From an uncultured delta proteobacterium (GTDB lineage: Bacteria; Desulfobacterota; Binatia; UBA9968), in contig CAVTUQ010000007.1 of the NCBI GenBank assembly GCA_963737905.1, positions 64,001 to 128,000 on the forward strand: DNA of 64,000 nucleotides, read 5' to 3'. A model generated the notes under the pieces. It made no database searches. It worked only from the letters and a program-made list of their open reading frames with translations, and was not told the DNA's origin. The translations under genes were made by a program, and so were the position numbers. This document shows, piece after piece, positions 1 through 64,000 of the stretch (within the stretch, counting starts at the first letter, position 1; the number at the start of each line of letters is the position of its first letter).

Positions 1-1448
1 TGCAGGCACTGGAGTATGAGTGGTGAAAGACGACTTCTCGGGAAACCCGGGGTACGGCCTGCTCGAAGACTCAGGCCTTCATCTTCCATGCGATGGCGAA
101 TCGCTTCGAGCACCGCAAATCCGCTGTGTCCTTCGTTCAGGTGAAGGACAGCGGGAGTGATCCCCATCGCTTTCAACGCGCGGAAGCCGCCGACGCCAAG
201 AAGTAGCTCCTGGCGGATGCGGGTGCGCGCGCCGCCACCATATAGGTGCGAAGTGAGCTCTCGGTCCTCTGGAGCATTCCCTTCCACGTCTGAGTCGAGA
301 AGAAGCAGATCGCAGCGCCCCACTTTCATCCGCCAGACTTTTGCTTGGATCGTGCCGCTGAACGTCTCGATCTCCACCGTCACCGGTTCGCCGTTGGTCC
401 CGATGGCCAACTCCATCGGCTGTTGGTTGACGTCCGTCGAGAGATATTCTTCGTGCTGCCAGCCGTCCTGATCAAGCCGTTGGAGGAAATATCCTTGGCC
501 GTAAAACAAACCGATGCCGATCAGTGGAATATCGAGGTCGGATGCGCTCTTGATATGATCGCCGGCAAGGACACCCAATCCGCCGGAATAGATCGGAATC
601 GATTCGTGCAACCCGAATTCAGCCGAGAAATACGCGACCGGGCGAGGCCGCAGGACTCCTGCATGCGTCGCGCCCCATGTGCGATCCGCCTGAAGATACT
701 CCTGCTGACGGCGGTACGCATAGTTAATGCGGCCGTGGAGCACGAGTTCCCTGGCGCGACGTTCGATTCCCGCCAAGGGCATCTCCCCCAATAGAGCGAC
801 GGGATTGTGATTGAGCTGTCGCCAGCGTGCCGGATCGAGGTCAAGAAACAAGCCCGTGGAATCGTAGTCCCAACTCCACCAGAGATTGCGAGCCAGTGAC
901 CAGAGGCGCTCTTGGGCCGGAGCGATGAAGCGATCGAGAGTACGGGCTTCGCTTACCACCGGAGCGACTTGAGTGGCGGCCTCCGCCAGCGTCCGAACTT
1001 CTTCCTCCTGAAAGGTCCGGGCCTCGATGGTTTGCACGACGAGAACGCCTTGCAAAATGCCGCGATCAATGAGGGGAACTCCGAGGAACGATTGGTAGTC
1101 GTCTTCACCCGCTTCCCTGAAGTATTTGAAGCGCGGATGATTCTTCACCTGTTCTACGGCAACCGGACGTACTTCTTCCGCTACCAGCCCCGCGAGTCCC
1201 TCGTGGATTGCCATGCGCAGAGTGCCGATACATTGGGGGCGAAGGCCGAGGGTTGCGGCCAGCACGAGGTTGGCTCTGTCCGGTTCCAGCAAATAGGCCG
1301 AACAGACATCGGTCTGGAATCTTCGAGCGATCAATGCGACGACATTCATCAGGGTCTCGGCTGGCTTGCCGCCCTCTGCCGCGAGATTGCCGATCTCTTC
1401 CAAAGTCAGGACATAACTGGGATCAAGCAGACTATCGGTTTGGCTCAT
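1..1448 (-). CDS. glgP: GAF-domain/alpha-glucan phosphorylase fusion, 5' part only (runs off the window start; apparent indels near 25-70)
   Basis: Manual translation from ATG 1448: MSQTDSLLDP...DVCSAYLLEPDRANLVLAATLGL...GLAGLVAE...FLGVPLIDRGILQGVLVVQ (GAF), then LARNLWWSW...YFSAEFGLHESIPIYSGGLGVLAGDHIKSASDL...HLNEGH (phosphorylase motifs). Absent from the ORF track because there is no stop in the window. Confidence 0.92.
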   Translation of the reverse strand, partial: MSQTDSLLDPSYVLTLEEIGNLAAEGGKPAETLMNVVALIARRFQTDVCSAYLLEPDRANLVLAATLGLRPQCIGTLRMAIHEGLAGLVAEEVRPVAVEQVKNHPRFKYFREAGEDDYQSFLGVPLIDRGILQGVLVVQTIEARTFQEEEVRTLAEAATQVAPVVSEARTLDRFIAPAQERLWSLARNLWWSWDYDSTGLFLDLDPARWRQLNHNPVALLGEMPLAGIERRARELVLHGRINYAYRRQQEYLQADRTWGATHAGVLRPRPVAYFSAEFGLHESIPIYSGGLGVLAGDHIKSASDLDIPLIGIGLFYGQGYFLQRLDQDGWQHEEYLSTDVNQQPMELAIGTNGEPVTVEIETFSGTIQAKVWRMKVGRCDLLLLDSDVEGNAPEDRELTSHLYGGGARTRIRQELLLGVGGFRALKAMGITPAVLHLNEGHSGFAVLEAIRHRMEDEGLSLRAGRTPGFPRSRLSPLILQCL

Positions 1449-1582
1449 GTGCTAATACCCTGCTGGTTCAGTTCTAATTCAGTAAACTGGGCGGAGCAAC
1501 TCCCATGCCGGGTCCAGCTTGCATCGCTAGTTTGTTTTGAACCACTCGACTTTATTGGAAATGCTTGTGGGAGGGCAAGTAG

Positions 1583-1604
1583 CATTAGGCGAAAGTGCCT
1601 AATG
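1583..1604. promoter_or_regulatory. Palindromic operator-like site upstream of glgP
   Basis: CATTAGGC-gaaagt-GCCTAATG with perfect 8-bp arms; on the minus strand it lies just upstream of a TTGCCC -35-like hexamer. Confidence 0.45.
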
Positions 1605-1734
1605 ATTGGGCCGGTTGCTTAGATCATAACCAGCGATATTGATCAATGCCTCGCCCAGACCGCCATCACCGCGACTTGAGCAATCTATCCAGTTGTTCCA
1701 TTTCCTGTTTTGCTTCAGTAGACTAGATTTGCTT

Positions 1735-1835
1735 CCGGAATTAACCGGGCCCGCGCGAGCAGCCTCCAAGTTTATGGCAAAGAGCAATCATGAAAAGAGA
1801 GCTATCGCGGGCTCCGGTTCAATGAGTTGTTAAGC
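1735..1835 (-). mobile_element. Degenerate integron attC-like site (R' box missing)
   Basis: Minus strand GCTTAAC-aactcattgaa-ccggagcccgcgatagc ... gctgctcgcgcgggcccgg-ttaattccg: R'' box plus imperfect hairpin, no terminal GTTRRRY. Confidence 0.55.
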
Positions 1836-1869
1836 CGCTAACCGAACTGTCCGAACATCGGACACGGCT

Positions 1870-3018
1870 TTAAGTTTTTGGCCCAATATTGCCCGGTCCA
1901 GTCTCTTCGTTTTGTGACACTGCCGGATCCGAGTTTGGACTGGTGGCGATCCAACCCATGAAGATTTGATACCCAAGCGCCAACAACGTCGCGCCGACAA
2001 ACATTCCTAAAATTCCGCCGCTCGCCATACCGCCCAATGCGCCGAGCAGGATCACCGGCATGGGCGCGTCGACGCCGCGACCCAGCATCAGCGGTTTCAA
2101 GACGTTGTCAGCCATGCCGGTCAGCAGCAGGATGATGGTATGTGTGATCGCCGCCGCGGTGCCGTAATCACCACTCGACCAGATGTAAATGATGACTGGA
2201 ACCGTCACGATTAGGGCTGGCACTTGGGCAATACCCAATACGAGCGCGATGGCCGACAACACGCCCGCCGCCGGTACGCCGGCGAGCAGCAGCGCCAACC
2301 CGATGAGGATTGCCTGAATGAAGGCGACGCCGATGACGCCTAGCGCGACGGCGCGGATGGTTGCCGTGGAGAGTTTGGCGAGGGCCTCGCCTCTCGCGGC
2401 GCCAGCGACACGAACGAAAATCGCCCGGCTGCCGCGCGCGCCTGATTCACCGTATGCCATCAGGATGCTGGCGACGAGGAATGAGACTAGAAACAGCAAC
2501 AGGCCGCTGCCAATGCTTGCGACCATAGCAACTGCTTTCTGGGCCAATTCGCCGATCTTCGGTTGCATGCTCCGCACGAATCCGGGCAGGTCGGTATGAG
2601 CTTTCGACCAGACATCGTGGATCTGCTTGCCAACCAGCGGCCATTTCTCAACGCCCTCTCGCGGGGCGGGTATTGCGAGCGTGTTTTGTTGCACAGCGCC
2701 GATAAAATGACGAACGGAGTCGGCAAACGAATTCATCAGCAACGCCATCGGAGTGATGATCAACAAAAGGCCGACGATCACCAGAATAGTCGAGGCGAGC
2801 CATTGCTTCCCGCCAACTTTGTGGGCGAGCCATTGGTGCAACGGATACAACGTCACCGCCAAGATGATTGACCAGACCATCAGCGTCAGAAATGGCGAAA
2901 AGACTTGGTAGCACAGCACCGCCAGCACGCCAATCAAACCCGCGCGAATCAACACATCCAGCAGAGAGGACGACGCTCGCTGTTCCAATTCGGAATCTGC
3001 CTGTGGAAGGGGATTCAT
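1870..3018 (-). CDS. AI-2E family transporter (PerM-like)
   Basis: 382 aa multi-TM protein with DNVLKPLMLGRGVDAPMPVILLGALGG motif. Confidence 0.9.
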   Translation of the reverse strand: MNPLPQADSELEQRASSSLLDVLIRAGLIGVLAVLCYQVFSPFLTLMVWSIILAVTLYPLHQWLAHKVGGKQWLASTILVIVGLLLIITPMALLMNSFADSVRHFIGAVQQNTLAIPAPREGVEKWPLVGKQIHDVWSKAHTDLPGFVRSMQPKIGELAQKAVAMVASIGSGLLLFLVSFLVASILMAYGESGARGSRAIFVRVAGAARGEALAKLSTATIRAVALGVIGVAFIQAILIGLALLLAGVPAAGVLSAIALVLGIAQVPALIVTVPVIIYIWSSGDYGTAAAITHTIILLLTGMADNVLKPLMLGRGVDAPMPVILLGALGGMASGGILGMFVGATLLALGYQIFMGWIATSPNSDPAVSQNEETGPGNIGPKT

Positions 3019-3123
3019 TGGTTTTATCCTCTTGCGAGGTTGAATCGGCCGCCCTCAGTGTACTACGTAAGAATGGCGAGTAAACAGTCGTATGAGTCAT
3101 CGCCACCTGTTTTGCCTCAGGCG

Positions 3124-3202
3124 GCCTAACGCCAGGCTGAGAAGCCACGCCTGGCGAGCGCAGCGAGCAGGGCGTAGGTCTTCCTCAAACCGATGGTTAG
3201 CT
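3124..3202 (-). mobile_element. Integron attC site
   Basis: Minus strand AGCTAAC (3202-3196) ... GTTAGGC (3130-3124), 79 bp imperfect palindrome starting just after the BrnA stop. Confidence 0.72.
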
Positions 3203-3203
3203 T

Positions 3204-3454
3204 TCAGTTTTGGCTCGCAAGTTCTTCGCGCACAATCTTGCGGACCATTTCTTCCGTAACGGGCTTCGCCGTCAGACCCAGATAAGAGTTCAGCGCGTCG
3301 TTGATTAGGGTCTGGTATCCTTTTCCGGTTTTTTGGATTGAGCCTTGAAACGTTCCAGAACCCCGTCGTCAAGATAAATCGTGATGCGCGTTTTCCCAAC
3401 CTGGGGGATTACCGCTCCGCGTCTACCCTTGGAAAAGTTATACTCCCTTTTCAT
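3204..3454 (-). pseudogene. brnA: BrnA-family antitoxin, frameshifted (one base missing in an A-run near 3330)
   Basis: MKREYNFSKGRRGAVIPQVGKTRITIYLDDGVLERFKAQSK continues in a shifted frame as GKGYQTLINDALNSYL...ELASQN*. Confidence 0.8.
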
Positions 3455-3720
3455 AACTCCTTCTCTCCTTCGGTGTTGGATTACGAACCGAAATGATGCG
3501 CGCATCGTCGCCCCGAGGTGTCCGACCGCAACCATCAATGTGCCGAATGTGTTCGCCCCCAGGGTCACGAACGCTTGCTCTCCCTCGGGCCGAGTGAATA
3601 CTTCGATTGTGACGGCGAGGGGATCACTCAAGAAACGCCATCTTCCTTCGGCAAGTCTAGCCACCGTGCTAACTTGAGATTTTCCGCATCCTTGTTAGGG
3701 GAGTCACAAAGTTGCTCGTC
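3438..3720 (-). pseudogene. brnT: BrnT-family toxin with multiple frameshifts
   Basis: Fragments PNKDAENLK / SDPLAVTIE...GEQAFVTLG / TPRGDDARIISVRNPTPKERRSYEKGV* in different frames; 3' end overlaps the brnA start. Confidence 0.7.
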
Positions 3721-3809
3721 ACTCGGCAAGTGATGCATATGATGCATGTATTGCAGGCGCGCGCAAGACTACGGGAAAGGAAGACGTATATGGAAGACTA
3801 ACCATAGAG

Positions 3810-3927
3810 TATACTGACTACCGATATTGGGTATCGCCGAAGTGAATAAAATAAAATTGGTACTCTCTCAATCAATTAAGTTGTCAATTATTCATTTTCG
3901 CAGGTATATCCAATCGTGGTCAGTATA
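3810..3927. mobile_element. AT-rich MITE-like element with imperfect terminal inverted repeats
   Basis: TATACTGACTACCGATATTGG ... CCAATCGTGGTCAGTATA; interior AT-rich and partly self-complementary. Confidence 0.55.
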
Positions 3928-4197
3928 GCATCAATATACCTGCGTAGCGGCAATCTGATTCACAGGCCGTCGGCCGGACTGCGAACGCCTTGGCCGCCTC
4001 GATTCAACACCTGCGGATGGAGCTCGTAGTGCGCACGTCTTTCGCCCGGAGTCTGTATACATCTCCGTCACACATTTTTGCAGAAGCAAATCGGTTGGTG
4101 CGCTCTATATGCTGTGATTCATTGACACTATCTCGGGATTTCCATATACCCTAGCGGTAAGCGAAATTAGAGTCTTCTCGAAGGAGGTTTCGCGGAC

Positions 4198-5110
4198 ATG
4201 ATGCCGGCGCATGATAATTTTTATGACGTTTATTCGAAGGCTAAGAAGATCAAAATCAAGTGGCCGAACAATGCCAGGATGGCGATTGCTTTGGCGGGGA
4301 ATCTGGAAGCCTGGACTGAGATTCCGAATCCCAAGCATCGGCGGACACATCATGTCGGCGGGTCGAATCCGATCAAGGAAGATGATGTCGTTTCCCTCTA
4401 CGATTGCCGGACGGCAAGTGAGAACGATTACGGCGGAAGGACGGGTGTCTGGCGCATCCTGCGGATCTTGGATAAGTACGGCGTGAAGGCTTCCTTCAAT
4501 ACCAATGCGCTATGCATTCATCGCTATCCCGAGGCGGTGAAAGCCGTCCATGAGCGAGGCCATGAAATCGTCGGCCATTCTTATGCAGAGGATCTTCAGT
4601 TGATTCATCTCACGGAAGAGCAGGAACGAGAAGAGATCCGCACCTGTGCCAAGATGTTTCAGGACTTCGTCGGCGTGAAGATCACAGGTTGGCTCACTTC
4701 CGGGATGCGCCACACGGAGCGGACCTTGGGAATCTTGGCCGATGAAGGGTTTTCTGTGGCACGGCGACGCCGTCAACGACGACAATCCCTATCCGGTAAA
4801 CATCAAGGGCAAGACGATGATCATCGTGCCGTACAAAAACGCGGTCAGTGGGCTGAACGATACGGGCATGTATCGGAGAGGCATCACGGCGCGGGATGTT
4901 TTCAACTCGTTTAAAGATGAATTCGATCTGCTTTACGAAGAGTCGGCCGAAGACCCCAAGATGCTGACCCTGGCGATGCACTGCCAGATGGCTTTTCCGG
5001 CGACGGGCAAGATTTACGATGAGGCGATCAAGTATGCCAAGTCGTTTTCGGATGTCTGGTTCGCCAAGCGAATCGAGATCGTCAATTGGGTGAAGGAAAA
5101 TTGTCTGTGA
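4198..5110 (+). CDS. Polysaccharide deacetylase (CE4/PuuE-like) family protein, split by one extra T at about 4750-4753
   Basis: ORFs 4198-4914 and 4742-5110 join into DYGGRTGVWRILRILDKYGVKASF...GHEIVGHSY...GFLWHGDAVNDDNPY...MLTLAMH. Confidence 0.85.
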
Positions 5111-5128
5111 AGGGTAGTCCCATTTTCA

Positions 5129-5165
5129 CCCTCACCTCACTCCTCTCCCGTCAAGGGAGAGGAGG
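5129..5165. repeat. REP-like hairpin
   Basis: ccctcacctcactCCTCTCCC-gtcaa-GGGAGAGGagg. Confidence 0.55.
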
Positions 5166-5202
5166 TAAATGCTCTAAGGGGTGAATAAGCGAGGAGGCTG
5201 CT

Positions 5203-6579
5203 ATGTGCGATACGGCTGATGATGGCGTGGGGATAAGCAATTCTGTTCCGGGAGAGGAGCGATTGAAACGCGTTGGGCTTCGCTCCGCCGATCTTTCAGA
5301 ATTAATGCCGTTTGCGCGCCAGCTGGCGAATGGGCGCGAGAACCGCGATAGCCATATCGGGTTCGTCGGCTATAACAAAACCGTGCCGGGCAACAAGGTG
5401 CTCATCGCCGTGGATCGGGAGTACGATCAGGCTGTGCCCAATGCGGTGGCTGCAGCGCTCAGGGAGAAGGGCGCACATGTCGATATTTTGATCGCCGATA
5501 TGGGCGATCCCAACCGCGAGTTCGATTATCTGGACGAGGTCGAGGTCATCATGCGCCGCGAGCCCTGGGATAAAAATCCCAGGCGCTGGGAGGGGATGCC
5601 GTACATCGAGGACTTCGCACTGCGGCGCGGCTACGATTTGCTGATCCACGGCAAAGGCGGACCCATTCCCAAGACGGATTTTCGTTACGAGCAGATCCCG
5701 TGGTTGCGCCCCGAGCATTTCCTCCAGCGCTCGACGACCTATCCGTTGGACTTACACTTGCTCATTAACAAGAAAACCTGGGACCCGATCTGGGAGTACG
5801 GACGAGGGGGACGCGCGAGTCTCACGGATGCGGAGGGCACGGATATTTCATGGACCTATTGGGATGAATACTACGACGGCACCCGGTATGGGTTTTCCTC
5901 AACGCCCCGCAACGGTCATCTCTTCGGCCACCCGGTACCGCCCATCATCGCCAAAGAAAACGCTGCGGGTGTGGTTGCCGGGACGACGAGCCATTTTTCC
6001 CGGGCGTTTCCGCAAGTCAAAGTCGAGCTGGATGGCGGACAGATCGTAAAGGTTATGGGTGGCGCTGCTTACGGTGATACATGGCGGGATTTATTGGAAG
6101 AGAGCAAGCGCACTCAGTATCCTTGCTTCCCGCGACCGGGATTATTTTATCTTTGGGAAGTTGCCATCGGCACCAATCCAAAGATCATGAGACCCAGTCA
6201 CATCGAACTCCATTCCTCCGGTGGATTTGAATGGGAGCGCCGCCGCTCCGGCGTGATCCACATGGGCTTCGGCACGCTCTGGCGCTCCGAAGAGGAGAAA
6301 TGGGCGGGCGAAAACGGAATCCTCTATGGTCATTTGCATATTCATCTCTTATTCGCGACGTTCACGATTACCACCAAAAGCGGGAAGGATTATACGATCA
6401 TTCGCAACGGCCGTCTGACGGCGCTGGACGATCCCGAAGTGCGAAAATTCGCCGAGAAATACGGCGATCCGGATGATCTTCTTAGAGAAGACTGGATTCC
6501 CCAGATTCCGGGGATAACGGCCGCCGGCTCTTACGACGAGTACGCGCGAAATCCCGGGGCGTGGATCTATAACCGGTAG
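5203..6579 (+). CDS. Hypothetical protein, distant M29 aminopeptidase/NicX-like fold
   Basis: 458 aa with GGAGG RBS; EVAIGTNPK, GVIHMGFG and HLHIH motifs; resembles 52058-53173. Confidence 0.6.
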   Translation: MCDTADDGVGISNSVPGEERLKRVGLRSADLSELMPFARQLANGRENRDSHIGFVGYNKTVPGNKVLIAVDREYDQAVPNAVAAALREKGAHVDILIADMGDPNREFDYLDEVEVIMRREPWDKNPRRWEGMPYIEDFALRRGYDLLIHGKGGPIPKTDFRYEQIPWLRPEHFLQRSTTYPLDLHLLINKKTWDPIWEYGRGGRASLTDAEGTDISWTYWDEYYDGTRYGFSSTPRNGHLFGHPVPPIIAKENAAGVVAGTTSHFSRAFPQVKVELDGGQIVKVMGGAAYGDTWRDLLEESKRTQYPCFPRPGLFYLWEVAIGTNPKIMRPSHIELHSSGGFEWERRRSGVIHMGFGTLWRSEEEKWAGENGILYGHLHIHLLFATFTITTKSGKDYTIIRNGRLTALDDPEVRKFAEKYGDPDDLLREDWIPQIPGITAAGSYDEYARNPGAWIYNR

Positions 6580-6642
6580 TTTCGAGTTTCGGGTTCCGAG
6601 TTCCAGGTTTGAACCCGAAACGCGAGACCCGAAACCCGAAAC
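6579..6642. repeat. Tandem 7-mer inverted array (GTTTCGR)n-(CCCGAAA)n
   Basis: gtttcga gtttcgg gttccga gttccag ... cccgaaa cgcgaga cccgaaa cccgaaac. Confidence 0.8.
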
Positions 6643-6727
6643 GTTCTGCCTATCTACCATTGCCGGTTTTGCCTCTTGAAGTCGTGGGTAGGGGTGGATA
6701 TGATCCGAGCAAAGGAGATTTTCACGC

Positions 6728-8125
6728 ATGGGCGGACGGACACTCTACGACAAGATTTGGGAATCTCACACCGTCGGGATTCTATCCACCGGGCAAATTC
6801 AGCTCTTCATCGGACTGCACCTCATTCACGAAATTACCACGGCACCAGCCTTCGACATGCTGCGCGAGCAGGGCATGGACGTGGCATTTCCAGAAAGGAC
6901 TTTCGCGACGGTCGATCACATCGTGCCCACGCATGTTCGAACCCGGCCGTTTCTTGATTCCGAGGCGGAAGAATTAATTCAGGCCTTAGAGAAGAACGTC
7001 AAACAGTTTGGTGTGGAGTTTTTCGGTTTGGACCACCAGAACCAAGGCATCGTCCACGTCATCGGGCCGCAGTTGGGCTTGACCCAACCCGGAATGACGC
7101 TTGCCTGCGGTGACAGCCACACGAGCACGCACGGCGCGTTTGGCACGCTTGCCTTCGGGATTGGAACCAGCCAGGTGCGTGACGTTTTGGCCACGCAGAC
7201 GTTGGCGATGGATAAGCTCAAGGTGCGGCGAATTAGCGTCAACGGAGCTCTTGGGACCGGTGTCTACGCCAAAGATGTGATCCTCAACACGATACGGCGA
7301 TTGGGTGTTGCCGGCGGGAAAGGCTTTGCGTACGAGTATGGCGGCGCCGTGATCGACAAGATGAATATGGAAGAGCGCATGACCGTCTGCAACATGAGCA
7401 TCGAGGGAGGGGCTTTAGTCGGCTACGTCAATCCTGATCAGACGACCTTCGACTATCTCAAGGGGCGGCCTTATGTGCCGACCGGGCAGGCATTCGATCG
7501 CGCGGTAGCGTACTGGAAGTCCGTCGCATCCGATCCGGATGCGAGATATGACGACGTTGTGAATTACGAGGGAAAAGATATTGAACCCACTGTGACCTGG
7601 GGTATCAATCCGGGGCAGGCGGTGGGCATTTCTGAAAAACTTCCGAAGCCTGAGGAATACTCCGACCCCGATGGAGCAAAAAAGGCATACGAGCATATGG
7701 GATGGCAGCAGGGAGCGCCGATACTCGGCACGCCCATCAATGTGGCGTTCGTGGGCTCTTGCACAAACTCGCGTATGACCGACCTGCGCGCGGCCGCCAG
7801 GATTGCTAAAGGTAGAAAAGTCAAATCCGGGATTCGCGCCCTGGTGGTTCCAGGTTCGGCGGAGGTTAAGAAGCTTGCCGAACAGGAAGGGTTGCACGAG
7901 ATTTTCAAGGAAGCGGGATTCGAATGGCGCGAGGCAGGTTGCTCGATGTGCCTGGCGATGAATCCCGACAAGCTGAATGGTCGCGAAATTTGCGCCTCCT
8001 CGTCGAACCGTAACTTCATCGGGCGCCAAGGGAGTCCCGGTGGCCGCACCTTGCTCATGAGTCCGGCGATGGTCGCGGCGGCGGCTTTGAACGGCAAGGT
8101 TGTCGACGTGCGTGAGTATCAGTAG
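6728..8125 (+). CDS. leuC: 3-isopropylmalate dehydratase large subunit
   Basis: [48 protein letters not shown]. Confidence 0.97.
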
Positions 8126-8135
8126 GCGATGGACC

Positions 8136-8750
8136 ATGAGTGAAATTGTCAAGATCACAAAAGTCACAGGCACAGCGGTTCCCATCAAGGGCAACGATAT
8201 TGACACCGACCGAATTATCCCGGCCCGTTATTTGAAAGAAGTGACGTTTGCGCGCATGGGGGACTATCCCTTTTTTGACGAGCGCTTCGATCCGTCGGGC
8301 AAGAAAAAAGATCATCCGTTGAACGATCCGGAATACAAGGGTGCTTCGCTTCTTTTCGTGAACAAGAATTTCGGTTGCGGCTCGTCACGTGAGCATGCGC
8401 CTCAGGCGCTCTACCGTTTCGGCATTCAAGCCATCGTCGGTGAGTCCTTCGCGGCGATTTTTGCGGGTAATTGTACGATCATGGGAGTTCCCACGGTTAC
8501 CGTCAGCGCAAAGGAGATGGAACTGTTGATGAAAAGCGTCGAGGAAAACCCGCGCATCGAATACACAGTCGATCTGGAAAGCAAAACTCTTTCATATGGC
8601 AATCACAAGATCGCAATAGATTTACCCCAGACTTATCGCAATGCGCTTACGACCGGCTCGTGGGATTCCACCAGCATGCTGCGGGCCAATCTCGAACAGG
8701 TCAGGAAGACTGCGTCTAAATTGCCCTACATGAATCGTTTTGCCAGCTGA
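8136..8750 (+). CDS. leuD: 3-isopropylmalate dehydratase small subunit
   Basis: DIDTDRIIPARYL, NFGCGSSREHAPQAL; ATG at 8136. Confidence 0.96.
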   Translation: MSEIVKITKVTGTAVPIKGNDIDTDRIIPARYLKEVTFARMGDYPFFDERFDPSGKKKDHPLNDPEYKGASLLFVNKNFGCGSSREHAPQALYRFGIQAIVGESFAAIFAGNCTIMGVPTVTVSAKEMELLMKSVEENPRIEYTVDLESKTLSYGNHKIAIDLPQTYRNALTTGSWDSTSMLRANLEQVRKTASKLPYMNRFAS

Positions 8751-8861
8751 AGCCCGATTGTTTTTTGCCGCCAATCCCGATTTCTTTTCTTGGCGCTTCC
8801 GAACCGATGTGAGGTTCGGATCGCATTTAATCAATTCAATATATCCTTAGGAGGGTTGATC

Positions 8862-9167
8862 ATGGCGAACAAATGGGATGAGAGAAAAAAGGCGCAAGAG
8901 GACGAATACTTCGTCAAGCAGGAAAGAGAGCTGCTGGCTAAGCTAAAGGCAAAGCAAGAAGTCGAGTCTAAATCGTCGCTGCAGAAAACCTGTTATATGC
9001 ACTGTCCAAAGTGCGGCGAGCCTTTGAAAGCGAGAAGCTTCCAAAAGATCGAGATCGACCAATGCACGGGGTGCAACGGCATCTGGCTGGACGCCGGCGA
9101 GCTCGAACAAGTAGCGGGCAAGGACGAGGGTAGTTGGCTGGGCAAGTTCTGGCAAAAGAACGGATAG
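8862..9167 (+). CDS. zf-TFIIB-type zinc-ribbon protein
   Basis: EDEYF...CPKC...IDQCTGCNGIWLDAGELE; AGGAGG RBS. Confidence 0.85.
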   Translation: MANKWDERKKAQEDEYFVKQERELLAKLKAKQEVESKSSLQKTCYMHCPKCGEPLKARSFQKIEIDQCTGCNGIWLDAGELEQVAGKDEGSWLGKFWQKNG

Positions 9168-9255
9168 GTGTTGGTTTGTCTCTTGACAGAAGGGGGACAA
9201 CTTTCGGATAGTTGCGTTCGCGTCGATTCCTAACTGAACCAAGGAGGGGTTCCAT

Positions 9256-9858
9256 ATGAAAAACATCAAAACTTTTTTAGCGGCGGGCCTTTTTAGTTTC
9301 GCAATCGCGATTGCGGGGTTGGCGTTGCAGCCTTCCAGTGGGTGGGCTCAGGCGGCGCAAAAGTATAACGATGAAGGGAAAAAAATCGTTCCTTATGTGC
9401 CGACGCCCCAGGAAGTCGTGGAACGCATGTTGGAACTAGCCCAGGTTAAAAAAGGGGACGTGGTGTATGACCTTGGTTCCGGCGACGGCAGAATCGTTGT
9501 CACCGCCGCAAAGAAGTACGGTGTCAGGGCCATCGGTTTTGAAATCGACCCGGAACGCATCAAAGAATCCGCTGAGAATATCAAAAAGGCGGGTGTCGGC
9601 GACTTGGTGGAGATCCGCCAGCAGGATATCCGGACCGTAGATCTATCTCCAGCTTCGGTTTTGACGATGTATCTCCTTCCCGAGGTGAACCTGATGATCC
9701 GGCCCAATATTTGGAAGCAGATGAAACCCGGCTCCCGGGTGGTTTCCCATGACTTCGACATGGGTGACTGGAAGCCGCTCAAGACCGAGCATCTTAAAGA
9801 CGGTTCGAGTTGGGATCACACGCTTTATCTCTGGCACGTAGAAGCCGTCAAGAAATAA
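9256..9858 (+). CDS. Class I SAM-dependent methyltransferase with signal peptide
   Basis: VPYVPTP, YDLGSGDGRIV, PGSRVVSHDFDMGDW. Confidence 0.9.
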   Translation: MKNIKTFLAAGLFSFAIAIAGLALQPSSGWAQAAQKYNDEGKKIVPYVPTPQEVVERMLELAQVKKGDVVYDLGSGDGRIVVTAAKKYGVRAIGFEIDPERIKESAENIKKAGVGDLVEIRQQDIRTVDLSPASVLTMYLLPEVNLMIRPNIWKQMKPGSRVVSHDFDMGDWKPLKTEHLKDGSSWDHTLYLWHVEAVKK

Positions 9859-10248
9859 ACGCCGCAGGGAAAGCGAAAAAGGCAACGAACGCGCTCATCG
9901 GCGCCCTCGAAGAACATTGGCGGAAGTTCGATGGCTCGGTTCGGCTCTCTGGTTCGGCTTTTTCATCAGGGCTGCCTGCCCGATGCTGCGAGAAAGCAGC
10001 GCAAAAATTGCTGACCTGATTTTCACCTTGTTTGAAACGCGCGGCTGTTTGTTGACAATTTCGGTTGCATTGGGTCGAGTTTTATCCCCCCAGGAAGTTT
10101 CCTCCACATTCAGGGTCTTCTAGACATTTCCGGCGGTGATCGGCATTAAAGGTTTTTCCTTGAGTGCCGAATCTGAGATTTGCGGGCAGCATTTTTACGA
10201 ATTGAGAAAATGGGGGCAACCCCGAGGAATAGAAGGAGGGAATGTGCG

Positions 10249-10452
10249 ATGGAAGAAATTCTTACCGCGTCCCAGGTGGCGCACTTGCTCCAGGTGCATC
10301 CACGAACGGTTTACAAATTAGTCAAGCAAGGTTCCATCCCGGGCAGAAAATTCGGCGGTGGGTGGCGTTTCAGCAAGGGTGAAATCATGCAGATGATTTC
10401 GCCGCAAGGAGCCGACCGATCGACGCAGCCTCGAAGTGGAGACGAAGGGTAG
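10249..10452 (+). CDS. Excisionase-like helix-turn-helix protein
   Basis: MEEILTASQVAHLLQVHPRTVYKLVKQGSIPGRKFGGGWRF; AAGGAGG RBS. Confidence 0.88.
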   Translation: MEEILTASQVAHLLQVHPRTVYKLVKQGSIPGRKFGGGWRFSKGEIMQMISPQGADRSTQPRSGDEG

Positions 10453-10586
10453 CGAGGCCTTCGCTGTCTCCCGGTTCCTTGAACCCATGTTTCGACACGG
10501 GCCCTTGACTTCCGCTGGCTCCAAACGCTAGGAAGAATCCATCACAACATGCACCGACTCTTCTTGGAGTCAGTTAGGAAGATTGT

Positions 10587-11762
10587 ATGGATGGAGCTCT
10601 TTCAGGGATTAAAGTTGTCGAGGCGGCGAGCTATGTCACCGGGCCCTTTGCGTCTCAACTCCTGGCGGATATGGGGGCGGAGGTCGTCAAGATCGAGGAG
10701 CCGAAACGGGGAGACCCGTTTCGCGGCTGGGGCGAGAGGAACTATGCCGCGACATTCTGCAGCTTAAACCGCAACAAGAAAAGCGTGACGTTGGATCTGC
10801 GTACGGACGAAGGACGTGACATTGCCTTCAAGTTAATGGGCAACGCCGATGTGGTGATCCAAAACTTTCGCCCCGGAGTCATGGACAAACGCGGCTTGGG
10901 CTACGACGATATCAAAAAGGTTAATCCTAAGATTGTCTACTGTTCGATTTCCGGTTTTGGGCCTAAGGGCCCGTATCGCGACATGCCGGGGTATGACACG
11001 ATCGGGCAGGCGAGAAGCGGACTGTTGAGTCTCCTGACTGACCCTGGGAAGCCCCAGGGTATGGGGATTTCCTTTTCCGATCATCTAACCGGGATGTATG
11101 CGTGTTATGGAGTTTTGAGCGCGCTGGTGAATCGCATGTCAACTGGCGAAGGGCAGCACGTGGAAACGTCGCTGCTGCGCGCCTCGGTTTCGTTCGTGAG
11201 CGAAAACGCCGCCCGCTATTTTGAAACCGGGCATGTGCCGCGCCGCAAGCACCGGACCACCACGGCGGGTGTTTTCGCTTTCGAAGACCAGGACGGCTTG
11301 GCCTTTGTGCTCCATATGTCCTCACCCGACAAATTCTGGCTCGGCTTGTTCGACGTGGTGGGCAAGCCAGAATGGGCGCAAGATCCTCGATTCAATAATC
11401 GCAAAGGGCGGGTTGAGAATTATGATACGTTAGTCGAGCAGTTGCAGCCCATCTTCCGCGGCGGACAGCGGGAGGAATGGCTGCGCCGTCTGTTCGAAAA
11501 GGATGTTCCCGCGGCGCCGATCAACACGCTTGACGAAGTTTTCGCCGACCCACAAGTGAGAGAGTACGGGTTTCCGGTGGAAGTCGAGCATCCGAAGATG
11601 GGTAAGATGAAATTGATCGGCAACGCCGTCGACATGAGCCGTACGCCCCCGACCATTCACCAGCCGCCGCCGGTGCTCGGAGAGCATACGGAGGAGGTCC
11701 TTAGCGCGCTCGGTTATAACGCGGCTAATATCCCGTCGCTACGATCAAAAGGAGTCATCTAG
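10587..11762 (+). CDS. CaiB/BaiF family III CoA-transferase
   Basis: GPFASQLLADMGAEVVKIE, NRNKKSVTLDL, NFRPG, PGYD. Confidence 0.93.
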   Translation: MDGALSGIKVVEAASYVTGPFASQLLADMGAEVVKIEEPKRGDPFRGWGERNYAATFCSLNRNKKSVTLDLRTDEGRDIAFKLMGNADVVIQNFRPGVMDKRGLGYDDIKKVNPKIVYCSISGFGPKGPYRDMPGYDTIGQARSGLLSLLTDPGKPQGMGISFSDHLTGMYACYGVLSALVNRMSTGEGQHVETSLLRASVSFVSENAARYFETGHVPRRKHRTTTAGVFAFEDQDGLAFVLHMSSPDKFWLGLFDVVGKPEWAQDPRFNNRKGRVENYDTLVEQLQPIFRGGQREEWLRRLFEKDVPAAPINTLDEVFADPQVREYGFPVEVEHPKMGKMKLIGNAVDMSRTPPTIHQPPPVLGEHTEEVLSALGYNAANIPSLRSKGVI

Positions 11763-11764
11763 AC

Positions 11765-11822
11765 GGATTGGAGTAATGGAGTAATGCAGTATCGGTTTGC
11801 ATTACTCCAACGTTCCATCCGT
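11765..11822. repeat. Tandem 8-9-mer inverted array (GGAGTAAT)n-(ATTACTCC)n
   Basis: ggattggagtaatggagtaatgcag...cattactccaacgttccatcc. Confidence 0.7.
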
Positions 11823-11848
11823 CCAATCTCCAGTTGTCGTCATTCATT

Positions 11849-12313
11849 ATGCGCCACGCCAGTTTGGTTCCCCTGTCCCAAGACCACCACCACGGTCTTG
11901 CTCTGGCGCTCAAGTGTCGGAAACAAGCGCTGGGGCAAATCAGGCCGATGGGGGCGGAGGGGCTCCGGGAAAGAGCAAGAGAGTTCTTGGTCTTTTACGA
12001 GAGCAATCTGGTTCCACACTTTCGAGCGGAAGAGGAGGTCTTGTTCCCATTGCTCCGGTCGGCAGTCCCGGCGAGCGAGGAGATGATCGACGAGTTGGTG
12101 CAAAATCATGCGCAGATCCGCCAAGCGACCCCTCAACTGGAAGCGGGAACGGGTCTTGCCAAGTTGATCTTCGACTTGGGCGATCTCCTAGAGCGTCACA
12201 TTCGCAAGGAAGAGCGGGAGTTATTTCCACTCTTCGAGCAACACGTGGATAGAGAGAAGGCCGAAATCGCTGGGGTAGAGATGAAGAAGATTTTGCAATC
12301 CGCATCTATATGA
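11849..12313 (+). CDS. Hemerythrin-domain protein
   Basis: LSQDHHHGL, HFRAEEEVLFP, HIRKEERELFP. Confidence 0.88.
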   Translation: MRHASLVPLSQDHHHGLALALKCRKQALGQIRPMGAEGLRERAREFLVFYESNLVPHFRAEEEVLFPLLRSAVPASEEMIDELVQNHAQIRQATPQLEAGTGLAKLIFDLGDLLERHIRKEERELFPLFEQHVDREKAEIAGVEMKKILQSASI

Positions 12314-12376
12314 GAATCGAAGTGCCGATTTAGCTTTCCGTATTTAACTTGCTGAAATCTTAGCATAAGTGAAACA

Positions 12377-12730
12377 TTAGTCCATTATTTTCAGTAACGT
12401 GTGTCGTCTATTCTTGGTATAGGGTCTTACCTGACTGGGCCAACGACCGTCTTCGATTGCTTTATCCCATGCGGGACTGGTTAGAACTTCCGGGCTTTCA
12501 ATTTCATAGATCGCCGTGTAAAGCGGTTCATTGGGAATCTCTATGGTTTTTCTCTCTCCACCGATGTTCATCGTCAAAGTTCCGCGCTTATAGCGGGTGA
12601 CACCCAAGACCCCTGGGACTTTGCACAGATTGGGGACATGCTCTTTATCGTAGACTTCGTTGAAGATCGCTTCACGTTCCGGATCCACGTCCATGCTTGC
12701 AATCATCAAATACTTTGCTTTTCCTGCCAT
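12377..12730 (-). CDS. EthD/DUF4286-like dimeric alpha-beta barrel protein
   Basis: FNEVYDKEHVPNLCKVPGVLGVTRY, YTAIYEIESPEVLTSPAW. Confidence 0.75.
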   Translation of the reverse strand: MAGKAKYLMIASMDVDPEREAIFNEVYDKEHVPNLCKVPGVLGVTRYKRGTLTMNIGGERKTIEIPNEPLYTAIYEIESPEVLTSPAWDKAIEDGRWPSQVRPYTKNRRHTLLKIMD

Positions 12731-12765
12731 GATACCAAACTCCTTTCTAGTGGATAGACGTGAGT

Positions 12766-13125
12766 TCAAGTTCCCAAGAATGTTGCGATGTCGGGAGCGG
12801 GGGATTTGATCTCGACAACGATCGACTCTTCTAAGCCCTCGACGCCATGGGGAACTCCCTCCGGATGGCGACAGACATCGCCCGGGCCGAGAATATAGAC
12901 TTCCTTTCCGACGGTCATTTTGACCTTGCCCTTGACAACATACGCAAGCGACTCATGAGAGTGGATATGGAGCGGAGCCCCGACACCCGGTTGATAATGA
13001 ATCTCCAGCAAAGTCATTTCATCGCCTTTGATTAGCGGCTTCACCAAGAGATCGCCGTTCATCGGTTTCCCTTCGATGGATTTTACGACCAATCCTTTGA
13101 CCTCGGAATTCTTCGATAGTATCAT
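12766..13125 (-). CDS. Cupin-domain protein
   Basis: PLHIHSHES...PGD...PEGVPHGV. Confidence 0.88.
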   Translation of the reverse strand: MILSKNSEVKGLVVKSIEGKPMNGDLLVKPLIKGDEMTLLEIHYQPGVGAPLHIHSHESLAYVVKGKVKMTVGKEVYILGPGDVCRHPEGVPHGVEGLEESIVVEIKSPAPDIATFLGT

Positions 13126-13189
13126 GATATAACCCTTTCATTCTTTATTTTAAGTAGTTGTAAAACATGCGGAATATAATGCCGTATAG

Positions 13190-14014
13190 TCACGATAATT
13201 TAGCGGTAAAAACGGCACTGTCGTAAATGTCTGGGCGACGATTTTTGAGCAAGGGCAACTTCTCCCTCACTTCTCCAACCATCGAAAGGTCGAGGTCTAC
13301 GATTGCCAAGCCTTGGCACTCGCCCATATCAATGACGACTCGGCCAAAGGGATCCACGACCATGCTGTGGCCGATGTAAATATTGCCGACTTGGTCAGGA
13401 GCGATCACATAGCAACCATTTTCCAGCGCCCGCGCCCTCACCATGGTTTGCCAGTGTTCGACCTTCATATCGCCTGCAACCCAGCCGGAAGGGGACATGA
13501 GTATTTCCGCGCCCATCAACGTCAGGAGCCGGGATAATTCCGGGAAACGAAGGTCGTAACAGATCGTCATGGCCGCGGTGCCGATGGCGGACTTGAAGGG
13601 CTGTGTCAATTCCCTGCCGGCGAGGAATTTGTCGGACTCCTTGAAGCCCAGAGCATCGTAGAGGTGCAACTTCCGGTACACAGCCAAAAGATGGCCCGAG
13701 GCATCGATCCACATCGCCGTATCGTAAACACGGCCAGGTACATCGCTTTTCTCGTAGATCGTCGCCAGGGTTTCGATGTTTGCCGCCGCCGAGGCTGCGC
13801 GTAGGGATCTGGTAAAGGGTCCATCGAGAGTCTCCGAGATTTCGACGAGTGACTCGGCGGACTGTGTGGCCGGGGAAAAGGCCATGAGAAATTCCGGGAA
13901 GGCGACCATGCCAGCTCCTTTACTCTTGGCCTCGCTGATGAGTTCCCTGGCGAGATCCAGGTTAGCCGCCTTTTCAGTAGAGGACGTGATCTGTGCGAGA
14001 GCAATGCGTGTCAT
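13190..14014 (-). CDS. Carbon-nitrogen hydrolase (Nit1/YbeM-like amidase)
   Basis: FPE, YRKLHLYDA, ICYDLRFPE, RARALEN (E-K-C triad). Confidence 0.92.
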   Translation of the reverse strand: MTRIALAQITSSTEKAANLDLARELISEAKSKGAGMVAFPEFLMAFSPATQSAESLVEISETLDGPFTRSLRAASAAANIETLATIYEKSDVPGRVYDTAMWIDASGHLLAVYRKLHLYDALGFKESDKFLAGRELTQPFKSAIGTAAMTICYDLRFPELSRLLTLMGAEILMSPSGWVAGDMKVEHWQTMVRARALENGCYVIAPDQVGNIYIGHSMVVDPFGRVVIDMGECQGLAIVDLDLSMVGEVREKLPLLKNRRPDIYDSAVFTAKLS

Positions 14015-14029
14015 AGCAAGCAGGATACT

Positions 14030-14100
14030 TGGAGTGATGGAGTATTGGAGTGTTGGGATTCGGCTATTTCCCCAGTTACTCCATCACTCCAGTACTCCAA
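14030..14100. repeat. Tandem 8-9-mer inverted array (GGAGTRNT)n-(ACTCC)n
   Basis: tggagtgatggagtattggagtgttggga...ttactccatcactccagtactccaa. Confidence 0.8.
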
Positions 14101-14109
14101 TTCGTCTTC

Positions 14110-15165
14110 TTACACGTTCAAGGTCTGGCCTGCCCCCTTCTTTTTCACTTGCTCCAACACCAAGGCTCCCAGAGCCACATCCGCCACCCCTTGGCCGGCG
14201 TTGTTCTTGTAAACTGTAATTTGGTCCGCCTTGGTGCGCCCTTCTTTTTTGCCGGCGAGGATTTCTCCGATTTCAATCAATTGCTCCCACTTGATCACAC
14301 CGCGTTGTACCGGATCGTAAATATCCGCCTGTTCGTCCTGCATTGCCTGCTGCACCGAGACAATGCCGAGAACGTGGCTTCGCGCCAGGGTTGCATCGTC
14401 GATCTCCCGCCTCTTGGCCGCCGTGAATCCCCCCTTAACCAATCCAACGTTGCTGCCGACAATGGTCGTGACATGCTGGCCGGGTGTAAGCCAACTGCCG
14501 TCGAATACCGGAACGCTGGAGTTGGTTGCCGCCAAAACGATATCGACGCCGCGCAACGCTTCTTGCGGACTTGCGACCGGTGTGATGTTTAGGTTGGTTA
14601 CCGGGCCCATTTCCTCGACGAACTTGCGCCGGTTCTCGGGATTGCGGCTGTAGACTCTGACGTCCTTTAGTTTTCGCACCTGCATGAGCGCAAGCAGGTG
14701 ATTCTTCGCCTGGCCGGCGGCGCCGAAAAGGCCCAGCCGGGTGGCGTCGGGCCGCGCTAAAAGATCGGTGCCGACGGCGCTGGTGGCCGCCGTGCGAAGT
14801 CCGGTCACGGCGACGTTATCCGGCAGCTCGGCGCAAGTGATTTCGCCGACAATGATGCCTTTGAGTTCGCCTTCGGCGGCGTCGTATAGCACGATCACCG
14901 GGTGATTCAACCGCGGATAGACTTGCTCTTCGACCATGGGTTTGACCCATTCGCAGTGAGTCATGAGCCCGGTAGCACCGCTAGCAGGAACGCCGCCTTG
15001 ATGCACGCTTACACGGACACCGGTGGGAATGTGAATCCTTCGGCGCGGGGCGTTGAGTTGGGGACTTTCGCCCCATTCACGGAAGCCGGCGCGGACCGCC
15101 TCGACCGCAGCTTCCATGCCGACGATGCCGCGAATCTCCTGGGGGAGGATTAATACCGGTTGCAT
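14110..15165 (-). CDS. Ornithine cyclodeaminase/mu-crystallin family imine reductase
   Basis: TGLRTAATSAVG, GLFGAAGQA, ITVYKNNAGQGVADVA. Confidence 0.9.
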   Translation of the reverse strand: MQPVLILPQEIRGIVGMEAAVEAVRAGFREWGESPQLNAPRRRIHIPTGVRVSVHQGGVPASGATGLMTHCEWVKPMVEEQVYPRLNHPVIVLYDAAEGELKGIIVGEITCAELPDNVAVTGLRTAATSAVGTDLLARPDATRLGLFGAAGQAKNHLLALMQVRKLKDVRVYSRNPENRRKFVEEMGPVTNLNITPVASPQEALRGVDIVLAATNSSVPVFDGSWLTPGQHVTTIVGSNVGLVKGGFTAAKRREIDDATLARSHVLGIVSVQQAMQDEQADIYDPVQRGVIKWEQLIEIGEILAGKKEGRTKADQITVYKNNAGQGVADVALGALVLEQVKKKGAGQTLNV

Positions 15166-15202
15166 AGATCATCGTCCTCTTACGTGTCGTGAGGCCGCGC
15201 AA

Positions 15203-15763
15203 CTATAGAGTAGAAGCGACGGCTGGGCGGGCCACGAGGTCTTCTCCCCAGCGTTTCAAGTTGGGCAAGCTGTCGTCGATGGTTGCACCGTAGCGCTGCC
15301 GACGCGTATAGAACGGAATGAAAGTGATGTCCGCCAACGAGTAGTCTCCCGCGAAGTATTGCCTGCCCGCCATTTCCTGGTCGAGGGTCTGGAGATGCTT
15401 TTGCATCCGCTCTTTTGCTTTTTCCGGCTCTTTATCGTGAGTGAAGTCATGAGCCGCGGCATGCAGCCGGCTATTCATGAAGTCGATCCAGATCCGTATC
15501 CTTGCCCTTAGCAAATGATCGCCGGGCATGAGACGGGTCGCCGGATACTTCTCGTCGAGATACTCGTTGACGATGGCCGATTCATAAATCACCCCGTCGC
15601 CATCAATTAACACCGGAACTTTGGCGTAAGGGTTGACCTCCAGAAGATCTTTCGGTTTGTTTTTGAGATTCACTTCGATGAGTTCGTAGGGAATCTGTTT
15701 TTCCGCCAGGACAATCCTTGTCCTATGGGCGTAGGGTCAACCGTGGCTGGAGTAGAGCTTCAT
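15203..15763 (-). CDS. Glutathione S-transferase (omega-like), probable selenoprotein (TGA=Sec at 15737-15739)
   Basis: AAGGAGG RBS, ATG 15763, MKLYSSHG-TGA-PYAHRTRIVLAEK in frame with ORF 15203-15673 (NPYAKVPVL, YESAIVNEYLDE, YSLAD). Confidence 0.88.
15704..15731 (-). promoter_or_regulatory. Putative bacterial SECIS element (GST)
   Basis: CGCC-cau-AGGACAA-gga-UUGUCCU-GGCG; G-starting loop 20 nt after UGA. Confidence 0.72.
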
Positions 15764-15830
15764 AGAATCATCCTCCTTAACATCGCTTTACTTACCATCC
15801 CAGGGGGAAGATGACAACGTGACGCTGGGT

Positions 15831-16637
15831 CTAGCGTCGCCTTGTCTGAAGACGGTCCTGAAGTCCGTCACCGACCAGGTTGAGCCCGAAGACCGTGATC
15901 ATGATCGCAATCCCAGGGTAGGTCGTCAGGTTGGGCGCGACCAGCAAAAACTGTCGCCCGTCATTCAACATCGATCCCCAGGAAGGCGTTGGCGGTTCGA
16001 CTCCCAATCCCAGGAAGCTCAGGCTGCCTTCGGCGATAATTGCCGCCGCCAATCCAAAGGTGGCTTGGATTAGCACGGGAGGAAGAAGATTCGGGAGTAG
16101 GTGCCGCCTAATAAGCCGGCCGGGCTTGCAGCCGAGCGCCCGAGCCGCTTGGACGAATTCGCGCTCCCTCAGCGCGAGGATCTCGCCGCGGACCAATCGT
16201 GCATAGCCGGTCCAGCCGATCAAACAAAGCGCCAGAATGACGTGATCGAGACCCGGGCCGAGAACGGCGGTGAAGGCGATGGCAAGGAGAATGCCGGGAA
16301 AAGCCATGAGGATATCGACGAGACGCATGATCAATTGATCGGCCCATCCGCCGAAATATCCCGACAAAGATCCGATGGCCAAACCAATGGCAAGAGAAAT
16401 CATAACCGTAGTGGCACCCACCAGAAGGGAGATTCGCCCGCCGTAGAGAACCCGGCTCAGGATGTCCCGGCCCAACTTGTCAGTTCCCAGGGGGTTCTCC
16501 CTGGAATAGGTACGTAGATCATTGTCGAGGTTTTGTCGCGTTGGATCATGGGGTGCCAGAAGCGGAGCCATTAGTGCAGATAAGACGAGCAGGGTCAGGA
16601 TAACCGAACCAACGTAGAACCAGCGATTACTTTCCAT
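15831..16637 (-). CDS. Peptide/nickel ABC transporter permease (DppC-like)
   Basis: LGTDKLGRDILSR, EFVQAARALG, PSWGSML. Confidence 0.93.
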   Translation of the reverse strand: MESNRWFYVGSVILTLLVLSALMAPLLAPHDPTRQNLDNDLRTYSRENPLGTDKLGRDILSRVLYGGRISLLVGATTVMISLAIGLAIGSLSGYFGGWADQLIMRLVDILMAFPGILLAIAFTAVLGPGLDHVILALCLIGWTGYARLVRGEILALREREFVQAARALGCKPGRLIRRHLLPNLLPPVLIQATFGLAAAIIAEGSLSFLGLGVEPPTPSWGSMLNDGRQFLLVAPNLTTYPGIAIMITVFGLNLVGDGLQDRLQTRRR

Positions 16638-17550
16638 AGGTGATTCTTGGATCGACTAACTGATAGAAGATGTCCGTCACGAGATTCACCAGGAGGTATG
16701 AAGTGGCGATTACCAGCACGCAGCCCTGGACCAAAGGGTAATCGCGGCTCTGAATCGCCTGCACGGTCAATCGCCCGATCCCTGGCCAAGAAAACACCGT
16801 CTCCGTGATGATCGACCCGGCAAGCAACGAACCGAACTGCAAACTCATGATCGTGATAACCGAAAGCAGGGCGTTGCGAAGCGTGTGCTTGAGCCAGACT
16901 TTTTTCTCGCTAAGTCCCTTGGCGCGGGCGCTTCGCACATAGTCTTCGCTGCTCACTTGCAGCAAGCTCGCGCGGAGGATGCGGGTCAGTATCGCTGCCA
17001 TGCCCATCCCGAGCGTAAGCGATGGGAGAACTAAATGATCGAGCCCGTCGCGACCGGAGACCGGCGTCCAACCCAGTTGAATGGAGAAGATAATCATGAG
17101 CAGGGGACCAAGCCAAAAATTGGGCAGCGAAACGCCCAGAAGGGAAAATAATAGGGCGCCGCGGTCGGTTCCCGATCCCTTGTTGATTGCGGCTAGAGTC
17201 GCTAGAGGAAACGAGATGATTACCGCGATTGCCATGGCGCATAGAGTGAGCTCGATCGTGGCGGGCAATCTTGCGCTGATAAGGTCCGTGACCGAGGATT
17301 GCTCAACGAGCGAACGCCCTAGGTCTCCCCGTAGCAGCCCAGTCAAGAAATTACGATACTGAGCCATCAAGGGCTGATCGAGAGCCAGACTCCGGCGCAG
17401 CTCTTCTTTGTCCGCAGCACTGGCGGTTTCGCCCAGCATCACCTCGATGGGATCCCCGGGAACCAGATGGATCAAAAAGAAAACCAAAGTGAGCGCCCCG
17501 AATAGAGTGGGCAAAAGCAGCAACAAGCGCTGGGGAAGGTAACGGTTCAC
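16627..17550 (-). CDS. Peptide/nickel ABC transporter permease (DppB-like)
   Basis: LVPGDP, DYVRSARAKGL, RDYPLVQG; GTG start overlaps the upstream TGA. Confidence 0.93.
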   Translation of the reverse strand: MNRYLPQRLLLLLPTLFGALTLVFFLIHLVPGDPIEVMLGETASAADKEELRRSLALDQPLMAQYRNFLTGLLRGDLGRSLVEQSSVTDLISARLPATIELTLCAMAIAVIISFPLATLAAINKGSGTDRGALLFSLLGVSLPNFWLGPLLMIIFSIQLGWTPVSGRDGLDHLVLPSLTLGMGMAAILTRILRASLLQVSSEDYVRSARAKGLSEKKVWLKHTLRNALLSVITIMSLQFGSLLAGSIITETVFSWPGIGRLTVQAIQSRDYPLVQGCVLVIATSYLLVNLVTDIFYQLVDPRITYGK

Positions 17551-19145
17551 TTGGCAGCGGTTGGCGATCGAAACGAGACGTTTTTGAATCCAGTAAAATC
17601 GCCATCGGGATAGGGAACAAATCCCTGGAGAGAGGACGTTTTTACGACTACGTTTTTCCACCACCATAAGGGGATGTAAGGGAGATCTTCGGCGAGAATT
17701 CGTTGTACCTCGCCGTAAATGCGCTTTCTCTCGGTTATGTCCATCGTCCTTTGTCCCTTTTCCAATAATTGATCCACTTGAGGATTGCTGTAGTGCCCCC
17801 GGTTATCTCCATTAGGCGGCACGCTGGCGGAATGAAAAATCTGATAATAAATATCCGGATCCTGTATGCCGACCCACGCGAGGGAGTAGAGATGAAAGTT
17901 GCCCTTCTTAATGTCACTGAAGAAGGTACCCCATTCATAGGTGCGGATTTCCAGCTCGATGCCGACGCTCAGTAACTGTTCTTTGAGAGCTTCGGCAATT
18001 CTTCTCCGTAGATCGAGATTTGTGCTTTTAAAAGAGAGTTTGAATCGAGGTTGGGGCCCGTCACCATCTGGATCACGGAATCCAGCTTCATCCAGCAACC
18101 GTTTCGCCTTCTCCGGATCGTGAGGCCATTGGTCGACCGTACCTTCATAAGCCCAATTCAGCGGCGAAAGGAGGCCGCTGGCGGGAGTTCCGAGATCTTT
18201 AATCAGGTGGCGAATGATGCTTTTGCGGTCGATCGCATACGCCAATGCTTGACGTACCTTCTTGTGCTTGAGAATGGGGTGCGTCAAGTTGATGCCGATG
18301 TACTGAAACGTTGTGCCTTGACGGGCTTCGATGTCTGCGTCGGTGTTCTGCTTCAGCCAAGGGAGCACATCGGGTTCCAGATCGTTCTGCATGAAACCGA
18401 TGCTTCCCTTCTTGAATTCGAGAACGCGAACCATGGCGTCGGGAACCACTTTGAAGATCAGTCCCGCAATCGAAGGCTTCCCTTCCCAATAAGAGGGGTT
18501 CGCCTTTAAGGTCACCGCCTCTCCCGATTGGAGTGATTCCAGGATAAAGGGTCCGGAACCAGCAGGTGGAGTGGCGCTTGACGCGGCATCCCCAACGGAA
18601 CTCGAGGGAACGATGCCTATGGTAAAGTGCTCCGGAAAAGGCGCGTGGGGCGCCATCAAACGGAAGCGCAGGCGATAGGGTCCAAGTTCGTCGATCGCTT
18701 GAAGCGGTTTCAAGAGCGCCCGCTTAGGGGAGCGGTTCTTGGCTTGCATAATCGACTCATAGGTAAATTTGACATCCGCGGCCGTAAGCGGCGCGCCATT
18801 GTGGAATGTGACGTTCTTTCTTAGATCAAAAATATATGTCTGAGGGTCCACCCGTTGCCAATTCTCAGCCAATTCCGGTTGCAACCGTGAGTTCTCGTCG
18901 GAGCGCAACAATGAGTTATACATCAGACCCCCGATCCGCACGGAGTTCGCATCCGTCGAGTAACGCGGATCCAGTTGAAGCGGGTTGCTTTCGATGCCAA
19001 CGATCAAGTAACCGGGGCGATCGCCAGACGAGGAAGAAACACGACAGCCTCCCAACACGACGATCAGGCTGACGACAAGAAAGCGATGGTAGCGGGTGTG
19101 TCTCTTCAACCAGAAATTTCCCAAGGTGAAATTTTGACTAACCAT
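17547..19145 (-). CDS. Peptide ABC transporter substrate-binding lipoprotein (DppA-like; start uncertain)
   Basis: LGGC lipobox-like, LRKNVTFHNGAPLTAADVKFT, GSGPF, VRQALAYAIDR. Confidence 0.9.
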   Translation of the reverse strand: MVSQNFTLGNFWLKRHTRYHRFLVVSLIVVLGGCRVSSSSGDRPGYLIVGIESNPLQLDPRYSTDANSVRIGGLMYNSLLRSDENSRLQPELAENWQRVDPQTYIFDLRKNVTFHNGAPLTAADVKFTYESIMQAKNRSPKRALLKPLQAIDELGPYRLRFRLMAPHAPFPEHFTIGIVPSSSVGDAASSATPPAGSGPFILESLQSGEAVTLKANPSYWEGKPSIAGLIFKVVPDAMVRVLEFKKGSIGFMQNDLEPDVLPWLKQNTDADIEARQGTTFQYIGINLTHPILKHKKVRQALAYAIDRKSIIRHLIKDLGTPASGLLSPLNWAYEGTVDQWPHDPEKAKRLLDEAGFRDPDGDGPQPRFKLSFKSTNLDLRRRIAEALKEQLLSVGIELEIRTYEWGTFFSDIKKGNFHLYSLAWVGIQDPDIYYQIFHSASVPPNGDNRGHYSNPQVDQLLEKGQRTMDITERKRIYGEVQRILAEDLPYIPLWWWKNVVVKTSSLQGFVPYPDGDFTGFKNVSFRSPTAAK

Positions 19146-19192
19146 ATCCCGTTTGCTACGATGGGTCAATTTTTCCACGATTGATCGATATC

Positions 19193-20413
19193 ATGCGATT
19201 TCAGCTCACGTTTTGCTCGAGCCTTATTTGTATACTGTTAACAGTGATTTTCGGGCGGGCGGTTGCAACCGAGCCGGCGTTTGCGGTTCTTCCAGGGATC
19301 GAAGGATCGGTGGAGTTCTGGAAAAAGATCTTTACCCGCTACGGAGCGCAAGACGTCGTGTTTTTCGATCCCTTCGATCACGGGAAAATTTATAGCGTGT
19401 TGCGCGTTCCGGATACGGACGAAGGCCGGGCGCTCATTGATAGAGAGCGGGCACGAATTATTGCTAACTACGATTTGAAAGAAGACGAGGGGCGCATTAG
19501 AAGCCAGCGGGGCGCCAAGGAACAGTTCATTTCCGGTATCAAGATCTCCGGCCGCTACATGTCTCGGATGCGGCAGATCTTTCGCGACGAGCGATTGCCG
19601 GTGGAGCTCGCTTATCTTCCCCTAGTGGAGTCGTCTTTCAATGTTCGCGCTCGTTCGACCGCGGGTGCGGTTGGCATGTGGCAGTTCATGCCTGATACCG
19701 GGAAAAAATTTCTTCAGATCACCGATACCGTGGACGAGCGACGCGACCCCATCGCATCTACTCGCGCTGCTGCCCGCCTGCTGAAAGAGAATCGCCGGCT
19801 TCTTGGCAACTGGCCGTTGGCTATTACGGCTTATAATCATGGGACCGAAGGGATTTTCCGGGCCGTAGACGCCGTGGGCTCGGAAAATCTGGTGGAGATC
19901 ATTCGACGTTATCAATCGCCCACGTTCGGCTTTGCATCGAAGAATTTCTATGCCGAGTTTCTTGCCGCCGCGGAGATTGCCAGAAATGCCGAAGCCCATT
20001 TCCCTTTTTTGCGGCCCCACCCGCCAATGAGCCTGCGTGAAATCGAGATCAAACGCCCAATCCCGATTCGATCGTTGCTTAAGCCGGCAGCGGTCTCGCA
20101 AAGTGATTTTTTCGAATGGAACCCGGCTCTCAGTCCGACAGCAACAATTATTCCTGCGGGTTATCGCGTTCAAGTCCCGCCGGAAAAAGCCGGCCGTTTT
20201 GCAATTCTACAACAGCGTATTCACGGTTCCCCAGCGAAGAAAAGAAGCAACGCGGTCGTGACGCGAGATCGTGCCGGGTCGGCAAGCGGTAAAACTGCGG
20301 CTAAGAATAAGAAAGCGAGCGGGACATCGGTAGGTGCTGCTCGATCCGCAAACGCATCGCACACAAGCCAAGCGACTACGGCTGCTCGGCGTCTCAAAGT
20401 TGCCAGTCGCTAA
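19193..20413 (+). CDS. Lytic transglycosylase (MltD-like SLT domain)
   Basis: LPLVESSF, GAVGMWQFMPDTG, LAITAYNHG. Confidence 0.9.
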   Translation: MRFQLTFCSSLICILLTVIFGRAVATEPAFAVLPGIEGSVEFWKKIFTRYGAQDVVFFDPFDHGKIYSVLRVPDTDEGRALIDRERARIIANYDLKEDEGRIRSQRGAKEQFISGIKISGRYMSRMRQIFRDERLPVELAYLPLVESSFNVRARSTAGAVGMWQFMPDTGKKFLQITDTVDERRDPIASTRAAARLLKENRRLLGNWPLAITAYNHGTEGIFRAVDAVGSENLVEIIRRYQSPTFGFASKNFYAEFLAAAEIARNAEAHFPFLRPHPPMSLREIEIKRPIPIRSLLKPAAVSQSDFFEWNPALSPTATIIPAGYRVQVPPEKAGRFAILQQRIHGSPAKKRSNAVVTRDRAGSASGKTAAKNKKASGTSVGAARSANASHTSQATTAARRLKVASR

Positions 20414-20554
20414 CCGCCGTCTCATCCGGCCGCGTGGTTGGTTTCCCTCTTGTTTATTTGAACCCACCTCGGAAACGTCATATCAGGGTCTTCCTCTATC
20501 GTCTGAAATGGGCTTGAAGGCGCGAGAGAGTTAGCTTATAATAATCGAGGCCTT

Positions 20555-21376
20555 ATGGACGTCACACTTCTCAAAGTTACAGCAATTTTTTATCTTCTGG
20601 CGAGCGCAAGTTTTGTCGTTTATATCTTTCGTCTACGTGACTTCGTTTCAAGTTTGTCTCCGATCATTTTATTCACTGGGTTTGCGGTCCATACAGCCGG
20701 TCTGGCAGTTCATTTTTTGCAAACCGGTTACGCCGGCGTTGCTGAGTTTCGTGAGGCACTGTCATTTTACGGCTGGCTTCTTGTGGCGGGGTATCTGTTG
20801 ATTCAACTCAAGTATCGGCTTGCGATCTTGGGTGCCATCATCGCACCCTTGGCGTTTCTTATGACCCTCGCCGCCATCGCATTTGGCAGCGGCGCTGGCG
20901 AATTGCCCCCGGGACTGAAGACGGTTTGGCTGCCGGTTCACGTGACTTTGGCATTTCTCGGTAATGCCGTTTTTGCCCTGGCTTTCGGCGTGAGCCTGAT
21001 GTACCTGCTGCAGGAAAGTTATCTCAAGCGTAAGAAGATGACTTCCGTGATGAAGCGATTTCCCTCGCTAGAAGCGTTAGACAAGTTGAACTATGTGCTG
21101 CTAGTTTGGGGGTTCCCGTTAATGACTTTGGGTATCCTCACGGGCAGCATGTGGGCCGGGATTTATTGGGGCAACTATTGGTCGTGGGATCCCCGCCAGA
21201 TTTCTTCAGGCATTGCCTGGCTGTTTTATGGCGTCTTGTTGCATGGCCGGATCACCGCCGGCTTGAGAGGAAAAAAGGCGGCACTACTGACCATGGTTGG
21301 GTTTGTCGTCGTCCTGGGTTACTTTCTCTGGGGAGATTCGCTCTTTCCCAGCCGGCATGGGGGCCGGTTCGAATAG
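20555..21376 (+). CDS. ccsA: Cytochrome c biogenesis protein (CcsA family)
   Basis: WLPVHV and GSMWAGIYWGNYWSWDPRQ (WWD domain). Confidence 0.92.
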   Translation: MDVTLLKVTAIFYLLASASFVVYIFRLRDFVSSLSPIILFTGFAVHTAGLAVHFLQTGYAGVAEFREALSFYGWLLVAGYLLIQLKYRLAILGAIIAPLAFLMTLAAIAFGSGAGELPPGLKTVWLPVHVTLAFLGNAVFALAFGVSLMYLLQESYLKRKKMTSVMKRFPSLEALDKLNYVLLVWGFPLMTLGILTGSMWAGIYWGNYWSWDPRQISSGIAWLFYGVLLHGRITAGLRGKKAALLTMVGFVVVLGYFLWGDSLFPSRHGGRFE

Positions 21377-21379
21377 CAG

Positions 21380-22660
21380 GTGCACAAGGAAATTATCATC
21401 GTTGGGATGAATCATCGGAGCGCGCCGATCGAAGTAAGAGAAAGCGTGGCCTTCGAGACTTCCTACGTCCGTGAGGCTTTGGGACGGCTGCGGGCCTACC
21501 CGTCGATCCAGGAGAGTGTCATTCTATCGACGTGTAACCGTGTGGAGGTGGTGGTGGCGGCGTTGAATGGTGAGTCTGCTTCTGTGGAAATCAAAGCATT
21601 CTTGGCCGACCAGAGAGCGCGGAAAAATCGCCATAGTCTAGAGGACCACGTTTATATTCACCAGGGTCCGGCAGCGGTTCGGCATCTGTTCCGTGTGGCT
21701 GCGAGTCTGGATTCCATGGTTGTAGGGGAGCCGCAGATCTTGGGTCAGCTAAAGGAATACTATAACGCTGCTCAGGCCGCCGGCACCGTCGGAACGATTC
21801 TTCATCGTCTTTTTCATCGCTCATTCTCCGTTGCCAAGAGAGTCCGGAACGAGACGGCTATCGCGAGTCGCGCGGTATCCGTCAGTTCCGTGGCCATCGA
21901 CCTGGCAAAAAGGATCTTTGACCGTCTTGACGACAAAACGGTGATGCTCATCGGAGCGGGCAAGATGGGTGATCTTATGGCTCGACACCTCCAACGCGGC
22001 GGCGTGCACAGCGTGATGGTCACCAACCGAACCTTCGACCGAGCCGTGGAACTCGCCGGCCGGATTCATGGCAGCCCGATTTTGTTCGAGGATTTTCCCC
22101 GTTATCTCACACTCGCCGATCTCGTTATCGGTTGCACCGGTTCTCCCGAGATCCTGGTAGACGTCGCGACGGTGGAAAAGGTTCTTCGCGAACGCAAACA
22201 AAAGGCGATGTTCTTGATTGACATCGGCGACCGCAGAAATTTCGATCCCGCGATTAACGCAATCGACAATGTGTATCTCTACAATATCGATGATCTCAAA
22301 GGCGTCGCCGAGGAGAATCTTCACGAAAGGTCCAACGAGGCCGAAAAAGCGGAGGGAATCGTTCAAGAGGAGGTCCAGAATTTCACGCGCTGGATCGATT
22401 CTTTGGAGCAAGTCCCGACGATTACGGCTCTCCGGCAACGGTTGGAAGAGATACGACAGCGGGAGCTCGAAAGATCGCTGGGCGGCAGCCTGAGAGACCT
22501 CTCGGAAAAACAGAGGGAGGCCTTGGAAGACATGACCACGGCGATGATGAACAAGATTCTTCACGCTCCTCTATCGCAGCTAAAGCTCAACTCCCAAGAC
22601 GACGACGAGAAAACTCTCTACATTGCCGCGCTGAAGAAACTCTTTGACTTGGAGCGGTGA
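21380..22660 (+). CDS. hemA: Glutamyl-tRNA reductase
   Basis: LSTCNRVE, HLFRVAASLDSMVVGEPQILGQ, IGAGKM. Confidence 0.97.
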   Translation: MHKEIIIVGMNHRSAPIEVRESVAFETSYVREALGRLRAYPSIQESVILSTCNRVEVVVAALNGESASVEIKAFLADQRARKNRHSLEDHVYIHQGPAAVRHLFRVAASLDSMVVGEPQILGQLKEYYNAAQAAGTVGTILHRLFHRSFSVAKRVRNETAIASRAVSVSSVAIDLAKRIFDRLDDKTVMLIGAGKMGDLMARHLQRGGVHSVMVTNRTFDRAVELAGRIHGSPILFEDFPRYLTLADLVIGCTGSPEILVDVATVEKVLRERKQKAMFLIDIGDRRNFDPAINAIDNVYLYNIDDLKGVAEENLHERSNEAEKAEGIVQEEVQNFTRWIDSLEQVPTITALRQRLEEIRQRELERSLGGSLRDLSEKQREALEDMTTAMMNKILHAPLSQLKLNSQDDDEKTLYIAALKKLFDLER

Positions 22661-22896
22661 GCCTAGATAATGCGGACGCGAGCATTCTTCACGGAAGAAC
22701 GACCGAGGAGCAAGCCTCTCCGGTCGCGGGCAATGGCCTGTGTCTTGAGGAGGCCTGCAAACTGCAGTGACGGAGCGTAAAGTGAGGCAGAAATGCGAGC
22801 TTATAGCCAAGCTCCCTAGAAATCATTGCGGCTCCATGTCCCAGTGCCCGCTCGCTACGATGCTTCCTCCTCGGTCCATGAATAGTCCGGGCCTAG
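22659..22896 (+). mobile_element. Non-coding hairpin element, family copy A
   Basis: Colinear with the reverse complement of 61660-61911; right end CATGAATAGTCCGGG-C-CTAG; arms GACCGAGGAGCAAGC / GCTTCCTCCTCGGTC. Left end degenerate. Confidence 0.78.
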
Positions 22897-22915
22897 GGAG
22901 CTGAGATACCACGAG

Positions 22916-23827
22916 ATGAATTCGATTAGGATCGGCACGCGCGGCAGCACGTTGGCTCTGGCTCAAACAACGTGGGTGAGAGAAAAACTCGTAGAGAAAT
23001 ATCCAGGCGCCAGCATCGAAACGATTCTTATCCACACGAGCGGGGATCGGTTTTCGGAAGCGAGTGTTAAAGCGATAGGCGGCAAAGGTATCTTTACGAA
23101 GGAAATAGAAGATGCCTTGCTACGAAATGAGATCGATATAGCCGTGCATTCCATGAAAGACTTGCCCACCGAGTTACCCGCAGGATTGATCGTGGCGGCG
23201 GTTCCTCAAAGAGAGGATTCCCGTGATGTTTTGGTGAGCGCCGGAGCGAGAAAGTTGAGCGAACTTGTTGCGGGCGCAAAGGTCGGCACCGGGAGTTTGC
23301 GCCGGTCAGCGCAGCTCGTGCATTATCGCCGGGATTTAAGGGTTGTTCCTATCCGGGGAAATGTCGACACCCGCCTGAAGAAGCTCGATCAAGGCGAGTG
23401 CGATGCCTTGGTGATGGCCGCCGCCGGTTTGAAACGAATAGGCCGGGAAGAAAGGATCGCAGAATATGTCTCAAACGACGTCTGCCTCGGTGCTGCGGGA
23501 CAAGGGGCATTGGGTTTGGAATCGCGGGAAGAGGAGTCGATTCGCGTGGAGCTTTCGTTCTTGCATGACCCCGCTACCTTTGCCGAAGTCACCGCGGAAC
23601 GCTCATTCTTGAATCGACTGGGCGGTGGTTGCCACGTTCCGGTGGGGGCACGGGGAGTCGCGGACGGCGAAAATTTGGAACTCTTCGGTGTGGTCGCCAA
23701 TCCAGATGGGAGTTCCCTTTTTCGCGGTGAAATATCCGGCTCTGTAGCGGACGCAGAAGAATTGGGTTGTGAGCTCGCTGAGCGCCTGTTGTCCCAAGGC
23801 GCGCAGAAAATTTTGGTTGCCCAGTGA
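22916..23827 (+). CDS. hemC: Porphobilinogen deaminase
   Basis: IGTRGSTLALAQ, GGKGIFTKEIE, AVHSMKD, RGNVDTRL, LGGGCHVP. Confidence 0.97.
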   Translation: MNSIRIGTRGSTLALAQTTWVREKLVEKYPGASIETILIHTSGDRFSEASVKAIGGKGIFTKEIEDALLRNEIDIAVHSMKDLPTELPAGLIVAAVPQREDSRDVLVSAGARKLSELVAGAKVGTGSLRRSAQLVHYRRDLRVVPIRGNVDTRLKKLDQGECDALVMAAAGLKRIGREERIAEYVSNDVCLGAAGQGALGLESREEESIRVELSFLHDPATFAEVTAERSFLNRLGGGCHVPVGARGVADGENLELFGVVANPDGSSLFRGEISGSVADAEELGCELAERLLSQGAQKILVAQ

Positions 23828-24687
23828 AAGATCCCATACACCCGGCCATGGCTCTCGAAGCGGCAGATAAACCATCAGATTCACCCGATGCCCTTAAGGG
23901 CAAGCGCATCCTGGTGACTCGTGCGCGGTCTCAAGCGTTGAGCTTGGTGCAAAGGATCGAAAGCCTGGGAGGCGAGGTGGTTGAATTTCCCACGATAGAA
24001 ATCAGACCGCCCGAGAGTTACGGTCCTTTGGACCAGGCGATCAGGCAGATAGCGAGTTACGATTGGCTTATTTTCACGAGCGTGAACGGCGTGGAGCAAT
24101 TTCTCAATCGACTTGAAAAGCTTGGAAAAAACCCAGCCGACCTAACAGGTATCGAGGTTGGTGCCATTGGTCCTGAGACGGCAAAAAGGCTAACCGCGGC
24201 GCAAATTCAGCCCAGCCTGGTGCCGAAGCAATATCAGGCTGAAGGTATTCTTGAAGCGCTGATTTCCGATACCATGGTAGGGAAAAAAATATTAATCCCG
24301 CGGGCAGCCAAAGCCCGCGATATCCTGCCGGAAACTTTGCGCCAGTGGGGAGCGCGGGTTGACGTCGTAGAGGCCTACCAAACCGTGTTGCCTCAAGTGG
24401 ATGTTTCGGCGCTTTGCAAGTTGTTGCGTGAAGGCGCGATTGATATGATTACTTTCACGAGCTCCAGCACGGCAACGAACTTTGCGGCCATGCTAGGCGA
24501 TCAGGACCTGCCACGGGTGGTTGCTAAAGCCGTTATTGCGTGTATCGGTCCGATTACTGCAAGAACCGTGGAAGACTTAGGCATGCGATCGGAGGTCGTG
24601 TCAGAAGAATTCACGATTCCCGGGTTGGTCAGCGCGATGGTAGACTATTTTATCCGTATCGCGAATCAAAAAACCGTTGGTGGATAA
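23824..24687 (+). CDS. hemD: Uroporphyrinogen-III synthase
   Basis: [43 protein letters not shown]. Confidence 0.93.
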
Positions 24688-24701
24688 GAGCAGAAAAAAT
24701 A

Positions 24702-25679
24702 ATGGACTTCCCCGCCTACCGCCCGAGAAGATTGCGCCGTAACGAGAGGATCAGAGAGTTGGTGCGCGAAACCACTCTGAGTCCGAAGAATTTCATTTAT
24801 CCGATTTTCGTCGGGCCGGGAAAGAATAGAGCTCAACCCGTGTCGTCCATGCCGGGTGTCGCGCAACTCTCCGTGGACCGCGCCGTTATCGAATGTGAGG
24901 AAGCTCAAGCACTGGGGATTCCTGCGGTGATTCTTTTCGGCGTTCCCGAACACAAAGATTCCGTGGGGACGGAGGCCTATGCGGATAGCGGCATTGTCCA
25001 ACAGGCGATACGCGCTGTCAAAGAAAAGCTTCCCGGGCTACTCGTCATTACCGATGTGTGTCTTTGCGAGTATACCGACCACGGTCACTGCGGCGTGATT
25101 AGGAACGGCGATGTCGATAATGACGGCACGCTGGAGCTACTCGCCAAAGAAGCGTTGTCTCATGCGCGTGCCGGCGCCGACATCGTGGCGCCCTCCGACA
25201 TGATGGACGGCAGGGTCGGAGCGATTCGGAAATGTCTCGACCAAAACGGATTTGAACAGATTGCCGTTATGGCCTATGCGGCAAAGTACGCTTCCGGATT
25301 TTACGGGCCGTTCCGAGAGGCGGCCGAATCGACACCGCAGTTTGGCGATCGACGCTCCTATCAGATGGACCCAGCCAACGCGGATGAAGCCTTGCGAGAG
25401 GTCGAGCTCGATATCCGTGAGGGCGCGGATATCGTCATGGTGAAGCCGGCGATGGCTTATCTCGATATCGTCTACCGCGTGAAACAGAAGTTTGGCTATC
25501 CCGTGGCTGCCTACAATGTGAGCGGAGAGTACTCCATGATCAAAGCCGCCGGGCAGAACGGCTGGGTCGATGAAGAGAGAGTCATGCTGGAAGTACTATT
25601 CGCGATCAAACGCGCTGGAGCGGATATGATCCTGAGTTACTTTGCGAAAGATGTGGCGCGGTTGCTTCACGGTCAATGA
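24702..25679 (+). CDS. hemB: Delta-aminolevulinic acid dehydratase
   Basis: [41 protein letters not shown]. Confidence 0.97.
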
Positions 25680-25680
25680 C

Positions 25681-25771
25681 CGTTCAAGTCGTTCAAGCCG
25701 TTCAAAATGTTCAATCCGTTAAGTCTACAGAGACGATTTGAACTACTGGAACCGTTGGAACGAATTGAACC
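25681..25771. repeat. Tandem 9-mer inverted array (GTTCAA)n-(TTGAAC)n
   Basis: cgttcaagt cgttcaagc cgttcaaaa tgttcaatc ... ttgaacta ctggaaccg ttggaacga attgaacc, between convergent genes. Confidence 0.8.
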
Positions 25772-25778
25772 AGTTTCT

Positions 25779-26060
25779 TCAGATGAGATTCCAGAGATCT
25801 TTAACCTTACGCTGAAGCGTCCGCTCGCATTCCGCTTCTCGTGCGGAAGTTCTGACTTGGGCTTCGGATAAACGGAAGACCAGGACCCGGGCCCCTTTAA
25901 CCAGCCTTAAAACGTAGGTGCTTGAATCGCCGTCGTAGTAAACATCTACGCTTACCGCATTATCCACTATTCCGGCGACCCTGTTTGCCCAGTCTTGAAT
26001 ATCCGACAAAGCGTCCTCGCCCAATTTAGTGCTTATCACTGGCGGGTTCCGATGGGCGAC
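25779..26060 (-). CDS. Hypothetical protein (start uncertain)
   Basis: Protein-like ORF filling the gap downstream of the SBP gene; no motif recognised. Confidence 0.5.
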   Translation of the reverse strand, partial: VAHRNPPVISTKLGEDALSDIQDWANRVAGIVDNAVSVDVYYDGDSSTYVLRLVKGARVLVFRLSEAQVRTSAREAECERTLQRKVKDLWNLI

Positions 26061-26061
26061 T

Positions 26062-27066
26062 TCATTTCTTTTTATAAAGACCGTCGATAAAGCCGCTTCC
26101 ATCGAGTTCCTTGATGAAGCTAAAGTCAACGAATTGCTCCGGCTTGGCCGTCTTCGCCCTCGGGTCGCGCTCGCTTATATCCTCGAGGACCGTTTTCAGC
26201 CCTTCCAGGCTTGGATACTGTTTTTTGGGGTAAAATGCTTCCGTCATGACGTTCTCATAGCTTTTCTCAAGAATCTCATGATCAACGCCGCTACCCATAT
26301 ATTTGCTCAGAGCTTTGATCGTGGCTTCTCTGTCGCTCCACATCTTTTGGACCGCTTCTACGTGAGACCTGACATAGCGCCGCACCGTCTCGCGATGTTC
26401 CTTAATGAATCTCCGCGTCGTAGCAACACCCGTATGTTGAAAAACCAGGCCCATTTGCGCGACATCAGCAACGATGGCTAAGCCTCGCTTTTCGGCTATA
26501 AAACTGGAAGGTGGATTGATGGCCGCTGCCGTTACCCGTCCCGTCAGCACGGCGCTGAGGCGCTCCGGGCCGCTTCCTACTTGAACGATAGTTACATCCT
26601 TACCCGGGGTCAAGCCGATCTTTCTTAGAGCGAATCGCGCGATGGAATCCGTCGCCGATCCAAAACGGCTAATGGCTAAAGTCCCTCCTTTAAGCTGTTC
26701 CGAGGTCTTGATTCCCGGTTTGCCCATGAGGACATAATTCAGCGAGACGATGCCGGCGGCGACAAAAACAGCATCGGATCCCGCCAAGACACTATTAACC
26801 AGGGCCGGTCCGGAAACCTGCGTGATCGGGACATCGCCCGACACGAGGGCAAGGATTGCGGTGGTTCCGCCGGTGAAGAAGATCAACTGGACGTCCAGCC
26901 CGTTTCTAGCAAAAATACCGGTGTCTTTGGCCACCCAGGCGGGCAACTGGTCGGCGCTCACGGCGCTGTAGCCGACGTTGAGGCGGGTGAGTTGAGCCGA
27001 GGCAGGCGAAATCAAGAAGAAGAGCAAGCTAAGGGAGGCGAGCGCACAAAAAATACGTCGTTTCAT
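26062..27066 (-). CDS. NMT1/SsuA-type ABC substrate-binding protein
   Basis: Signal peptide; WVAKDTGIFARNGLDV, QLKGGTLAISRFGSATD. Confidence 0.88.
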   Translation of the reverse strand: MKRRIFCALASLSLLFFLISPASAQLTRLNVGYSAVSADQLPAWVAKDTGIFARNGLDVQLIFFTGGTTAILALVSGDVPITQVSGPALVNSVLAGSDAVFVAAGIVSLNYVLMGKPGIKTSEQLKGGTLAISRFGSATDSIARFALRKIGLTPGKDVTIVQVGSGPERLSAVLTGRVTAAAINPPSSFIAEKRGLAIVADVAQMGLVFQHTGVATTRRFIKEHRETVRRYVRSHVEAVQKMWSDREATIKALSKYMGSGVDHEILEKSYENVMTEAFYPKKQYPSLEGLKTVLEDISERDPRAKTAKPEQFVDFSFIKELDGSGFIDGLYKKK

Positions 27067-27125
27067 TCTTAAGTTTCCTCTGGGGATCGAGCCGTCAACT
27101 GATTAAGAATTATTACAGCAGGTGG

Positions 27126-27165
27126 AAAAAAGAAAGCCCATGCTTCTTCAGCAAGGGCTTTCTTT
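27126..27165 (-). terminator. Rho-independent terminator after cytochrome c'
   Basis: AAAGAAAGCCC...GGGCTTTCTTT stem, T-rich tail on the minus strand. Confidence 0.6.
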
Positions 27166-27201
27166 GCCGCGACTTTCGCGATCGGAATCCGTCGGATTCG
27201 A

Positions 27202-27646
27202 TTACTCTGCGTACTTTTCAGCTCGGAAGGTTTTGTGGCAGGAGGCGCAGGCATCCGCCGAGAGCCTTTACCTTTATCCCTATTTCCGTATCGTCCTTGG
27301 CTTTCGCTGCAGCTGCGAGTTCGCTAGCTGCCTTCCCGAGATTCTTGGCGTCCCTTGCGAATTCGTCGGATTTTTCCCAGATAGCGGCAGTGGCTTTGGT
27401 TTTTCCGGTGTCGCTGCCTTTGGGAAATAGGCTGACGATTTTTTCCGCATTCCCCATGATGTCTCTGGCCTTGGCTTCTATCGTCGCATAATCTTTCGCT
27501 TCGACCGCAGCCTTGATCGCCTTGGCGTCAGCGCTGTTGCTTTTCATGAGCGCCTGTCTCTTTTCGGCTTGAGCGAAAACGTGGGAAGAAGCGAGAACCG
27601 TCATGAACCCAATCACTGCAGCGATAAGAATTTTACCTCGAACCAT
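27202..27646 (-). CDS. Cytochrome c' / class II cytochrome c (one extra base near 27254-27258)
   Basis: Signal peptide, LFPKGS...AAIW; removing one base restores the C-terminal ACASCHKTFRAEKYAE*. Confidence 0.88.
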
Positions 27647-27679
27647 TAGTTGTTTTCTCCTTTCTTCTGAACAAGTAAT

Positions 27680-28228
27680 TTAACTGCCTTTGTTGACTTT
27701 TTTCACTTCGTTTAACAACTGTTCCGTCGAGAGAAGATCTTTTTCGGTGTTGCTGGGTCGGATACTCAAATAGCGAACCACCCCGTCTTTGTCAATGATG
27801 ACGTAGGCCCGTTTGGCAATCCTTCGCGATTCGTCATAGACGCCAAAGGCCTGCATCACTTTGCCGTCCCGATCGCTCAAAAGCGGGTAGTTGATCTTGG
27901 CGAAATCAGCGAAGGCTTTCTGTGAAAACGGGGCGTTAGCGCTGATTCCTACAACTTCTGTATTTTCAGCCTGAAACATTGGGTAATTGTCCGAACCGGA
28001 CGCTTGCAAGTCCTTGATTCATGTCGGACTAAAGTCGAGAACGTAGAAATTGATGAGCACATTTTTGCCTTTGAGGCTGCTTAACTTAAGTTTTCCACCC
28101 TTCGTGCTATCAAGCTCAAAGTCTGGGGCCGGTTGTCCCACTTCCAGAGCGCTAGAAAAACGATGGGTTGCTAGGAGAAAAGCGAGAGCCAAAATTGAAG
28201 CGAGGAGGGTTTTTTTAGTGGTTTGCAT
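27680..28228 (-). CDS. Exported peroxiredoxin (AhpC/TSA), probable selenoprotein (TGA=Sec at 28019-28021)
   Basis: ORFs 28019-28228 and 27680-28009 are in frame: VGQPAPDFEL...FYVLDFSPT-TGA-IKDLQ...VVGIS...YPLLSD...RAYVIIDKDGVVRY. Confidence 0.9.
27987..28009 (-). promoter_or_regulatory. Putative bacterial SECIS element (Prx)
   Basis: GUCCG-guu-CGGAC hairpin; G-starting loop about 22 nt after UGA. Confidence 0.6.
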
Positions 28229-28289
28229 ACCTTGAGGTCCTTTTTTTAAGACGCTATTGGTTCAAGAATATTCAGGAGAGAGTCGCAAA

Positions 28290-28357
28290 CTTATCCCTTA
28301 CTTCAGTCCTTCTGTCAATCCCCCATTCGGGGGTTTTTTGACTCCCCCATTTGGGGG
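28290..28357 (-). promoter_or_regulatory. Sigma70-like promoter with two upstream palindromic operators
   Basis: CCCCC-N4-GGGGG at 28344-28357 and 28320-28333, then TTGACA (28318-28313), 17 bp, GATAAG. Confidence 0.65.
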
Positions 28358-28359
28358 AA

Positions 28360-29019
28360 TCAGTCAATGCCTTCCCGTACGGCCAAGACAGCAGCTTCGG
28401 TGCGGTTTTTGACCTGAAGCTTGCGAAAGAGTCCCTTGAGGTAACCTTTGATGGTTTCGCGGGCCACGTGGGTAATATGACTGATCTCCTCGTTGTTGAG
28501 TCCTTCCGCGACCAGTTGGAGAACCCTGAGTTCGAGATCTGTGAGTTTATACTTCTGGCTGAATCGTCGTTCTCGATCATCCTTGGGCGGCCCTTCATTG
28601 TCCGAAGGAGGCTCGGACGTAAGCTGAGCAAGATAGGGAGAAAGTTGGATTTTGCCACTATGCGCGCGACGGATAATTTCGATAAACTCTGCTCGGTCGG
28701 TGTCTTTTAGGATATAACCCTTCGCTCCGGCTTTGATGGCCGAGGCGATCTTTTCATCATCGTCCTGAATGGAGAGCATGAGAATTTTCGTGCGGGGAGC
28801 CAATGCGGTGATGAGCTTCGCGGCCTTGATCCCGTCCATTTTGGGCATGCGAACATCCAAGAGGGCGATGTCCGGTCCGGTTTCCCGGCATTTGACTACT
28901 GCCTCTTGGCCATCGGCTGCCTCAGCGACCACTTTTATGTCTTTCGCGGTCTCGAGCAATATTCTAAGGCTTTGCCTGAACAATCGCTCATCGTCGGCGA
29001 TCAAAAGTTTAAGCGGCAT
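28360..29019 (-). CDS. NarL/FixJ-family response regulator (no adjacent kinase)
   Basis: REC domain (IADD, LLDVRMPKMDG, GYILKD) plus LuxR HTH (LVAEGLNNEEI...NRTEAA). Confidence 0.94.
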   Translation of the reverse strand: MPLKLLIADDERLFRQSLRILLETAKDIKVVAEAADGQEAVVKCRETGPDIALLDVRMPKMDGIKAAKLITALAPRTKILMLSIQDDDEKIASAIKAGAKGYILKDTDRAEFIEIIRRAHSGKIQLSPYLAQLTSEPPSDNEGPPKDDRERRFSQKYKLTDLELRVLQLVAEGLNNEEISHITHVARETIKGYLKGLFRKLQVKNRTEAAVLAVREGID

Positions 29020-29091
29020 AGAATGCCTCCGTGCCAGCTATATCTTTGTGTTCGTGAAGACGGTTTCTTATATGGCTTCCTAAAAGGGCAG

Positions 29092-31527
29092 TCAAGAAAT
29101 GGATTTTGAGGACGGCACCAGAAATAGTAGCTTTTCCACGGGTGCCTGCTCCTGAGTTTCGATTCTAACATAACCTCCCGCACGCCAAAGCGCGGTCTGA
29201 TCGCTGTAATGGGGTGAAACGAGGTGGCCGGATTGTCCGGACGCAATAATAAAACCCGATTGCTGCCAGGCGCCGACGTCAACGATAAGCCGCAGTGAAG
29301 CCCCCACTATATGGCCGTAGGGGTTAGAATGCCGGTAGAAACCGGTGTTGATCGTCGTGCCGTCACCAGGGGATGGAAACGGACCAATGCTCAGCAAGGG
29401 CCGCAGCGGTTGGACTCGACCCAAAGCGTGATTTAACACCAGCCTGTGAATTTTTCCCCATTGCCAAAGCTTCACATCCTCGCCGAGGCTCATCTTCAAT
29501 TCTTCACACGCTTCTTGGAGGGACTTTGCCACAAGCTCTTGCCGTGAGCGAGTTGAAAACCAGCGAGAGTTGGGATCTCTCAGGATTTGATAGGTCGGCA
29601 TCAAGCATTGGTTGAAAATTTCGACGTAAGCCGAGAAGAGATCCTCGCCTAGAGCGGGGACGAGTAAGTTTGACATGAGGCGGTGTTGGAATACGTGAAA
29701 AATAGCCGCCTCAACGCTTTCTTCATCGCACGTACCGTCCCAGCCGATGAGCCGATCCGCGGCAGTCCGGAATTGGGTACTCTTCTCCGAAACTCGAGCG
29801 AGATCGTTTTTCAAAGTCTCGATCAACTCTGTAGCATAAAGCGAAACGCAATCGTTTTGCATCGCCTCCATGTCGTTAATGGACAAAGATTTTTTAACGG
29901 TCAAAAGTTCTTTGATTCGGCGAATTCGAGATGGTGGCTCAAAAAAATGGGACAAATAGTGGGGATAGGACGCGTCGACAATGCGATGATTGGCTGTCGC
30001 GATTACCCCCTCAGGCGGATTGTAGATCCGCGGCAGTTCGTTGAAAGGAATGTAGCCATACCAATCGTTCTCATCGATGGAGCCGTCTAGGGGCAGCAAA
30101 GACGGAATCCGCCGTCGCAAGGGAATTTTGCCAGCCAGACTGTAGCCGATGTTACCGAGGGAATCAGCGTAAACGTAATTCAATGTCGGAGCATGGTGAT
30201 AAGCAAGGCTCTCCAGGAATTCGTGCCAATCGCGCGCTTGGTTCACGCCATACAGACAGCGAAAGTCCTCGCTTGGCACATGGGCCGTCCAACGGAGCGA
30301 GAGGACGGGTGACGAGTCCGGCCGGTTGCCAAAATCACTAATGACCGGTCCATGGCGGGTTGATCGCACAATTTTTCTGACGTCGCCCCTGCGCCGCACT
30401 TTAATGATTTCTTCGCGACGCTCCATCGTGAACCACTGGTCTCCGATGAGATAGCGATCACGGACTTGCGGATCCGTTTTTTCCCTGTACAGTTCGACAT
30501 CGTCGCAGACGGCCGCGGTTACGCCCCAAGAGATCCAGCGATTATGCCCCAATTGAACACACGGAGAGCCTGGGATTGAGGCGCCCCACACTTCATAACC
30601 TTCAGGCTGGGTCGTCGATGTTTCGGCTTTTAAATGCATCAAGTACCAGATCGATGGAATCGTCAGGCGTAGATGCGGATCGTTGCATAGAATGGCGCGG
30701 CCTGTGGCGGAGCGGCTCGGAGCGACGACCCAATTGTTGCTGCCGTGACCGGCGGCACTCCACTCACTCCGAGCGAAGGCACCATTCATGAATTGCCAGA
30801 TGCTTTGAGCCGAGTTCCATACGGCTTGGGTTATGGTTGGTCCATCGTCCGGGTATGTTGGACAAAGCGAGCGGAGCATCTCCTGATGATTCTCCAACTT
30901 GGCGGCGATCGCGATCGTGTTGAGTCGGGTGAAAAGAGCGGTTGAGAGAAGGAACGCGAACCCCTTTCCGATGATTAAAGTATCTTGCGGGCTCCAGGGC
31001 TCCGGCTCATACCGAAGGAGGCGAAATTCCCAGGGCAGTCTCCTGCCGCACTGCTCGATGTATCGATTGACACCTTGGCTATAAGCACGGAGTCGTCGGT
31101 GCTCATGTTCGGATGCAAGCTCAAGGGACGCCGCGGCCGAGTGTTGGATACCCATGAGCCTCATGAAGTAATCGAAATCGGGGCTGGTTTGTCCACGAAA
31201 CTGGCTGGATAATTCCTTCCAAGGCACCGGGAAGTTGCCGAATATCTCGGCCAGCCGGCCAGAGAGGAAGCGCCGGCTCAGATCCATCTGCCAGAGTCGC
31301 TCCTGGGCGTGCAAATAGCCTTGAGCGAGGAATAAATCCTCCTCATTGCCCGCAAAAGCGTGGGGGATTCCGTAAGTGCCCCAGCGTACTTTGACTTTGT
31401 CTCTTAGCCCAGCAAGCTCCAGGCTTCCCCTATACTTTGGGAAGGAACCCCTATCGAGGAAGCGAATGAAAGGGCGAAGGAGAGCCGAAAAGACAGTTGG
31501 AACAAAGCCGCTCTTCGGCGTCTCCAT
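29092..31527 (-). CDS. Penicillin acylase family Ntn-hydrolase
   Basis: GYLHAQERLWQMDLSRR, GSNNWVV, CNDPHL, GQSGH. Confidence 0.94.
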   Translation of the reverse strand: METPKSGFVPTVFSALLRPFIRFLDRGSFPKYRGSLELAGLRDKVKVRWGTYGIPHAFAGNEEDLFLAQGYLHAQERLWQMDLSRRFLSGRLAEIFGNFPVPWKELSSQFRGQTSPDFDYFMRLMGIQHSAAASLELASEHEHRRLRAYSQGVNRYIEQCGRRLPWEFRLLRYEPEPWSPQDTLIIGKGFAFLLSTALFTRLNTIAIAAKLENHQEMLRSLCPTYPDDGPTITQAVWNSAQSIWQFMNGAFARSEWSAAGHGSNNWVVAPSRSATGRAILCNDPHLRLTIPSIWYLMHLKAETSTTQPEGYEVWGASIPGSPCVQLGHNRWISWGVTAAVCDDVELYREKTDPQVRDRYLIGDQWFTMERREEIIKVRRRGDVRKIVRSTRHGPVISDFGNRPDSSPVLSLRWTAHVPSEDFRCLYGVNQARDWHEFLESLAYHHAPTLNYVYADSLGNIGYSLAGKIPLRRRIPSLLPLDGSIDENDWYGYIPFNELPRIYNPPEGVIATANHRIVDASYPHYLSHFFEPPSRIRRIKELLTVKKSLSINDMEAMQNDCVSLYATELIETLKNDLARVSEKSTQFRTAADRLIGWDGTCDEESVEAAIFHVFQHRLMSNLLVPALGEDLFSAYVEIFNQCLMPTYQILRDPNSRWFSTRSRQELVAKSLQEACEELKMSLGEDVKLWQWGKIHRLVLNHALGRVQPLRPLLSIGPFPSPGDGTTINTGFYRHSNPYGHIVGASLRLIVDVGAWQQSGFIIASGQSGHLVSPHYSDQTALWRAGGYVRIETQEQAPVEKLLFLVPSSKSIS

Positions 31528-31577
31528 CAGTTATCGGAAAAATAAGTGGCGGGAAAGGAGTTGCTGTTGTCCGCCCT

Positions 31578-32180
31578 TCAAAGAATGGCCTTCACCGAGG
31601 GGCGATCTTTCATTCTCTGCAGGTATTTTCCCAGCCGGGGTAGAGAGGCGTCGGGAAGAACGCCGAACCCCTCCAGTCTTGTGAAGCGGGGTAGGAGATC
31701 AGCATCTGCGAGGGAGAAGTCGCCCACTAGATAGGACTGGTCGCCAAGCTCATCTTCAAGACGCTGCAGGAGTTTTCGGAGATCGCTCTTCGCCGTGTCG
31801 ATGACTTGTTGATTCTGTTCCTTGGGGTCCTTCGTAACTTCCACGCGCAGCTTTTGATATGCCCCGTCGAGGTGAGCCAGTCCGTAGTCGGTCAGGATGC
31901 GGGCCTTCGCGCGTTTCCCTAGATCCGCCGGCATCAAGGGAGGGTTGGGATATTTTTCGTCCAGGTATTCGTTGATAATGCACGATTCGTAAAGAACTGT
32001 GCCGTCATCGGTTAGAACAGGAACTTTTCCGTAAGGATTGAGCTTGAGGTACTCGGGCGTTTTTTGTTCCTGTTTCCGCAGGTCAATGGGCACGATTTCG
32101 TAGGGTAGATTTTTTTCCGCCAGGACGATCTTTACGCGCTGGCAATTGGGCGAGGACTTGAAGTCATAAAGCTTGATCAT
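31578..32180 (-). CDS. Glutathione S-transferase family protein (Ser-type, SPNC)
   Basis: MIKLYDFKSSPNCQRVKIVLAEK, NPYGKVPVL, YESCIINEYLDE. Confidence 0.93.
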   Translation of the reverse strand: MIKLYDFKSSPNCQRVKIVLAEKNLPYEIVPIDLRKQEQKTPEYLKLNPYGKVPVLTDDGTVLYESCIINEYLDEKYPNPPLMPADLGKRAKARILTDYGLAHLDGAYQKLRVEVTKDPKEQNQQVIDTAKSDLRKLLQRLEDELGDQSYLVGDFSLADADLLPRFTRLEGFGVLPDASLPRLGKYLQRMKDRPSVKAIL

Positions 32181-32343
32181 TCTTCGTCTCCTTTCTGAAT
32201 CGATATCGAAATTCGGCAATCGCTCACCAGAAACCTTATACTAGGATTCACCGCAAAGGAAAAGCGCTCGACGCGGTGAAAGTGACTTGATCTAGTGTCG
32301 GTTTGGTGTTAAGCGGGTTACTCGTTTGGATTGAAAAATTACC

Positions 32344-32865
32344 GTGACTGCAGAAGACGCCGCAAAAACCATTTTCAACGGCTTGAAGGAGGCCGGCATC
32401 AATCTGATCGTCACTTTACCGGATATTAATCTGGCACAGCTGCTTCATGAAGTTGAAGCGGATCGGGATGTCATGCACGTTCCGCTGTGCCGCGAGGAGG
32501 AGGGGATCGGTATCTGCGCCGGCGCTTATTTAGTCGGAAAGAAATGCGCCGCGATTATGCAGAACGGGGGGTTCTTCAACAGCAATAACGCCATTGTAAC
32601 GACGTTGTTGCAGTACCAGATCCCGCTATTACTTCTCATTTACTATGCCGGTGACATAGGTGATCGCACGTTCAGTACTTCCGGCCGCCTGACGGAGCCC
32701 GTGCTCCAGGCGTTGGGGATTCGGCATTACGTCATGCGAGAACCCGGTGATGCTCCCGAGTTAATTAAACGAGCCCAGATTCTGGCTGAGGATTCCCGAT
32801 GCCCTGTAGCCCTGCTATTGACGAAGGAAAGTCTCGGGCGTCGAACCTCCCTCAAGTCACTGTAG
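32344..32865 (+). CDS. Sulfopyruvate decarboxylase alpha-subunit-like (ComD-like)
   Basis: TLPD, CREEEGIGICAGAYL, MQNGG, YQIPLLLLI. Confidence 0.82.
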   Translation: MTAEDAAKTIFNGLKEAGINLIVTLPDINLAQLLHEVEADRDVMHVPLCREEEGIGICAGAYLVGKKCAAIMQNGGFFNSNNAIVTTLLQYQIPLLLLIYYAGDIGDRTFSTSGRLTEPVLQALGIRHYVMREPGDAPELIKRAQILAEDSRCPVALLLTKESLGRRTSLKSL

Positions 32866-32906
32866 AGCGCCGGCGCGATAAGCAGCGCTAATACACCGAA
32901 CCACAG

Positions 32907-33512
32907 ATGAAAAGATTTGACTGTTTAAGAGCTATTGCTGAGAACGCCGCGAATGCTCTCGTCGTAACCTCCGCCGGAGCCGTCACGTTGGAGTGGAACG
33001 CGCTACGACCCAGCGACGGTAATTTTCGGGTGCGCACTTTGGGGCTTTGCTCCTCCATCGCTTTGGGCATGGCATTAGGCTTGCCGCGGCGGAAGGTTAT
33101 TGCTCTCGACGGCGATGGATCGTTGTTGATGAATTTGTGTTCGTTACCCACCCTCGCTCGTATGCGACCGAAGAACTTGGTTCACATTGTGTTCGACAAT
33201 GAGGTGTACGAGGCTTCGGGTAGTAAAAAAACGGCGACGTCGGCCGGTACGGATCTCGTTGGAATAGCTCGCGCCGCAGGGATTCGACAGGCGCTATGGG
33301 CGCATTCCCTGGATGACTTTGCCAAGGTCGCTTCGGACGCTATAAACGGTGATGAGCTTTTTTTCATCGGGGCCAAAGTGACGACGGACCGCACGGAAGT
33401 GCCGCCGTATCCGATGGATGAAGTCGAGAATAAGTATCGATTCATCAGGCATGTGGAAAAAACTGAAAAAATAGCGATTCTTAAAACCAACTTACCGGCC
33501 AGCTATAGTTAA
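32907..33512 (+). CDS. TPP-binding decarboxylase beta-subunit-like (ComE-like)
   Basis: ALDGDGSLLMNL...VFDNEVY TPP motif. Confidence 0.85.
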   Translation: MKRFDCLRAIAENAANALVVTSAGAVTLEWNALRPSDGNFRVRTLGLCSSIALGMALGLPRRKVIALDGDGSLLMNLCSLPTLARMRPKNLVHIVFDNEVYEASGSKKTATSAGTDLVGIARAAGIRQALWAHSLDDFAKVASDAINGDELFFIGAKVTTDRTEVPPYPMDEVENKYRFIRHVEKTEKIAILKTNLPASYS

Positions 33513-33542
33513 CCTCTGCCTTAGGTCGACTCGGTGAGGTCC

Positions 33543-34574
33543 ATGAAGATTGATATTGAATTCAATTCCGGTGCTCAATTGCCCATGGATGCTATTCCGG
33601 AGCTCGCTCAGCTCGCGGAGAAGCATGGATTTGATTGCGCCTGGGGCGGCGAGGCAAACAATAAGGATCCCACGGTCATGCTTGCGGCCATCGCGGCTGT
33701 CACGACTCGGCTCAAGGTGGGTTCGGCGGTCTATCACATTCTGGGACGCACGCCTGCCACATTGGCACTCCAGGCAGCGGGCCTTGATGAGCTTTCGTCG
33801 GGGCGTTTTTTGCTGGGTATCGGTTCATCCAATCCGACGATCGCTAGCTGGCACGGGCAAACCCTCGATCACCCATTGGGCCGAGTTGAGGAATATCTGG
33901 AAATCGTTCGCGCCGCGATGCGCGGTGACAAAGTTAATTTTGATGGCAAGTTTTTTTCAGCCCGTAGCTTCAAAATGGCTTTTCTTCCCTCAGGGCGCAG
34001 CATTCCAATCTATCTGGCGGCGTTCGGCCCCAAAATGACCCGATTGGCTGGTAGAGTGACCGATGGTGTCTTGATAAACATGGCCAATCCGATGGAAGTA
34101 AGTCGAATTGTCGAAGAGGTTAGACGCGGCGCCGAAGAGACAGGTAAAGATCCTTCGGCCATGGAGATCATATGCAAAATCCGTTGTTCTGTCGCTAACA
34201 GCTATGGGGCTGCCCGGGAAGCGCTGAGTCACGCGCTTACTTATTATGCTCTCGCAGATTACTACAGAGATTTATTGACGCGAATGGGTTTCGGCGAGGA
34301 AATTGAACGTATGCGAGCAGCTTGGAAGTCGGGTGGTTTTCATGCAGCGCGGAGATTGATCACGGACCGGCTTTTCGAAGGATTGCCTCTGGTCGCGGCA
34401 ATGTCAGCGGAAGAAATAGTAGAACAGATAAAACCTTACCAGCGGGCGGGAGCAACCAGGATTATTCTTCCCTACGTTGCCGCATCCGACGACGTCGTGA
34501 GCGAGATGAGACATTTCATTACTTGTTGGAGCTCGGTCGCGAGTGAATTGACCCCCGCGCGAAAAGGAGATTGA
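33543..34574 (+). CDS. LLM-class (Mer-like) oxidoreductase
   Basis: AQLAEKHGFDCAW, SGRFLLGIG, PIYLAAFGPKMTRLAG. Confidence 0.9.
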   Translation: MKIDIEFNSGAQLPMDAIPELAQLAEKHGFDCAWGGEANNKDPTVMLAAIAAVTTRLKVGSAVYHILGRTPATLALQAAGLDELSSGRFLLGIGSSNPTIASWHGQTLDHPLGRVEEYLEIVRAAMRGDKVNFDGKFFSARSFKMAFLPSGRSIPIYLAAFGPKMTRLAGRVTDGVLINMANPMEVSRIVEEVRRGAEETGKDPSAMEIICKIRCSVANSYGAAREALSHALTYYALADYYRDLLTRMGFGEEIERMRAAWKSGGFHAARRLITDRLFEGLPLVAAMSAEEIVEQIKPYQRAGATRIILPYVAASDDVVSEMRHFITCWSSVASELTPARKGD

Positions 34575-34578
34575 CTTA

Positions 34579-34980
34579 ATGCCGTTCGAGCTGTTGAACC
34601 CTAAAGAACTGGAACCTCCCGTGGGCTACGCGCATGTGGCCAAAGTGACCGGAGGAAATATCGTTTACGTCGCCGGCCAAGCGCCTTTTGATGACAAAGG
34701 GCAAGTCGTGGGCAAGGGGGACTTCGTCGCGCAGTTCGCCCAGGTCGTAAGGAATCTAAAGACGGCGGTAGAAGCAGCCGGCGGTAGCCCGGACCAATAC
34801 GCTGTTTTGACGATCTATATCACTGACCTGCAGGCCTATCTTAACAATAAGAAAGCGTTGGGTGGGGCCTATCAAGGGGTGTTCGGAAAATATTTTCCCG
34901 CGATTACACTGGTTCAGGTGGGGAGCCTCTATAACCCAGACTGTATGGTCGAAATCTCTGGTGTCGCTGTGATTGGCTGA
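34579..34980 (+). CDS. RidA/YjgF family protein
   Basis: GYAH, VYVAGQ, FPAITLVQV...VEI. Confidence 0.9.
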   Translation: MPFELLNPKELEPPVGYAHVAKVTGGNIVYVAGQAPFDDKGQVVGKGDFVAQFAQVVRNLKTAVEAAGGSPDQYAVLTIYITDLQAYLNNKKALGGAYQGVFGKYFPAITLVQVGSLYNPDCMVEISGVAVIG

Positions 34981-35127
34981 ACAATCCTTCACTAAGTTGG
35001 TCTGATAGCCATTTCACGACATAAATTGTCATAAAACTTCGACGATCCGGACAATATTCGCCTAAAAAGCGGGCGTCTAGAAATGAGAGAAAGAGCTAAC
35101 CTACGCTTTTTCAAAGAGTTGTGAAGC

Positions 35128-35142
35128 TGGCATTTAGTTTGC
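35128..35142 (+). promoter_or_regulatory. Sigma54 (-24/-12) promoter
   Basis: TGGCA-tttagt-TTGC with exact GG-N10-GC spacing; IHF-like TTTCAAAGAGTTG immediately upstream. Confidence 0.65.
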
Positions 35143-35182
35143 GTCTGGGTATTGCGCAATATCGTGATGAGGACGGTGGTAA

Positions 35183-35395
35183 ATGTTTATGCGATTTAAC
35201 CCGGTTCCAGCACTAGATAGAGAGCGCGATCAGGATATTTTCGAAAGTGTTACGGAGGAAGAGATAATTTACCTGTGGCGTTCCATAAAGGGCAAGGGGC
35301 TCTCGGAGGACGAAGCCTGGCAGGCTATAGTCACAGGCATCGCATTGGACATGGCGTTTGCGAAAACTAAGACCACGAAACAGCTCGAACACTAA
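35183..35395 (+). CDS. Small hypothetical protein
   Basis: 70 aa ORF downstream of the sigma54 motif and a GAGG RBS. Confidence 0.6.
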   Translation: MFMRFNPVPALDRERDQDIFESVTEEEIIYLWRSIKGKGLSEDEAWQAIVTGIALDMAFAKTKTTKQLEH

Positions 35396-35524
35396 TCCAG
35401 CAGCACAAAACTTTCCAGAATACGTTTCTGCCCATTACTTAAGTTTAATCTAGAGATCTTCCCTTACAAAAGTCGCCGCCGCGCATTTTCGCGTAGGTCA
35501 CCTCGGGAGAACCCCGCAGGCAAG

Positions 35525-36019
35525 TCAAGTCTGGGTTGCCTGTGGGTCCGCCACAGCAATTAGCTGTGTCAGCGATCGCCGGTGCATCTCGTGGATAGTT
35601 TTAAGCTCTCGGAGAAGGCCGGCGCCTTCGGGAACCTCCCGGGTGAGAGTAGACTCATATCGAGACAACAGGTCGTCCAGCGCCTTCTGGTCTTCTAGGT
35701 CGCGAATAAGCCGTTGCCAATGATTTTTGCCTGTAGCGGAAGGTTGCGACACTTCTGTGATCGATCCATGAACGTTTTCGATGATTTCTTTCAAGCGGTT
35801 GCCAATGGCGCGCTTCTCACTCGCAATTACGCGGAGGCGCTCCGCCACCTGAGGATAAGGTGCGAGTGCGGCGTGTGATTCAATTTGCTGCGCCAATTGT
35901 GAAATCCGCTGATGGATTAGTTGCAACACATCCACCGGTTCCTGGTATCGCGCGCCATTTTCGGTCATCCGTTCCGGTAGTAGCAATTCTTCCAGCTTTT
36001 TAAAAAAATAGGAAAGCAT
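35525..36019 (-). CDS. Hypothetical helical protein, possibly ferritin-like
   Basis: Amphipathic helical pattern (HAALAPYPQVAERLRVIASE...NHWQRL...DPQA). Confidence 0.6.
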   Translation of the reverse strand: MLSYFFKKLEELLLPERMTENGARYQEPVDVLQLIHQRISQLAQQIESHAALAPYPQVAERLRVIASEKRAIGNRLKEIIENVHGSITEVSQPSATGKNHWQRLIRDLEDQKALDDLLSRYESTLTREVPEGAGLLRELKTIHEMHRRSLTQLIAVADPQATQT

Positions 36020-36151
36020 TATCGTAATCTCTCTGTTTGAGCGCAAGATAGGGTTACGGCTTCATCTTGTCAAGGTGATTCCGTTTGGGAGCAGGTTGAC
36101 TGGATAGAAAGAATCTGGTTCAATCAAGTAAAAATTCTGCAGGAGATCCGG

Positions 36152-36346
36152 ATGTCGCGTATTACTGTTGAAGATTGTCTGAACCAAGTCCCCAGCCGTT
36201 TCGAGCTTGTGATGCTCGCCTCGAAGAGAGCAAGGCAGCTCTTCAAGGGGGCGAAGCCGCTCGTAGAGTCTGATAATCGTGAGGTTGTGGTTGCCCTGCG
36301 TGAGATAGCCGCCGCGAAAGTAAAGCGGAAACCGCAGGAATCCTAA
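36152..36346 (+). CDS. rpoZ: RNA polymerase omega subunit
   Basis: [10 protein letters not shown]...[15 protein letters not shown]...VVALREIA. Confidence 0.96.
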
Positions 36347-36485
36347 CCCGCTTTGTCCGCTCTCCTTTTTTCAAGAACCCGCACAACTGACTGTTTTTGC
36401 TAACGAGTTTTTCGTGGAGGCTGCTTGAAAACCTCCCGACAAACTTGTAGGTCTATTGATTGACGGTGAAGAGTTGGCCGTCGCT

Positions 36486-37448
36486 ATGTCCGAAGACGAA
36501 AAAGCAACGCTCAACGATATTCCTTTTCCTGAGATCGACTTCCCAAAAGAAGTCATCGATAGCGAAGAAGGTGGCGACGCAGACAAGGCGCTTGTCACTT
36601 TTGATCCCCTTCAACGATATCTCGCCGAAATTCGCCGATTCCCTTTACTCACTCGTGAAGAGGAGCACCGGCTTGCGGTTGACTATAAAGAGTACGGTAA
36701 TGTCGAGGCGGCCTATAAGCTGGTTACGGCTAATCTTCGTCTGGTTGTAATGATTGCGCGCGAGTACCAGAAAGCGTTTAAGAATTTGCTCGATCTAATC
36801 CAAGAAGGCAATATGGGGTTGATGGAGGCCGTAAAAAACTTTGATCCGTATCGTGGCGTACGGTTTCCTTCCTATGCAGTCTGGTGGATCCGGGCTTATA
36901 TGATTCGTCATATTATGAATGACTGGCGCATGGTGAAGATCGGTACGACCCAGGCGCAGCGAAAGCTTTTCTTCAATTTGCAGAAGGAAAAGGAAAAAAT
37001 TGAAGCGGAGGGCTTAACGCCTGGTCCGAAACTCCTGGCGCAGCGACTGAATGTTAAAGAAGATGAGGTCGTGGAAATGGAACAGCGGCTTGCCAGCCGT
37101 GACTTATCGGTTGATATGCCGATGGGTGATGATGAAGAGGCAACCTTGCTGCATTTCCTTCCGGATCAAAAGGAGTCGCCGGAAGAGCAAATCGCCGAAA
37201 CCCAATACCAAAGGCTGCTGCGCGAGAAGATGGAACAGTTCGCAGGGACACTCAAGGACAAAGAGCTGGTCATTTTTAGAGAACGCCTTCTTAACGAAGA
37301 GCCCTTGACCCTCAGAGAGATTGGCGAAAAATACGACATCAGCCGGGAAAGGGTTCGGCAGATTGAAGAGCGCGTCAAGCGGAAATTGAAAGCTTTTTTG
37401 AGCAAAGAGCTGAAGGATGTGAGAAGCCCGAGAACTGGAACCGGGTAG
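36486..37448 (+). CDS. rpoH: RpoH-family sigma factor
   Basis: DLIQEGNMGLMEAVKNFDP, RpoH box QRKLFFNL, SRERVRQIE. Confidence 0.9.
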   Translation: MSEDEKATLNDIPFPEIDFPKEVIDSEEGGDADKALVTFDPLQRYLAEIRRFPLLTREEEHRLAVDYKEYGNVEAAYKLVTANLRLVVMIAREYQKAFKNLLDLIQEGNMGLMEAVKNFDPYRGVRFPSYAVWWIRAYMIRHIMNDWRMVKIGTTQAQRKLFFNLQKEKEKIEAEGLTPGPKLLAQRLNVKEDEVVEMEQRLASRDLSVDMPMGDDEEATLLHFLPDQKESPEEQIAETQYQRLLREKMEQFAGTLKDKELVIFRERLLNEEPLTLREIGEKYDISRERVRQIEERVKRKLKAFLSKELKDVRSPRTGTG

Positions 37449-37625
37449 TGTTTCATGGTTTTTATTTGCTGCTGACGTTTATTTATTCACCGTAGCTCCG
37501 GAACGGTCGAAAAAACGCATTTTCATCTTCGCGGCTCGACGCAGGGAGTGTAAAACGCTTACCTAGTGTTGCGAGTTTCAACGACTTCTGATAGCAAAAA
37601 TAATTGCATCTGAGGGGGAAATTCT

Positions 37626-38078
37626 TTGGAGTTTGAAAAAGAAGTGGAGATCCTGGCCCCTAGGCAAAAGGTATGGGATTTTATCTGGGATGTGGATCGA
37701 TTCATCGCCTGTGTTCCAGGGTGCAAGGAAGCGAAAACCCTAGAAGCGGGTAAGCTCTATTCCGCAACTATGATCGAGAAGGTGGGACCCTTTCGTGTGG
37801 AGTTTCCAACCACCATTGAAGTTCTTGAACGGGAAGAGTTGACTTGGATCAAAGCGCGGGCCTCGGGAGCGGATAATAAAATTGGCAGCCGCATGAAGTT
37901 GTCCCTCGATGTGAAGTTACGGGAAGAAGGGGAAAAGACCGTGCTGGGTTTTGTCGCGGGCGTTGACATTTTAGGCAAGCTGGCGGCTTTAGGGCATGGC
38001 ATCATTAAGAGAAAGGCGGATCAGGTGTTGGACGAATTTGCCCAGGCCGTCAAGAAGCGATTGGAAGGAGATTCCTAG
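37626..38078 (+). CDS. CoxG/SRPBCC-family protein
   Basis: VWDFIWD...ACVPGC...GKLAALG...FAQAVK. Confidence 0.85.
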   Translation: MEFEKEVEILAPRQKVWDFIWDVDRFIACVPGCKEAKTLEAGKLYSATMIEKVGPFRVEFPTTIEVLEREELTWIKARASGADNKIGSRMKLSLDVKLREEGEKTVLGFVAGVDILGKLAALGHGIIKRKADQVLDEFAQAVKKRLEGDS

Positions 38079-38079
38079 G

Positions 38080-38943
38080 ATGCTGCGACCGTTTCGCCTG
38101 GAGGCGCCGGAAAGCATAAAGGAGGTCTCCGAATTGCTGGGCCGGTTTGGAGAATCGGCCAAGATCTATGCCGGAGGAACGGAGCTGCTCTTGGCGATGA
38201 AGGAGGGTTTGGTACACTACGAGCGTTTGATAAACGTCAAAAATGTGAAGGGTCTGAACGAAGTCACATCAGACAACGGAATTGTACGCATCGGCGCCCT
38301 TTGCACGCATCATCAATTGGAAACCTCGCCGGTATTACAGCAGAAACTTGCGGCGTTGATGCAATTGGAACAAAACGTCGCCAATGTTCGAGTTCGACAG
38401 GTTGGAACACTCGGTGGCAATCTTTGTTTCGCCGAGCCCCATGCCGATCCGGGAATACTGTTGCTCGCCCTCGGAGCCAGGATGGCTGCGGAGAGAGCCG
38501 GTGTGACGCGCGAAATGACGGCAGAGGAATTTTTTGTCGATGCGTATGAGACATGCTTGGAGGCGGATGAAGTGCTGACAGAGATTCGGGTGCCGGTGCC
38601 ACCAGACAAATCCGGTGTCGCCTACCTTAAGTTTGGCTATCTGGAAAGACCCAGCGTCGGAGTTGCCCTTGCGTTGCGTGTTGATGGGAATGGAAAGTCC
38701 ATTCACGGTGCAACGATTGCCGTGGGTTGCGCGGGTCCTGCACCTAAACGGGTGCCGGAAGCCGAGGAGCAGATCAAGGGAAAAAGTGTCGACGAGGCTA
38801 AAGTGAATATCTTGAAGGCCGGCGAAATCGCTGGGCGCGCCGCGCAAGCTATCAGTGATCTCCACGGCTCTCAGGAATACAAAGAGCATATCGTTGGAGT
38901 GTTGCTCAAACGCGCGTTTCAGAAGGCTTTAAGCCAGTGTTGA
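38080..38943 (+). CDS. Molybdenum hydroxylase FAD subunit (CoxM/CutM-like)
   Basis: YAGGTELL, IGAL, VRQVGTLGGNLCFAEPHAD. Confidence 0.92.
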   Translation: MLRPFRLEAPESIKEVSELLGRFGESAKIYAGGTELLLAMKEGLVHYERLINVKNVKGLNEVTSDNGIVRIGALCTHHQLETSPVLQQKLAALMQLEQNVANVRVRQVGTLGGNLCFAEPHADPGILLLALGARMAAERAGVTREMTAEEFFVDAYETCLEADEVLTEIRVPVPPDKSGVAYLKFGYLERPSVGVALALRVDGNGKSIHGATIAVGCAGPAPKRVPEAEEQIKGKSVDEAKVNILKAGEIAGRAAQAISDLHGSQEYKEHIVGVLLKRAFQKALSQC

Positions 38944-38971
38944 GGGAGCGGTCCAAGGGCAGGGAGGATTG

Positions 38972-39484
38972 ATGTCCAAGGCAATGTCGAGACGTGCAGA
39001 TGCGCAAACCATTCCGATCTCGTTTACACTGAACGGACGGCACCAGGATCTCACGGTAGAGCCTCACGACCTATTGCTGGATGTTGTGCGGGAGCGTTTG
39101 GGCTTGACCGGTGCGAAGCGTTCTTGTGATGTCGAAGTGTGCGGCGCCTGCACGTTGTTGGTGGACGGGCGTCCCGTGAGCGCTTGTACGACCTTAGCGT
39201 TCGAGGTTAGAGATCGTTCGGTGATGACCATCGAAGGCTTGGCCGATAATGGCAAGCTCCATCCTTTGCAGGAAGCTTTCATTGAACACGGTGGATTTCA
39301 GTGTGGATTTTGCACGCCGGGAATGATTCTCGCGGCCAAAGCCTTGCTGGACGAGAACCCCAATCCGACGGAGGACGAATTAAAGCATTTTATGCACGGC
39401 AACATCTGTCGCTGTACCGGCTACAAGAAGATCATCGAGTCGATCATGGCCGCGGCAAAGCTTATGCGCGAAAATCGCACATAA
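38972..39484 (+). CDS. Molybdenum hydroxylase 2Fe-2S subunit (CoxS/CutS-like)
   Basis: CDVEVCGACT...C, QCGFCTPGM, NICRCTGY. Confidence 0.94.
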   Translation: MSKAMSRRADAQTIPISFTLNGRHQDLTVEPHDLLLDVVRERLGLTGAKRSCDVEVCGACTLLVDGRPVSACTTLAFEVRDRSVMTIEGLADNGKLHPLQEAFIEHGGFQCGFCTPGMILAAKALLDENPNPTEDELKHFMHGNICRCTGYKKIIESIMAAAKLMRENRT

Positions 39485-39583
39485 CCGTTCAAGTAGTTTC
39501 AGTCGTTCAAAATGTTCAAAACGTCGGAACTATGACCTTCAACTACGGCTTGAACTTTTTGAACGGCTTGAACGGTTTGAACC
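39485..39583. repeat. Tandem 9-mer inverted array (GTTCAA)n-(TTGAAC)n
   Basis: Same unit as 25681-25771, again between convergent genes. Confidence 0.82.
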
Positions 39584-39584
39584 C

Positions 39585-41006
39585 TTAGTCTTCGATCCCA
39601 TACTCCTTCCATCTGCTCGCAACAAGATCCAAATGCTCCTGCGGCGGCAACGACACCGCCGGATATTGGTGTTTTCTGGTAGCGTCGATGCCGATGCGGC
39701 AGCCAACGTTCCGGCTCGGATCATGCTGCAGCACACCGGCAGGCGCCTGGGACGGATCAAGGCCCACGGCCTGAACATCGCGTTCAATATAGATGTCTTT
39801 GTCGGGTCGTACGCGCCAGCTAAGCGCCCAATCCACCGCAAAGTCATCCCAGACATCGATATCGTCATCGACCACGACAGTGATCTTGCCAAAACCCGTG
39901 CGCAGCGACCAGGCGCCGTACATGAGCTGGCGTACCTGGCCAACGAACTGTTTTTTTAGGGAGATCACTAGAAACGCGCCACTGCCGCCGGCTTCCTTCA
40001 GGCGCAGATCTTTGATCGGAATATGCAGTGTGTCTCTTAAATGTTTGAACAGCGGCCACTCACGGCCGATGCCGCGAATACAGCTCGATTCCGACGGCGG
40101 CATCTGGCTGATGAACGCTTGATACAGGGGCTTGTTGCGAAATGTCATGCACTTGATGTTGAAGAACGGCTCATTGCCCGCCGGACCCATATAGCCGGTG
40201 TACTCGCCGAAAGGGCCTTCCGGTTCGACGGCGTTGGGTGGAATTTCCCCTTCGAGAACGATTTCCGCGGTTGCCGGTACTTCCAACGGCACGGTTTCGC
40301 AAGGCACAAGATCGACGGGCTCGCCGCGCAGTGCGCCGGCAACGGCGAATTCGTCCAGCGCCTCCGACATCTTTGATACGGACACGTAGCCGATGGACGG
40401 ATCGGCTCCGATCACCACGGCGAGCGGCGTGGGTTTGTTCTGCGCGTTGTTCTTGCGAATATGCAACGCTGCGTCTTGACGAATACCGATCAACAGCCCG
40501 GTCTTATTCGGGCCCTTGACCTGCATCCGATAAGTACCGACGTTGCGCACGCCGGTTTCAGGATCTTTGGTAATGAGGTAAGGCGAAGTAAAGAACGGCG
40601 CTGGATCTTCGCCCACCGTCCACGTCGGGATCGGCAGTTTGGTGATATCGACGTCTTTGCCGTGCAGAGTGTTTTCCTTGCAAGGCGCTTGTTTAACCAA
40701 CCGCGGTGGAATTGGATTGCTCAACGCATAATCCCACTTGCGGTTGATGCCTTCGACCGTTTCCGTTTGCAGGCCGAGGGCATATATTTCCCGCGAAGCG
40801 CCGAGCACGCCGGCGACCACGGGGATGTTGAACCCTTTGACGTTTTCAAACATCACTGCCGGTCGTTTGGACGGTGGAATCTTTTTGAACACCTGCCGGC
40901 AGACTGCGGCGATTTCCCAGTCCTTGTCAACTTCCTTGGTTACGCGCTTGAGCTTTCCGTGTTTCTCAAGGGTAGCGACGTATTCTCGTAGATCGCGATA
41001 AGCCAT
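39585..41006 (-). CDS. UbiD-family prFMN-dependent decarboxylase
   Basis: YRDLREY, NVGTYRMQ, EIVLEG, EGPFGEYTGY, VVDDDID, IDATRK. Confidence 0.93.
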   Translation of the reverse strand: MAYRDLREYVATLEKHGKLKRVTKEVDKDWEIAAVCRQVFKKIPPSKRPAVMFENVKGFNIPVVAGVLGASREIYALGLQTETVEGINRKWDYALSNPIPPRLVKQAPCKENTLHGKDVDITKLPIPTWTVGEDPAPFFTSPYLITKDPETGVRNVGTYRMQVKGPNKTGLLIGIRQDAALHIRKNNAQNKPTPLAVVIGADPSIGYVSVSKMSEALDEFAVAGALRGEPVDLVPCETVPLEVPATAEIVLEGEIPPNAVEPEGPFGEYTGYMGPAGNEPFFNIKCMTFRNKPLYQAFISQMPPSESSCIRGIGREWPLFKHLRDTLHIPIKDLRLKEAGGSGAFLVISLKKQFVGQVRQLMYGAWSLRTGFGKITVVVDDDIDVWDDFAVDWALSWRVRPDKDIYIERDVQAVGLDPSQAPAGVLQHDPSRNVGCRIGIDATRKHQYPAVSLPPQEHLDLVASRWKEYGIED

Positions 41007-41212
41007 GAATCCTCCTGGAAGGGGGGCGAGAAGTTTTTTCGTATACTAGTCACAAATCGTTTATATATCAACAATCACAATTGAAATTATCTCGGTAGAC
41101 ATGCTCATGCGAGCAATAACGTTATCGGACCGAGAAGCTTGAACGCGACCGTTTGAAAATACCGAGGAAGACTGAACGGGACGATTAAAAGTGAAATGGC
41201 GGCGTGGGAATA

Positions 41213-42136
41213 CTAGGCACGGATTTCAGCACGCATGAAGATGATATAGGAGATACCGAAGCATACTGCCACCAAGCCAAACAGCGTTGTGATGTGTGGC
41301 CAGATCAGGTTGAGGCTCTGGCCAAGCGCCAATGGAGTGGGCAAGATCCCCTCGGCCTGGCTTTGCAGAGCCATGCCGAAGACGCGAGCCGCCGGATTGA
41401 GCAGGATACTGACGCTTTCAGAAAAAAGCGTCGTCGGAGAAATTCGGCTGACGATATTCTCGACATCGGTTCTCCGGGCCAGCTGTTCCGGCGTAGACGG
41501 ATCGGGGACGATTATTCCGCCAATGGCTTGACTTATGATGACGACGAAGAGCGTCATGAAGAGCCATACTGCGATGGAGGCAAGGGCCGCGGTCACGGTC
41601 TTCTGAAAGAGCAATGAAAAGAGCATGGCGAGCGCAAGCCAAAAGCCGACATAGAAGACGCCCACCGCGGTAAAAATAAGCATACGCCAGAGCTCTTCAG
41701 CGTTGGGAGGAAAGCCCAGCAGCGTGATCCCCAAGCCGATCACCAGCAAGAGAATCGAGCCCCACAGAATCCCCACCGTTGCCAAGCCGGCAAAAAATTT
41801 TCCATTGATCAGACTGTCACGGTAGATGGGTTGCGAAAGGACGCGACTCAAAGTTCCGCTCGCATACTCCCCGCTGATGGAATCGAACCCCAGCGTTATA
41901 CCGACCAGGGGGCCGAAGAAGCCTAAAAAAGTCGCCAGCGAAAACACCGTGCCGGTACCCGACGTCAGCAAGAACAGGAAGACATATTGTACCGGGGCGT
42001 TTTCGGTGTCTTGACGGATGGCTTGGCCGGACGCGTAGGTGGCCCACAGCCCGATCAAGACGATGAGGGCAAGCAATATCATGAAACGACGGCTGCTGAA
42101 GTGATCGGCTAATTCCTTCCAGAAAACGACACCCAT
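41213..42136 (-). CDS. ABC-2 type transporter permease
   Basis: LGFDSISGEYASGTLSRVLSQPIYRD; multi-TM. Confidence 0.9.
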   Translation of the reverse strand: MGVVFWKELADHFSSRRFMILLALIVLIGLWATYASGQAIRQDTENAPVQYVFLFLLTSGTGTVFSLATFLGFFGPLVGITLGFDSISGEYASGTLSRVLSQPIYRDSLINGKFFAGLATVGILWGSILLLVIGLGITLLGFPPNAEELWRMLIFTAVGVFYVGFWLALAMLFSLLFQKTVTAALASIAVWLFMTLFVVIISQAIGGIIVPDPSTPEQLARRTDVENIVSRISPTTLFSESVSILLNPAARVFGMALQSQAEGILPTPLALGQSLNLIWPHITTLFGLVAVCFGISYIIFMRAEIRA

Positions 42137-42138
42137 CT

Positions 42139-43071
42139 TTATGCCTCGCGGAAATATTTCAGATAGATTTCTTCTAGGGTCGGGTCTTCAGAACGGAGTT
42201 GCAGGAGCGAAATGTTTTTTCTTGCCAGTAACGATACAATTTCAGGACGAACGTCTCTGGTACAGCGGAGAAACAGGCCATGAGCCCGTTTCTCTATTTC
42301 ATCAATTCCATTAATGGCCCGCAGGTCGGTTTCTAGGCCATTGGCGCCACTCCCAACCTCCAATAGAAAGTTCCACTGCCGTTCCTTGAGAATCGCCCGC
42401 CCCAGGTCGTCCATTTTTCCCTGGACAATAAGTCGTCCTTTGACAATGATACCGATGCGACTGCAAATTGCTTGTACCTGCTCGAGCTGATGCGAAGAAA
42501 GCATCACCGTCAGATTTCGGTCGCGATTCAGCCCCTTGATTAACTCCAGGATTCGGATCGCCCCGTCCGGATCTATGCCGAGCGTCGGCTCATCGAGGAA
42601 GACGGCTCGGGGATTTTTAACCAGGACTTCGGCGATGCCTAAGCGTTGCTTCATGCCACGGGAGAACTCGCGAACGAGCCGGCGGCCGTCATCGCTCAAG
42701 CCCACCTGTTCTAAAACTTCCGTTGTCCTCCGACGAGCCTCGTCTTCCGGAATACGATTCAAACGGGCCATATAGAGGAGGTTCTCGCGAGCGCTCATGT
42801 CTCCATAAAACCCGGGATTTTCCGGTAGGTAGCCGACGCGGCGCTTTACTTCAAGAGATTCCCGCGTGGGATCGAAGCCGCAAACAGAAGCGCGTCCAGA
42901 GGTGGCCTCGGTGAGCCCAAGCAGCATCAGGATCGTAGTTGTCTTCCCGGCGCCATTGGGACCGAGGAAACCGAATATCTCGCCTTCCTGAACCGTGAGA
43001 TTGAGCGCGTTGACGGCGAGCTTGTCGTGGTAGCGCTTCGTAAGGTTCTGGGTTTCAACAACAGCGCTCAT
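42139..43071 (-). CDS. ABC transporter ATP-binding protein
   Basis: GPNGAGKTT, FSRGMKQR, LDEPT; ATGA overlap with the upstream gene. Confidence 0.94.
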   Translation of the reverse strand: MSAVVETQNLTKRYHDKLAVNALNLTVQEGEIFGFLGPNGAGKTTTILMLLGLTEATSGRASVCGFDPTRESLEVKRRVGYLPENPGFYGDMSARENLLYMARLNRIPEDEARRRTTEVLEQVGLSDDGRRLVREFSRGMKQRLGIAEVLVKNPRAVFLDEPTLGIDPDGAIRILELIKGLNRDRNLTVMLSSHQLEQVQAICSRIGIIVKGRLIVQGKMDDLGRAILKERQWNFLLEVGSGANGLETDLRAINGIDEIEKRAHGLFLRCTRDVRPEIVSLLARKNISLLQLRSEDPTLEEIYLKYFREA

Positions 43072-44324
43072 CGGCGTCCTAGACGGAAAAATACCAAGGC
43101 CAGTCCCAAAACTACCAAGGCAACGATGCCGAAGCCGACCCAGCCCCATAGGGTCGGTGTGGAAACCGTGACCCTGAACTCCACAGATTTGTTGACTTCC
43201 GGGGCGTTGGCGGTGAGGGTCAAAAGATAATCCCCGGCGATGGTTCGATCCGGCGCGAGAATTTCCATCTTGATCTCCTTCACCTCGCCGGAGTTGAGTG
43301 CATCGATCTTGTCGGGCCTGAACTCGACCGTCCACTTATCATTAGGCTTTTTGCTGAGAAAGGATAGGTTGCGGATAGGTGCGGTGCCGGCGTTGCCGAC
43401 GAGAAAATCTACAGGCGTCTTCTTGCCGGCGGTCAGGGACGTATTAAGAGTGCCGGCAGCCGAGCCCATCTTGAGGTCCTGGGTGCCTTTGAGACTGACC
43501 TTCAAAGTGGTAGTCGCTTCAAAGGCTCCGGCGCGGGCGCGGATCGTCACCGGACTCTCCGCCGCTTCGGCTCGGGCGGGAGTGTCGATTTCGACGCTCA
43601 AGGTCTCGGTGGCGTTTTCCTTGAGCTGGATAGAGGAGATTTGGGTGTCACCGAACTGCGGCTTGAACCGCACCGTCCAGCCCGGCGGCGGCTGCGCAAC
43701 CAAGGAAACGGTCAGAGGCTTAGGGGTCTCGTTCTTGAGATCCACCGTGAACTTCAGTGTTTGACCCGACGCCGTGCTGAGCACGGGATACTGGCTTGTA
43801 AGCTTCAAACCGCCGGTCTCGACTTTTTTCGATGTTACACGAAAATTGACAGTCTCAGCATATTGCGTGGCCCCCCCCGTGTCCTTGGCAGTGACTTTGA
43901 CCTGGTAATTTCCGGGCTTGGTGGCTTCGGGAACTTTAGCTTTGAACTCGATCGTCGTAGATTTCGTTGCGGATTGGTCGCTCCCGGCCCCCGCCACCGT
44001 AACCGACCGAACCGGGTAGCTTGGATAACGCGAGTTGAAATTAACGTCCCACCCCTTGGGCACACCATCGATCGACAGACTTACTTCAACTGGATCCTTC
44101 GTCCGGTTCACGACCTCTGCGTCCATCGTGACTTCTTGACCTTGGCCGACGGTCAGATCCTTGAACGGCAGAATCAAATTGAACGTTTCTTTCGATTGAG
44201 CGATGCTCTGTTCGGTTTTTTCAGCGGCCAAGGCCAGGGAACCGCTAGCGACCGATGAGATAAGACAACAGGCTAAAACATAGCATGACGTTTGCGGGCG
44301 AAGTCGTTCAACCCCAATCCTCAT
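43068..44324 (-). CDS. NEW3 (NPCBM-associated) repeat membrane-anchored protein
   Basis: Three Ig-like repeats (PKGW, PPGW, PNDKW; IAGDY) and a C-terminal TM followed by GRR. Confidence 0.82.
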   Translation of the reverse strand: MRIGVERLRPQTSCYVLACCLISSVASGSLALAAEKTEQSIAQSKETFNLILPFKDLTVGQGQEVTMDAEVVNRTKDPVEVSLSIDGVPKGWDVNFNSRYPSYPVRSVTVAGAGSDQSATKSTTIEFKAKVPEATKPGNYQVKVTAKDTGGATQYAETVNFRVTSKKVETGGLKLTSQYPVLSTASGQTLKFTVDLKNETPKPLTVSLVAQPPPGWTVRFKPQFGDTQISSIQLKENATETLSVEIDTPARAEAAESPVTIRARAGAFEATTTLKVSLKGTQDLKMGSAAGTLNTSLTAGKKTPVDFLVGNAGTAPIRNLSFLSKKPNDKWTVEFRPDKIDALNSGEVKEIKMEILAPDRTIAGDYLLTLTANAPEVNKSVEFRVTVSTPTLWGWVGFGIVALVVLGLALVFFRLGRR

Positions 44325-44394
44325 AGGAACTCCCTCCAGGGTGAATTTGTAGCAGATAAATAACCATAATAAATCCTACGGTCAAGGCCTATCA

Positions 44395-44416
44395 GATTAG
44401 ACTTTGATTAGATTTG
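44395..44416 (-). promoter_or_regulatory. 11-bp direct repeat, OmpR-family-like box
   Basis: GATTAGACTTT-GATTAGATTTG upstream of a minus-strand TTGACC hexamer. Confidence 0.5.
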
Positions 44417-44645
44417 AACGGAGGCCCAAATTTGGACCCGCAATCGAAGGGTTGGTTTCTACCCTCGAGTTGTTGTACTGAGTCGAAGCAAGGCAGCGAG
44501 CACCATTTCACAGGATAGTCATTCTTGCCTCTGGTTTTCAGATAGCGCAGGACCGCTTTCGCGTCAAGAGCTGGAGTGAGCTGCTTTCGGAAAAGTCCAA
44601 GCTAAAGCTCGAATAGCTAAATTATGAAAGGACAATACCGCACCG

Positions 44646-45687
44646 ATGAACGAAAGAGACTTCCCTGGCAAGGCTAAGGTTACCTTCGGTATTAGAGTAC
44701 CCAACTCCGGCCCCCTGGCATCGCCGGAGTCGATTGTGCAAGTTGCGCGGGAAGCCGAGTCGCTCGGCTACGATTCTATCTGGGTCCACGACCACCTAAC
44801 GTGGACGGAAGAGATTCACCGCACTCACATCTCTTCAGGATCCGAAGATTCGAAGTCCGACAACAGTCCGGATTTTTACGAAGCGATAACGACCCTTGCG
44901 TATCTTGCCGGACTCGTGCGGTCGGTTCGCCTCGGGATCGCCTGCCTGGTGGTTCCGTGCAGAAATCCGCTGCTCGCCGCCAAGCAAATCGGCATCCCTT
45001 GATCTGTTCTGTGACGGCCGGCTGGATATAGGTCTGGGCATCGGCTCGCCGTCAACGCTTAAATCGAGAGAGTACGAAGTGCTCGGGGTCAACAGAAAAC
45101 TCAGAGGGAAAATCGCCGATGATTACATCCGGGCGATGAAAACTATTTGGACGAGCCAGCCATCGACCTATGAAGGCAAGTTTGTCACGTTCAAGAACGC
45201 TGAGATCTGTCCCAAGCCGCGTCAGAAACCACATCCGCCCCTCTGGGTAGGAGGGTGGACCGAGGCGGCGATGAAACGAGCTGCGACTCTTGGCGACGGC
45301 TGGTTGCCCGCCTGGCTTTTGCCTGAGGATATCGAGAAAAGATTCCGGGAGCTCAAAGAGATGGCCGCAAACCTGGGCAGGAACCCGGAGGGTATCCATC
45401 TCGGCATCGAAGTGTATGGATGTGTGGATGAGGACTCAAAAAAGGCGCGGGAAGGTGGTCTCGGCACCCTCGCCATCGGACGCAGCACCTTTGAAAGACT
45501 TATGACAGTGGATCAGCTGGCGGACGTGAGCCTCATCGGATCCCCGGAAGAAATCCGCAGGACGATTCGTGCTTACGCCGATGCTGGCGTCTCGCACTTT
45601 GAAATCAAGTTCATTTACTCCACGCTCGAACGACATTCGGAAATGCTGCACCTTTTTGCGAAAGAAGTCTTGCCGGCGTTCCGCTGA
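44646..45687 (+). CDS. LLM-class oxidoreductase, split by one extra G at about 44991
   Basis: AESLGYDSIWVHDH...RNPLLAAKQI / ASLDLFCDGRL...PKPRQKPHPPLWVGG. Confidence 0.87.
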
Positions 45688-45739
45688 CCCAACAATGAAG
45701 CTCCGTTGGATTTCCCGTGAAAACCAATTCGGGCCTCGA

Positions 45740-46450
45740 TCAATTGCCGTCGCTCAAAAGGCGGCCGTACCCCGGCATGGGTTGTTTCATTCCCAGGGTC
45801 CGCAGCGCTTCCCAGACCCACGCCTGCGTGTTGGTTACCACCGGCTTGCCAGTTTGTTTTTCGATGCGGTCGATGACGGAAACGGTGCGCCACTTATTGC
45901 AAGGCATGTAGACGCCGTCGACGTCGGGGTGCTCGCGCAAGAGAGCCGTTGCCAAGTCATAGCCGGTTTCCGGAGGAAGCGCCCAGATCACATCGGAATT
46001 CGGACAGCCCAGGCCGCGAAAGCCCACGACATCGATGCCGTCGTGAGCCAGAAAGCGAACCAGACGTTCGTCCTGGTCTTCGGGAAACGGACTCGCCATC
46101 ACCACCCGCTTGAACCTAAGCGCTTGACATCCTCGGACGACCGCGGTGAGCACTGTCGAAGCGGGCGTCGGCGTGATCTCTTTGACCAGGTTGAGAATCG
46201 GTCGATCCGAGCCGGGACCCTTATAAGAAAGAAACAGCTCACCCGTCACCATGAGAAAATCCAACGGAAGGCGAGCCAGATCGCGGACGAGATCCGCGAA
46301 CGCTTGCTCGGCTCTATTGAACTCGTCGTCGGTGTATTTGCCCACATTGAGTGCCCGTCCCTCGATGCGAATTCCCTCCGGTAGAATCCTGTACACATCC
46401 ACCAAAGTGTCCTCGCTGAGATTGGGCGAGATGAGTCCGATCAGTTTCAT
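45740..46450 (-). CDS. Asp/Glu racemase / maleate isomerase superfamily protein
   Basis: IGLISP, VVMASPF, DGVYMPCNKW, IEKQTGKPVVTNTQAWVW. Confidence 0.8.
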   Translation of the reverse strand: MKLIGLISPNLSEDTLVDVYRILPEGIRIEGRALNVGKYTDDEFNRAEQAFADLVRDLARLPLDFLMVTGELFLSYKGPGSDRPILNLVKEITPTPASTVLTAVVRGCQALRFKRVVMASPFPEDQDERLVRFLAHDGIDVVGFRGLGCPNSDVIWALPPETGYDLATALLREHPDVDGVYMPCNKWRTVSVIDRIEKQTGKPVVTNTQAWVWEALRTLGMKQPMPGYGRLLSDGN

Positions 46451-46467
46451 TGCAGACCTCCAAGATG

Positions 46468-46818
46468 TTAGCGTTTGGGGGATGCTTCGACGATCTTTAG
46501 TGCTTCTTGCGCCGCTTTGGCGACCTCCGGATTCCGGTCGTTGGTGAATTGTCTGAGTTGAGGGATAAGTGCCGGATCTCCGATCGATCCCAGAACCGTC
46601 AGTACGATTGGAAGGTTCTCTCGCCTATTCAAAGACTCTTGTAACAAAGGCTCAGCCCGTGTCCCGCTCTTTGCGAGTAATATACCGGCAATACTCCGAA
46701 TGTTCTCATCTGGCGATCCTAGGGCCCTAACCAAAGCGCGGCCAGCTGAAGTCATACCCAGCCAATACCAAAGTGCGCGGTAAACGAACAGGCGTAGCGC
46801 ACCTAAGAACAACCGCAT
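46468..46818 (-). CDS. HEAT-repeat protein
   Basis: LVRALGSPDENIRSIAGILL...LGSIGDP...PEVAKAAQEAL. Confidence 0.7.
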   Translation of the reverse strand: MRLFLGALRLFVYRALWYWLGMTSAGRALVRALGSPDENIRSIAGILLAKSGTRAEPLLQESLNRRENLPIVLTVLGSIGDPALIPQLRQFTNDRNPEVAKAAQEALKIVEASPKR

Positions 46819-46839
46819 TGATCGCGATCCTAGCACGGG

Positions 46840-47937
46840 CTATGGCGGGATCACAGAAGGGAGATTGTATCTTTGCCAAACAACAGGGTCATGCGTTGCA
46901 GAATGATCAAACCAGATCGGCAGAATCTTTTCTCTAATTCTTGGATCGCTAAATTTCTGACCGCCGCCATCTGCCAGGATCACGAGGTCGAGTTTGACTC
47001 TTATGGACACGACGGGGCCTGTCCTTGAGAAGTCGGGCATATAGATAGGGTGCACGGGGCAGCTCAGCAAGACCAACGGTCCGGTATCGAGACCATTCTG
47101 AGTGGCAAGCATGGCGACACTACCGCCATGGCTATGGGTTAACAAGTACGGATTTTGAATGGCGTGCGCCGCCAACCACGCCTGAAGCTCGATAGCCGCG
47201 ATCGCTCGCGCGGCTTCGCTATACGCGCCCGACCAGGAAAACGCATCTGCATTCGCATACAGGTCAGGACGAATCCCGTTCAGCAGGTAGGAATGAAAAT
47301 CTCCGCCGGGCTTCCACCATTGCTCGTTTGCCGCCCACGTCCCATGAACGAGCAGTGACGTGTGGGCCGAAGAACCTCGCCTCCGACGCGGCGGTGCTTT
47401 TCTGAGCTCCAGAAGACGCGGACTTTCCGGTGCCAGCCGGGCCAAACCGGTCGCCGCAACAGCTCGGACAAGTTCATCTTCGCTACGAGTGCAGTCTTCC
47501 AAGATCCCGATCAGACGGCTCGGTTCTGACGTGAGTCCAAAATAAGAAATGGCCGCAGCCGATCTGACAAGCGGGTGTGGATGCCGAAGGCATGCCTCCA
47601 TCAAGCTAGCGGCCGCCACTAGATCGGGCTTTGTCCCGAAGGCGCTGGCGAGGCGCCGAAACCTTGTTGCCGGAAGCGACTGCCTTTCAGAACCTAGTGG
47701 TCCTAGCCGAAGTTGAGATTCCACCTCCTCGAGTTTGACTCGTCGACCGGCTGCGGAAACAGAGGGCACTCTAAGGGTCCTTCTTGCACTTTGGTATTGA
47801 GACAACATGGCCCGGTTTCGACGCAGTCCTGGCTCCATCAGCAATAAAATAGCCGCCTGCGATAATATTGCCGCGTCGCTGGTCGCTCCAAAGGCTCTCG
47901 GAAATGCAATTGGTTTTGTGACGGCTCTGTACGGCAT
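46840..47937 (-). CDS. HEAT-repeat plus alpha/beta-hydrolase protein
   Basis: HPLVRSAAA and ELVRAVAA repeats; LLVHGTW and THSHGG nucleophile elbow. Confidence 0.72.
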   Translation of the reverse strand: MPYRAVTKPIAFPRAFGATSDAAILSQAAILLLMEPGLRRNRAMLSQYQSARRTLRVPSVSAAGRRVKLEEVESQLRLGPLGSERQSLPATRFRRLASAFGTKPDLVAAASLMEACLRHPHPLVRSAAAISYFGLTSEPSRLIGILEDCTRSEDELVRAVAATGLARLAPESPRLLELRKAPPRRRRGSSAHTSLLVHGTWAANEQWWKPGGDFHSYLLNGIRPDLYANADAFSWSGAYSEAARAIAAIELQAWLAAHAIQNPYLLTHSHGGSVAMLATQNGLDTGPLVLLSCPVHPIYMPDFSRTGPVVSIRVKLDLVILADGGGQKFSDPRIREKILPIWFDHSATHDPVVWQRYNLPSVIPP

Positions 47938-47974
47938 CGTCGCTCCTTTCAAACTCTCAGCATTCGTTGGGCGG

Positions 47975-48664
47975 TCACAGAATGTTGATGGCGCGCGCGG
48001 CTAGGAGCGCAATGATCAACAACGAGAGCAGCGATTGCAGCATCATCAGGATCTTAGCCCATCTCGCAAGCGCCGGTACGTCGGTCGGCGAAAAGGCGGT
48101 GCTGGTGTTGAAGGCCAGAAACAAATAATCAATGAAATTCGGTGACCAGTTCTGCTGGCCTGCTTCTCTCAACGCTTCTTTGCTCATCGTCATCTGCGGA
48201 AAAAGGAACGCCCCGTCGGAGTGTCCCGGAACTTTATCCCGTTGATACGGTCCTCCGGCGTCCAATCGCCAATACCATAGAGCAAAAACTAAGATATTTG
48301 TGATCCAAAGCGATGCTGCTGAGAGCAAAAGTTGTTGTGGCGTCTCTTTCTTAGTGGGCAGTGCGGCAATCAGGAGGATCACAGAGATGATCAGTCCAAC
48401 GGTGAGTACCCCATCCACTGTAAAGCCAAATACGGCATTCAGACGATGCCTGCCGGTATGATAGGAGACGACGCTCGGAATCAGCAAAGCCAGAACGACG
48501 GAAAGGAAGAGCCAGCGCGGTCCGAAAGTAAGCGCCTCTGGTAACGCTGTATAGAGCCCGCCGACTGCCAGAACCGCAACAACAGCGGGCCAGCGCGGTT
48601 CCCGATCAGGCTCTTCAGCGGGATCTTCCGCACGCCTCGGCGTCTTCAGGCTCTCCATCACCAT
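47975..48664 (-). CDS. DUF1345-like membrane protein
   Basis: FLFPQM, WSPNFIDYLFLAFNTSTAFSPTDV, ARAINIL. Confidence 0.8.
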   Translation of the reverse strand: MVMESLKTPRRAEDPAEEPDREPRWPAVVAVLAVGGLYTALPEALTFGPRWLFLSVVLALLIPSVVSYHTGRHRLNAVFGFTVDGVLTVGLIISVILLIAALPTKKETPQQLLLSAASLWITNILVFALWYWRLDAGGPYQRDKVPGHSDGAFLFPQMTMSKEALREAGQQNWSPNFIDYLFLAFNTSTAFSPTDVPALARWAKILMMLQSLLSLLIIALLAARAINIL

Positions 48665-48865
48665 GATTGCAATAATGCCTTAGATCGGATCGCTTGGCTA
48701 GTCGTGCAAATAGAGTGGGTGGCTCCCTGTGTACCGTTAGTTAAAGACTACCACGATGCTATTCCCGATCGAGCTCGATCCGCTCAGTGTTGCCGGTCCC
48801 GGTCTAGAGCCGCTGAAGCGGCCTTAGAGTGGAAAATGAACAGCATTGGTTCTAAAGATAAGTAT

Positions 48866-49050
48866 TAGACAATTGCGGTTCCTAAGAAACCGAGGGTCAA
48901 GCTCGTCCAAGCGCGGGCAATGGGTCTGTGCCTTGTCGGCCACCACCCGATCCATCCCAGAGGTGGTTATTCCAACGGCTCGGGCCTGAACGCTTGCTTT
49001 AGGTTCGGTGCCCGCGCTTCCACGACTCGTCCCTTCGTTTCTTATGTCTA
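48866..49050 (+). mobile_element. Non-coding hairpin element, family copy C (variant termini)
   Basis: TAGACA...TGTCTA ends; arms TAAGAAAC/GTTTCTTA and AAGCGCGGGCA/TGCCCGCGCTT; 5' arm closely matches copy A. Confidence 0.65.
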
Positions 49051-49113
49051 TTAACCAATGAACTCCTTGGTAAGTGCACGAGCCCCTTTGTGGCTCGCGC
49101 AAAGAGATTGCGT

Positions 49114-50019
49114 ATGGGATACTATCTGAAATCCGGAAAAAGTGTCTGTTGGCCGGTTCTGCTCATCGCGTTGTTATTGCCGATCAGAGTACATGCGCAA
49201 ACCGATAATCAAGAACAGGTGGCAAAAGGCGATTATATTTTCTCCCTCGCGGGTGGTTGTGCTTGCCACAGCGATCCGAAGGGGACGCCACACGCTGGCG
49301 GAAGACCATTTCCCATCCCCTTCGGCACCGTTTACAGCACCAACCTCACCGCGGACGTAGACACGGGCCTTGGCGGCTGGACGGATCAACAGATTTTTGA
49401 CGCTGTAACCAAAGGGGTGACTCGCAACGGAGGTAGAACCTTGCCGCTCATGCCGTACGGTCCGTATTCGGGTATGGCCCGGGACGATCTCAGGGCGTTG
49501 ATCGCATTCCTGCGCACTCTTAAGCCGGTCAGAAAGCCGACGCCGGAATTGCAGACATCGGTTCCCATGCTTCGCAGCATTGCCGCCGAAGGATGGTTAA
49601 AGGCCTTTGGGCAGTTTTTTACTTCGCCTCCGACAGCGCCGAAGAGCGGTATTGAACGCGGCAAATATTTGACCGAGCATGTCGCGATCTGTGGCGATTG
49701 TCATACGCCGAGAAGCTCCATCGGTGTTCCAAACCGGTCGATGTACATGGCGGGAGCGGGCAAAGACATCGGTCCTCTAGGTGAGCTTGTTCCCAACATC
49801 ACCCCCGACAAAGAGACGGGAATCGGCGCCTGGAAGCGTGAAGAGATCGCCAACTTGCTAGTCACCGGCACGAAACCTGACTTGGATTACGTGCGCGGGC
49901 TCATGTACGATGCGATCCAGGGCACGTCCCATGGCTATCGCAATATGACTCGTGAAGATGCTCTGGCGATCGCGGATTACATCAAGTCGATCCCTGCGAT
50001 CAAGAATAAGGTTAAGTAA
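49114..50019 (+). CDS. Periplasmic c-type cytochrome, probable diheme (CACH + CGDCH)
   Basis: Signal peptide; PFGTVYSTNLT...GLGGWT, MPY, CGDCHTPR, PNITPDKETGIGAW. Confidence 0.88.
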   Translation: MGYYLKSGKSVCWPVLLIALLLPIRVHAQTDNQEQVAKGDYIFSLAGGCACHSDPKGTPHAGGRPFPIPFGTVYSTNLTADVDTGLGGWTDQQIFDAVTKGVTRNGGRTLPLMPYGPYSGMARDDLRALIAFLRTLKPVRKPTPELQTSVPMLRSIAAEGWLKAFGQFFTSPPTAPKSGIERGKYLTEHVAICGDCHTPRSSIGVPNRSMYMAGAGKDIGPLGELVPNITPDKETGIGAWKREEIANLLVTGTKPDLDYVRGLMYDAIQGTSHGYRNMTREDALAIADYIKSIPAIKNKVK

Positions 50020-50090
50020 ATCTCCTTAGTGAATCCGGTGATCGGCTGTCTGAGATTCACGCAAAGCCGAAAAAATATTCGGAGGCGACA

Positions 50091-50621
50091 ATGGCGAATG
50101 TTATAGGCCTCGGTCACGTTGGGATCTATGTTCGGGACTTGGAGCGGATGGTTGGGTTTTACCGAGACACTCTTGGAATGCGTGTCACCAAGCAGAACTG
50201 GCGAGCGGGGATTGTATTCTTGACCGCGGATCCCGACGCCGCCGATCACGAGATCGCACTTTTTCGCGGGCGCCCGGAAGACGCCGATTCGCAACTAATC
50301 AATCAGATCTCGCTCCGTGTCGTGACCCTCGATGATCTGCGGAGCTTTCATCGGAAATTGGTTGTCGAGGGCTATCGCATCGACGCGGTGGTCAACCACG
50401 TGAGTGCGCTCGGCTGCTACTACTTCGACCCGGAAGGCAATCGTTCAGAAGTATTTTGGGTTACCGGGCGAGCTTGTTGGGTGCCGATTGCGCATTTGAT
50501 TGATATTGAACAGCCGGACGAAGCCGTATTCGCCGAGGTCGATCAGATATGGGCAAGACTGCAGCACGTCGGTATGGGTGAGCGAATGGCAAATGAACCC
50601 GCCACCTTGCAGCTTGATTAG
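50091..50621 (+). CDS. VOC/glyoxalase family protein
   Basis: LGHVGIYVRDLE, DHEIAL, YYFDPEGNRSE. Confidence 0.88.
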   Translation: MANVIGLGHVGIYVRDLERMVGFYRDTLGMRVTKQNWRAGIVFLTADPDAADHEIALFRGRPEDADSQLINQISLRVVTLDDLRSFHRKLVVEGYRIDAVVNHVSALGCYYFDPEGNRSEVFWVTGRACWVPIAHLIDIEQPDEAVFAEVDQIWARLQHVGMGERMANEPATLQLD

Positions 50622-50639
50622 CCTGAAGCGAAGAGATCT

Positions 50640-50860
50640 TCGCCCGCAAACCCTCACGCAGGTGTACGAGGCAGCGGTGCGAGCACCGACTTGTCGAGGA
50701 TTTTTACACAACAGCTAAGAGCTCTAGCGAGCGCTCCCAGACCGCTGAGGCCGACGCCCAGCACGCGGCTCGGGAGATCGCGAAGCAGCTCGCAAAGTTT
50801 TTCGTCGAACAGCGCTGGATCACCCAGGATCAGGCCGACAAACTTTTCTGGGATCGCTAG
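50640..50860 (+). pseudogene. C-terminal remnant of a DUF4410-like protein
   Basis: SERSQTAEADAQHAAREIAKQLAKFFVEQRWI...*; no start codon and broken upstream frame. Confidence 0.45.
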
Positions 50861-50987
50861 CCTCTGCCAAGTTCATTTTTTTGGCGGGTGGAAAAAAAGG
50901 CTCGGCAAAGCCGAGACGAAAAAGCATGCCGATGAAGATACGGAAGGAGAGAATTGGTCTCGTGGAAGAGGAGACCGAAAAACGGCG

Positions 50988-52040
50988 TTAGTCCTTAAAT
51001 ATTTTCTTCACTCTTTCGATCACCTCGGCTGGCTGGTTCAGAATCTCATTAAGTACTGCTTGAAGTTCTTCTCCTGTGGAAGGGTCGACATCCATCCGGC
51101 TTTTTTTCGCCTCTGCCAATAGCTCAGGGTCTTTGATGGATTGCACGTATGCGTCCCGAAGCATTTTCACTCGATCCGCAGGCGTTCCGGGTGTCACCAG
51201 CATGAGGCGGCCGAACTCCGCGCCGCCGAGAAGTACGTAGGCGACACGGCGATTGGTTTCACTCGTCTTGTACTGGTCCATCAGTTCGTAAATGGTCGGC
51301 GCGTCGGGGACCAACGCGTCGCGTTTTCTTGTGGTTTGAACCAGATGGCGGTCGAACCCCTTTTTGTGCCAGCTATCGAATGGCTCGCGGCCATAATGAG
51401 GGTTGATCGTGTTGCCGCGGCACTGAATCTCTCCTTTCTCCACGGCCAGATCGATCTCGTTGCCGCCCGGGTAACCCATGACGGTGTTGATCTTGGCGCC
51501 GAAAGCCAGCTCGAGAACACGGTCGAGGACATAGCCCGCGCTCGATACCCCGGCGGTGCCACACTTGGGAGGCTCTTTAGCGTTGATGATGTCGCCGATC
51601 GTCTTATAGGGAGCATCGGCGCGCATATAGAGCAGCATGAAATTTTTCTCCTGCGAGCCGATGACCGAAAACTTGCGCAGATCGAACCGAACTTCGCTGT
51701 GGCCCGAGAGTTGTTCCAAATAGGTGTTGCTGTTGGGCATGAGCACGGTGAGACCGTCGGGCTTGGCCAAGCCGTAGACGTAGTTGGTTGCCACGAGCGA
51801 TCCCGCCCCCGGCATGGTTTGCACGATCATGCCCGGATTTCCGGGAAGATATTTAGGGATGAACCGGGCCAACAGTCGCGCCCAGCGGTCATAAAATCCC
51901 CCCGCTGACGCACCGACGATGATGCGAATCTGTTTTCCCTGGTAAAAGGGCTCGGTTTGTGCGTCGATTAAAGGCGGACTTGCCAGTAAGCAACCGAGCA
52001 AACCTAAAGTGAAAATTGACGTTCTGCAGTGGATTGCCAT
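50988..52040 (-). CDS. Bug/TctC-family substrate-binding protein
   Basis: FYQGKQIRIIVG...GGFYD, MPGAGS, KPDGLT, GYPGGNEIDLAVEKGE. Confidence 0.88.
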   Translation of the reverse strand: MAIHCRTSIFTLGLLGCLLASPPLIDAQTEPFYQGKQIRIIVGASAGGFYDRWARLLARFIPKYLPGNPGMIVQTMPGAGSLVATNYVYGLAKPDGLTVLMPNSNTYLEQLSGHSEVRFDLRKFSVIGSQEKNFMLLYMRADAPYKTIGDIINAKEPPKCGTAGVSSAGYVLDRVLELAFGAKINTVMGYPGGNEIDLAVEKGEIQCRGNTINPHYGREPFDSWHKKGFDRHLVQTTRKRDALVPDAPTIYELMDQYKTSETNRRVAYVLLGGAEFGRLMLVTPGTPADRVKMLRDAYVQSIKDPELLAEAKKSRMDVDPSTGEELQAVLNEILNQPAEVIERVKKIFKD

Positions 52041-52057
52041 GCTCCCTCCACAATAAC

Positions 52058-53173
52058 TTACCAGGCAGATCCTGATCCGTGCGCTTCATGAGAAACCGGC
52101 GCGAGCACCTTGTAAGGATCGCCAAACCCAGACGCTACGTCGAGTACTTCCGGATGATGCAGCAGGGAGCGATCGAGCATGCCATGGGTGTCGACGACTA
52201 GACGATCGTCGATGTAGAGGCGTGCATTAAACACTGAGCCATCCATGTGCCTGAAGTTCGGGTGCCTGCGCGGTGTTCCGAGACCCGCCCAGGGCATCTT
52301 ACTGATTAGCTCCCAATGCATCGGATCGTCGACGCCATGCTGCGCCGAGGCTTTGGGGTGATAGCCGAACATGATTTCGATCAGACGATTGGACTCGGGA
52401 ACTTCTTTGAACAATCGCTTGCACTCTTCGCCGACTTCACCACCGCCGTCGACATCGGTAATGAGGTTGTCCTTTACTTTCCAGCGCATCGGTTTTGCTA
52501 GCTTCCCCGCGACGCCTTGGACGCAACTTAAATAAACTTCACCGTTCGACTCGCCGTCGCCGTTGAACACGCCGCACCGGCCCCAGGGGAAATGGCAGCG
52601 GCCGGGAGGGTCGCCGGCGCGGAACTGCATGCCATAAAGTCTTTTGCCGTCATACGTCGCTGTCAGATTGGTTCCCAGCGAATCTTCTATGCGAACAACT
52701 TTTCCCGCGGCGACCACGTCGCGAACTTTCTCGGCTAATTTCCAAAGGACTTTGTTGGGAAACTTTGCATAATCACGGGCCAACAGTCCGGCATTGCCTT
52801 CGAAGTAAACATGGTAGGGTTTCATTCTCTGTTCGCGTAGCTGGGTGCCGCTTTCCTCTCGCTTGCGGCCCATGGCGCGATGGGCCGGTGTGAAGGTGAT
52901 GAACACCGGCCACACCCAGATGACCACATCCGACGCCTGCATGGCCTCGAGGACCGGCTGCGGCACGCTGCCGTAACGCGCAATCGGTTCAGTAACGAGG
53001 GTCATCGGTTCGGCGCCGAAAAAGCGCACGCCCGCCGTCAGCGCTTCCAGGGTGGTTTTGTCGCTCCGCGTGTCGGCTAAAAGTAGTACCTGGTCACCCT
53101 GGCGGAGATCCGCGGCTTCGATCATATTGCGGACGCCGATCATCATATCGGCGATTGGGTAGGTCGTGGTCAT
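52058..53173 (-). CDS. Hypothetical protein, distant M29/NicX-like fold
   Basis: GDQVLLLADTRSD, GTNLT, EIMFGYHPKA, HMDG. Confidence 0.6.
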   Translation of the reverse strand: MTTTYPIADMMIGVRNMIEAADLRQGDQVLLLADTRSDKTTLEALTAGVRFFGAEPMTLVTEPIARYGSVPQPVLEAMQASDVVIWVWPVFITFTPAHRAMGRKREESGTQLREQRMKPYHVYFEGNAGLLARDYAKFPNKVLWKLAEKVRDVVAAGKVVRIEDSLGTNLTATYDGKRLYGMQFRAGDPPGRCHFPWGRCGVFNGDGESNGEVYLSCVQGVAGKLAKPMRWKVKDNLITDVDGGGEVGEECKRLFKEVPESNRLIEIMFGYHPKASAQHGVDDPMHWELISKMPWAGLGTPRRHPNFRHMDGSVFNARLYIDDRLVVDTHGMLDRSLLHHPEVLDVASGFGDPYKVLAPVSHEAHGSGSAW

Positions 53174-53194
53174 GCTTTCTCCTTCATCGCTCTA

Positions 53195-54199
53195 CTACGG
53201 GGTTGGTTCCCATCCGGCCGTTTTTAGCTCGCGGTAGATTTTCTTAGCGATGCTGTAATCGAAAAACTTACCGACATCCGCCGGCACCGGCACGCCGACC
53301 AGCTCCGCACGCATAGCCACGTCTTCCTTTAATACATCGTCGGGCACCCAGCCTTCGGCGGTCAAAACCGGACGTGTTGAATCGTAATCAAATTCATTGA
53401 ATTCAGGCTTGCGCTGGGTGTACTTGCCGATAATCGGAATCGTCTGCTCCCGGTAACGCCGCGCGTATTCTCTGCCTTTGATAACGCCGCGTAGAAAGCG
53501 TTCTACCAGATTCGGCTGGCGCGCCAACAATAGATTGGGAACCGCCAAACCGACGTAGGCGAAACGAATCTCTTTTTGCGTGTCGCCAAGCATGTGTCCT
53601 TTGGGCTGCTTGAGTTGGACAAAATCACCGGCACCCAATGGCACGGCGTCGACGGTGCCCGTTTGCAGAGCAGCGAGTCTCGCCCCGCCGAAGCCCACTG
53701 CAATATAAACAACGGAATTGGCGTCTATGCCGTGCTTGCGCAGGAGCAGGCGCACCGACAGCTCCTGCGTATCACCGCGGCTGGTGACGCCCACGCGCTT
53801 GCCAATCAAATCCTTCAGATTCTTGATCTCGGGTCGCGCGGACCAGAGTTGATACCCGGGACGGTCGATATTGGTGTAAATCACCTTATCTCCGCGCCAC
53901 GCAACATCGCGGTGAGCGCGGACCCGGCCGAGGTGCTGAAATGAAGGTCGCCGGCGATCAGCGCCTGGGTAGCAATGCCGCCACCTGCCCGGATCATCTC
54001 CACCGTGAAACCCTCGCCGCGGTGATAACCTTTTTCGATGGCGACGAATTCGTCCATGTAGCTGGCGGTGATCGCGGCGACGGAAAACCTTACCTTTTCT
54101 TCCACGCTCGCCGCATGAACAAATTCGTATTGGCAACCAAGAAATGCCGAAAATGAGCGATAGCGGAAGTAGGACTCGGGACGAGAACATCACAAGCAT
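53195..54199 (-). CDS. NMT1/SsuA-type substrate-binding protein with two compensating frameshifts
   Basis: The correct middle segment is ORF 53881-54105 (YMDEFVAIEKGY...GGIATQAL), as shown by alignment with paralogue 57391-58365. Confidence 0.82.
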   Translation of the reverse strand: MLVMFSSRVLLPLSLIFGISWLPIRICSCGERGRKGKVFRRRDHRQLHGRIRRHRKRLSPRRGFHGGDDPGRWRHCYPGADRRRPSFQHLGRVRAHRDVAWRGDKVIYTNIDRPGYQLWSARPEIKNLKDLIGKRVGVTSRGDTQELSVRLLLRKHGIDANSVVYIAVGFGGARLAALQTGTVDAVPLGAGDFVQLKQPKGHMLGDTQKEIRFAYVGLAVPNLLLARQPNLVERFLRGVIKGREYARRYREQTIPIIGKYTQRKPEFNEFDYDSTRPVLTAEGWVPDDVLKEDVAMRAELVGVPVPADVGKFFDYSIAKKIYRELKTAGWEPTP

Positions 54200-54463
54200 G
54201 CCCGCCCCAGATCGTTGGAGGGAAGAACTCCGTGCTCGATACGCTCCAACCCAACAACTCTGTTTTCGATGGACATGCCAATGACTCCTCAACTGGACTC
54301 TATATATTAGGCAAGGAAGTCAGACAAGCTGTAAGTCAAGCTGCAGGCGCTTGCGTTTTGTCGCCCCGAAAGGTTATGCAAAATGAACGGTGCGCGGGAT
54401 AACGGATGGGACAGCGGCCTCCAAGCGAGGCGAGCTCTGAAATTCCGAGTTGAGTAACCAACA

Positions 54464-55414
54464 ATGGAGATTGGACTGCTGTTGCATACGCGTCAGATGA
54501 TCCGGCAGGAGGACGCGGCGAAGAGTTTCGAGCAACTCTGGTCGGATGCGGCTCAGGCGGAGGAGCTAGGCTTCGACCATATCTGGTTGGGTGACAGCGT
54601 TACGGTTTTGGACAAAGCTCGCGGCGATTGCCTGACCACTATGGCCGCACTGGCGGCGCGGACGAGTAGAATGAGAATCGGTGCGGTACCGATGCTCCCC
54701 GCGTTAAGAAATCCGGTCTTGTTAGCCCATGCGCTTGCAACGCTGGATGTGATCTCGAAAGGCCGGATTGTTCTCGGCGTCAGTGTGGGGCCCGTCAGGG
54801 ATTACATCCAGCGACAATTCGCTGCTTGCGGTGTCCCGCCCCAGGAAAAAGCGGGACGCTTGAGTGAGTCCATCGAGATCATGCGCCGGCTTTGGAGCGA
54901 AACAACCGTCAACTACGACGGGCGTTACTATCAATTAAAGGACGTCGGGATTCTGCCTCATCCCGCGCAAAAGCAGGGGATACCCATCTGGATCGCCGCG
55001 GACAGAAACGAAAACGGTTTCAAGCGGGTAGGGCGCTTGGGAGACGGTTGGGTCACCTTGGCGCCGACAGTGGAGAGGTTTGCCGCGGCACGGCAGAAGA
55101 TCGATCGGTATGCCCAAGAGCATGGCCGCGTTGGAAAATGCTGGCCCAGCGCGTTATTTGCGGCTTTCAATATTCAAGCCGATGGCGATCGCGCTAGAAA
55201 TGAGGGTTGGCAGTGGATGGAACGGTTCTTCGGGCAACCCAAAGAAAGGCTCGGCCACTTCTTCGCTATTTTCGGCACGCCAGAGGAATGTAGCTCCTTG
55301 TTGAAAGGATACGCCGAAGCGGGGTTGACCGCGATTATCGCGCGGATCGCGTCGGACGACGTACGCGGTCAAGAGAGTCTATTGCTTAACGAGATCAAGC
55401 CCCGTCTCGCATGA
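54464..55414 (+). CDS. LLM-class flavin-dependent oxidoreductase
   Basis: AEELGFDHIWLGDS, RNPVLLA, PHPAQKQGIPIWIA, LGDGW. Confidence 0.9.
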   Translation: MEIGLLLHTRQMIRQEDAAKSFEQLWSDAAQAEELGFDHIWLGDSVTVLDKARGDCLTTMAALAARTSRMRIGAVPMLPALRNPVLLAHALATLDVISKGRIVLGVSVGPVRDYIQRQFAACGVPPQEKAGRLSESIEIMRRLWSETTVNYDGRYYQLKDVGILPHPAQKQGIPIWIAADRNENGFKRVGRLGDGWVTLAPTVERFAAARQKIDRYAQEHGRVGKCWPSALFAAFNIQADGDRARNEGWQWMERFFGQPKERLGHFFAIFGTPEECSSLLKGYAEAGLTAIIARIASDDVRGQESLLLNEIKPRLA

Positions 55415-55418
55415 TGGT

Positions 55419-56387
55419 ATGGAACGACTGCGTCTCAGTTTGTCCTGCAACGAATATGACCGAACACGTTTTTTGGTGGACGGCAGAGTGCAAGCCGAAG
55501 GTATCGATTTGGACGTCGTCGCGTTGCCGTCGGAAGAGCGTCATCGAAGGTTTTCCCGCGATCTGGAATTCGACGTGTGCGAGCTCCAGATGGGCGTCTT
55601 TCTCGGTTGGATGGGTCGCGGCGCGCCGTTCACCGCGATCCCCGTGTTTCCTCATCGTAAGTTTTGTCACGGCAACGTGCTCATCAACATCGCCAGCGGT
55701 ATTCAAAGACCCGAGGAGCTTGCCGGCAAGATTATCGGCATGCGTGCCCACTTCAATCCGGTATCGCTCTGGATGCGTGGCGTACTCCAGGAAGAATACG
55801 GCGTGGCGGTGCGATCACTCAAGATTCGGACGAATCAGCAGGAGCAGGTCCCGGGCTGGCAGCCACCGGATTGGATGAAAATCGAGCGCCTACCGAAGGG
55901 ACAAAAAGTGGAAGATGGATTGATCAGCGGTGCAATCGACGCCTGCATGCTGCCGGAGATAAATCCGAAGCTGGCCAGCCATACGGCCGGAGTGAAGCGC
56001 TTATGGCCCAATTTTCGCGAAACGGAAAAAGACTATTATTTGCGCACCAAGATCTTTCCGATTCGCCACGTCGTCGTTGTGAAAAATTCAGTTCTGGAAC
56101 GTTATCCGTGGGCGGCGCAGAGTCTCGTCGAAGCCTTTGCCAAAGCCAAGGAGATAGGGATCAAGCATGTGAGCGATACGCGGCGATCTTTTCTGGCTTG
56201 GTATGGCGCAGAACTGGAAGAAGAGAGGGAGCTTTTTGGCGAAGATCCGTGGCCCTACAATATCAAAGATAATCGAATCGTGCTGGAAACGATGACGCGC
56301 TACGCTCAGATGGTTGGGATTACGGACCGCAAGTTGGAGATTAAAGAGCTGTTCGCCGAGAGCGCGTTGGACGGCGAGTCCGTTTGA
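55419..56387 (+). CDS. 4,5-dihydroxyphthalate decarboxylase-like (periplasmic-binding-fold) protein
   Basis: YDRT...G, EFDVCE, AIPVFPHR, IFPIRHVVV, DPWPY; no signal peptide. Confidence 0.78.
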   Translation: MERLRLSLSCNEYDRTRFLVDGRVQAEGIDLDVVALPSEERHRRFSRDLEFDVCELQMGVFLGWMGRGAPFTAIPVFPHRKFCHGNVLINIASGIQRPEELAGKIIGMRAHFNPVSLWMRGVLQEEYGVAVRSLKIRTNQQEQVPGWQPPDWMKIERLPKGQKVEDGLISGAIDACMLPEINPKLASHTAGVKRLWPNFRETEKDYYLRTKIFPIRHVVVVKNSVLERYPWAAQSLVEAFAKAKEIGIKHVSDTRRSFLAWYGAELEEERELFGEDPWPYNIKDNRIVLETMTRYAQMVGITDRKLEIKELFAESALDGESV

Positions 56388-56460
56388 AAAGCTGAAGGAC
56401 TCTTGGATCTAATCCGAAGGTTTGAATTTTGTGACTGGGAATCGGCCGTTGCTCACCGTT

Positions 56461-56540
56461 GTCATTCCCGCGCAAGCGGGAATCCAGGTCTTTTTCTAAA
56501 GCGCACCACGAACCTGGATGCCCGCTTTCGCGAGCATGAC
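56461..56540. repeat. RPE/dRS3-like palindromic element
   Basis: GTCATTCCCGCGCAAGCGGGAATCCAG...CTGGATGCCCGCTTTCGCGAGCATGAC between convergent genes. Confidence 0.78.
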
Positions 56541-56594
56541 GAACCATCATCTAGCCTGAACACAAGAGGATCTATATTGTCCCTGAACAAGCAA

Positions 56595-57386
56595 CTATTT
56601 ATTTTCCTCCGCTCCCGCCCGGGCCCACTCCGGACGATAACGGTCATCGGTGACTCCGGCCACGGTGTAACCGCCGTCGACGTAGAGGATCGTTCCCGTT
56701 ATATAACTGGCCCCGTCGGAAGCGAGGAAGACGCAGGGCTCAACCATGTCTTCCGGCGTCTCGGTTCGGCCCAGCGGCAGCCGGCGGACGCGTTCGAGAA
56801 CACCGGGGTTGTAAGGCTTTCGCGCCGTGTTGCCCCGAGCTACCGCATTCACGTTGATGCCGTAAAATCCCAGCGCGTGCGCCGCCGCGCGTGTAAGGCC
56901 GTTGACCGCGCCGCGATCCGCTGTCCATGAGGCCGCTTGGCCGGGCCCCAATACACCGACGATGGAGCTTAGATTGATGATTTTCCCGTAGCGCTGTTTC
57001 ACCATCTGCCGGGCGGCCGCTTGGCAGGTGAGAAAATAGCTCTTCACGCCTCGGCTTAACGAATCGTCGAAGTCTTCTTCCTTAAAATTCAGAAACTCTT
57101 GGTTGTGGGAAGCCATGGTGGTGTTGACGAGGATGTCGATGCGGCCGAATGTCTGGATGACTTGATCCACCATCGCATCGACTTCGGCGCGCTGGCGCAG
57201 ATCGACGGCGAGCGCCAAAGCACGCCGGCCCCGTTGCCGCACTTTGTCCGCCGCGGTGTCGGCGTCGGCCTGTTTGAAATCGGCACAAACAATGTCGCAG
57301 CCCTCAGCGGCAAATCCGGGCACGATGGCCGAGCCAAATTCGCCGTTGCAACCCGTGACGATGGCTATTTTTCCTTGAAGTCTCAT
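56595..57386 (-). CDS. SDR-family oxidoreductase (atypical: Trp at the catalytic Tyr position)
   Basis: VTGCNGEFG, GRIDILVN, IINLSS, SWTADRGAV, YVDGG. Confidence 0.85.
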   Translation of the reverse strand: MRLQGKIAIVTGCNGEFGSAIVPGFAAEGCDIVCADFKQADADTAADKVRQRGRRALALAVDLRQRAEVDAMVDQVIQTFGRIDILVNTTMASHNQEFLNFKEEDFDDSLSRGVKSYFLTCQAAARQMVKQRYGKIINLSSIVGVLGPGQAASWTADRGAVNGLTRAAAHALGFYGINVNAVARGNTARKPYNPGVLERVRRLPLGRTETPEDMVEPCVFLASDGASYITGTILYVDGGYTVAGVTDDRYRPEWARAGAEENK

Positions 57387-57390
57387 GATC

Positions 57391-58365
57391 TTATCGAACC
57401 GGCTGCCAGCCGGTCGCTTTGAGCTGAGCGTAGTTTTTTTTGGTAATGCTGTAATCGAACACGGCCGATATGTTAGGCGGATTGGCGGCTTTGGTCAGCT
57501 CTGCGCGAGTTGCGATTTCCTCCCTTAGAACATCGTCAGGCAACGACCCGTCTTCGGTCATGCTCGCTCTGGTCACTTCGTAATCGACCTTGATGGCATC
57601 CAGAGGAGAAGGATCGCGCTTGCTGATGAGCGCAATCGTCTCGTCCCGATAACGTCGTGCGAACTCCCGGCCCTTGGCCAGGCCGCGCAGAAATCGCTCT
57701 ACCAGTTGCGGGTTTTCGGCCAAAAGCTTGCTGGACACGGCAACGCCATTCCAAACCAATTGGATCTCCTTGCCTAAATCCGCAAGCACGATATGTTTTT
57801 GCTCTTTCAAAACGACCATGTCGCGGGGCACCAGTGGCGCGGCGTCGATGGCACCGGAACGTAGCGCGGGAAAACGGACTTCATTTCTCCCAACGGCGAT
57901 GAAAAGCACGGACGACGGATTGACGCCCATTTTTTTGAGATAGAGAATCGTCGATAGATGGCCGGTATCGCCAAAACTATTAATCGCGATTTTTCTTCCA
58001 ACCAGATCTTTCGCTGACGTGATATCCGGTTTTATCGAAACCAGGCTATAGCTCGGCCGCGAAAGATTGGTATAGACGATTTTCACCGGCCCGCCGCGCA
58101 CCGCGGCGCTGACCGCCGAACTTGCCGAGCTGCTGAATTGAAACTGCCCCGACAATAGACCTGGAGTCGCGACGCCGCCCGGAGCGCGGATGACTTCGAT
58201 ATTCAGTCCATCTTCGCGAAAGTATCCTTTGTCCATCGCGCAAATATGGTCCATATAGGCCGCGCTGAGCGTGGCGTAAGATACGCGTATGCTGTCCGCC
58301 GCGGTGGCGGAAGATTCAATGACGAGCAACAGAACGAGGGACCACCACGCTCGCCTTCTGGCCAT
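57391..58365 (-). CDS. NMT1/SsuA-type substrate-binding protein
   Basis: Signal peptide; KGYFREDGL, DLVGRKIAI; paralogue of 53195-54199. Confidence 0.87.
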   Translation of the reverse strand: MARRRAWWSLVLLLVIESSATAADSIRVSYATLSAAYMDHICAMDKGYFREDGLNIEVIRAPGGVATPGLLSGQFQFSSSASSAVSAAVRGGPVKIVYTNLSRPSYSLVSIKPDITSAKDLVGRKIAINSFGDTGHLSTILYLKKMGVNPSSVLFIAVGRNEVRFPALRSGAIDAAPLVPRDMVVLKEQKHIVLADLGKEIQLVWNGVAVSSKLLAENPQLVERFLRGLAKGREFARRYRDETIALISKRDPSPLDAIKVDYEVTRASMTEDGSLPDDVLREEIATRAELTKAANPPNISAVFDYSITKKNYAQLKATGWQPVR

Positions 58366-58397
58366 TGCTTTGTCAAAAGGCCCGTCCATCTAGGTTC

Positions 58398-59273
58398 TCA
58401 AACCGGCTGACCGGCCCGTTTGGCGCGCTCGATGTATTCATCGGCCAGGCGCACCGGATTTCTGGTGTAGAGGATGATCCGGATGGTGGCCATGTCGCCG
58501 ATATTACGGTGCGAAGTTCCCGGAGGAATCAACAGGAAGTCACCGGTCTCGAGCATATATTCTCCCTGGTTGGTAAGGGTTGCGCGCCGGCCGGACAGTT
58601 GAAAAGCGACTTCGTCCTGTCCGAATCCCCGGTGATAGATTCTTTGCGCATCCGAACGGTAGGTGGTTTCGATCATGATGTCGGCGTTTTCAACCAGCTC
58701 GAAATGCTTGCCGCCGGAGCCTCCTTCTTCGACCTTATCGAGCACCGTCTTCGGCTTCAGCAAGGTACATTGCTTATTGGGCACAACGCTCTCTTTGACG
58801 GGGTAAGTTTGGGCGATCTGGACGGGACTGCGGGTATAAACGATGAGTCGCGTGGCGGGGGCTTCTCCCCGATTTTCGTGGCTGATGCTTGCCGGCACGA
58901 CGAGAACGTCGCCTTCGTCCAGCTCGAAGTCGCCTTCGGACGTCTTGGTGACGCGTCTATTCTGCACTTGAATCTGTGTCTCACAAAATCCCGCGGGCCT
59001 GCGGCCATCTTCACCTTTCGACGATCGGCAGTGCATCAGCTCAATCCGCACGTCATCGTTGATAAAGATCGGGATCTGTTTGGTATCGGTGTCGCCGGGA
59101 AGATCCTTGGCCAGCAAATTCAACGGGGCAATGAGTCGGCAGGCCCTCTCCGGTTTTTCCTTGCAGCCAACGATATCTACTTCTTCATCCACTTCCTTCC
59201 ATACCCGCTCGGTCTTGGGACCGATATTACCGATGAACGACAGCGTGTTAATTTCCTTGAATTTGGTTCCCAT
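58398..59273 (-). CDS. Bicupin protein, possible ring-cleaving dioxygenase
   Basis: Two cupin repeats; C-terminal YHRGFGQDEVAFQ...GDFLLIPPGTSH. Confidence 0.7.
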   Translation of the reverse strand: MGTKFKEINTLSFIGNIGPKTERVWKEVDEEVDIVGCKEKPERACRLIAPLNLLAKDLPGDTDTKQIPIFINDDVRIELMHCRSSKGEDGRRPAGFCETQIQVQNRRVTKTSEGDFELDEGDVLVVPASISHENRGEAPATRLIVYTRSPVQIAQTYPVKESVVPNKQCTLLKPKTVLDKVEEGGSGGKHFELVENADIMIETTYRSDAQRIYHRGFGQDEVAFQLSGRRATLTNQGEYMLETGDFLLIPPGTSHRNIGDMATIRIILYTRNPVRLADEYIERAKRAGQPV

Positions 59274-59300
59274 GTAACCGCGCTCCTTGGAAACTCTGGG

Positions 59301-60110
59301 TTATTTGTTTTCGGATGGAACTTCGAATTTACCCCAAGTCCGGCCCCAGCTTGGGCGGAAACTGTCCTCGGTGACGGCTGCATTCGAATAGCCGGCATCG
59401 ACGTAGAGGCTCTCGCCGGCGACAAAATTCGAATCGTCCGTGGCCAAAAAAATCGCCGCGCCGACCAGATCTTCGGGTTTACCGAGCCGGCCCAAGGGAA
59501 TACGCCGCAGGCGCTCTCCCGCTTCCTCGCTAGTTCCCGAAAAACTCTCCATGGGTCCGCAGACGAGGGAATTCACGTTGACGCCATAAAATCCCAGCGC
59601 CTGTGCAATGGCCCGGGTCATGGACTCGATGCTCGAATAGGCGGCGCTGTTCCCGGTGGATTCGCCTGATGCAATCCTCCCATCGGTGGTCGAAAGATTG
59701 ATGATCTTGCCGGAGCGCTGCCCGGCCATCTGGCGGCCGACTGCCTGGCAAGCGAGGAAATAAGCTTTGGGCCCGCGATCGATGCACTGGTTAAATGCTT
59801 CTTCAGCAAGACTTAAAAAATCGCTCTCGTGCGTGATCCCTGAACAGTTAAGCAGCACGTCGATACGCCCGAACTCGGCAAGGGCACGCCGCACGGCCTC
59901 TTCGATTTCAGATTTTTTTGTGACGTCGCACTGGAGTGCTAGAGTTTCGCGGCCAAGCGCGCGCACTTCCGCTGCCAGCAGTTCCGCTTGCTTACGGTTT
60001 GCATCGATCACGACGCAATTGGCACCTTCGCGGGCGAATCCGATGGCGATTGCACGGGCGCACGGGTGCTGCGCGCTGGTTATGAAGACGATTTTATCTC
60101 TAAGTCTCAT
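59301..60110 (-). CDS. SDR-family oxidoreductase (atypical)
   Basis: CDVT, GRIDVLLN, IINLST, IPLGRLGKPEDL; lacks GxxxGxG and YxxxK. Confidence 0.83.
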   Translation of the reverse strand: MRLRDKIVFITSAQHPCARAIAIGFAREGANCVVIDANRKQAELLAAEVRALGRETLALQCDVTKKSEIEEAVRRALAEFGRIDVLLNCSGITHESDFLSLAEEAFNQCIDRGPKAYFLACQAVGRQMAGQRSGKIINLSTTDGRIASGESTGNSAAYSSIESMTRAIAQALGFYGVNVNSLVCGPMESFSGTSEEAGERLRRIPLGRLGKPEDLVGAAIFLATDDSNFVAGESLYVDAGYSNAAVTEDSFRPSWGRTWGKFEVPSENK

Positions 60111-60211
60111 CCAATGATTCTCGAGCGGACGAGGCGCCGACAAACAGTCTCTAACAGAAGGCGAATCTGACTGTCAAATCAACGGGCGCTCGGCGGCACC
60201 ACAAGTAAGAG

Positions 60212-61240
60212 TCACTTGTCGAGTAATCGTCTCACGCGCTCGACCACCTCTGGAGGTTGCGCTATGACGTCGCGGGCTAGTGCTTGCAGTTCCTCGCCGG
60301 CGACAGGGTCGATATCCAATTTCCGTTCTCTGGCTTGGGCTTGAAAATCGGGGTCGTTTAGAGTTTTTCTAAAAGCGCTCTGAAGAAGTTTCGCGCGGTC
60401 CGGCGGGAGTCCCGGTGAACTGATGTAGGGCCGGCCGAACGCCCCCACCGCAAGTATGACTGTCGCGAGGCGTTTCCCCGCCTCGGTTGTCTTATTTTCG
60501 TTCATGAGTTCCCAGATGGTCGGAACATCAGGCAACCTCGGGTCGCGCTTTTTGCCGGTTTGTATCAACACGCGGACAAAACCATTCTTAGACCAGCCGA
60601 TAAGTGGTTCGCGTCCGAACAGAGTTTCCAAAGAGATGCCGCGGCATTGGATCTCTCCCCGCTCTACGGCCAAGTCGACTTCAGGGCCATCCTTGTAGCC
60701 GGTGAGCGTATTGAATTTTGCTCCGAGGGTTTCCTCCAGAAGGTTTCCAACGTAGTAACCTGTCGAAGCTGTGCCGGTGGCGCCGCACTTGGGTGGAACG
60801 GCCGCTTTACGCACGTCGTCGAGCGTTTTGTAGGGAGTGTCGGCGCGGATGTAGATGATCTGTTCCACCTGGGTCGGAGTGCCGAGCCAAGTAAACTTTG
60901 GCCAATCAAACTGAACTTGGTTTCTCCCCACGAGCTGATCGAAATAGAGTCCGGCCCGAATTCCTCCCAGCGTTAGCCCATCGGGCTTGGCGACTTTGTA
61001 AACGTAGTTGGCCGCGATCATCGCACCGGCGCCGGGCATATTCTGGACGACGATATTTGGACTCCCGGGAATGTACTTGACCAGATATTGGGCGATCATC
61101 CGCGTCCATGCATCATCGACGCTACCCGCGCCGTAGCCGGCGACGATTCTCAAAGTTTTGTCTTGATAGAACGGCGCCTGGGCCAATGCGTTGACGGGTG
61201 AAACAAGGACGAGAGCGAGAACTAAAAGGAATTTGTTCAT
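60212..61240 (-). CDS. Bug/TctC-family substrate-binding protein
   Basis: FYQDKTLRIVAG, NMPGAG, KPDGLT, DLAVERGE; paralogue of 50988-52040. Confidence 0.88.
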   Translation of the reverse strand: MNKFLLVLALVLVSPVNALAQAPFYQDKTLRIVAGYGAGSVDDAWTRMIAQYLVKYIPGSPNIVVQNMPGAGAMIAANYVYKVAKPDGLTLGGIRAGLYFDQLVGRNQVQFDWPKFTWLGTPTQVEQIIYIRADTPYKTLDDVRKAAVPPKCGATGTASTGYYVGNLLEETLGAKFNTLTGYKDGPEVDLAVERGEIQCRGISLETLFGREPLIGWSKNGFVRVLIQTGKKRDPRLPDVPTIWELMNENKTTEAGKRLATVILAVGAFGRPYISSPGLPPDRAKLLQSAFRKTLNDPDFQAQARERKLDIDPVAGEELQALARDVIAQPPEVVERVRRLLDK

Positions 61241-61349
61241 GGCAACCCTCCCCGTGCGTGATTTGTTGGCGCCGATCATACTCAATTTGCCGCAAAACAT
61301 ACAACAGAACCTTCCCATTAAACCGAGCTTTGTTTGGGCCGAAAAAAAC

Positions 61350-61642
61350 CATTCGTGCAAAGAGCGCGGGTAACGGCCGCGATCACCCCGGGTGTGGTTT
61401 GCTGCCAGCACGGCTGGTGGCAAGATTGTAAGGACCTCGACCTGCCGGGCTACGATTCTTACGGTAAGGGCTCAGCCAATCCCAGCCTGTTGATCGGCGC
61501 CGATGTGGCCGATCCGATCAGCGGCTCATTGCCGCATCGATCCTATCTTTGCCGCGTGCGGCCGGCCGCGGAGCAATCGCCAAAGAAGTCTGCCAGCCCG
61601 CATTCACCCGGCGACATCGACATGATTCAAAAATCTCCCTGA
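61350..61642 (+). pseudogene. C-terminal fragment of a molybdopterin oxidoreductase (dinucleotide-binding domain)
   Basis: RARVTAAITPGVVCCQHGWW...ANPSLLI...DPISGSLPHRSYLCRV with no upstream catalytic domain. Confidence 0.72.
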
Positions 61643-61659
61643 TTGCCGCGACGGGGGAC

Positions 61660-61911
61660 CTAGCCCGGACTATTCATGCTCCCAGGAAAACCCACGACAC
61701 AGTGTCGATCAAGGGGCGAGCTTGGAGGAGCGAAGGCACAGAGGCGAACAGTTCCAATGACGATTAGGGTGTTTGGCCTTGCGCTCGAATTTTTTCCCAG
61801 GTATTCGCTTCAGAACTTAGGTTTGCAGGCCGCCTCCAGGTAGAGGCCCATTGCCTTCGCTCCTGAGAGCTCGCCCTTGATCATTGTTCGCCAGCGAATA
61901 GTCCGGGCTAG
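61660..61911 (-). mobile_element. MITE-like non-coding hairpin element, family copy B (intact ends)
   Basis: CTAG-CCCGGACTATTC ... GAATAGTCCGGG-CTAG; internal arms GATCAAGGGGCGAGCT..AGGAGCGAAGGCA / TGCCTTCGCTCCT..AGCTCGCCCTTGATC. Confidence 0.85.
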
Positions 61912-62987
61912 CGCAGCGCTGGAAGGATTTCCTTGCCCCAGAGATCGATCACCTCGGGAATATCGGGGCCGAGGGGAACGCCGATCGCAACCTGCGTGAA
62001 TCCATCGCGGGCCGCCAGCGAGAATAGTTCCGCGATCCGCTCGCTGCACTGCGCCGCTGTGCCGGCGATGATCAGACGATCGACGGCTTCGTCAGGCGTG
62101 AGAGAGGCGGCGTGGTCGACGCCGCGATTTTCCGCGTACGCTTGGCGCACCATTTGAATCGCCCGCGGGTCGATGCCTTTGGCCTCGAGAACCTCGTCCG
62201 GCCAGCCGGAGACGATATGGGAGACGAAACGTTTCGCGTGCTGTCTGGCGGCCTCGCCGTCGCGCGAAACCGAGGCGTTGAGCAGCATCACTTTGCGCAA
62301 CGGCTCTCGCAGCGGGGATTGCGACCGCGCGGAGTGAAGACGCGCAAGCGAGGCGCTCATGTCGGCAATCCCATAGAGAGTTTGGAGAATCACGCCGTCG
62401 AAGTGGCGCGCGATAAGGTCGAGCACGGCGGGCTTGAGCAGACTCGGACCATAGTAAAGACGGATGGGCGACTGGGTTTTGAAGCGCAGCGCGTATTGTT
62501 CCGCGTTCAAATGAAAATAGGAAGCCAGAATAGGAATATCGGCGCTTCGGAGCGCCTCGCCGGCGAACAGTTTCCGCAATCCCATGGCCAATTCGGCCAT
62601 GATGGCGAGCGGTTTCGCGCGTTCGACTTGATGCGTCAGGATCGACCTCGATCCAGGCCCCAGGCCGAGGGAGATTTCTCTCCCGTTGGTGAGCTCGGAT
62701 ATCGTCGCGAAGGCCATCGCTAGATCCACCGGGTTACGAAAGTAGGGAACCGTGACGGCGGTTCCGAGCTTGACCGGCAAGCGTGCCACGATCGCCGCCG
62801 AGCTTGCTAGCACGCTTCGATATTCCAGATTGTCGTTGGTCCAAACCTGGCTGAAACCGAGTTTCCTCAACGTCTGCCACGCCTGCTCGGCCAGCCCGAT
62901 CAAATCCGGGAGCGAGTAACGATTGAGAACGTGAAGCGGATAGTGTATCCCGATTTCTCCGGTAAATTCTTTTGCTTGGATGGCCAT
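61908..62987 (-). CDS. LLM-class (Mer-like) oxidoreductase
   Basis: GFSQVWTND, LGTAVTVPYFRNPV, ISLGLGPG, IAGTAAQC; the stop TAG lies within the CTAG of the element. Confidence 0.85.
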   Translation of the reverse strand: MAIQAKEFTGEIGIHYPLHVLNRYSLPDLIGLAEQAWQTLRKLGFSQVWTNDNLEYRSVLASSAAIVARLPVKLGTAVTVPYFRNPVDLAMAFATISELTNGREISLGLGPGSRSILTHQVERAKPLAIMAELAMGLRKLFAGEALRSADIPILASYFHLNAEQYALRFKTQSPIRLYYGPSLLKPAVLDLIARHFDGVILQTLYGIADMSASLARLHSARSQSPLREPLRKVMLLNASVSRDGEAARQHAKRFVSHIVSGWPDEVLEAKGIDPRAIQMVRQAYAENRGVDHAASLTPDEAVDRLIIAGTAAQCSERIAELFSLAARDGFTQVAIGVPLGPDIPEVIDLWGKEILPALR

Positions 62988-63181
62988 ATGGGTGCAGCTA
63001 TCACAGCGCGCTGAACGAAGTCAAAGGTGGATTCCCTATTTCCGTTCATCGTTGGCGCGAACCCGCCATCCATATAAAAAACACCATGTGCAACGGGATC
63101 GCACCGGCCAACACGCCGAAAGCAAAAGCCGTCCGTGCTTGCGTCGTGCTCAGATTGACAACCGGAGAGATTGCTGGCGGC

Positions 63182-63772
63182 CTATCGTTCGATTTCGCGA
63201 CCTCGCTGGGATGAGGCGTGCTGTTTCAACCAGGAGAGAACCTCTTCGGCATTCTTATCTGGTGGGAAGACTGGATAGAAAACCTTTTTGATTTCTCCTG
63301 TTTCAATAATGAAGGTCAATCGTTTGTACAGCTCCAGCCCATGAACACGAAACGTCGGCAGGCGCAAAGCGCTCTTTAGCCGCAGGGAGCTGTCGCTGAG
63401 CAATTGAAAGGGAAGATGCAAGCGATCGCGGGCCTCTCGTTGGTACTCGGTTTCCTGAGCGCTTATTCCAAATACACCGCTGCCGAGGGCCTTTAGCTCC
63501 GTGTAGCGGTCGCGAAAATTGCAGGACTGGGGAGTACATCCGCGCGCACCGGGAATGGCATCCCAGCCGTCGGGCAATGGAACTCCTGGCCGTCCCGTCA
63601 TTGGATAAACGTAGATCACGAATAGGCCTGTTAGCGAACTCAGGTCGACTGTCGCGCCGTCGGTTGACGGGAGGGGGATTTTTACAAGCCTCATGCCTTT
63701 CAGGTGGGCGGCAGCTCCGTCATCCAAAGGTACAGGCAGGTCCGTTGGCAGCTCAAAGAAGGTATCGCTCAT
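63182..63772 (-). CDS. Peroxiredoxin (BCP/PrxQ-like, Cys form)
   Basis: YVYPMTG, GARGCTPQSCNFRD, LPFQLLSD, YKRLT, FYPVFPPD. Confidence 0.92.
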   Translation of the reverse strand: MSDTFFELPTDLPVPLDDGAAAHLKGMRLVKIPLPSTDGATVDLSSLTGLFVIYVYPMTGRPGVPLPDGWDAIPGARGCTPQSCNFRDRYTELKALGSGVFGISAQETEYQREARDRLHLPFQLLSDSSLRLKSALRLPTFRVHGLELYKRLTFIIETGEIKKVFYPVFPPDKNAEEVLSWLKQHASSQRGREIER

Positions 63773-64000
63773 ATTTCCCTATTCTTTAGCATACTATGGT
63801 TGAACCAAGAATGCTGCGGATCAAAGGCCACGGCGATCACTCAGCTGGGCGCCTGCTGAAGCCCCGATCGCTGAGAGTACTCAGTCGCATTCCATTCTGT
63901 CATGTGTGCCTCCTCGTCATCGGACGCTCCCACTTTATATTCTTAGCGCGTACGTAGCCAAGCGCAATCCAATTCAAAAGAAGACAAATTCCCGCTGCGG

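What the first reader, a model, noticed from the sequence alone, without database searches (positions are those of the whole stretch)
15203..15763. Hidden selenoprotein: omega-type GST with a UPYA active site and SECIS-like hairpin
Seen: strong RBS and ATG, codon 9 is TGA exactly where omega-class GSTs have the catalytic Cys (CPY/FA), the frame continues to a full 186-aa GST with no Cys, and a CGCC/AGGACAA-gga-UUGUCCU/GGCG hairpin follows with its loop 20 nt after UGA. Known: bacterial SECIS elements lie just 3' of UGA with a G in the apical loop; Sec-containing GST-like proteins are rare. The paralogue at 31578-32180 has Ser (TCG) at the same position, giving a natural Sec/Ser comparison.
Basis: partly seen in the sequence, partly recalled or inferred. 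Interest (0 to 1): 0.8.

Follow-up and report, generated by a model that had tools for sequence, protein, structure and literature searches.

The report
Selenocysteine glutathione transferase gene, known family
The apparent stop codon near the start of this glutathione-transferase gene almost certainly encodes selenocysteine at the catalytic site, but selenoprotein GSTs of this type were already predicted from ocean metagenomes in 2005, so this is a sound annotation correction and not a new kind of thing.

Summary
A Shine-Dalgarno site and ATG (15763) open a 186-codon GST frame whose codon 9 is TGA (15739-15737), followed by a hairpin.

The TGA sits in the same column in 45 orthologous loci from Candidatus Binatia assemblies. 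The sister species has TGT (Cys) there. A 17-nt hairpin core 12-28 nt after the UGA (apical loop after 19 nt) has frozen synonymous sites in every TGA-bearing gene. It has decayed in Cys homologues that encode the same peptide.

The genome carries selA, selB, a Sec-containing selD and two TGA-bearing formate dehydrogenase genes. TGA is also its commonest ordinary stop codon. tRNA-Sec was not found in this 87%-complete assembly, although 32 of 40 relatives have it.

The model is a confident GST fold with Sec at the N-cap of helix 1. It is nearest to Cys-type SspA/RegF-like GSTs solved with glutathione bound, and less near to Omega class.

The kind is already known: 'GST' selenoproteins with uPYA/uPWV motifs are in the 2005 Sargasso Sea set. 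This scan has also reported the Binatia branch before, on other DNA.

Three details are specific to this window. One is the Sec-to-Cys switch in a congener, with decay of the hairpin. The second is a conserved operon with a peptide ABC importer, an imine reductase and a Nit-type amidase. The third is that public gene calls truncate the protein to 156 aa.

The parts
15203..15763 (-). Sec-GST gene: 186 codons plus stop TAG (15205-15203), with codon 9 = TGA read as selenocysteine
   Evidence: Translation. Pfam GST_N_3 and GST_C. AlphaFold model with mean pLDDT 95.6 and a GST fold. Orthologues of 186-190 aa.
15771..15778 (-). Shine-Dalgarno AAGGAGGA, 7 nt upstream of the ATG (15763-15761)
   Evidence: Sequence read. 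GGAGG-like sites stand upstream of most orthologues.
15737..15739 (-). UGA selenocysteine codon (codon 9), followed by C
   Evidence: TGA stands in the same column in 45 loci, and TGT in the sister species. It aligns with the Cys of CPFS/CPFA in solved GSTs. It is unchanged in contigs from 4 runs.
15708..15724 (-). Conserved bSECIS core: stem AGGACAA / UUGUCCU with apical loop GGA (15717-15715), 19 nt after the UGA
   Evidence: Fold. In 41 orthologues, 5 of 7 pairs are invariant and 97.9% of cells are paired. Synonymous entropy at codons 14-18 is 0-0.52, against 0.57-2.18 at every other degenerate codon among the first 60. The hairpin is lost in Cys homologues with the same peptide.
15704..15731 (-).
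   Evidence: One search gives this structure. One search shows the lower helix paired in 78% of cells, with 2 pairs changed on both sides, no better than the slid controls.
15831..19178 (-). Upstream genes of the same strand run: family-5 solute-binding protein (17547-19178), and permeases resembling DppB/GsiC (16627-17667) and DppC/GsiD (15831-16637)
   Evidence: Pfam and NCBIfam. A DppC-like gene lies next to the Sec-GST in 32 of 47 loci.
13190..15165 (-). Downstream genes of the same strand run: OCD/mu-crystallin family reductase (14110-15165) and Nit-type CN hydrolase (13190-14014)
   Evidence: Pfam. The CN hydrolase's best NCBIfam match is deaminated glutathione amidase, 212.8 bits, below the 355-bit cut-off. 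Nearest solved structures are NitFhit, yeast Nit2 and mouse Nit2 and Pyr2C reductase and ketimine reductase. An OCD gene is adjacent in 21 of 47 loci.
31578..32180 (-). Ser-type paralogue (S-P-N-C in place of U-P-Y-A), 40% identical

Best explanation
The gene encodes a 186-aa cytosolic, Cys-type glutathione transferase in which the catalytic cysteine is replaced by selenocysteine. During translation, SelB carrying Sec-tRNA(Sec) is recruited by the small hairpin (7-bp stem, GGA loop, 19 nt after the UGA) and inserts Sec at codon 9 in place of termination. This step is inferred from conservation. In the folded protein, Sec9 caps helix alpha-1 of the thioredoxin-like domain, next to the conserved glutathione-site residues (K48-V49-P50, E61-S62). 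This placement comes from a model and an alignment. The most likely chemistry is that of Cys-type GSTs (Omega, Grx2, glutathionyl-lyases). The selenolate attacks the sulfur of a glutathionylated substrate or mixed disulfide, forms an enzyme Se-S-glutathione intermediate, and is regenerated by a second GSH. This chemistry is inferred. The window's protein has Ser at position 6, so it can only use this one-selenol route. Nineteen of 43 distinct orthologues have Cys there (C-x-x-U) and could also form an internal selenenylsulfide. The conserved operon suggests that the substrate is an imported peptide-like or glutathione-derived compound.
For: TGA conservation. At least 57 of 61 genomes of the order have a TGA-bearing copy. 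Of 69 listed matches at 57% identity or more, 66 carry one in-frame TGA. The 3 without are the Cys orthologue of G002 and two partial matches that begin after residue 9.

Same column. 29 of 30 loci have TGA and 1 has TGT. A further 16 loci, including a second copy in this genome (C26), have TGA.

Coding upstream of the TGA. Codons 2-5 (K-L-Y-S) are kept through synonymous changes, and a ribosome-binding site stands upstream.

RNA-level constraint. Codons 14-18 (R-T-R-I/L-V) use AGG-ACA-AGG-ATT/CTT-GTC in 43 distinct genes, with entropy 0.16, 0.52, 0, 0 and 0. All other degenerate codons among the first 60 have entropy of 0.57 or more.

Natural control. Cys homologues encoding the identical peptide RTRIVL use other codons (AGA-ACA-CGA-ATC.., CGC-ACC-CGC-ATC.., AGG-ACG-CGC-ATC..) and do not form the hairpin. 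The mean 30-nt folding energy is -11.3 kcal/mol (n=45 Sec genes) against -6.4 (n=65 non-Sec genes).

bSECIS rules. The rules (apical loop 3-9 nt, stem 4-16 bp, G in the first two loop positions, spacing 16-37 nt, MFE <= -7.5; PMC13188914 Fig. 2 legend) are all met, with values 3 nt, 7 bp, GG, 19 nt and -14.1.

Sec trait in the genome. selA, selB and selD(U) are present. Two FdnG-type hits each carry one TGA.

No general recoding of TGA. TGA ends 667 of 1598 open frames of 400 codons or more, and none of the 44 tRNAs found has a UCA anticodon.

Fold. pLDDT is 95.6 and helix 10-21 starts right after Sec9. The top structural matches are 4hoj, 4qq7 and 6v91 with TM 0.89-0.91, two of them solved with glutathione. 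Sec9 aligns with the Cys of CPFS in those chains.

Glutathione supply. gshB scores over its cut-off, and a 458-aa GCS2-family frame is present.

Independent samples. The TGA and the hairpin are unchanged in contigs from 3 DNA runs of 3 studies and in one RNA-library contig covering 15332-15763, while other sites differ by about 1-2%.
Against: No tRNA-Sec gene was found in this assembly. The best RF01852 hit scores 46.6 bits and is a tRNA-Leu. ARAGORN finds none among 44 tRNAs. The near-identical tRNA-Sec of 12 relatives gives only 16-nt chance matches. Synteny with the congener's selC locus is broken. The assembly is 87% complete, so this is not proof of absence.

The stem shows no compensatory changes, because 5 of 7 pairs never vary. 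The structure therefore rests on frozen synonymous sites, not on covariation.

The hairpin's energy alone is unremarkable (z = -0.59).

There is no protein-level evidence (75Se labelling or mass spectrometry).

The RNA-library contig does not prove transcription.

The substrate and the chemistry are inferred from family resemblance only.
Confidence: 0.92

Rival explanations
1. The TGA is a real stop. The true product is the 156-aa protein that starts at the internal GTG (15673), as gene callers predict, and the upstream frame is a decayed remnant.
For: Public gene calls give exactly this. Of the 120 best database homologues, 118 are 129-175 aa, mostly 156 aa. tRNA-Sec was not found in this assembly.
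Against: A dead 5' part would not keep a ribosome-binding site, an ATG and the K-L-Y-S codons under synonymous-only change, nor the TGA itself, in 45 loci spread over three families of an order. The 156-aa form would lack strand beta-1, the catalytic residue and helix alpha-1 of the thioredoxin fold. The Cys orthologue is full length at 186 aa.
Confidence: 0.03
2. The UGA is read through by something other than Sec, such as near-cognate Trp or Cys insertion or a suppressor tRNA, helped by the weak UGA-C context and the hairpin. The protein would then carry Trp or Cys at position 9.
For: UGA is followed by C in 42 of 43 orthologues, and UGA-C is recalled to be a leaky termination context. selC is not in the assembly.
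Against: No tRNA with a UCA anticodon was found. TGA is the commonest stop in the genome. The column alternates only with Cys. The hairpin fits the SelB-type bSECIS rules. The genome keeps an intact selA-selB-selD(U) cluster and TGA-bearing FDH genes. Relatives with the same gene do have tRNA-Sec.
Confidence: 0.04
3. The protein is an SspA-type RNA-polymerase-associated regulator and not an enzyme, with Sec as an accident of ancestry.
For: The best NCBIfam hit is SspA (105.6 bits), and the best solved relatives are named SspA or RegF.
Against: The SspA score is far below its cut-off of 314. The PHP motif, reported as indispensable for SspA's contacts with sigma70 and RNA polymerase (PMC11879090, passages), reads P-A-T here and varies among orthologues. 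The gene lies in a transporter/amidase operon and not next to sspB. Keeping a costly Sec codon and its SECIS in 45 loci argues for catalysis.
Confidence: 0.03

Closest known systems
GST / GST-like prokaryotic selenoprotein family (Zhang, Fomenko & Gladyshev 2005, Sargasso Sea, PMC1088965; GOS 2008, PMC2398784; reviews PMC9312934 and PMC13188914)
   Same: It has a GST N-terminal domain with the Sec-UGA at the junction of strand 1 and helix 1. The 2005 supplement lists GST entries that read ...VT-u-PWVQRAVIVL... and ...FRR-u-PYAIRARLAL..., which is the same U-P-[YW]-x motif and the same position. The hairpin lies just downstream. Cys homologues vastly outnumber Sec forms (12 Sec against 1,036 Cys in GOS).
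   Different: Those sequences come from marine metagenomes. This is a soil and freshwater Candidatus Binatia branch (record titles; run labels) with its own invariant hairpin sequence. I compared the marine sequences by eye only and ran no alignment. The reviews give no CxxU motif for the family, yet 19 of 43 distinct Binatia orthologues have C-x-x-U.
SspA/RegF-like Cys-type GSTs of Betaproteobacteria (PDB 4hoj, 4qq7, 6v91)
   Same: They are the best sequence matches (E 5e-33 to 9e-33) and structure matches (TM 0.89-0.91, 32-35% identity). They share the C-P-F-S / U-P-Y-A column and the H/Q-R-x-R-x-V-L-x-E-K helix, and two were solved with glutathione bound.
   Different: Those have Cys, are 197-211 aa, and carry the PHP motif. 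Here the residue is Sec, the length is 186 aa, and the motif reads P-A-T.
Omega-class GST (human GSTO1/GSTO2)
   Same: It is a Cys-type GST. The alignment of query 2-184 to chain 25-214 places Sec9 on residue 32 of GSTO1, which I recall as the catalytic Cys32 of CPFA. Thiol-transferase-type chemistry is expected.
   Different: The match is weaker (E 1e-25). Omega proteins are about 240 aa with an N-terminal extension of about 24 residues that is absent here.

Membership tests
Bacterial selenoprotein gene (Sec-UGA with bSECIS) | The in-frame UGA aligns with Cys in homologues and is conserved in orthologues | tested here: met
   29 TGA and 1 TGT among 30 loci. 16 more TGA loci, plus Cys homologues reading CPYA or CPFC. 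66 of 69 matches at 57% identity or more carry one TGA.
Bacterial selenoprotein gene (Sec-UGA with bSECIS) | A hairpin after the UGA with a 3-9 nt loop, a 4-16 bp stem, G in the first two loop positions, 16-37 nt spacing and MFE <= -7.5 kcal/mol | tested here: met
   The rules come from the PMC13188914 Fig. 2 legend. The values here are loop GGA, 7 bp, 19 nt and -14.1 kcal/mol. Synonymous sites of the stem are frozen in 43 genes.
Bacterial selenoprotein gene (Sec-UGA with bSECIS) | The hairpin is supported by compensatory base changes | tested here: inconclusive
   5 of 7 upper-stem pairs never vary and none shows a change on both sides. The lower stem cannot be told apart from the controls.
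Bacterial selenoprotein gene (Sec-UGA with bSECIS) | selA, selB and selD are present in the genome | tested here: met
   All three score over their curated cut-offs and are clustered on C29. selD reads G-U-A-A-K.
Bacterial selenoprotein gene (Sec-UGA with bSECIS) | selC (tRNA-Sec) is present in the genome | tested here: not met
   It was not found by Rfam RF01852, ARAGORN or blastn with relatives' tRNA-Sec. The assembly is 87% complete and in 46 contigs. 32 of 40 relatives have a hit of 64-79 bits, and 12 of 12 fetched were called tRNA-SeC(tca).
Bacterial selenoprotein gene (Sec-UGA with bSECIS) | Selenium is in the protein (75Se labelling or mass spectrometry) | not testable with these tools
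   No proteomic data could be consulted.
GST-like selenoprotein family (2005) | A GST N-terminal domain (COG0625 / PF13409) with Sec at the catalytic position at the start of helix 1 | tested here: met
   PF13409 at E 5e-21. The model places Sec9 just before helix 10-21. The Sargasso entries show uPWV and uPYA at residues 12-13 of their frames.
GST-like selenoprotein family (2005) | Measured sequence similarity to the published members | not tested
   The published sequences were seen only in the paper's supplement and were not entered into any tool. The likeness was judged by eye.
Omega-class GST | A catalytic Cys in C-P-[FY]-A at the start of helix 1 | tested here: met
   U-P-Y-A here. The alignment offset places residue 9 on residue 32 of GSTO1. 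That residue 32 is the catalytic Cys is recalled.
Omega-class GST | An N-terminal extension and a length of about 240 aa, with Omega proteins as the nearest relatives | tested here: not met
   The protein is 186 aa with only 8 residues before Sec. The GSTO1 alignment starts at chain residue 25. SspA/RegF-like chains score better (E 5e-33 against 1e-25).
SspA (stringent starvation protein A) | The PHP motif needed for RNA polymerase/sigma70 contact, and a score over the curated cut-off | tested here: not met
   105.6 bits against a cut-off of 314. PHP aligns with P-A-T and the position is not conserved in orthologues. The motif's role is taken from passages of PMC11879090.

The most novel reading that the evidence does not exclude
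The Sec-GST is the redox or lyase step of a conserved uptake-and-salvage operon for a glutathione-derived or thioether peptide. In this reading a family-5 binding protein and two Gsi/Dpp-like permeases import the compound. The selenoenzyme removes or exchanges the glutathionyl sulfur. A Nit1-like 'deaminated glutathione amidase' relative and an OCD/ketimine-reductase relative then dispose of the transaminated products. This would give a bacterial GST selenoprotein its first defined physiological pathway.
Probability: 0.15. Interest if true: 0.55.

Novelty: new member of a known kind. Interest (0 to 1): 0.3.

Why it matters
The practical value is annotation. In this lineage, gene callers truncate the enzyme to a 156-aa fragment that lacks its active site, and 118 of the 120 nearest database proteins are short in this way. 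Selenoproteome and GST inventories of Binatia-rich soils and sediments are therefore undercounted.

The pair formed by this gene (TGA with an intact hairpin) and its 94%-identical congener (TGT, with three synonymous changes that break the hairpin, in a genome that still has tRNA-Sec and another Sec-GST) is a clean natural example of a recent Sec-to-Cys replacement followed by SECIS decay. It provides matched Sec, Cys and Ser enzymes for asking what selenium buys a GST.

The conserved operon gives a testable lead to the substrate, which is unknown for the whole family.

Tried and rejected
Covariation as proof of the hairpin gave nothing. RNAalifold and pair counting found no compensatory changes because the stem is invariant.

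Hairpin stability alone is not significant (z = -0.59).

I searched for tRNA-Sec in the own genome in five ways: Rfam family search, ARAGORN, cmscan around the sel cluster and the best candidates, blastn-short with 12 relatives' tRNA-Sec, and inspection of the region syntenic to the congener's selC locus. Nothing was found, and synteny there is not kept.

E. coli-type gshA (PF04262) was not found. A GCS2-family frame was found instead.

A sample of 400 further genomes of the phylum gave no orthologue outside the window's own family at E <= 1e-55 (1 of 400). So the branch was not found elsewhere in those searched, including 12 same-class genomes of other orders.

NCBIfam has no model that captures this protein. 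The best hit is SspA at a third of its cut-off, and the Uxx-star glutaredoxin-like selenoprotein models score weakly (31 bits against a cut-off of 66).

A literature search for Binatota together with selenocysteine returned one paper, on sponge methane cycling, seen only in the listing. I found nothing in it on this protein.

The RNA-library contig over 15332-15763 does not show transcription, because DNA can be present in such libraries.

Full report
OBSERVATION

The feature is on the minus strand. An AAGGAGGA site (15778-15771) lies 7 nt before an ATG (15763-15761). The frame runs for 186 codons to TAG (15205-15203), with a single in-frame TGA at codon 9 (15739-15737). Read with TGA=U the product is MKLYSSHG-U-PYAHRTRIVLAEK..., with no Cys elsewhere. 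Pfam finds GST_N_3 (E 7e-22), GST_N_2 and GST_C, and a weak glutaredoxin match in which U-P-Y-A falls on the C-P-Y-C region. Standard ORF finding gives only a 156-aa frame starting at GTG 15673.

Taken alone it is unremarkable (z = -0.59; 48 of 200 shuffles fold as well).

IS THE TGA A SENSE CODON?

I searched 60 relatives plus the own genome in six frames. That gave 69 listed matches at 57% identity or more.
- 66 of them carry exactly one in-frame TGA.
- The three without are the 94%-identical orthologue of a congener (G002) and two partial matches that begin after residue 9.
- At least 57 of the 61 genomes have a TGA-bearing copy.

In 30 fetched loci the TGA is always at codon 9 (29 loci). 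The exception is G002, which has TGT. A second collection added 16 more TGA loci. One of these is a second, 63%-identical Sec copy in this same genome on contig C26. The same collection gave more distant Cys forms (CPYA, CPFC) and Ser forms (SPNC, SSNS).

Upstream of the TGA, K-L-Y-S is kept through synonymous change. Lys uses AAA 26 times and AAG 11 times, Leu uses six codons, and Ser uses four. So the first eight codons are translated.

Genome-wide recoding is excluded. TGA ends 667 of 1598 open frames of 400 codons or more, and none of the 44 tRNAs found has a UCA anticodon.

Contigs of three DNA runs from three studies, and one contig from an RNA library (15332-15763), cover the site. They show no other letter at 15737-15739 or within the hairpin, while they differ at about 1-2% of other positions. 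One such difference is a synonymous CCC>CCG change in codon 10.

THE RECODING SIGNAL

I looked across 43 distinct Sec genes.
- Codons 14-18 (R-T-R-I/L-V) are AGG (42 of 43), ACA (38 of 43), AGG (43 of 43), ATT (29 of 29 Ile) or CTT, and GTC (43 of 43).
- Their synonymous entropies are 0.16, 0.52, 0, 0 and 0 bits.
- Every other degenerate codon among the first 60 has an entropy of 0.57-2.18 bits.

These codons spell the upper stem and loop (15724-15708).

The control is natural. Homologues with Cys that encode the same peptide RTRIVL use other codons and lose the hairpin. G002 uses AGA ACA CGA ATC GTC CTG, and two more distant ones use CGC ACC CGC ATC.. and AGG ACG CGC ATC... The mean energy of the 30-nt region is -11.3 kcal/mol in 45 Sec genes against -6.4 in 65 non-Sec genes.

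Because the stem is invariant there is no covariation. Five of 7 pairs never vary and none changes on both sides. The lower stem seen in this window is paired in only 78% of cells and is no better than the slid controls. The conserved element is therefore the 5-7 bp stem with its loop.

The element meets the published bSECIS constraints (PMC13188914, Fig. 2 legend, read as a passage).

| Constraint | Rule | Here |
|---|---|---|
| Apical loop length | 3-9 nt | 3 nt |
| Upper stem length | 4-16 bp | 7 bp |
| G in the first two loop positions | required | GG |
| Spacing from UGA to loop | 16-37 nt | 19 nt |
| Minimum free energy | <= -7.5 kcal/mol | -14.1 kcal/mol |

SEC MACHINERY

selA (606.9 bits), selB (409.8) and selD (381.4) all score over their curated cut-offs and lie together on contig C29. 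selD itself reads ...KAAG-U-AAKLG..., with an in-frame TGA. Two FdnG-type formate dehydrogenase hits each carry one TGA in their N-terminal third.

tRNA-Sec is the one missing piece. It was not found by Rfam (best hit 46.6 bits, a tRNA-Leu), by ARAGORN, or by blastn with relatives' genes. The region syntenic to the congener's selC holds no RNA gene.

In relatives the gene is almost invariant. It scores 64-79 bits in 32 of 40 genomes, and 12 of 12 fetched loci were called tRNA-SeC(tca). The assembly is 87% complete and in 46 contigs. I read the gap as incompleteness, but it remains open.

WHAT THE PROTEIN IS

The AlphaFold model was built from an alignment of 39 sequences. It has mean pLDDT 95.6 and pTM 0.91, with the order beta-alpha-beta-alpha-beta-beta-alpha followed by a helical domain. 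Sec9 sits immediately before helix 10-21.

The nearest solved structures are listed below.
- A Neisseria GST homologue (4hoj, RegF) and the Burkholderia 'SspA' proteins (4qq7, 6v91): TM 0.89-0.91, 32-35% identity, E 5e-33 by sequence. Two were solved with glutathione bound.
- Plant Tau GSTs.
- Human Omega GSTs, at E 1e-25.

Sec9 aligns with the Cys of C-P-F-S in the top hits. By alignment offset it aligns with residue 32 of GSTO1.

Columns invariant across 39 orthologues include C/U9-P10, K48-V49-P50 and E61-S62. From memory, the last two correspond to the cis-Pro and Glu-Ser glutathione contacts of GSTs.

It is not an SspA. Its score is a third of the SspA cut-off. The PHP motif needed for RNA-polymerase contact (PMC11879090, passages) reads P-A-T here.

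The genome can probably make glutathione. gshB scores over its cut-off, and a GCS2-family frame of 458 aa is present.

MECHANISM (INFERRED)

SelB carrying Sec-tRNA binds the hairpin and decodes the UGA. In the protein, the selenolate at the N-cap of helix 1 acts as in Cys-type GSTs. It attacks a glutathionyl sulfur, forms an Se-S-glutathione adduct, and is regenerated by a second GSH. Nineteen of 43 distinct orthologues have Cys at position 6, giving C-H-T-U, and could form an internal selenenylsulfide. The window's protein has Ser there and cannot.

EVOLUTION

In a maximum-likelihood tree (39 rows, column 9 removed), the window's Sec gene and G002's Cys gene are sisters with SH-aLRT 99. They sit inside a clade of 17 rows, 16 of which have Sec, also with support 99. 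The simplest reading is a recent Sec-to-Cys change (TGA>TGT) in G002, followed by three synonymous changes that break the hairpin.

G002 still has tRNA-Sec and another TGA-bearing GST copy, so the switch did not come from loss of the Sec trait. The Cys form is also seen in metagenome proteins. One is a cluster of 149 members at 94% identity, and there is a second Cys form at 76% identity.

CONTEXT

All of the following genes are on the minus strand, in this order: family-5 solute-binding protein, DppB/GsiC-like permease, DppC/GsiD-like permease, Sec-GST, OCD/mu-crystallin-family reductase, CN hydrolase.

I examined 47 loci, a few of which are the same genome fetched from two collections. A DppC-like gene flanks the GST in 32 of them and an OCD gene in 21. 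The second Sec-GST subfamily, which includes this genome's C26 copy, has a different context.

The CN hydrolase's best NCBIfam match is 'deaminated glutathione amidase', at 212.8 bits against a cut-off of 355. Its nearest solved relatives are NitFhit, yeast Nit2 and mouse Nit2. The OCD protein is nearest to Delta1-pyrroline-2-carboxylate reductase and to ketimine reductase. This suggests, but does not show, a salvage route for an imported glutathione-derived peptide.

COMPARISON WITH WHAT IS KNOWN

'Glutathione S-transferase' is one of the 15 new selenoprotein families of the Sargasso Sea study, with 4 sequences (Table 1, passages). The paper's supplement shows entries with ...VT-u-PWV... and ...RR-u-PYA..., so Sec sits at the same position and one entry has the same UPYA motif.

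The GOS study lists 12 Sec and 1,036 Cys members. Reviews from 2022 and 2026 list 'GST-like protein' among prokaryotic selenoproteins and say that the functions of such families remain largely uncharacterised. I saw these papers as passages and tables, not in full.

This scan has also reported Sec-GST genes before on other DNA, including Binatia. Those notes agree with what I found independently here.

The branch was not found outside the window's own order among 400 further genomes sampled from the phylum.

VERDICT

This is a genuine selenoprotein gene (confidence about 0.92) and a new member of a known kind. Its value lies in correcting the annotation, in the natural Sec/Cys/Ser series, and in the operon lead.

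Rows from the two unpublished genomes, G006 and G012 (loci L034, L052, L136), are included in the counts. No claim depends on them. They were left out of the alignment used for the structure and the tree.

Noticed in passing
G000 contig C29:71024-75669 (locus L147 about 2900-7700): selD, selB and selA lie together. selD is itself a selenoprotein, with an in-frame TGA in G-U-A-A-K near the N-terminus.
   Followed up: partly
G000 C36:54276-55361 and C29:35176-36072 (loci L151, L152): Two FdnG-type formate dehydrogenase alpha hits each carry one in-frame TGA in the N-terminal third. They are probably classical Sec-FDH genes. I did not check the column.
   Followed up: no
G000 C26:250908-251459 (locus L146:1506-2063): This is a second Sec-GST paralogue in the same genome (63% identity, motif SYGP-U-PYA) with the same hairpin core but a different gene neighbourhood. 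It belongs to a separate subfamily that is also found in families f2 and f3 of the order.
   Followed up: partly
loci L133-L144 (relatives): The 95-nt tRNA-Sec is almost identical across three families of the order, with differences confined to a few paired positions. It is nevertheless missing from this assembly and scores below the cut-off in 8 of 40 relatives.
   Followed up: partly
window 13190-14014 (-): The CN hydrolase's best NCBIfam match is deaminated glutathione amidase (below the cut-off). It stays linked to the Sec-GST even in two loci that lack the OCD gene (L033, L034).
   Followed up: partly
window 31578-32180 (-) and loci L070-L132: The Ser-type paralogues read S-P-N-C. They have lost the first position of the C-x-x-C-like motif but keep a Cys three residues later, which is the reverse of the U-P-Y-A arrangement.
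   Followed up: no
locus L067 (record titled Candidatus Udaeobacter sp.): A Sec-GST of the second subfamily sits in a MAG labelled Verrucomicrobiota and groups inside the Binatia sequences in the tree. This could be mis-binning or gene transfer.
   Followed up: no

Follow-up and report, generated by a model that had tools for sequence, protein, structure and literature searches.

A copy of a dispersed MITE family in the hemA–hemC spacer of an uncultured Binatia genome, with IS1380-type elements as its probable drivers

The hem operon of an uncultured member of the Binatia, whose genes we identified by Pfam within a 64,000-nucleotide stretch of contig CAVTUQ010000007.1 (hereafter the window), contains a spacer of 255 bp between hemA and hemC. 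What occupies this spacer, and how did it come to lie there? A sequence-only reading of the window had taken it for a structured non-coding element within that operon, homologous to a second element near 61.7 kb. We found that it contains not an RNA element peculiar to the hem genes but one copy (~213 bp, at 22679–22891) of a dispersed family of MITEs. Its identity as a MITE, a non-autonomous transposon, is in our view almost certain, given the terminal inverted repeats of the family, the duplication of CTAG, the occurrence of both occupied and unoccupied sites among congeners, and an IS1380-type relative whose ends match those of the family. We place the probability of our overall account, in which a MITE copy moved in trans by an IS1380-type enzyme entered the hem operon long ago and has since decayed, at roughly 0.85.

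At E ≤ 1e-5, an nhmmer profile seeded on the pair in the window had 40 matches in the genome, of which 32 span at least 180 of ~245 positions; the hem copy and the 61.7-kb copy scored E-values of 2e-52 and 2e-64, respectively, far beyond chance. The homology proposed for the two elements is therefore sound (in the alignment, the spacer and the reverse complement of 61640–61930 have a mean column identity of 74%), and the collection of homologues, which had been suggested as a check, uncovered a multi-copy family. The conserved blocks listed earlier for the pair (GGCAATGG, GAGGnGGCCTGCAAAC, CGAGC, GCCAA, CCCTA, TCATTG, GTGCC and the end CATGAATAGTCCGGG) are present, as are the two self-complementary arm pairs GACCGAGG/CCTCGGTC and GATCAAGG/CCTTGATC. 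The description of the two copies as aligning almost without gaps holds for the first ~200 nt but fails beyond them, where the hem copy is ~28 nt shorter near its 3′ end than full copies; the segment that it lacks is the terminator-like module of those copies. Nor does the element start at the stop codon of hemA (22658–22660), as had been thought, since its recognisable part begins at 22679.

The features of both copies and of the surrounding operon are collected in Table 1. The remnant GATAATGCGGA, which resembles a right end and precedes the left end of the main element, was probably left behind by a previous or tandem insertion; the orthologous copy in the congener G001 has the identical order, right-end-like before left-end-like. 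Beside the 61.7-kb copy, the G001 orthologue of the neighbouring gene has a different stop and different DNA beyond it, and so offers no clean empty site to set against that copy. When the hem spacer was scanned for promoters and terminators, one promoter-like site over the end of hemA and one weak terminator-like site emerged, approximately the counts obtained with shuffled sequence. Contigs from RNA libraries (short, from related strains, and possibly including DNA carry-over) contained partial hemA, partial hemC and MITE paralogues, and no single contig extended from hemA through the element into hemC. A search for a small protein in the element yielded no frame conserved as coding: only one frame is open in both hem orthologues, and the two translations differ at 8 of its 45 codons, which, together with the indels that distinguish family copies in the alignment, argues against coding.

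Table 1. Features of the hem operon and of the two MITE copies, in window coordinates.
Feature	Position	Strand	Remarks	Basis
Cytochrome c assembly protein gene	20555–21376			Pfam
hemA	21380–22660		stop TGA 22658–22660	Pfam
hemC	22916–23827			Pfam
hemD	23824–24687			Pfam
hemB	24540–25679		ALAD domain within	Pfam
Left copy of target tetranucleotide, CTAG	22663–22666		3 nt past hemA stop codon	sequence
Remnant like right terminal inverted repeat, GATAATGCGGA	22666–22677	+	adjoins left end of main element	sequence
MITE copy in hemA–hemC spacer	22679–22891	+	short-3′ variant, GACCGAGG subfamily	nhmmer E = 2e-52, alignment row
Degenerate left terminal inverted repeat, CGAGCATTCTTC	22679–22690	+	8/12 match to CCCGGATTATTC	alignments
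Outer arm, left half, GACCGAGGAGCAAGC	22701–22715	+	pairs with 22862–22876, one C:C mismatch; helices 4–6	
Inner arm, left half, GCGGGCA	22726–22732	+	pairs with 22845–22851; helix 7	
Non-palindromic core with the conserved blocks of the sequence-only reading	22733–22844	+	conserved fold poorly supported	
Inner arm, right half, TGCCCGC	22845–22851	+		
Outer arm, right half, GCTTCCTCCTCGGTC	22862–22876	+		
Right terminal inverted repeat, GAATAGTCCGGG	22880–22891	+	11/12 match to consensus	
Right copy of target tetranucleotide, CTAG	22893–22896		extra C at 22892	
CTAG flank, other end of full copy	61660–61663	-		
Full-length MITE copy	61664–61907	-	GATCAAGG subfamily, both terminal repeats intact	nhmmer E = 2e-64
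Terminator-like module of full copies	61685–61707	-	5-bp stem CGACA/TGTCG, 3-nt loop, T-run	consensus scan, alignment columns ~274–299
CTAG flank	61908–61911	-	its TAG is the stop codon of a 359-aa ORF, 61908–62987(-)	

The family element is ~245 bp long and is bounded by 12-nt terminal inverted repeats (CCCGGATTATTC...GAATAATCCGGG) and CTAG flanks. In full copies the terminal inverted repeats extend over 12–15 nt (CCCGGATTATTCAC...CATGAATAATCCGGG), and two long-range complementary arm pairs enclose a non-palindromic core of ~110 nt; there is no gene. Copies are intergenic, often with a stop codon at the point of insertion. Both terminal repeats (with at most three mismatches each) are found in 57 of the 94 distinct full copies; CTAG stands at the left end in 31 of these 57 and on both sides in 20. 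The sequence-only reading had missed that both elements belong to a family of many scattered copies ending in terminal inverted repeats.

The family is specific to Candidatus Binatia and apparently undescribed in the literature on mobile elements of the Binatota/Binatia. It has matches in 17 of 41 related Candidatus Binatia genomes (15 of 39 when the unpublished genomes G006 and G012 are excluded), with a distribution that is patchy by genus. A strict pattern scan across the genomes of 185,579 species matched 35 stretches in nine assemblies, whose titles name Binatia (five), ‘Deltaproteobacteria bacterium’ (two), Thermodesulfobacteriota (one) and Verrucomicrobiota (one).

For several copies in G001, the matching site in this genome (G000) is uninterrupted. 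At locus L094, for example, G001 reads gtcCTAA[element]CTAAgc where G000 has a single CTGA, and L114 is similar. Empty hemA–hemC junctions, which the sequence-only reading had proposed to look for in relatives, were also found: the element is present at that junction in two of 25 genomes (G000 and G001), and absent from the congener G002, in which the gap is 32 bp, and from the 22 others.

The hem copy itself has changed little since. G000 and G001 agree at 229 of the 255 spacer positions (89.8%), whereas their identity at fourfold-degenerate sites is 68.8% for hemA, 64.9% for hemC and 68.4% for 17 neighbouring ORFs taken together (1,761 sites). The difference between 89.8% and 68% suggests that the hem copy is probably under constraint, a reading that draws on one pairwise comparison of a copy carried by only two genomes. 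We slightly favor the view that this constraint acts at the level of the host. The earlier argument for selection rather than decay thus survives in that the hem copy has diverged far less than neutral sites; the covariation of its arms, which had been offered as the sign of such selection, is a property of the family and need not point to RNA.

The alternative that survives best, to which we give somewhat less than even odds, is that the hem copy is a neutral, dead MITE that has changed little by chance, through a low local mutation rate, or by hitch-hiking with tightly packed essential genes. Consistent with that alternative, the fold of the whole hem spacer is no better than those of shuffled sequences (z = -1.41; 19 of 200 shuffles did as well), the relatives G002 and G014 manage with hemA–hemC gaps of ~30 bp, and only a single pair of species could be compared. 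In addition, an ordinary 99-bp spacer nearby is equally conserved (0.919), and the baseline of spacers comprises only eight others. Neutrality is harder to reconcile with the number of changes, 26 as against ~80 expected at the fourfold rate (binomial P = 5e-16; P = 8e-5 when set against an 81% spacer). The spacer ranks second in conservation among nine (range 0.55–0.92), and is also more conserved than the third codon positions beside it (0.74–0.85), values that argue against a recombination tract. Moreover, its conservation is uneven: the first 31 nt, which comprise the dead terminal repeat, are 71% identical, versus 92% for the other 224 nt (Fisher P = 0.0013), and the two arm pairs (~44 nt) contain a single difference. 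Finally, among the G001 copies with both flanks on one G000 contig (12 mapped loci, two pairs of which cover the same copy), only the hem copy has a detected G000 element, which indicates that ordinary copies do not persist. Its fixation in an essential biosynthetic operon, and a rate of change about one quarter that of synonymous sites, make the hem copy a candidate for domestication of a transposon that can be put to the test.

What moved the family is suggested by two insertion sequences in congeners. Insertion sequences of the IS1380 family, which include IS1247, ISEcp1 and ISPme1, are ~1.55–2 kb in length, have ends starting with CC, and generate 4–5 bp duplications. At locus L168 of G001 (1361–2956), a 1,596-bp element with the arrangement CTAG-CCCGGATTATTCATGGTT...AACCATGAATAATGCGGG-CTAG, its ends as in the MITE, encloses a PF13701 (IS1380-type) transposase in two frames (E = 2.7e-93 and 4.7e-35; 312.9 and 121.7 bits); with its transposase split in this way, the element is either broken or mis-assembled. 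A 1,738-bp relative at locus L166 of G002 (1265–3002), with ends CCCGGATTTCTCACC and CTAG flanks, contains an intact PF13701 frame of 488 amino acids (500.5 bits versus a cut-off of 34.7). Both have terminal inverted repeats of 15–18 nt with ends beginning CCCGG, and in length, CC ends, flanking duplication and PF13701 transposase both agree with the IS1380 family, differing in a duplication that is here probably 4 bp and in nearly all cases CTAG. (IS1247, according to Table 2 of PMC3281130, is 1,672 bp long with 16/13-nt repeats and a 5-bp duplication.) The sequence common to insertion sequence and MITE is limited to the terminal ~15 nt, so the MITE is not a simple internal deletion of such an element. 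We consider it likely that IS1380-type transposases mobilise the MITE.

CTAG-targeting MITEs are usually assumed to depend on IS630, and the next alternative to be weighed is a transposase of the IS630/Tc1-mariner type, with insertion at the TA within CTAG and a duplication of that TA. CTAG is the reported preferred target of IS630 (by the title of Tenzen and Ohtsubo 1991, as it appears in PMC2170065), and elements of that family duplicate TA (a statement in the same source, PMC2170065). Since CTAG is palindromic with TA inside, a 2-bp TA duplication and a 4-bp repeat are inseparable at CTAG sites, and six flank pairs are in fact a better fit to NTAG...CTAN than to a direct 4-bp repeat. Four of the 57 two-ended copies, however, are informative in that they have identical tetranucleotides other than CTAG on both sides (CTAA twice, TTAG and CTGG), as direct 4-bp repeats, and palindrome-only matches number zero. 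This genome does contain five PF13358 (IS630-type) loci, but none has MITE ends, whereas two IS1380-type elements have the same or nearly the same ends together with CTAG flanks. We therefore regard an IS630-type driver as unlikely, and CTAG-targeting MITEs can now be linked to IS1380-type insertion sequences.

In this genome's own assembly (87% complete), we found no insertion sequence with MITE ends. Among its IS4/IS5-type candidates, 0 of 12 PF01609 loci had such ends, and neither ends like those of the MITE nor clear terminal repeats were seen at its sole PF13701 locus. A blastn search of the assembly with the G001 insertion sequence was negative, and pairs of end motifs spaced 0.1–4 kb apart corresponded just to MITEs and chance pairs. 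The end 12-mer, allowing two mismatches, occurs 580 times in the genome and is not commoner than shuffled 12-mers (436–1,056).

The structural signal in the family was assessed on 86 sequences, related to one another, using a fold taken from one member. With this fold 71.4% of cells are paired, versus 32–42% when partners are slid, and the structure as a whole does better than the slid controls and every one of 500 shuffles. In helix 4, pairing reaches 92%, and at two pairs both partners differ in 21 of the 86 sequences; helix 7 has A-U/C-G and A-U/G-C double changes at two pairs in 22 of the 86. The compensatory changes previously noted in the arms are thus real, with double changes at four pairs in 21–22 of 86 sequences. 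Helices 9, 11, 12 and 15 of the core are 53–60% paired, and the fold of the inner ~110 nt is poorly supported as conserved.

A further alternative is that the family is a structured non-coding RNA (a cis-regulatory element or a small RNA gene) that spreads by transposition, its core blocks being the functional sites of the RNA, as the sequence-only reading implied. Over the 86 copies, which come from several genera, conservation reaches at least 90% in core blocks such as GGCAATGGGCCT and GGCCTGCAAAC, the arms co-vary, and the intact copy at 61.7 kb has a predicted RNA fold of -106.4 kcal/mol (z = -5.55). Conservation among copies of an active transposon is, however, what recent common descent predicts, and the core helices are just 53–60% paired, as described above. 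On the sense strand, mismatches in the arms are more often A:C than G:U (151 versus 54), mostly in four columns; the comparison is dominated by four or five columns fixed within subfamilies and is not decisive about strand. Orientation is also unbiased: nine sense and seven antisense copies lie in tandem between ORFs of the same strand, while 12 others are convergent and four divergent (counts based on heuristic ORF calls, with one antisense pair being an assembly duplicate). Rfam, a comparison recommended in the sequence-only reading, has no match in the 64-kb window at gathering score; at E ≤ 10 the sole match across the two elements is SdsR_RyeB (16.5 bits, E = 2, threshold 38), which is at chance level. 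A structured RNA spread in this way is, on balance, decidedly improbable. We view the arm covariation as a family-level property for which constraint on DNA or on transposition could be as plausible an explanation as RNA; pairwise covariation alone is no sign of a riboswitch-like RNA, and what had looked like a ‘structured element’ in the hem operon is one member of a mobile repeat family.

A palindromic element of the REP/REPIN type, mobilised in single-stranded form by a RAYT (IS200/IS605-like) enzyme, is a hardly credible alternative. The family has long hairpin-forming arms with compensatory changes and lies between genes near their ends, but it also has clear terminal inverted repeats and a duplicated flanking CTAG, which REP elements are not known to have, and ends in common with an IS1380-type partner.

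Returning to the account of a decayed MITE copy, we propose that the enzymes moving full copies in trans are most likely transposases encoded by IS1380-family insertion sequences that have the ends of the MITE and its CTAG duplication. The target of the hem copy was a CTAG lying 3 nt beyond the stop codon of hemA; insertion took place in an ancestor common to this genome and one congener, after a second congener had diverged. The copy has since lost its left terminal repeat and no longer moves. Its self-complementarity and compensatory changes are inherited from the family, in which master copies that keep matching arms would be those that propagate. We infer that the hem copy is transcribed within the hemA-hemCDB message, with arms that may form a hairpin between the two cistrons; either this hairpin or a DNA site inside it may now serve the host, which would account for the near absence of change in the copy. 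The RNA-hairpin mechanism is put forward tentatively. So too is the fuller proposal of a domesticated MITE which lost its terminal repeat after insertion, lacks the terminator-like module of full copies and would be kept under purifying selection as an intercistronic RNA hairpin that might uncouple or tune the rate-limiting hemA relative to hemCDB. If true, it would represent a natural example, from an uncultured phylum, of a transposon turned into a regulatory structure internal to an operon.

Short elements of this general kind have been described from other bacteria. Correia/NEMIS elements (Neisseria) and ERIC elements (enterobacteria) are bacterial MITEs transcribed together with adjacent genes; they are likewise short and non-coding, with terminal inverted repeats and a long RNA stem-loop, and lie between genes of one transcription unit. 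Stability of the flanking mRNA is reported to be altered by RNase III cleavage in the case of NEMIS and by conformational change in the case of ERIC (review PMC2229807). The Binatia MITE has no sequence similarity to either; it is GC-rich rather than AT-rich, ~245 bp in length and flanked by CTAG rather than by TA only, and unlike them it is known from sequence alone. The RUP element of Streptococcus pneumoniae is a MITE that was tied to IS630-Spn1 by common terminal repeats and target preference (PMC2229807), and the same logic of ends and target is applied here. RUP differs in its length (107 bp), its TA target and its IS630-family driver, whereas the Binatia ends match IS1380-type elements. 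In the annotation of these genomes, the MITE family accounts for many ‘conserved intergenic hairpins’, and it also explains the TAG stop codons found within a CTAG that flanks a copy.

The region around 22659-22896 is the hem operon, and its 255-bp hemA-hemC spacer is homologous (74% column identity) to the reverse complement of approximately 61660-61911, where an intact copy of the same element lies (61664-61907, minus strand; the '61.7-kb copy'). The conserved blocks described in the sequence-only reading and both versions of the self-complementary arms were all found in the spacer and the 61.7-kb copy, which together with the alignment confirms that observation. Its placement of the element's start at the hemA stop was not borne out: the TGA occupies 22658-22660, a CTAG follows at 22663-22666, and the element becomes recognisable only further downstream. 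The near-gapless alignment reported there holds only for the first ~200 nt, since ~28 nt present towards the 3' end of full copies are missing from the hem copy. Directly after the left CTAG (22666-22690), a terminal-repeat remnant resembling a right end adjoins the decayed left-end repeat; the same order is visible, more clearly, in the orthologue from the congener G001 (locus L048, ~1250-1280). The remnant looks like what a tandem or nested insertion, or a junction of abutted ends, would leave behind.

Features of the hem operon and its spacer element (window positions)
Feature	Position	Source	Remark
Cytochrome c assembly protein	20555-21376	Pfam	
Glutamyl-tRNA reductase (hemA)	21380-22660	Pfam	
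Recognisable hem element	22679-22891		followed by C, then CTAG (22893-22896)
Porphobilinogen deaminase (hemC)	22916-23827	Pfam	
HemD	23824-24687	Pfam	
ALAD/hemB ORF	24540-25679	Pfam	

The hem and 61.7-kb sequences are not a private pair, since matches are dispersed through the genome: blastn and an iterated nhmmer profile located 40 places in 6.7 Mb at E<=1e-5, 32 of them covering at least 180 of the ~245 profile positions. Alignment of the copies with their flanks showed that full copies start with CCCGGATTATTCAC and finish with CATGAATAATCCGGG, forming terminal inverted repeats with CTAG directly outside both. We conclude that the family is a bacterial MITE (miniature inverted-repeat transposable element) of ordinary architecture; the only parts beyond routine are its link to IS1380-type insertion sequences and the slowly evolving copy inside an operon. 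In Rfam scans of the window and both elements, no match reached the gathering score. Binatia is a class within the candidate phylum Binatota, and no description of MITEs in either was found in the literature. Two copies on separate contigs (C25:358519-358755 and C46:7809-8045), oppositely oriented, are identical together with ~45 nt of flanking sequence at either end, and probably represent one locus assembled twice, judging by that identity. The copy at C11:22459-22721 (L154) contains a ~17-nt tandem duplication in its core, and two copies from the related genome G023 (L078 and L079) have ~24 extra nt inserted at the same point.

The family is present in 17 of 41 related genomes, counting the genome that carries the window (G000), or in 15 of 39 when the unpublished G006 and G012, both weak matches, are set aside. 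Its presence is patchy by genus: excluding G000, it was found in 15 of 24 genomes of the same taxonomic family, while the order's two other families had it in 1 of 5 genomes and in none of 11. A strict pattern, run against 185,579 genomes with one per species, hit 35 stretches spread over 9 assemblies, counts that are lower bounds because the pattern recovers only 26 of 76 known copies (about a third). By title, these assemblies are Candidatus Binatia (5), 'Deltaproteobacteria bacterium' (2), Thermodesulfobacteriota (1) and Verrucomicrobiota (1). The Verrucomicrobiota-titled MAG, outside Binatia, has a single exact match (L099) on a 127-kb contig, which could reflect mis-binning, mislabelling or horizontal transfer.

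PF13701 was searched in 25 genomes and the matched loci were scanned for the MITE end motifs. A 1,596-bp element in G001 (L168, 1361-2956) begins with CCCGGATTATTCATGGTT, ends with AACCATGAATAATGCGGG and is flanked by CTAG on both sides; the PF13701 match inside it is spread over two frames, with a switch near locus positions 2375-2391, and its transposase gene is therefore either broken (frameshifted) or mis-assembled. In a 1,738-bp relative from a second congener, G002 (L166, 1265-3002; ends CCCGGATTTCTCACC and GGTGAGAAATTCGGG, CTAG on both sides), the PF13701 frame is intact, with 488 aa. At its right end, the G001 insertion sequence is identical over 16 nt to one MITE subfamily (CCATGAATAATGCGGG), while beyond ~15 terminal nt insertion sequence and MITE are unrelated. 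On this comparison, the MITE is a borrower of insertion sequence ends and not a deletion derivative. No matching insertion sequence was found in G000's own assembly (87% complete).

To census the flanks, copies of G000 and loci from relatives were pooled into 94 distinct full copies, 57 of which match both end motifs with at most 3 mismatches. Of these 57, 20 are bounded by CTAG at either end; four have identical tetranucleotides other than CTAG (CTAA twice, TTAG and CTGG), the two sides are unlike in 33, and none of the 57 shows a palindrome-only match. Members of the IS1380 family generate 4-5-bp duplications, a habit that the 4-bp direct duplication observed here fits. The entry for IS1247 in Table 2 of PMC3281130 gives a 5-bp duplication. 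A TA duplication, of the IS630 kind, is the less likely alternative: CTAG is palindromic, so that CTAG flanks also allow a TA duplication, and six flank pairs agree slightly better with it. The MITE ends were absent from the 5 IS630-type (PF13358) and 12 PF01609 transposase loci of G000. CTAG as the target that IS630 prefers is reported by Tenzen and Ohtsubo 1991, going by its title. The relevant passage of PMC2170065 gives TA duplication as IS630 behaviour.

Mobility of the family was assessed by placing the sequences that flank copies in G001 and other relatives on the G000 genome. Several flank pairs lie only a few bases from each other in G000 and enclose no element: the filled site at L094 reads ...gtcCTAA[element]CTAAgc..., for which the G000 equivalent is a single CTGA, and L114 provides a similarly clean case. 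The hemA-hemC junction was compared in 25 genomes (loci L026-L050). The element is found in G000 and G001 at an identical position; in both, the 3' end is short in the same way and the 5' end has decayed similarly. The empty junction in relatives that the sequence-only reading proposed to look for exists in G002, which has a hemA-hemC gap of 32 bp. This distribution places the insertion in an ancestor shared by G000 and G001, after the split from G002. The other 22 genomes, G006 and G012 included, gave no MITE profile match at the junction, with gaps of ~5 to ~540 bp; several have gaps of 100-540 bp. Both flanks of the G001 copy map to a single G000 contig at 12 loci, among which two pairs each represent one copy; of all these copies, only that in the hem operon has an element detected at its G000 counterpart.

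Between G000 and G001, 229 of the 255 positions in the hemA-hemC spacer agree (89.8%), as compared to 68.8% of 189 fourfold-degenerate sites in hemA, 64.9% of 74 in hemC, and 68.4% (1,205 of 1,761) in 17 ORFs within ~10 kb, at least one of which is probably out of frame. Twenty-six or fewer differences would be expected with P = 5e-16 at the fourfold rate and P = 8e-5 if the rate is taken from a spacer with 81% identity. Eight other neighbourhood spacers are 55-92% identical, and the hem spacer ranks second; the most conserved of the nine is a 99-bp spacer after hemB (25680-25778; 92%). No reading frame in the hem copy is conserved as coding. The spacer's first 31 nt, corresponding to the dead terminal repeat, are 71% identical versus 92% for the other 224 nt (Fisher P = 0.0013), and the two arm pairs, in an alignment read by eye, differ once in ~44 nt. 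Gene conversion is unlikely, because the closest G000 paralogues are just 78-80% identical to the hem copy and the orthologues share private 5' decay and a short 3' end. A recent recombination tract is also unlikely, given the values at third codon positions beside the spacer (0.74-0.85 in hemA, 0.80 in hemC). From one species pair and eight comparison spacers, we consider purifying selection on the hem copy slightly better than an even bet (roughly 0.55); against it, one comparison spacer is equally conserved and a 30-bp gap serves relatives that lack the element well.

The 61.7-kb copy is predicted to fold into a rod (-106.4 kcal/mol, z = -5.55) with paired terminal repeats, a ~15-bp outer arm, a ~12-bp inner arm and a branched core; the hem spacer fold has -94.7 kcal/mol and a z of only -1.41. 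Covariation was evaluated in an 86-sequence alignment, using the structure of the intact copy, itself an alignment member. Paired cells amounted to 71.4%, versus 32-42% with partners slid by 1-3 columns; all 500 shuffles fell below 71.4%, a test that is inflated because the aligned sequences are related. Pairing in helix 4, the outer arm, reaches 92%, and both of its double changes, U-A to C-G and G-C to A-U, occur in 21 sequences. In helix 7, the inner arm, the double changes are A-U to C-G and A-U to G-C, seen in 22 sequences each. Three arm versions (GATCAAGG, GATCGAGG and GACCGAGG) each have a matching partner, indicating that the outer arm was compensated independently at least twice. The earlier argument from compensatory change thus stands at the level of the MITE family. 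The core helices are poorly supported (53-60% paired). Arm mismatches are more often A:C (151) than G:U (54), mostly at four columns, and nothing in the alignment points to RNA over DNA as the level of constraint.

The hem operon genes are all on one strand and no convincing terminator was predicted in the hemA-hemC spacer, so the element is probably transcribed with hemA and hemC. Arms 22701-22715/22862-22876 and 22726-22732/22845-22851 would then form a long hairpin, leaving the ~18 nt immediately upstream of the hemC start unpaired. Co-transcribed MITEs of other bacteria are reported, in the passages of the review PMC2229807 that concern them, to alter the stability of flanking mRNA segments, NEMIS via RNase III and ERIC via a conformational change; by analogy, such an effect would be the most likely kind here. 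A consensus scan of full copies revealed a terminator-like module (stem CGACA/TGTCG, 3-nt loop and T-run; 61707-61685 on the minus strand) that reads as such in the sense orientation of the MITE and is kept in most of the 86 aligned copies (columns ~274-299), with a conserved stem and variable loop. The hem copies of G000 and G001 lack it, as does a further G001 copy (L095) that likewise lies in sense orientation just downstream of a gene. Absence of this module, a consensus match, may permit read-through at the hem copy.

Orientation was assigned to 32 G000 copies by a longest-ORF heuristic: same-strand ORFs flank 9 sense and 7 antisense copies, convergent ORFs flank 12 and divergent ORFs 4. 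The stop codon of a flanking ORF is within 4 nt of the copy in 9 of the 32, as expected because the CTAG target holds TAG on either strand. ORF 61908-62987 takes its stop codon from the TAG within the CTAG (61908-61911) that flanks the 61.7-kb copy; the G001 orthologue of this ORF has another stop codon and other downstream DNA.

Follow-up and report, generated by a model that had tools for sequence, protein, structure and literature searches.

Positions 61660-61911 of the window (the whole stretch of DNA that was analysed, 64,000 nucleotides) are very probably occupied by a MITE of IS1380 type, a hairpin-forming element bounded by TIRs and duplicated CTAG tetranucleotides, in whose interior lies a core that recurs in MITE families with quite different ends. 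Taking all the evidence together, the explanation we judge best, and hold to be likely, is an IS1380-type MITE served by a trans-acting DDE enzyme and carrying a constrained hairpin cargo. The earlier note on this DNA had proposed the element as a candidate for an undescribed system, which overstates the case, since the vehicle is an ordinary, already known kind of element and only the shared, strand-specific core is left unexplained.

The Element and Its Relatives in the Window

The features of the element, and of two further loci in the window, are as follows.

61660-61663, no strand: left target-site duplication CTAG
61664-61675, plus strand: left TIR CCCGGACTATTC (family consensus CCCGGATTATTCAT); the same TIR bounds IS1380-family elements of genomes G001, G046 and G076
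61676-61706, plus strand: 5' spacer with an A-run and a small palindrome, CGACACAGTGTCG (61695-61707)
61705-61884, plus strand: conserved hairpin core (cargo), common to at least three MITE families, delimited with covariance model R1
61707-61738, plus strand: 5' side of the basal stem, made up of P1, a purine-rich internal loop (UGGAGGA) and P2, from fold and pair counts
61739-61851, plus strand: apical domain with the conserved segment ...AGGTAGAGGCCCAT
61852-61882, plus strand: 3' side of the basal stem, with P2', then ..GGAG.. as internal loop, then P1', from fold and pair counts
61896-61907, minus strand: right TIR GAATAGTCCGGG, from inverted-repeat detection
61908-61911, no strand: right target-site duplication CTAG
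22679-22896, minus strand: second copy of the same CTAG MITE family, a short form that lacks the 5' spacer; core at 22699-22878
48858-49068, minus strand: member of a second MITE family ("family 2", TIR ..AAGGAGTTCATTGGTTAATAGACA) carrying the homologous core; core at 48886-49042

The description of a 244-bp hairpin element with 12-bp TIRs and flanking CTAG held up. The body (61664-61907) has perfect TIRs and a CTAG on either side, so that the two ends form a 16-nt inverted repeat that is 100% complementary, CTAGCCCGGACTATTC (61660-61675) and GAATAGTCCGGGCTAG (61896-61911). Internal arms were found by repeat detection at 61714-61738 and 61852-61876 (25 nt, 88% match), and the minimum-free-energy fold pairs 61707-61738 with 61852-61882 at -110.9 kcal/mol (z -6.06; 0 of 200 shuffled sequences were as stable). 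The body contains no transposase gene, and its sole ORF, of 55 aa (61676-61843), shows frame-shifting gaps in the family alignment which, judged by eye, argue against its conservation. As had been proposed, the right CTAG supplies a stop codon: bases 61908-61910 are the minus-strand TAG of a luciferase-like monooxygenase ORF (61908-62987; 359 aa; Pfam Bac_luciferase, E 5.6e-30).

A conserved core common to three loci of the window was confirmed with the covariance model, which scored 158.5 bits on the plus strand of the element itself and, on the minus strand, 122.4 bits at the second copy and 87 bits at the family-2 locus. The second copy retains one intact TIR, GAATAGTCCGGG (22880-22891), followed by a C and then CTAG (22893-22896), while its opposite end is degenerate. 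It had been thought to begin at a stop codon, as the element at 61660 does at its other end, yet the duplication does not supply that stop: the upstream ORF stops with TGA at 22658-22660, and the CTAG close by (22663-22666) falls beyond what can still be recognised of the degenerate end. The locus at 48866-49050, taken earlier for a partial relative, does carry a homologous core, but is a different element, belonging to a MITE family with other termini, to one copy of which it is 80% identical over query positions 2-216.

Copy Number, Mobility and Target Site

A search with nhmmer returned 52 matches in the 6.7-Mb genome, 24 of them near full length and most flanked by CTAG, which is far beyond chance; of 41 related genomes compared by BLAST, 17 (this genome counted) carry the CTAG MITE family. 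The proposed mobile family with further TIR-bounded copies thus exists, with a TIR consensus of CCCGGATTATTCA across the 64 copies examined. The earlier note would have abandoned mobility had further copies or empty sites been lacking; further copies and unoccupied sites were both found. Unoccupied orthologous sites were recovered by comparison with G001, where loci that carry a copy correspond in this genome to a single CTAA, CTGA, CTAG or CTAC. For the window copy itself no clean empty site was found: the monooxygenase ortholog of G001 ends in TGA with no MITE, and the DNA downstream of it is non-syntenic, which makes it an unoccupied locus, not a precise empty site. Nor was a joint across the element (the empty-site form) seen in one DNA sequencing run. 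In G002, copies at three loci are 99.2-100% identical and have different flanks. In this genome, whose assembly is 87% complete, the closest copies agree at 92%; here the family is probably in a quiescent state, although a congener has seen recent activity. A size below about 600 bp without a transposase gene, TIRs, a target duplication, dispersed polymorphic copies and a matching autonomous partner were all found, and these are the characters by which a MITE is recognised.

In 53 aligned copies from nine genomes, CTAG flanks both ends of 22 and one end of 17, and four lie between identical tetranucleotides other than CTAG. These last bear on the enzyme involved. In the IS630 family CTAG is the preferred target and TA the duplication, and the duplication made by IS5 is YTAR; the element could accordingly be an IS630/Tc1-type MITE duplicating only TA, or one of IS5 type, and CTAG flanks alone cannot separate such models from a 4-bp duplication. 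The outer bases, however, also match where the flanks depart from CTAG (ATAG/ATAG, CTAA/CTAA, TTAG/TTAG and CCAG/CCAG in the four copies mentioned, and CTAT/CTAT), which indicates that 4 bp are duplicated, and these TIRs are absent from all 14 PF01609 and all 5 PF13358 matches of this genome, whereas PF13701 elements have them. A transposase of either other type is, on this evidence, very improbable.

CTAG is the rarest tetranucleotide of the genome (7,367 sites; observed/expected 0.74), and 5,069 of its sites (~69%) are located in coding sequence, from which surviving copies are essentially absent. Copies lie 0-40 bp from gene ends, and in seven of 40 the duplicated TAG is the stop codon of the neighbouring gene. 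With respect to flanking ORFs, the same 40 copies are sense co-directional in 10 cases, antisense in 13, between convergent genes in 11 and between divergent genes in 6, counts which rest on crude ORF calls; orientation is random, and convergent gene pairs are frequent. CTAG contains TAG, so that an insertion at a C-TAG stop would rebuild the stop codon; copies come to sit on stop codons for this reason, and survivors accumulate between genes and at their ends. The suggestion that the element lands harmlessly at gene ends consequently needs qualification: the position is real, but a stop is supplied in only 7 of 40 copies and most genomic CTAG sites are coding and hold essentially no survivors, so that the pattern reflects target choice together with survivorship.

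A Probable IS1380-Type Partner Transposase

Full elements of 1.6-1.67 kb with an identical TIR and CTAG duplication were found in G001, G046 and G076. The first measures 1596 bp (contig C870; CTAG, CCCGGATTATTCAT...ATGAATAATGCGGG, CTAG) and has a broken transposase, and those of G076 (C10, 1657 bp) and G046 (C3, 1667 bp) have the matching TIR and duplication; G046 contains five PF13701 matches. The 445-aa ORFs of the latter two elements (loci L054 and L053) match PF13701 with E values of 5.1e-139 and 9.3e-141. The MITE has in common with these IS the TIR of about 15 bp, CCCGGATTATTCATG, and the 4-bp CTAG duplication, and nothing beyond; it differs from an IS1380 element in this respect and in its lack of a transposase.

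In this genome no intact cognate transposase was found: TIR pairs 100-8000 bp apart were only MITE-sized, the surroundings of 17 transposase matches, scanned for TIRs, held no such ends, and the sole PF13701 gene (C15:30290-31657) is truncated, with a TIR that is related but different. PF13701 occurs in 24 of 90 genomes of the family and in none of the MITE-rich G015, G023, G010 and G014. Metagenome assemblies often lose IS copies. Judging from the identical TIRs and duplications in other genomes, the MITE ends would derive from an IS1380-family element, and the MITE would be moved in trans by its DDE transposase (Pfam DDE_Tnp_1_4). This enzyme would bind both TIRs and insert the MITE into CTAG by cuts staggered by 4 nt, the repair of which would duplicate the tetranucleotide. 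A non-autonomous CTAG family mobilised by a DDE enzyme, as first proposed, is thereby retained, with an IS1380-family (PF13701) transposase in place of the IS5-type one that had been implied.

TIRs of the IS1380 family start with CC. The TIR and CTAG duplication shared with the PF13701 elements connect the MITE to this family (IS1380, IS1247, ISEcp1), which the size, TIR length and 4-5-bp duplication of the partner elements also fit; Table 2 of PMC3281130 gives IS1247 as 1672 bp, with IR 16/13 and DR 5. A strict CTAG target for IS1380 members was not found in the literature searched. The piggyBac superfamily, a eukaryotic relative of IS1380, for its part uses the palindromic 4-bp target TTAA, which is duplicated, and its TIRs begin with CCC. 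The present family resembles it, with a CTAG target and a TIR beginning CCCGG, but the tetranucleotide is different and the element is bacterial. In PMC10813416, IS1380 transposases are placed as the outgroup of piggyBac.

A Core Common to MITE Families with Different Ends

The core, for which the covariance model R1 was built in this analysis, measures 160-180 nt, and besides the CTAG family at least two MITE families with different ends carry it. It is found with a TIR CCCGGATTCCGCAGTT and a 5-bp duplication, for which the partner is a 1546-bp element of a second IS1380 lineage (L068, flanked by ttaag on both sides), and also with a TIR ..AAGGAGTTCAT... In G008 the core forms tandem copies without evident TIRs. 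The 5' spacer (61676-61706) is restricted to the CTAG family and missing from the two other core-bearing families, and the apical part is family-specific except for its first small hairpin and a 3' single-stranded motif. Helix sequences vary between families, whereas loop sequences are conserved. The distribution of the core is narrow: it was detected in 8 of 8 genomes of one bacterial family and 1 of 2 of a neighbouring family, against none among 140 genomes sampled from 17 further families of that class.

No core was found by the covariance model within 30 IS loci, the sole match (L073) being about 900 bp from the transposase. When 90 genomes were scanned with the TIR pattern for a partner of family 2, the only pairs obtained were spaced by about 200 bp. 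A "TA, IS630-like" duplication considered for this family was set aside as weak, the flanks themselves being conserved, and a candidate longer family-3 element (C1:27343) proved to be a truncated copy.

Strand Asymmetry and Probable Selection on the Core

The stems of the core covary, which bears out the earlier view of a structurally constrained cargo. In a cross-family alignment of 40 sequences, 93.5% of cells pair, compared with 80.3% after shuffling; in 19 of the 22 pairs both partners change, a result matched by 0 of 500 shuffles, and slid controls pair at 31-47%. These copies are related and the covariation figures ignore phylogeny, so that cell counts are not independent events. The structure is also strongly directional, with a consensus energy from RNAalifold of -31.6 kcal/mol on the model strand and -6.4 on the reverse, and covariance scores on the core of 158.5 bits (plus) and 37 bits (minus). 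G-U pairs outnumber A-C pairs by 68:8 overall and by 29:4, 22:4 and 17:0 in the separate families; the structure was predicted on the favoured strand, which introduces some bias into these counts, limited by the contiguity of the helices.

At the level of single copies the signal is much fainter. Singleton variants per column amount to 0.54 in the basal stem, 0.66 in the apical part, 0.74 in the spacers and 1.00 in the TIRs, and among low-frequency pairs we count 27 G-U and 27 A-C. Private variants being thus only mildly rarer in the basal stem, and rare pairs balanced, individual copies decay almost neutrally. We lean, with some reserve, towards selection on the core as a strand-specific structure. 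It would act mainly on source elements, through the spread or tolerance of MITE lineages and not at each inserted copy, and the module would work as a single-stranded nucleic acid of the model strand, most likely RNA.

A simpler account is that this is an ordinary MITE whose hairpin is filler, the likeness between families stemming from ancestry or recombination and the arms being kept by hairpin-templated repair or gene conversion. Many bacterial MITEs fold into long hairpins, and near-neutral decay, random orientation, the lack of a promoter and the lack of an Rfam match all suit it. One such hairpin is described in PMC11578231. A DNA palindrome, however, predicts equal G-T and A-C mismatches per strand, where 68:8 was observed with all three families alike; helices that vary around conserved loops are the pattern of a recognised structure; and the core sits in the shells of two IS1380 lineages and of a third TIR type, besides its tandem, apparently TIR-less arrangement in G008. 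We therefore regard filler as unlikely.

A host-exapted cis-acting RNA, serving as terminator, mRNA 3'-end stabiliser or processing site in the manner proposed for Correia, ERIC or REP sequences and of benefit to each locus once transcribed together with the preceding gene, is in our estimate somewhat less probable still. It would agree with the position of copies close to gene ends and between convergent genes, with the slightly fewer private variants of the basal stem, and with terminator-like features on both strands within the element: a small hairpin followed by T6 in the apical domain (61767-61786) and, on the minus strand of the 5' spacer, a weak hairpin with a T-run. In family 2, moreover, a T-run directly follows the basal helix. 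In families 1 and 3, however, such a T-run is not conserved, copies show no preferred orientation relative to the upstream gene (read from upstream, 21 copies present the model strand and 24 the reverse), and the near-neutral decay of copies argues against selection locus by locus.

The core is structured, strand-specific, transposon-borne and of roughly the right size for a guide-RNA scaffold of an RNA-guided nuclease or recombinase, comparable to the TnpB/IscB omega-RNA or the IS110 bridge RNA, in which a spacer or the flank would provide a variable guide. Against this, its elements have the TIRs and target duplications of DDE-type transposons, Rfam holds several transposon-associated RNA families and none of them matched, no hypervariable guide-like segment was seen by eye within subfamilies, and no nuclease gene is linked to the copies examined. 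No guide role, which had been raised earlier without support, has emerged, and we consider it extremely unlikely. That the cargo corresponds to no described RNA family was likewise borne out: Rfam gave no match in the whole window at gathering thresholds and none in 61600-61980 at E values up to 10, and in five family-2 and family-3 loci only sR33 (E 9.4).

Preferring an IS1380-type MITE with a constrained cargo, we may ask what the cargo is. It is possible, though we would not presume it, that the core represents a new class of module, either structured RNA or strand-specific ssDNA, which is itself the selected unit and is carried by MITE shells belonging to two or more IS1380 lineages and to a third TIR type. 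As part of this tentative reading, the core might persist by aiding the propagation or tolerance of its elements and be more than a by-product of the MITE. Recruitment or regulation of a host or transposon protein through the purine-rich internal loop, which is conserved, is a candidate role.

Expression and Candidate Functions

No sigma-70-like promoter was found in or beside the element. In two metatranscriptome runs, contigs touch MITE sequence of other copies (with other flanks beside CTAG and TIR), for which DNA carry-over is a possible source. Several specific functions were considered and rejected. A GG-N10-GC motif of sigma-54 type (TGGCTCGGCGCTCGCA) occurs in the apical part of many copies but is not conserved, the window subfamily reading ..TCGAA, and a second motif, GGCAC...TTGC, has by eye a spacing of 12 nt where 10 nt is required. 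A CsrA-titrating RNA was suggested by GGA motifs in the loops; no CsrA (PF02599) was found in the 87%-complete genome. A K-turn in the internal loop fits, by eye, family 2 only.

Comparison with Other Hairpin Elements

The element shares with hairpin MITEs, among which we take Correia/CREE, ERIC/IRU, RUP, BOX, Nezha and Chunjie to belong, a small size, TIRs, a target duplication, multiple copies, an intergenic position near gene ends and a long stem-loop. It differs from them in its IS1380-type partner, in a module common to MITEs with different TIRs and duplication lengths, and in strand-specific covariation. REPINs and REP sequences, mobilised by RAYT, are likewise lineage-specific, multi-copy intergenic hairpins of conserved structure, but they have neither TIRs nor target duplications and are moved as ssDNA by an HUH enzyme, whereas TIRs, 4-5-bp duplications and DDE partners are present here. 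MITEPye1 is described with the features of hairpin MITEs in PMC11578231. Neither an IS1380-derived MITE nor an internal module shared among MITE families with different ends was found in the literature searched.

Significance

With this family, MITEs are linked to transposases of IS1380 type whose target is strictly CTAG, a connection of which we found no prior description in the literature searched. The family also accounts for a recurring repeat that is bound to cause confusion in the annotation of metagenome-assembled genomes labelled Candidatus Binatia or "Deltaproteobacteria". The interiors of MITEs are usually regarded as junk; the core described here looks selected, and hence offers a tractable case for the study of non-coding cargo in a DNA transposon.

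Anatomy of the window element

The element at 61660-61911 (CTAG-CCCGGACTATTC...GAATAGTCCGGG-CTAG) was described in the earlier note as a 244-bp hairpin bounded by terminal inverted repeats (TIRs) and CTAG at a stop codon, and this is confirmed by its complementary arms and by the adjoining luciferase-like frame, which ends at the TAG of the right CTAG.

Features of the element and its neighbours
61334-61642, plus: 102-aa ORF; C-terminal molybdopterin dinucleotide-binding domain matched weakly, at E 5.7e-05, under the Pfam cut-off
61660-61675 / 61896-61911: outer 16-nt arms, 100% complementary in the repeat search
61714-61738 / 61852-61876: internal 25-nt arms, 88% in the repeat search
61908-62987, minus: luciferase-like ORF, 359 aa (Pfam Bac_luciferase, E 5.6e-30)

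Folded as RNA, the 244-nt body reaches -110.9 kcal/mol on the plus strand (z -6.06; 0/200 shuffles equally stable) and -106 kcal/mol on the minus strand (z -5.31). Rfam matched neither the whole window at gathering scores nor 61600-61980 at E up to 10, in agreement with the earlier description of the cargo as unrecognised. The 102-aa frame, which ends 18 nt ahead of the MITE, looks like a gene remnant; a TctC-family gene also lies to the left, and past the 3' end of the monooxygenase gene there is no synteny with the congener G001.

Repeat family, target duplication and mobility

BLAST of the element against its own genome (G000; 6.7 Mb, 46 contigs) returned 36 matches, which three rounds of nhmmer took from 36 to 44 to 52. 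Most of the 24 near-full-length nhmmer matches (188-263 bp), when like-oriented, read CTAG-CCCGGAYTATTCATG...GTGAATAATCCGGG-CTAG, and the ends are the same in 40 more copies taken from eight related genomes. Two G000 copies that are identical including their flanks (C25:358514-358755 and C46:7809-8050) most likely lie on overlapping assembly contigs, and hence represent one insertion.

Flanks in the 53-sequence alignment of family copies (A1)
Both flanks CTAG: 22
Both flanks the same 4-mer other than CTAG (ATAG, CTAA, TTAG, CCAG): 4
One flank CTAG: 17
Flanks degenerate or shifted by one base: 10

Since the outer bases of the flanking 4-mer co-vary, the duplication comprises 4 bp and not just the central TA, which rules out IS630-style insertion at TA. 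The earlier note proposed to look for empty sites. Mapping the flanks of MITE copies from the congeners G001 and G002 onto the own genome located orthologous unoccupied sites for four G001 loci, each with one tetranucleotide where the sister has a MITE between duplicates.

Unoccupied sites in the own genome
Filled G001:C396: C8:220820, AACTAA
Filled G001:C234 (CTAA...CTAA): C13:876-882, CTGA
Filled G001:C21: C11, ~76750, single CTAG
Filled G001:C167: C43:66350, CTAC

G002 has three copies, at different loci, with 99.2-100% identity, and in G023 at least 8 copies share 93-97%; the closest pairs in the own genome are 92% identical, so that the family looks quiescent there. BLAST detected it in 17/41 genomes, own genome counted (15/24 in the same taxonomic family, 1/5 in a second, 0/11 in a third). 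With one genome taken per species, an exact-pattern scan gave 46 loci. MAGs carrying the label Candidatus Binatia, 'Deltaproteobacteria bacterium' or 'Thermodesulfobacteriota bacterium' account for nearly all of them; a binning effect may explain two contigs labelled Udaeobacter and one labelled Elusimicrobia. The vehicle is a MITE by every criterion tested, and the mobile-element reading was right in kind.

CTAG is the rarest tetranucleotide of the genome (7,367 sites, observed/expected 0.74). By crude ORF calls, 5,069 sites are coding, 422 coincide with stop codons and 1,834 lie elsewhere between genes. Among 40 copies longer than 150 bp, the duplicated TAG is the neighbour's stop in 7, and nearly all the others are intergenic with an ORF end 0-40 bp away. 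The proposal that the element lands harmlessly at gene ends is therefore only partly supported: the pattern combines a TAG-containing target with loss of copies that landed in genes.

Probable IS1380-family partners

No long element with the MITE's TIRs was found in the own genome, and none of its PF01609 (14) or PF13358 (5) matches is flanked by them. Its sole IS1380-family gene (C15:30290-31657, truncated; PF13701, E 5e-135) lies in an element starting CTAG-CCTGAATTTTTCAC. Relatives of full length occur in G002 (1738 bp) and G033 (1742 bp), and their ends read CTAG-CCCGnATTTCTCAC...GTGAGAAATnCGGG-CTAG. A profile scan matched PF13701 in 24/90 genomes of the taxonomic family, and the 30 loci that it returned were scanned for TIRs and duplications.

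Elements with the TIR and CTAG duplication of the MITE
G001:C870, 1596 bp: CTAG, CCCGGATTATTCAT ... ATGAATAATGCGGG, CTAG; TIR the MITE's own, transposase broken
G076:C10, 1657 bp: TIR and duplication as in the MITE
G046:C3, 1667 bp: TIR and duplication as in the MITE

In the G046 and G076 elements, 445-aa ORFs match PF13701 (E 5e-139 and 9e-141), with 80% identity between them; five PF13701 matches are listed for G046. Another IS1380 subgroup (TIR TCCTCAAATAAGCG, ~1.86 kb) duplicates CTAG too. Judged from these sequences, the MITE is tied to putative IS1380-family partners, and an IS5-type partner is not borne out; transposase-bearing elements with these TIRs, for which the earlier note proposed to search, exist in G001 (broken) and in G046 and G076 (intact), and none was found in the own genome. 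As IS and MITE are similar over the first ~15 bp only, with nothing above chance beyond by blastn-short and nothing by nhmmer, the MITE interior is not an IS deletion derivative.

The target TTAA of piggyBac elements, and their TIRs beginning CCC, parallel the CTAG and CCCGG of the MITE. Full-text searches of articles found no literature on transposable elements in Binatota or on MITEs with common interiors under different TIRs, and no IS1380-derived MITE. IS1247 is entered in Table 2 of PMC3281130 with 1672 bp, IR 16/13 and DR 5, and in PMC10813416 IS1380 serves as piggyBac outgroup.

At C15:30290-31760 (locus L031), the IS1380-family gene is cut off after ~440 codons and runs directly into tRNA 3'-end-like sequence (..GGTTCAAATCCCTCCGGGCGCGCCA), where ARAGORN found no whole tRNA; an integrated element may end there, or the assembly may have been joined at that point. 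In both intact IS1380-type elements, another frame of 530-531 codons stays open (L054:1376-2971, plus; L053:1323-2915, minus), which begins at an ATG within the TIR and, in a different phase, overlaps the entire transposase gene. Identity of this frame between the elements is 52%, versus 80% for the transposase; it has no Pfam match and is probably non-coding, even if unusually long for staying open by chance. A DDE (PF01609) element of 1471 bp at G000:C21:20699-22169 has 17-bp TIRs starting with CTAG (CTAGTACTACTGTGTCA).

A structured core in different shells

The sequences in A1 split into two subfamilies, between which the long internal stem has changed in pairs (GATCAAGGGGCGAGC/GCTCGCCCCTTGATC to GACCGAGGAGTGAGCC/GGCTTACTCCTCGGTC; CGAAGGCA/TGCCTTCG to CGCGGGCA/TGCCCGCG). 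For A1, RNAalifold predicts 32 pairs, 17 with double changes. About 10 nhmmer matches were limited to model positions ~33-223; several are degenerate copies of the window element's family (family 1), and seven of the partial matches hold the 160-180-nt hairpin core between other ends.

Other shells of the core
Family 2: TIR ..AAGGAGTTCATTGGTTAGTAGACA; includes the window's third copy, 48858-49068
Family 3: TIR CCCGGATTCCGCAGTT; 5-bp duplications TTGAA, TTCAA, TTAAA, ATAAA, CTGAA, TTCAT, ATTAT

Family 3 has its TIR in common with a second IS1380 lineage (1546 bp; examples L068, ttaag-CCCGGATTCCGCAGTA...CACTGCGGATTCCGGG-ttaag, and L061). A TIR pattern scan of 90 genomes found no partner for family 2. 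By BLAST, family 2 occurs in 17/41 genomes and family 3 in 8/41.

Across the three families, 40 sequences (15, 13 and 12) were aligned; unpublished genomes were left out, and G012, G006 and G068 are the basis of no claim. In the basal structure, two helices with 22 pairs in all flank a purine-rich internal loop. The structure is 93.5% paired versus 80.3% in shuffled alignments and 31-47% in slid controls, with both-sided changes in 19/22 pairs (130 cells) and some pairs of three Watson-Crick types (e.g. CG 15, GC 11, UA 11); 0/500 shuffles reached any of the five measures used. Unpaired motifs that are conserved include UGGAG in the 5' strand of the loop, YGGAR(G) in its 3' strand, and ..AAGGCACAGGCCCAU.. 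ahead of the 3' arm. One strand is clearly preferred by the structure: the RNAalifold energy is -31.6 kcal/mol on the model strand versus -6.4 on the reverse (-38.6 versus -24.3 for A1, where the model strand is more stable in 38/53 copies), G-U:A-C is 68:8 overall (29:4, 22:4 and 17:0 by family), and the covariance model scores the window copy at 158.5 bits on the plus versus 37 on the minus strand.

This model (R1; 180 positions, 22 pairs) was run on 151 genomes across the class, with at most 17 candidates scored per genome. It matched 8/8 genomes of the window's taxonomic family, own genome not counted and some BLAST-negative ones included, and 1/2 of a neighbouring family; 0/8 genomes of the order's third family and 0/132 of 16 other families matched. 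A fourth shell type is probable in G054. G008 has two tandem pairs of cores with no evident TIRs, a context other than a MITE shell, and no core lies inside the 30 IS loci. The G008 cores (L248:1501-1880, that is C45:18317-18689, and C25:45680-46051) stand head to tail, ~20 nt apart.

A second small palindromic repeat of G000, rich in GTTCAA/TTGAAC (e.g. GTTCAAGGTTCAATGTTCCAGGTTCAACG...TTTGAACATTGAAC; C7:379105-379205, outside the window), stands in place of the usual interior in three MITE copies (C10:27652-27872, C9:111793-112017, C29:72025-72212) and also occurs at a site holding a MITE in G001. The 5-bp target of family 3 (TTSAA) has many occurrences in it, and GTTCAAC and GTTGAAC presumably fit integron attC R''/R' boxes.

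Possible role of the core

A host function exerted locus by locus is argued against by random orientation to flanking ORFs (n=40: (-,-) 13, (+,-) 11, (+,+) 10, (-,+) 6), by only mild depletion of private variants (0.54-0.58 per column in the core versus 0.66-1.00 elsewhere), and by rare G-U and A-C being about equal (27 versus 27, hand count from the A1 pair table). That no sigma-70-like promoter was found in or beside the window element counts against an autonomous RNA gene; terminator-like hairpins with T-runs (61767-61786, plus; 61707-61695, minus) are not conserved across families. A sigma-54-like -24/-12 motif (TGGCTCGGCGCTCGCA, GG-N10-GC), followed by a T6 run, occupies the apical part of about half of the aligned copies (window 61773-61795; A1 columns ~164-181), and reads TCGAA in the window's own subfamily.

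Covariation of the helices from lineage to lineage, conserved loops, preference for one strand and decay of inserted copies are best fitted by selection acting on the core through source elements, rather than through each inserted copy. What is left of the 'undescribed system' of the earlier note is an element of a known kind whose cargo is unusual and apparently under selection, a hairpin which, in the form of RNA or of a single DNA strand, would help MITE lineages to spread or to be tolerated.
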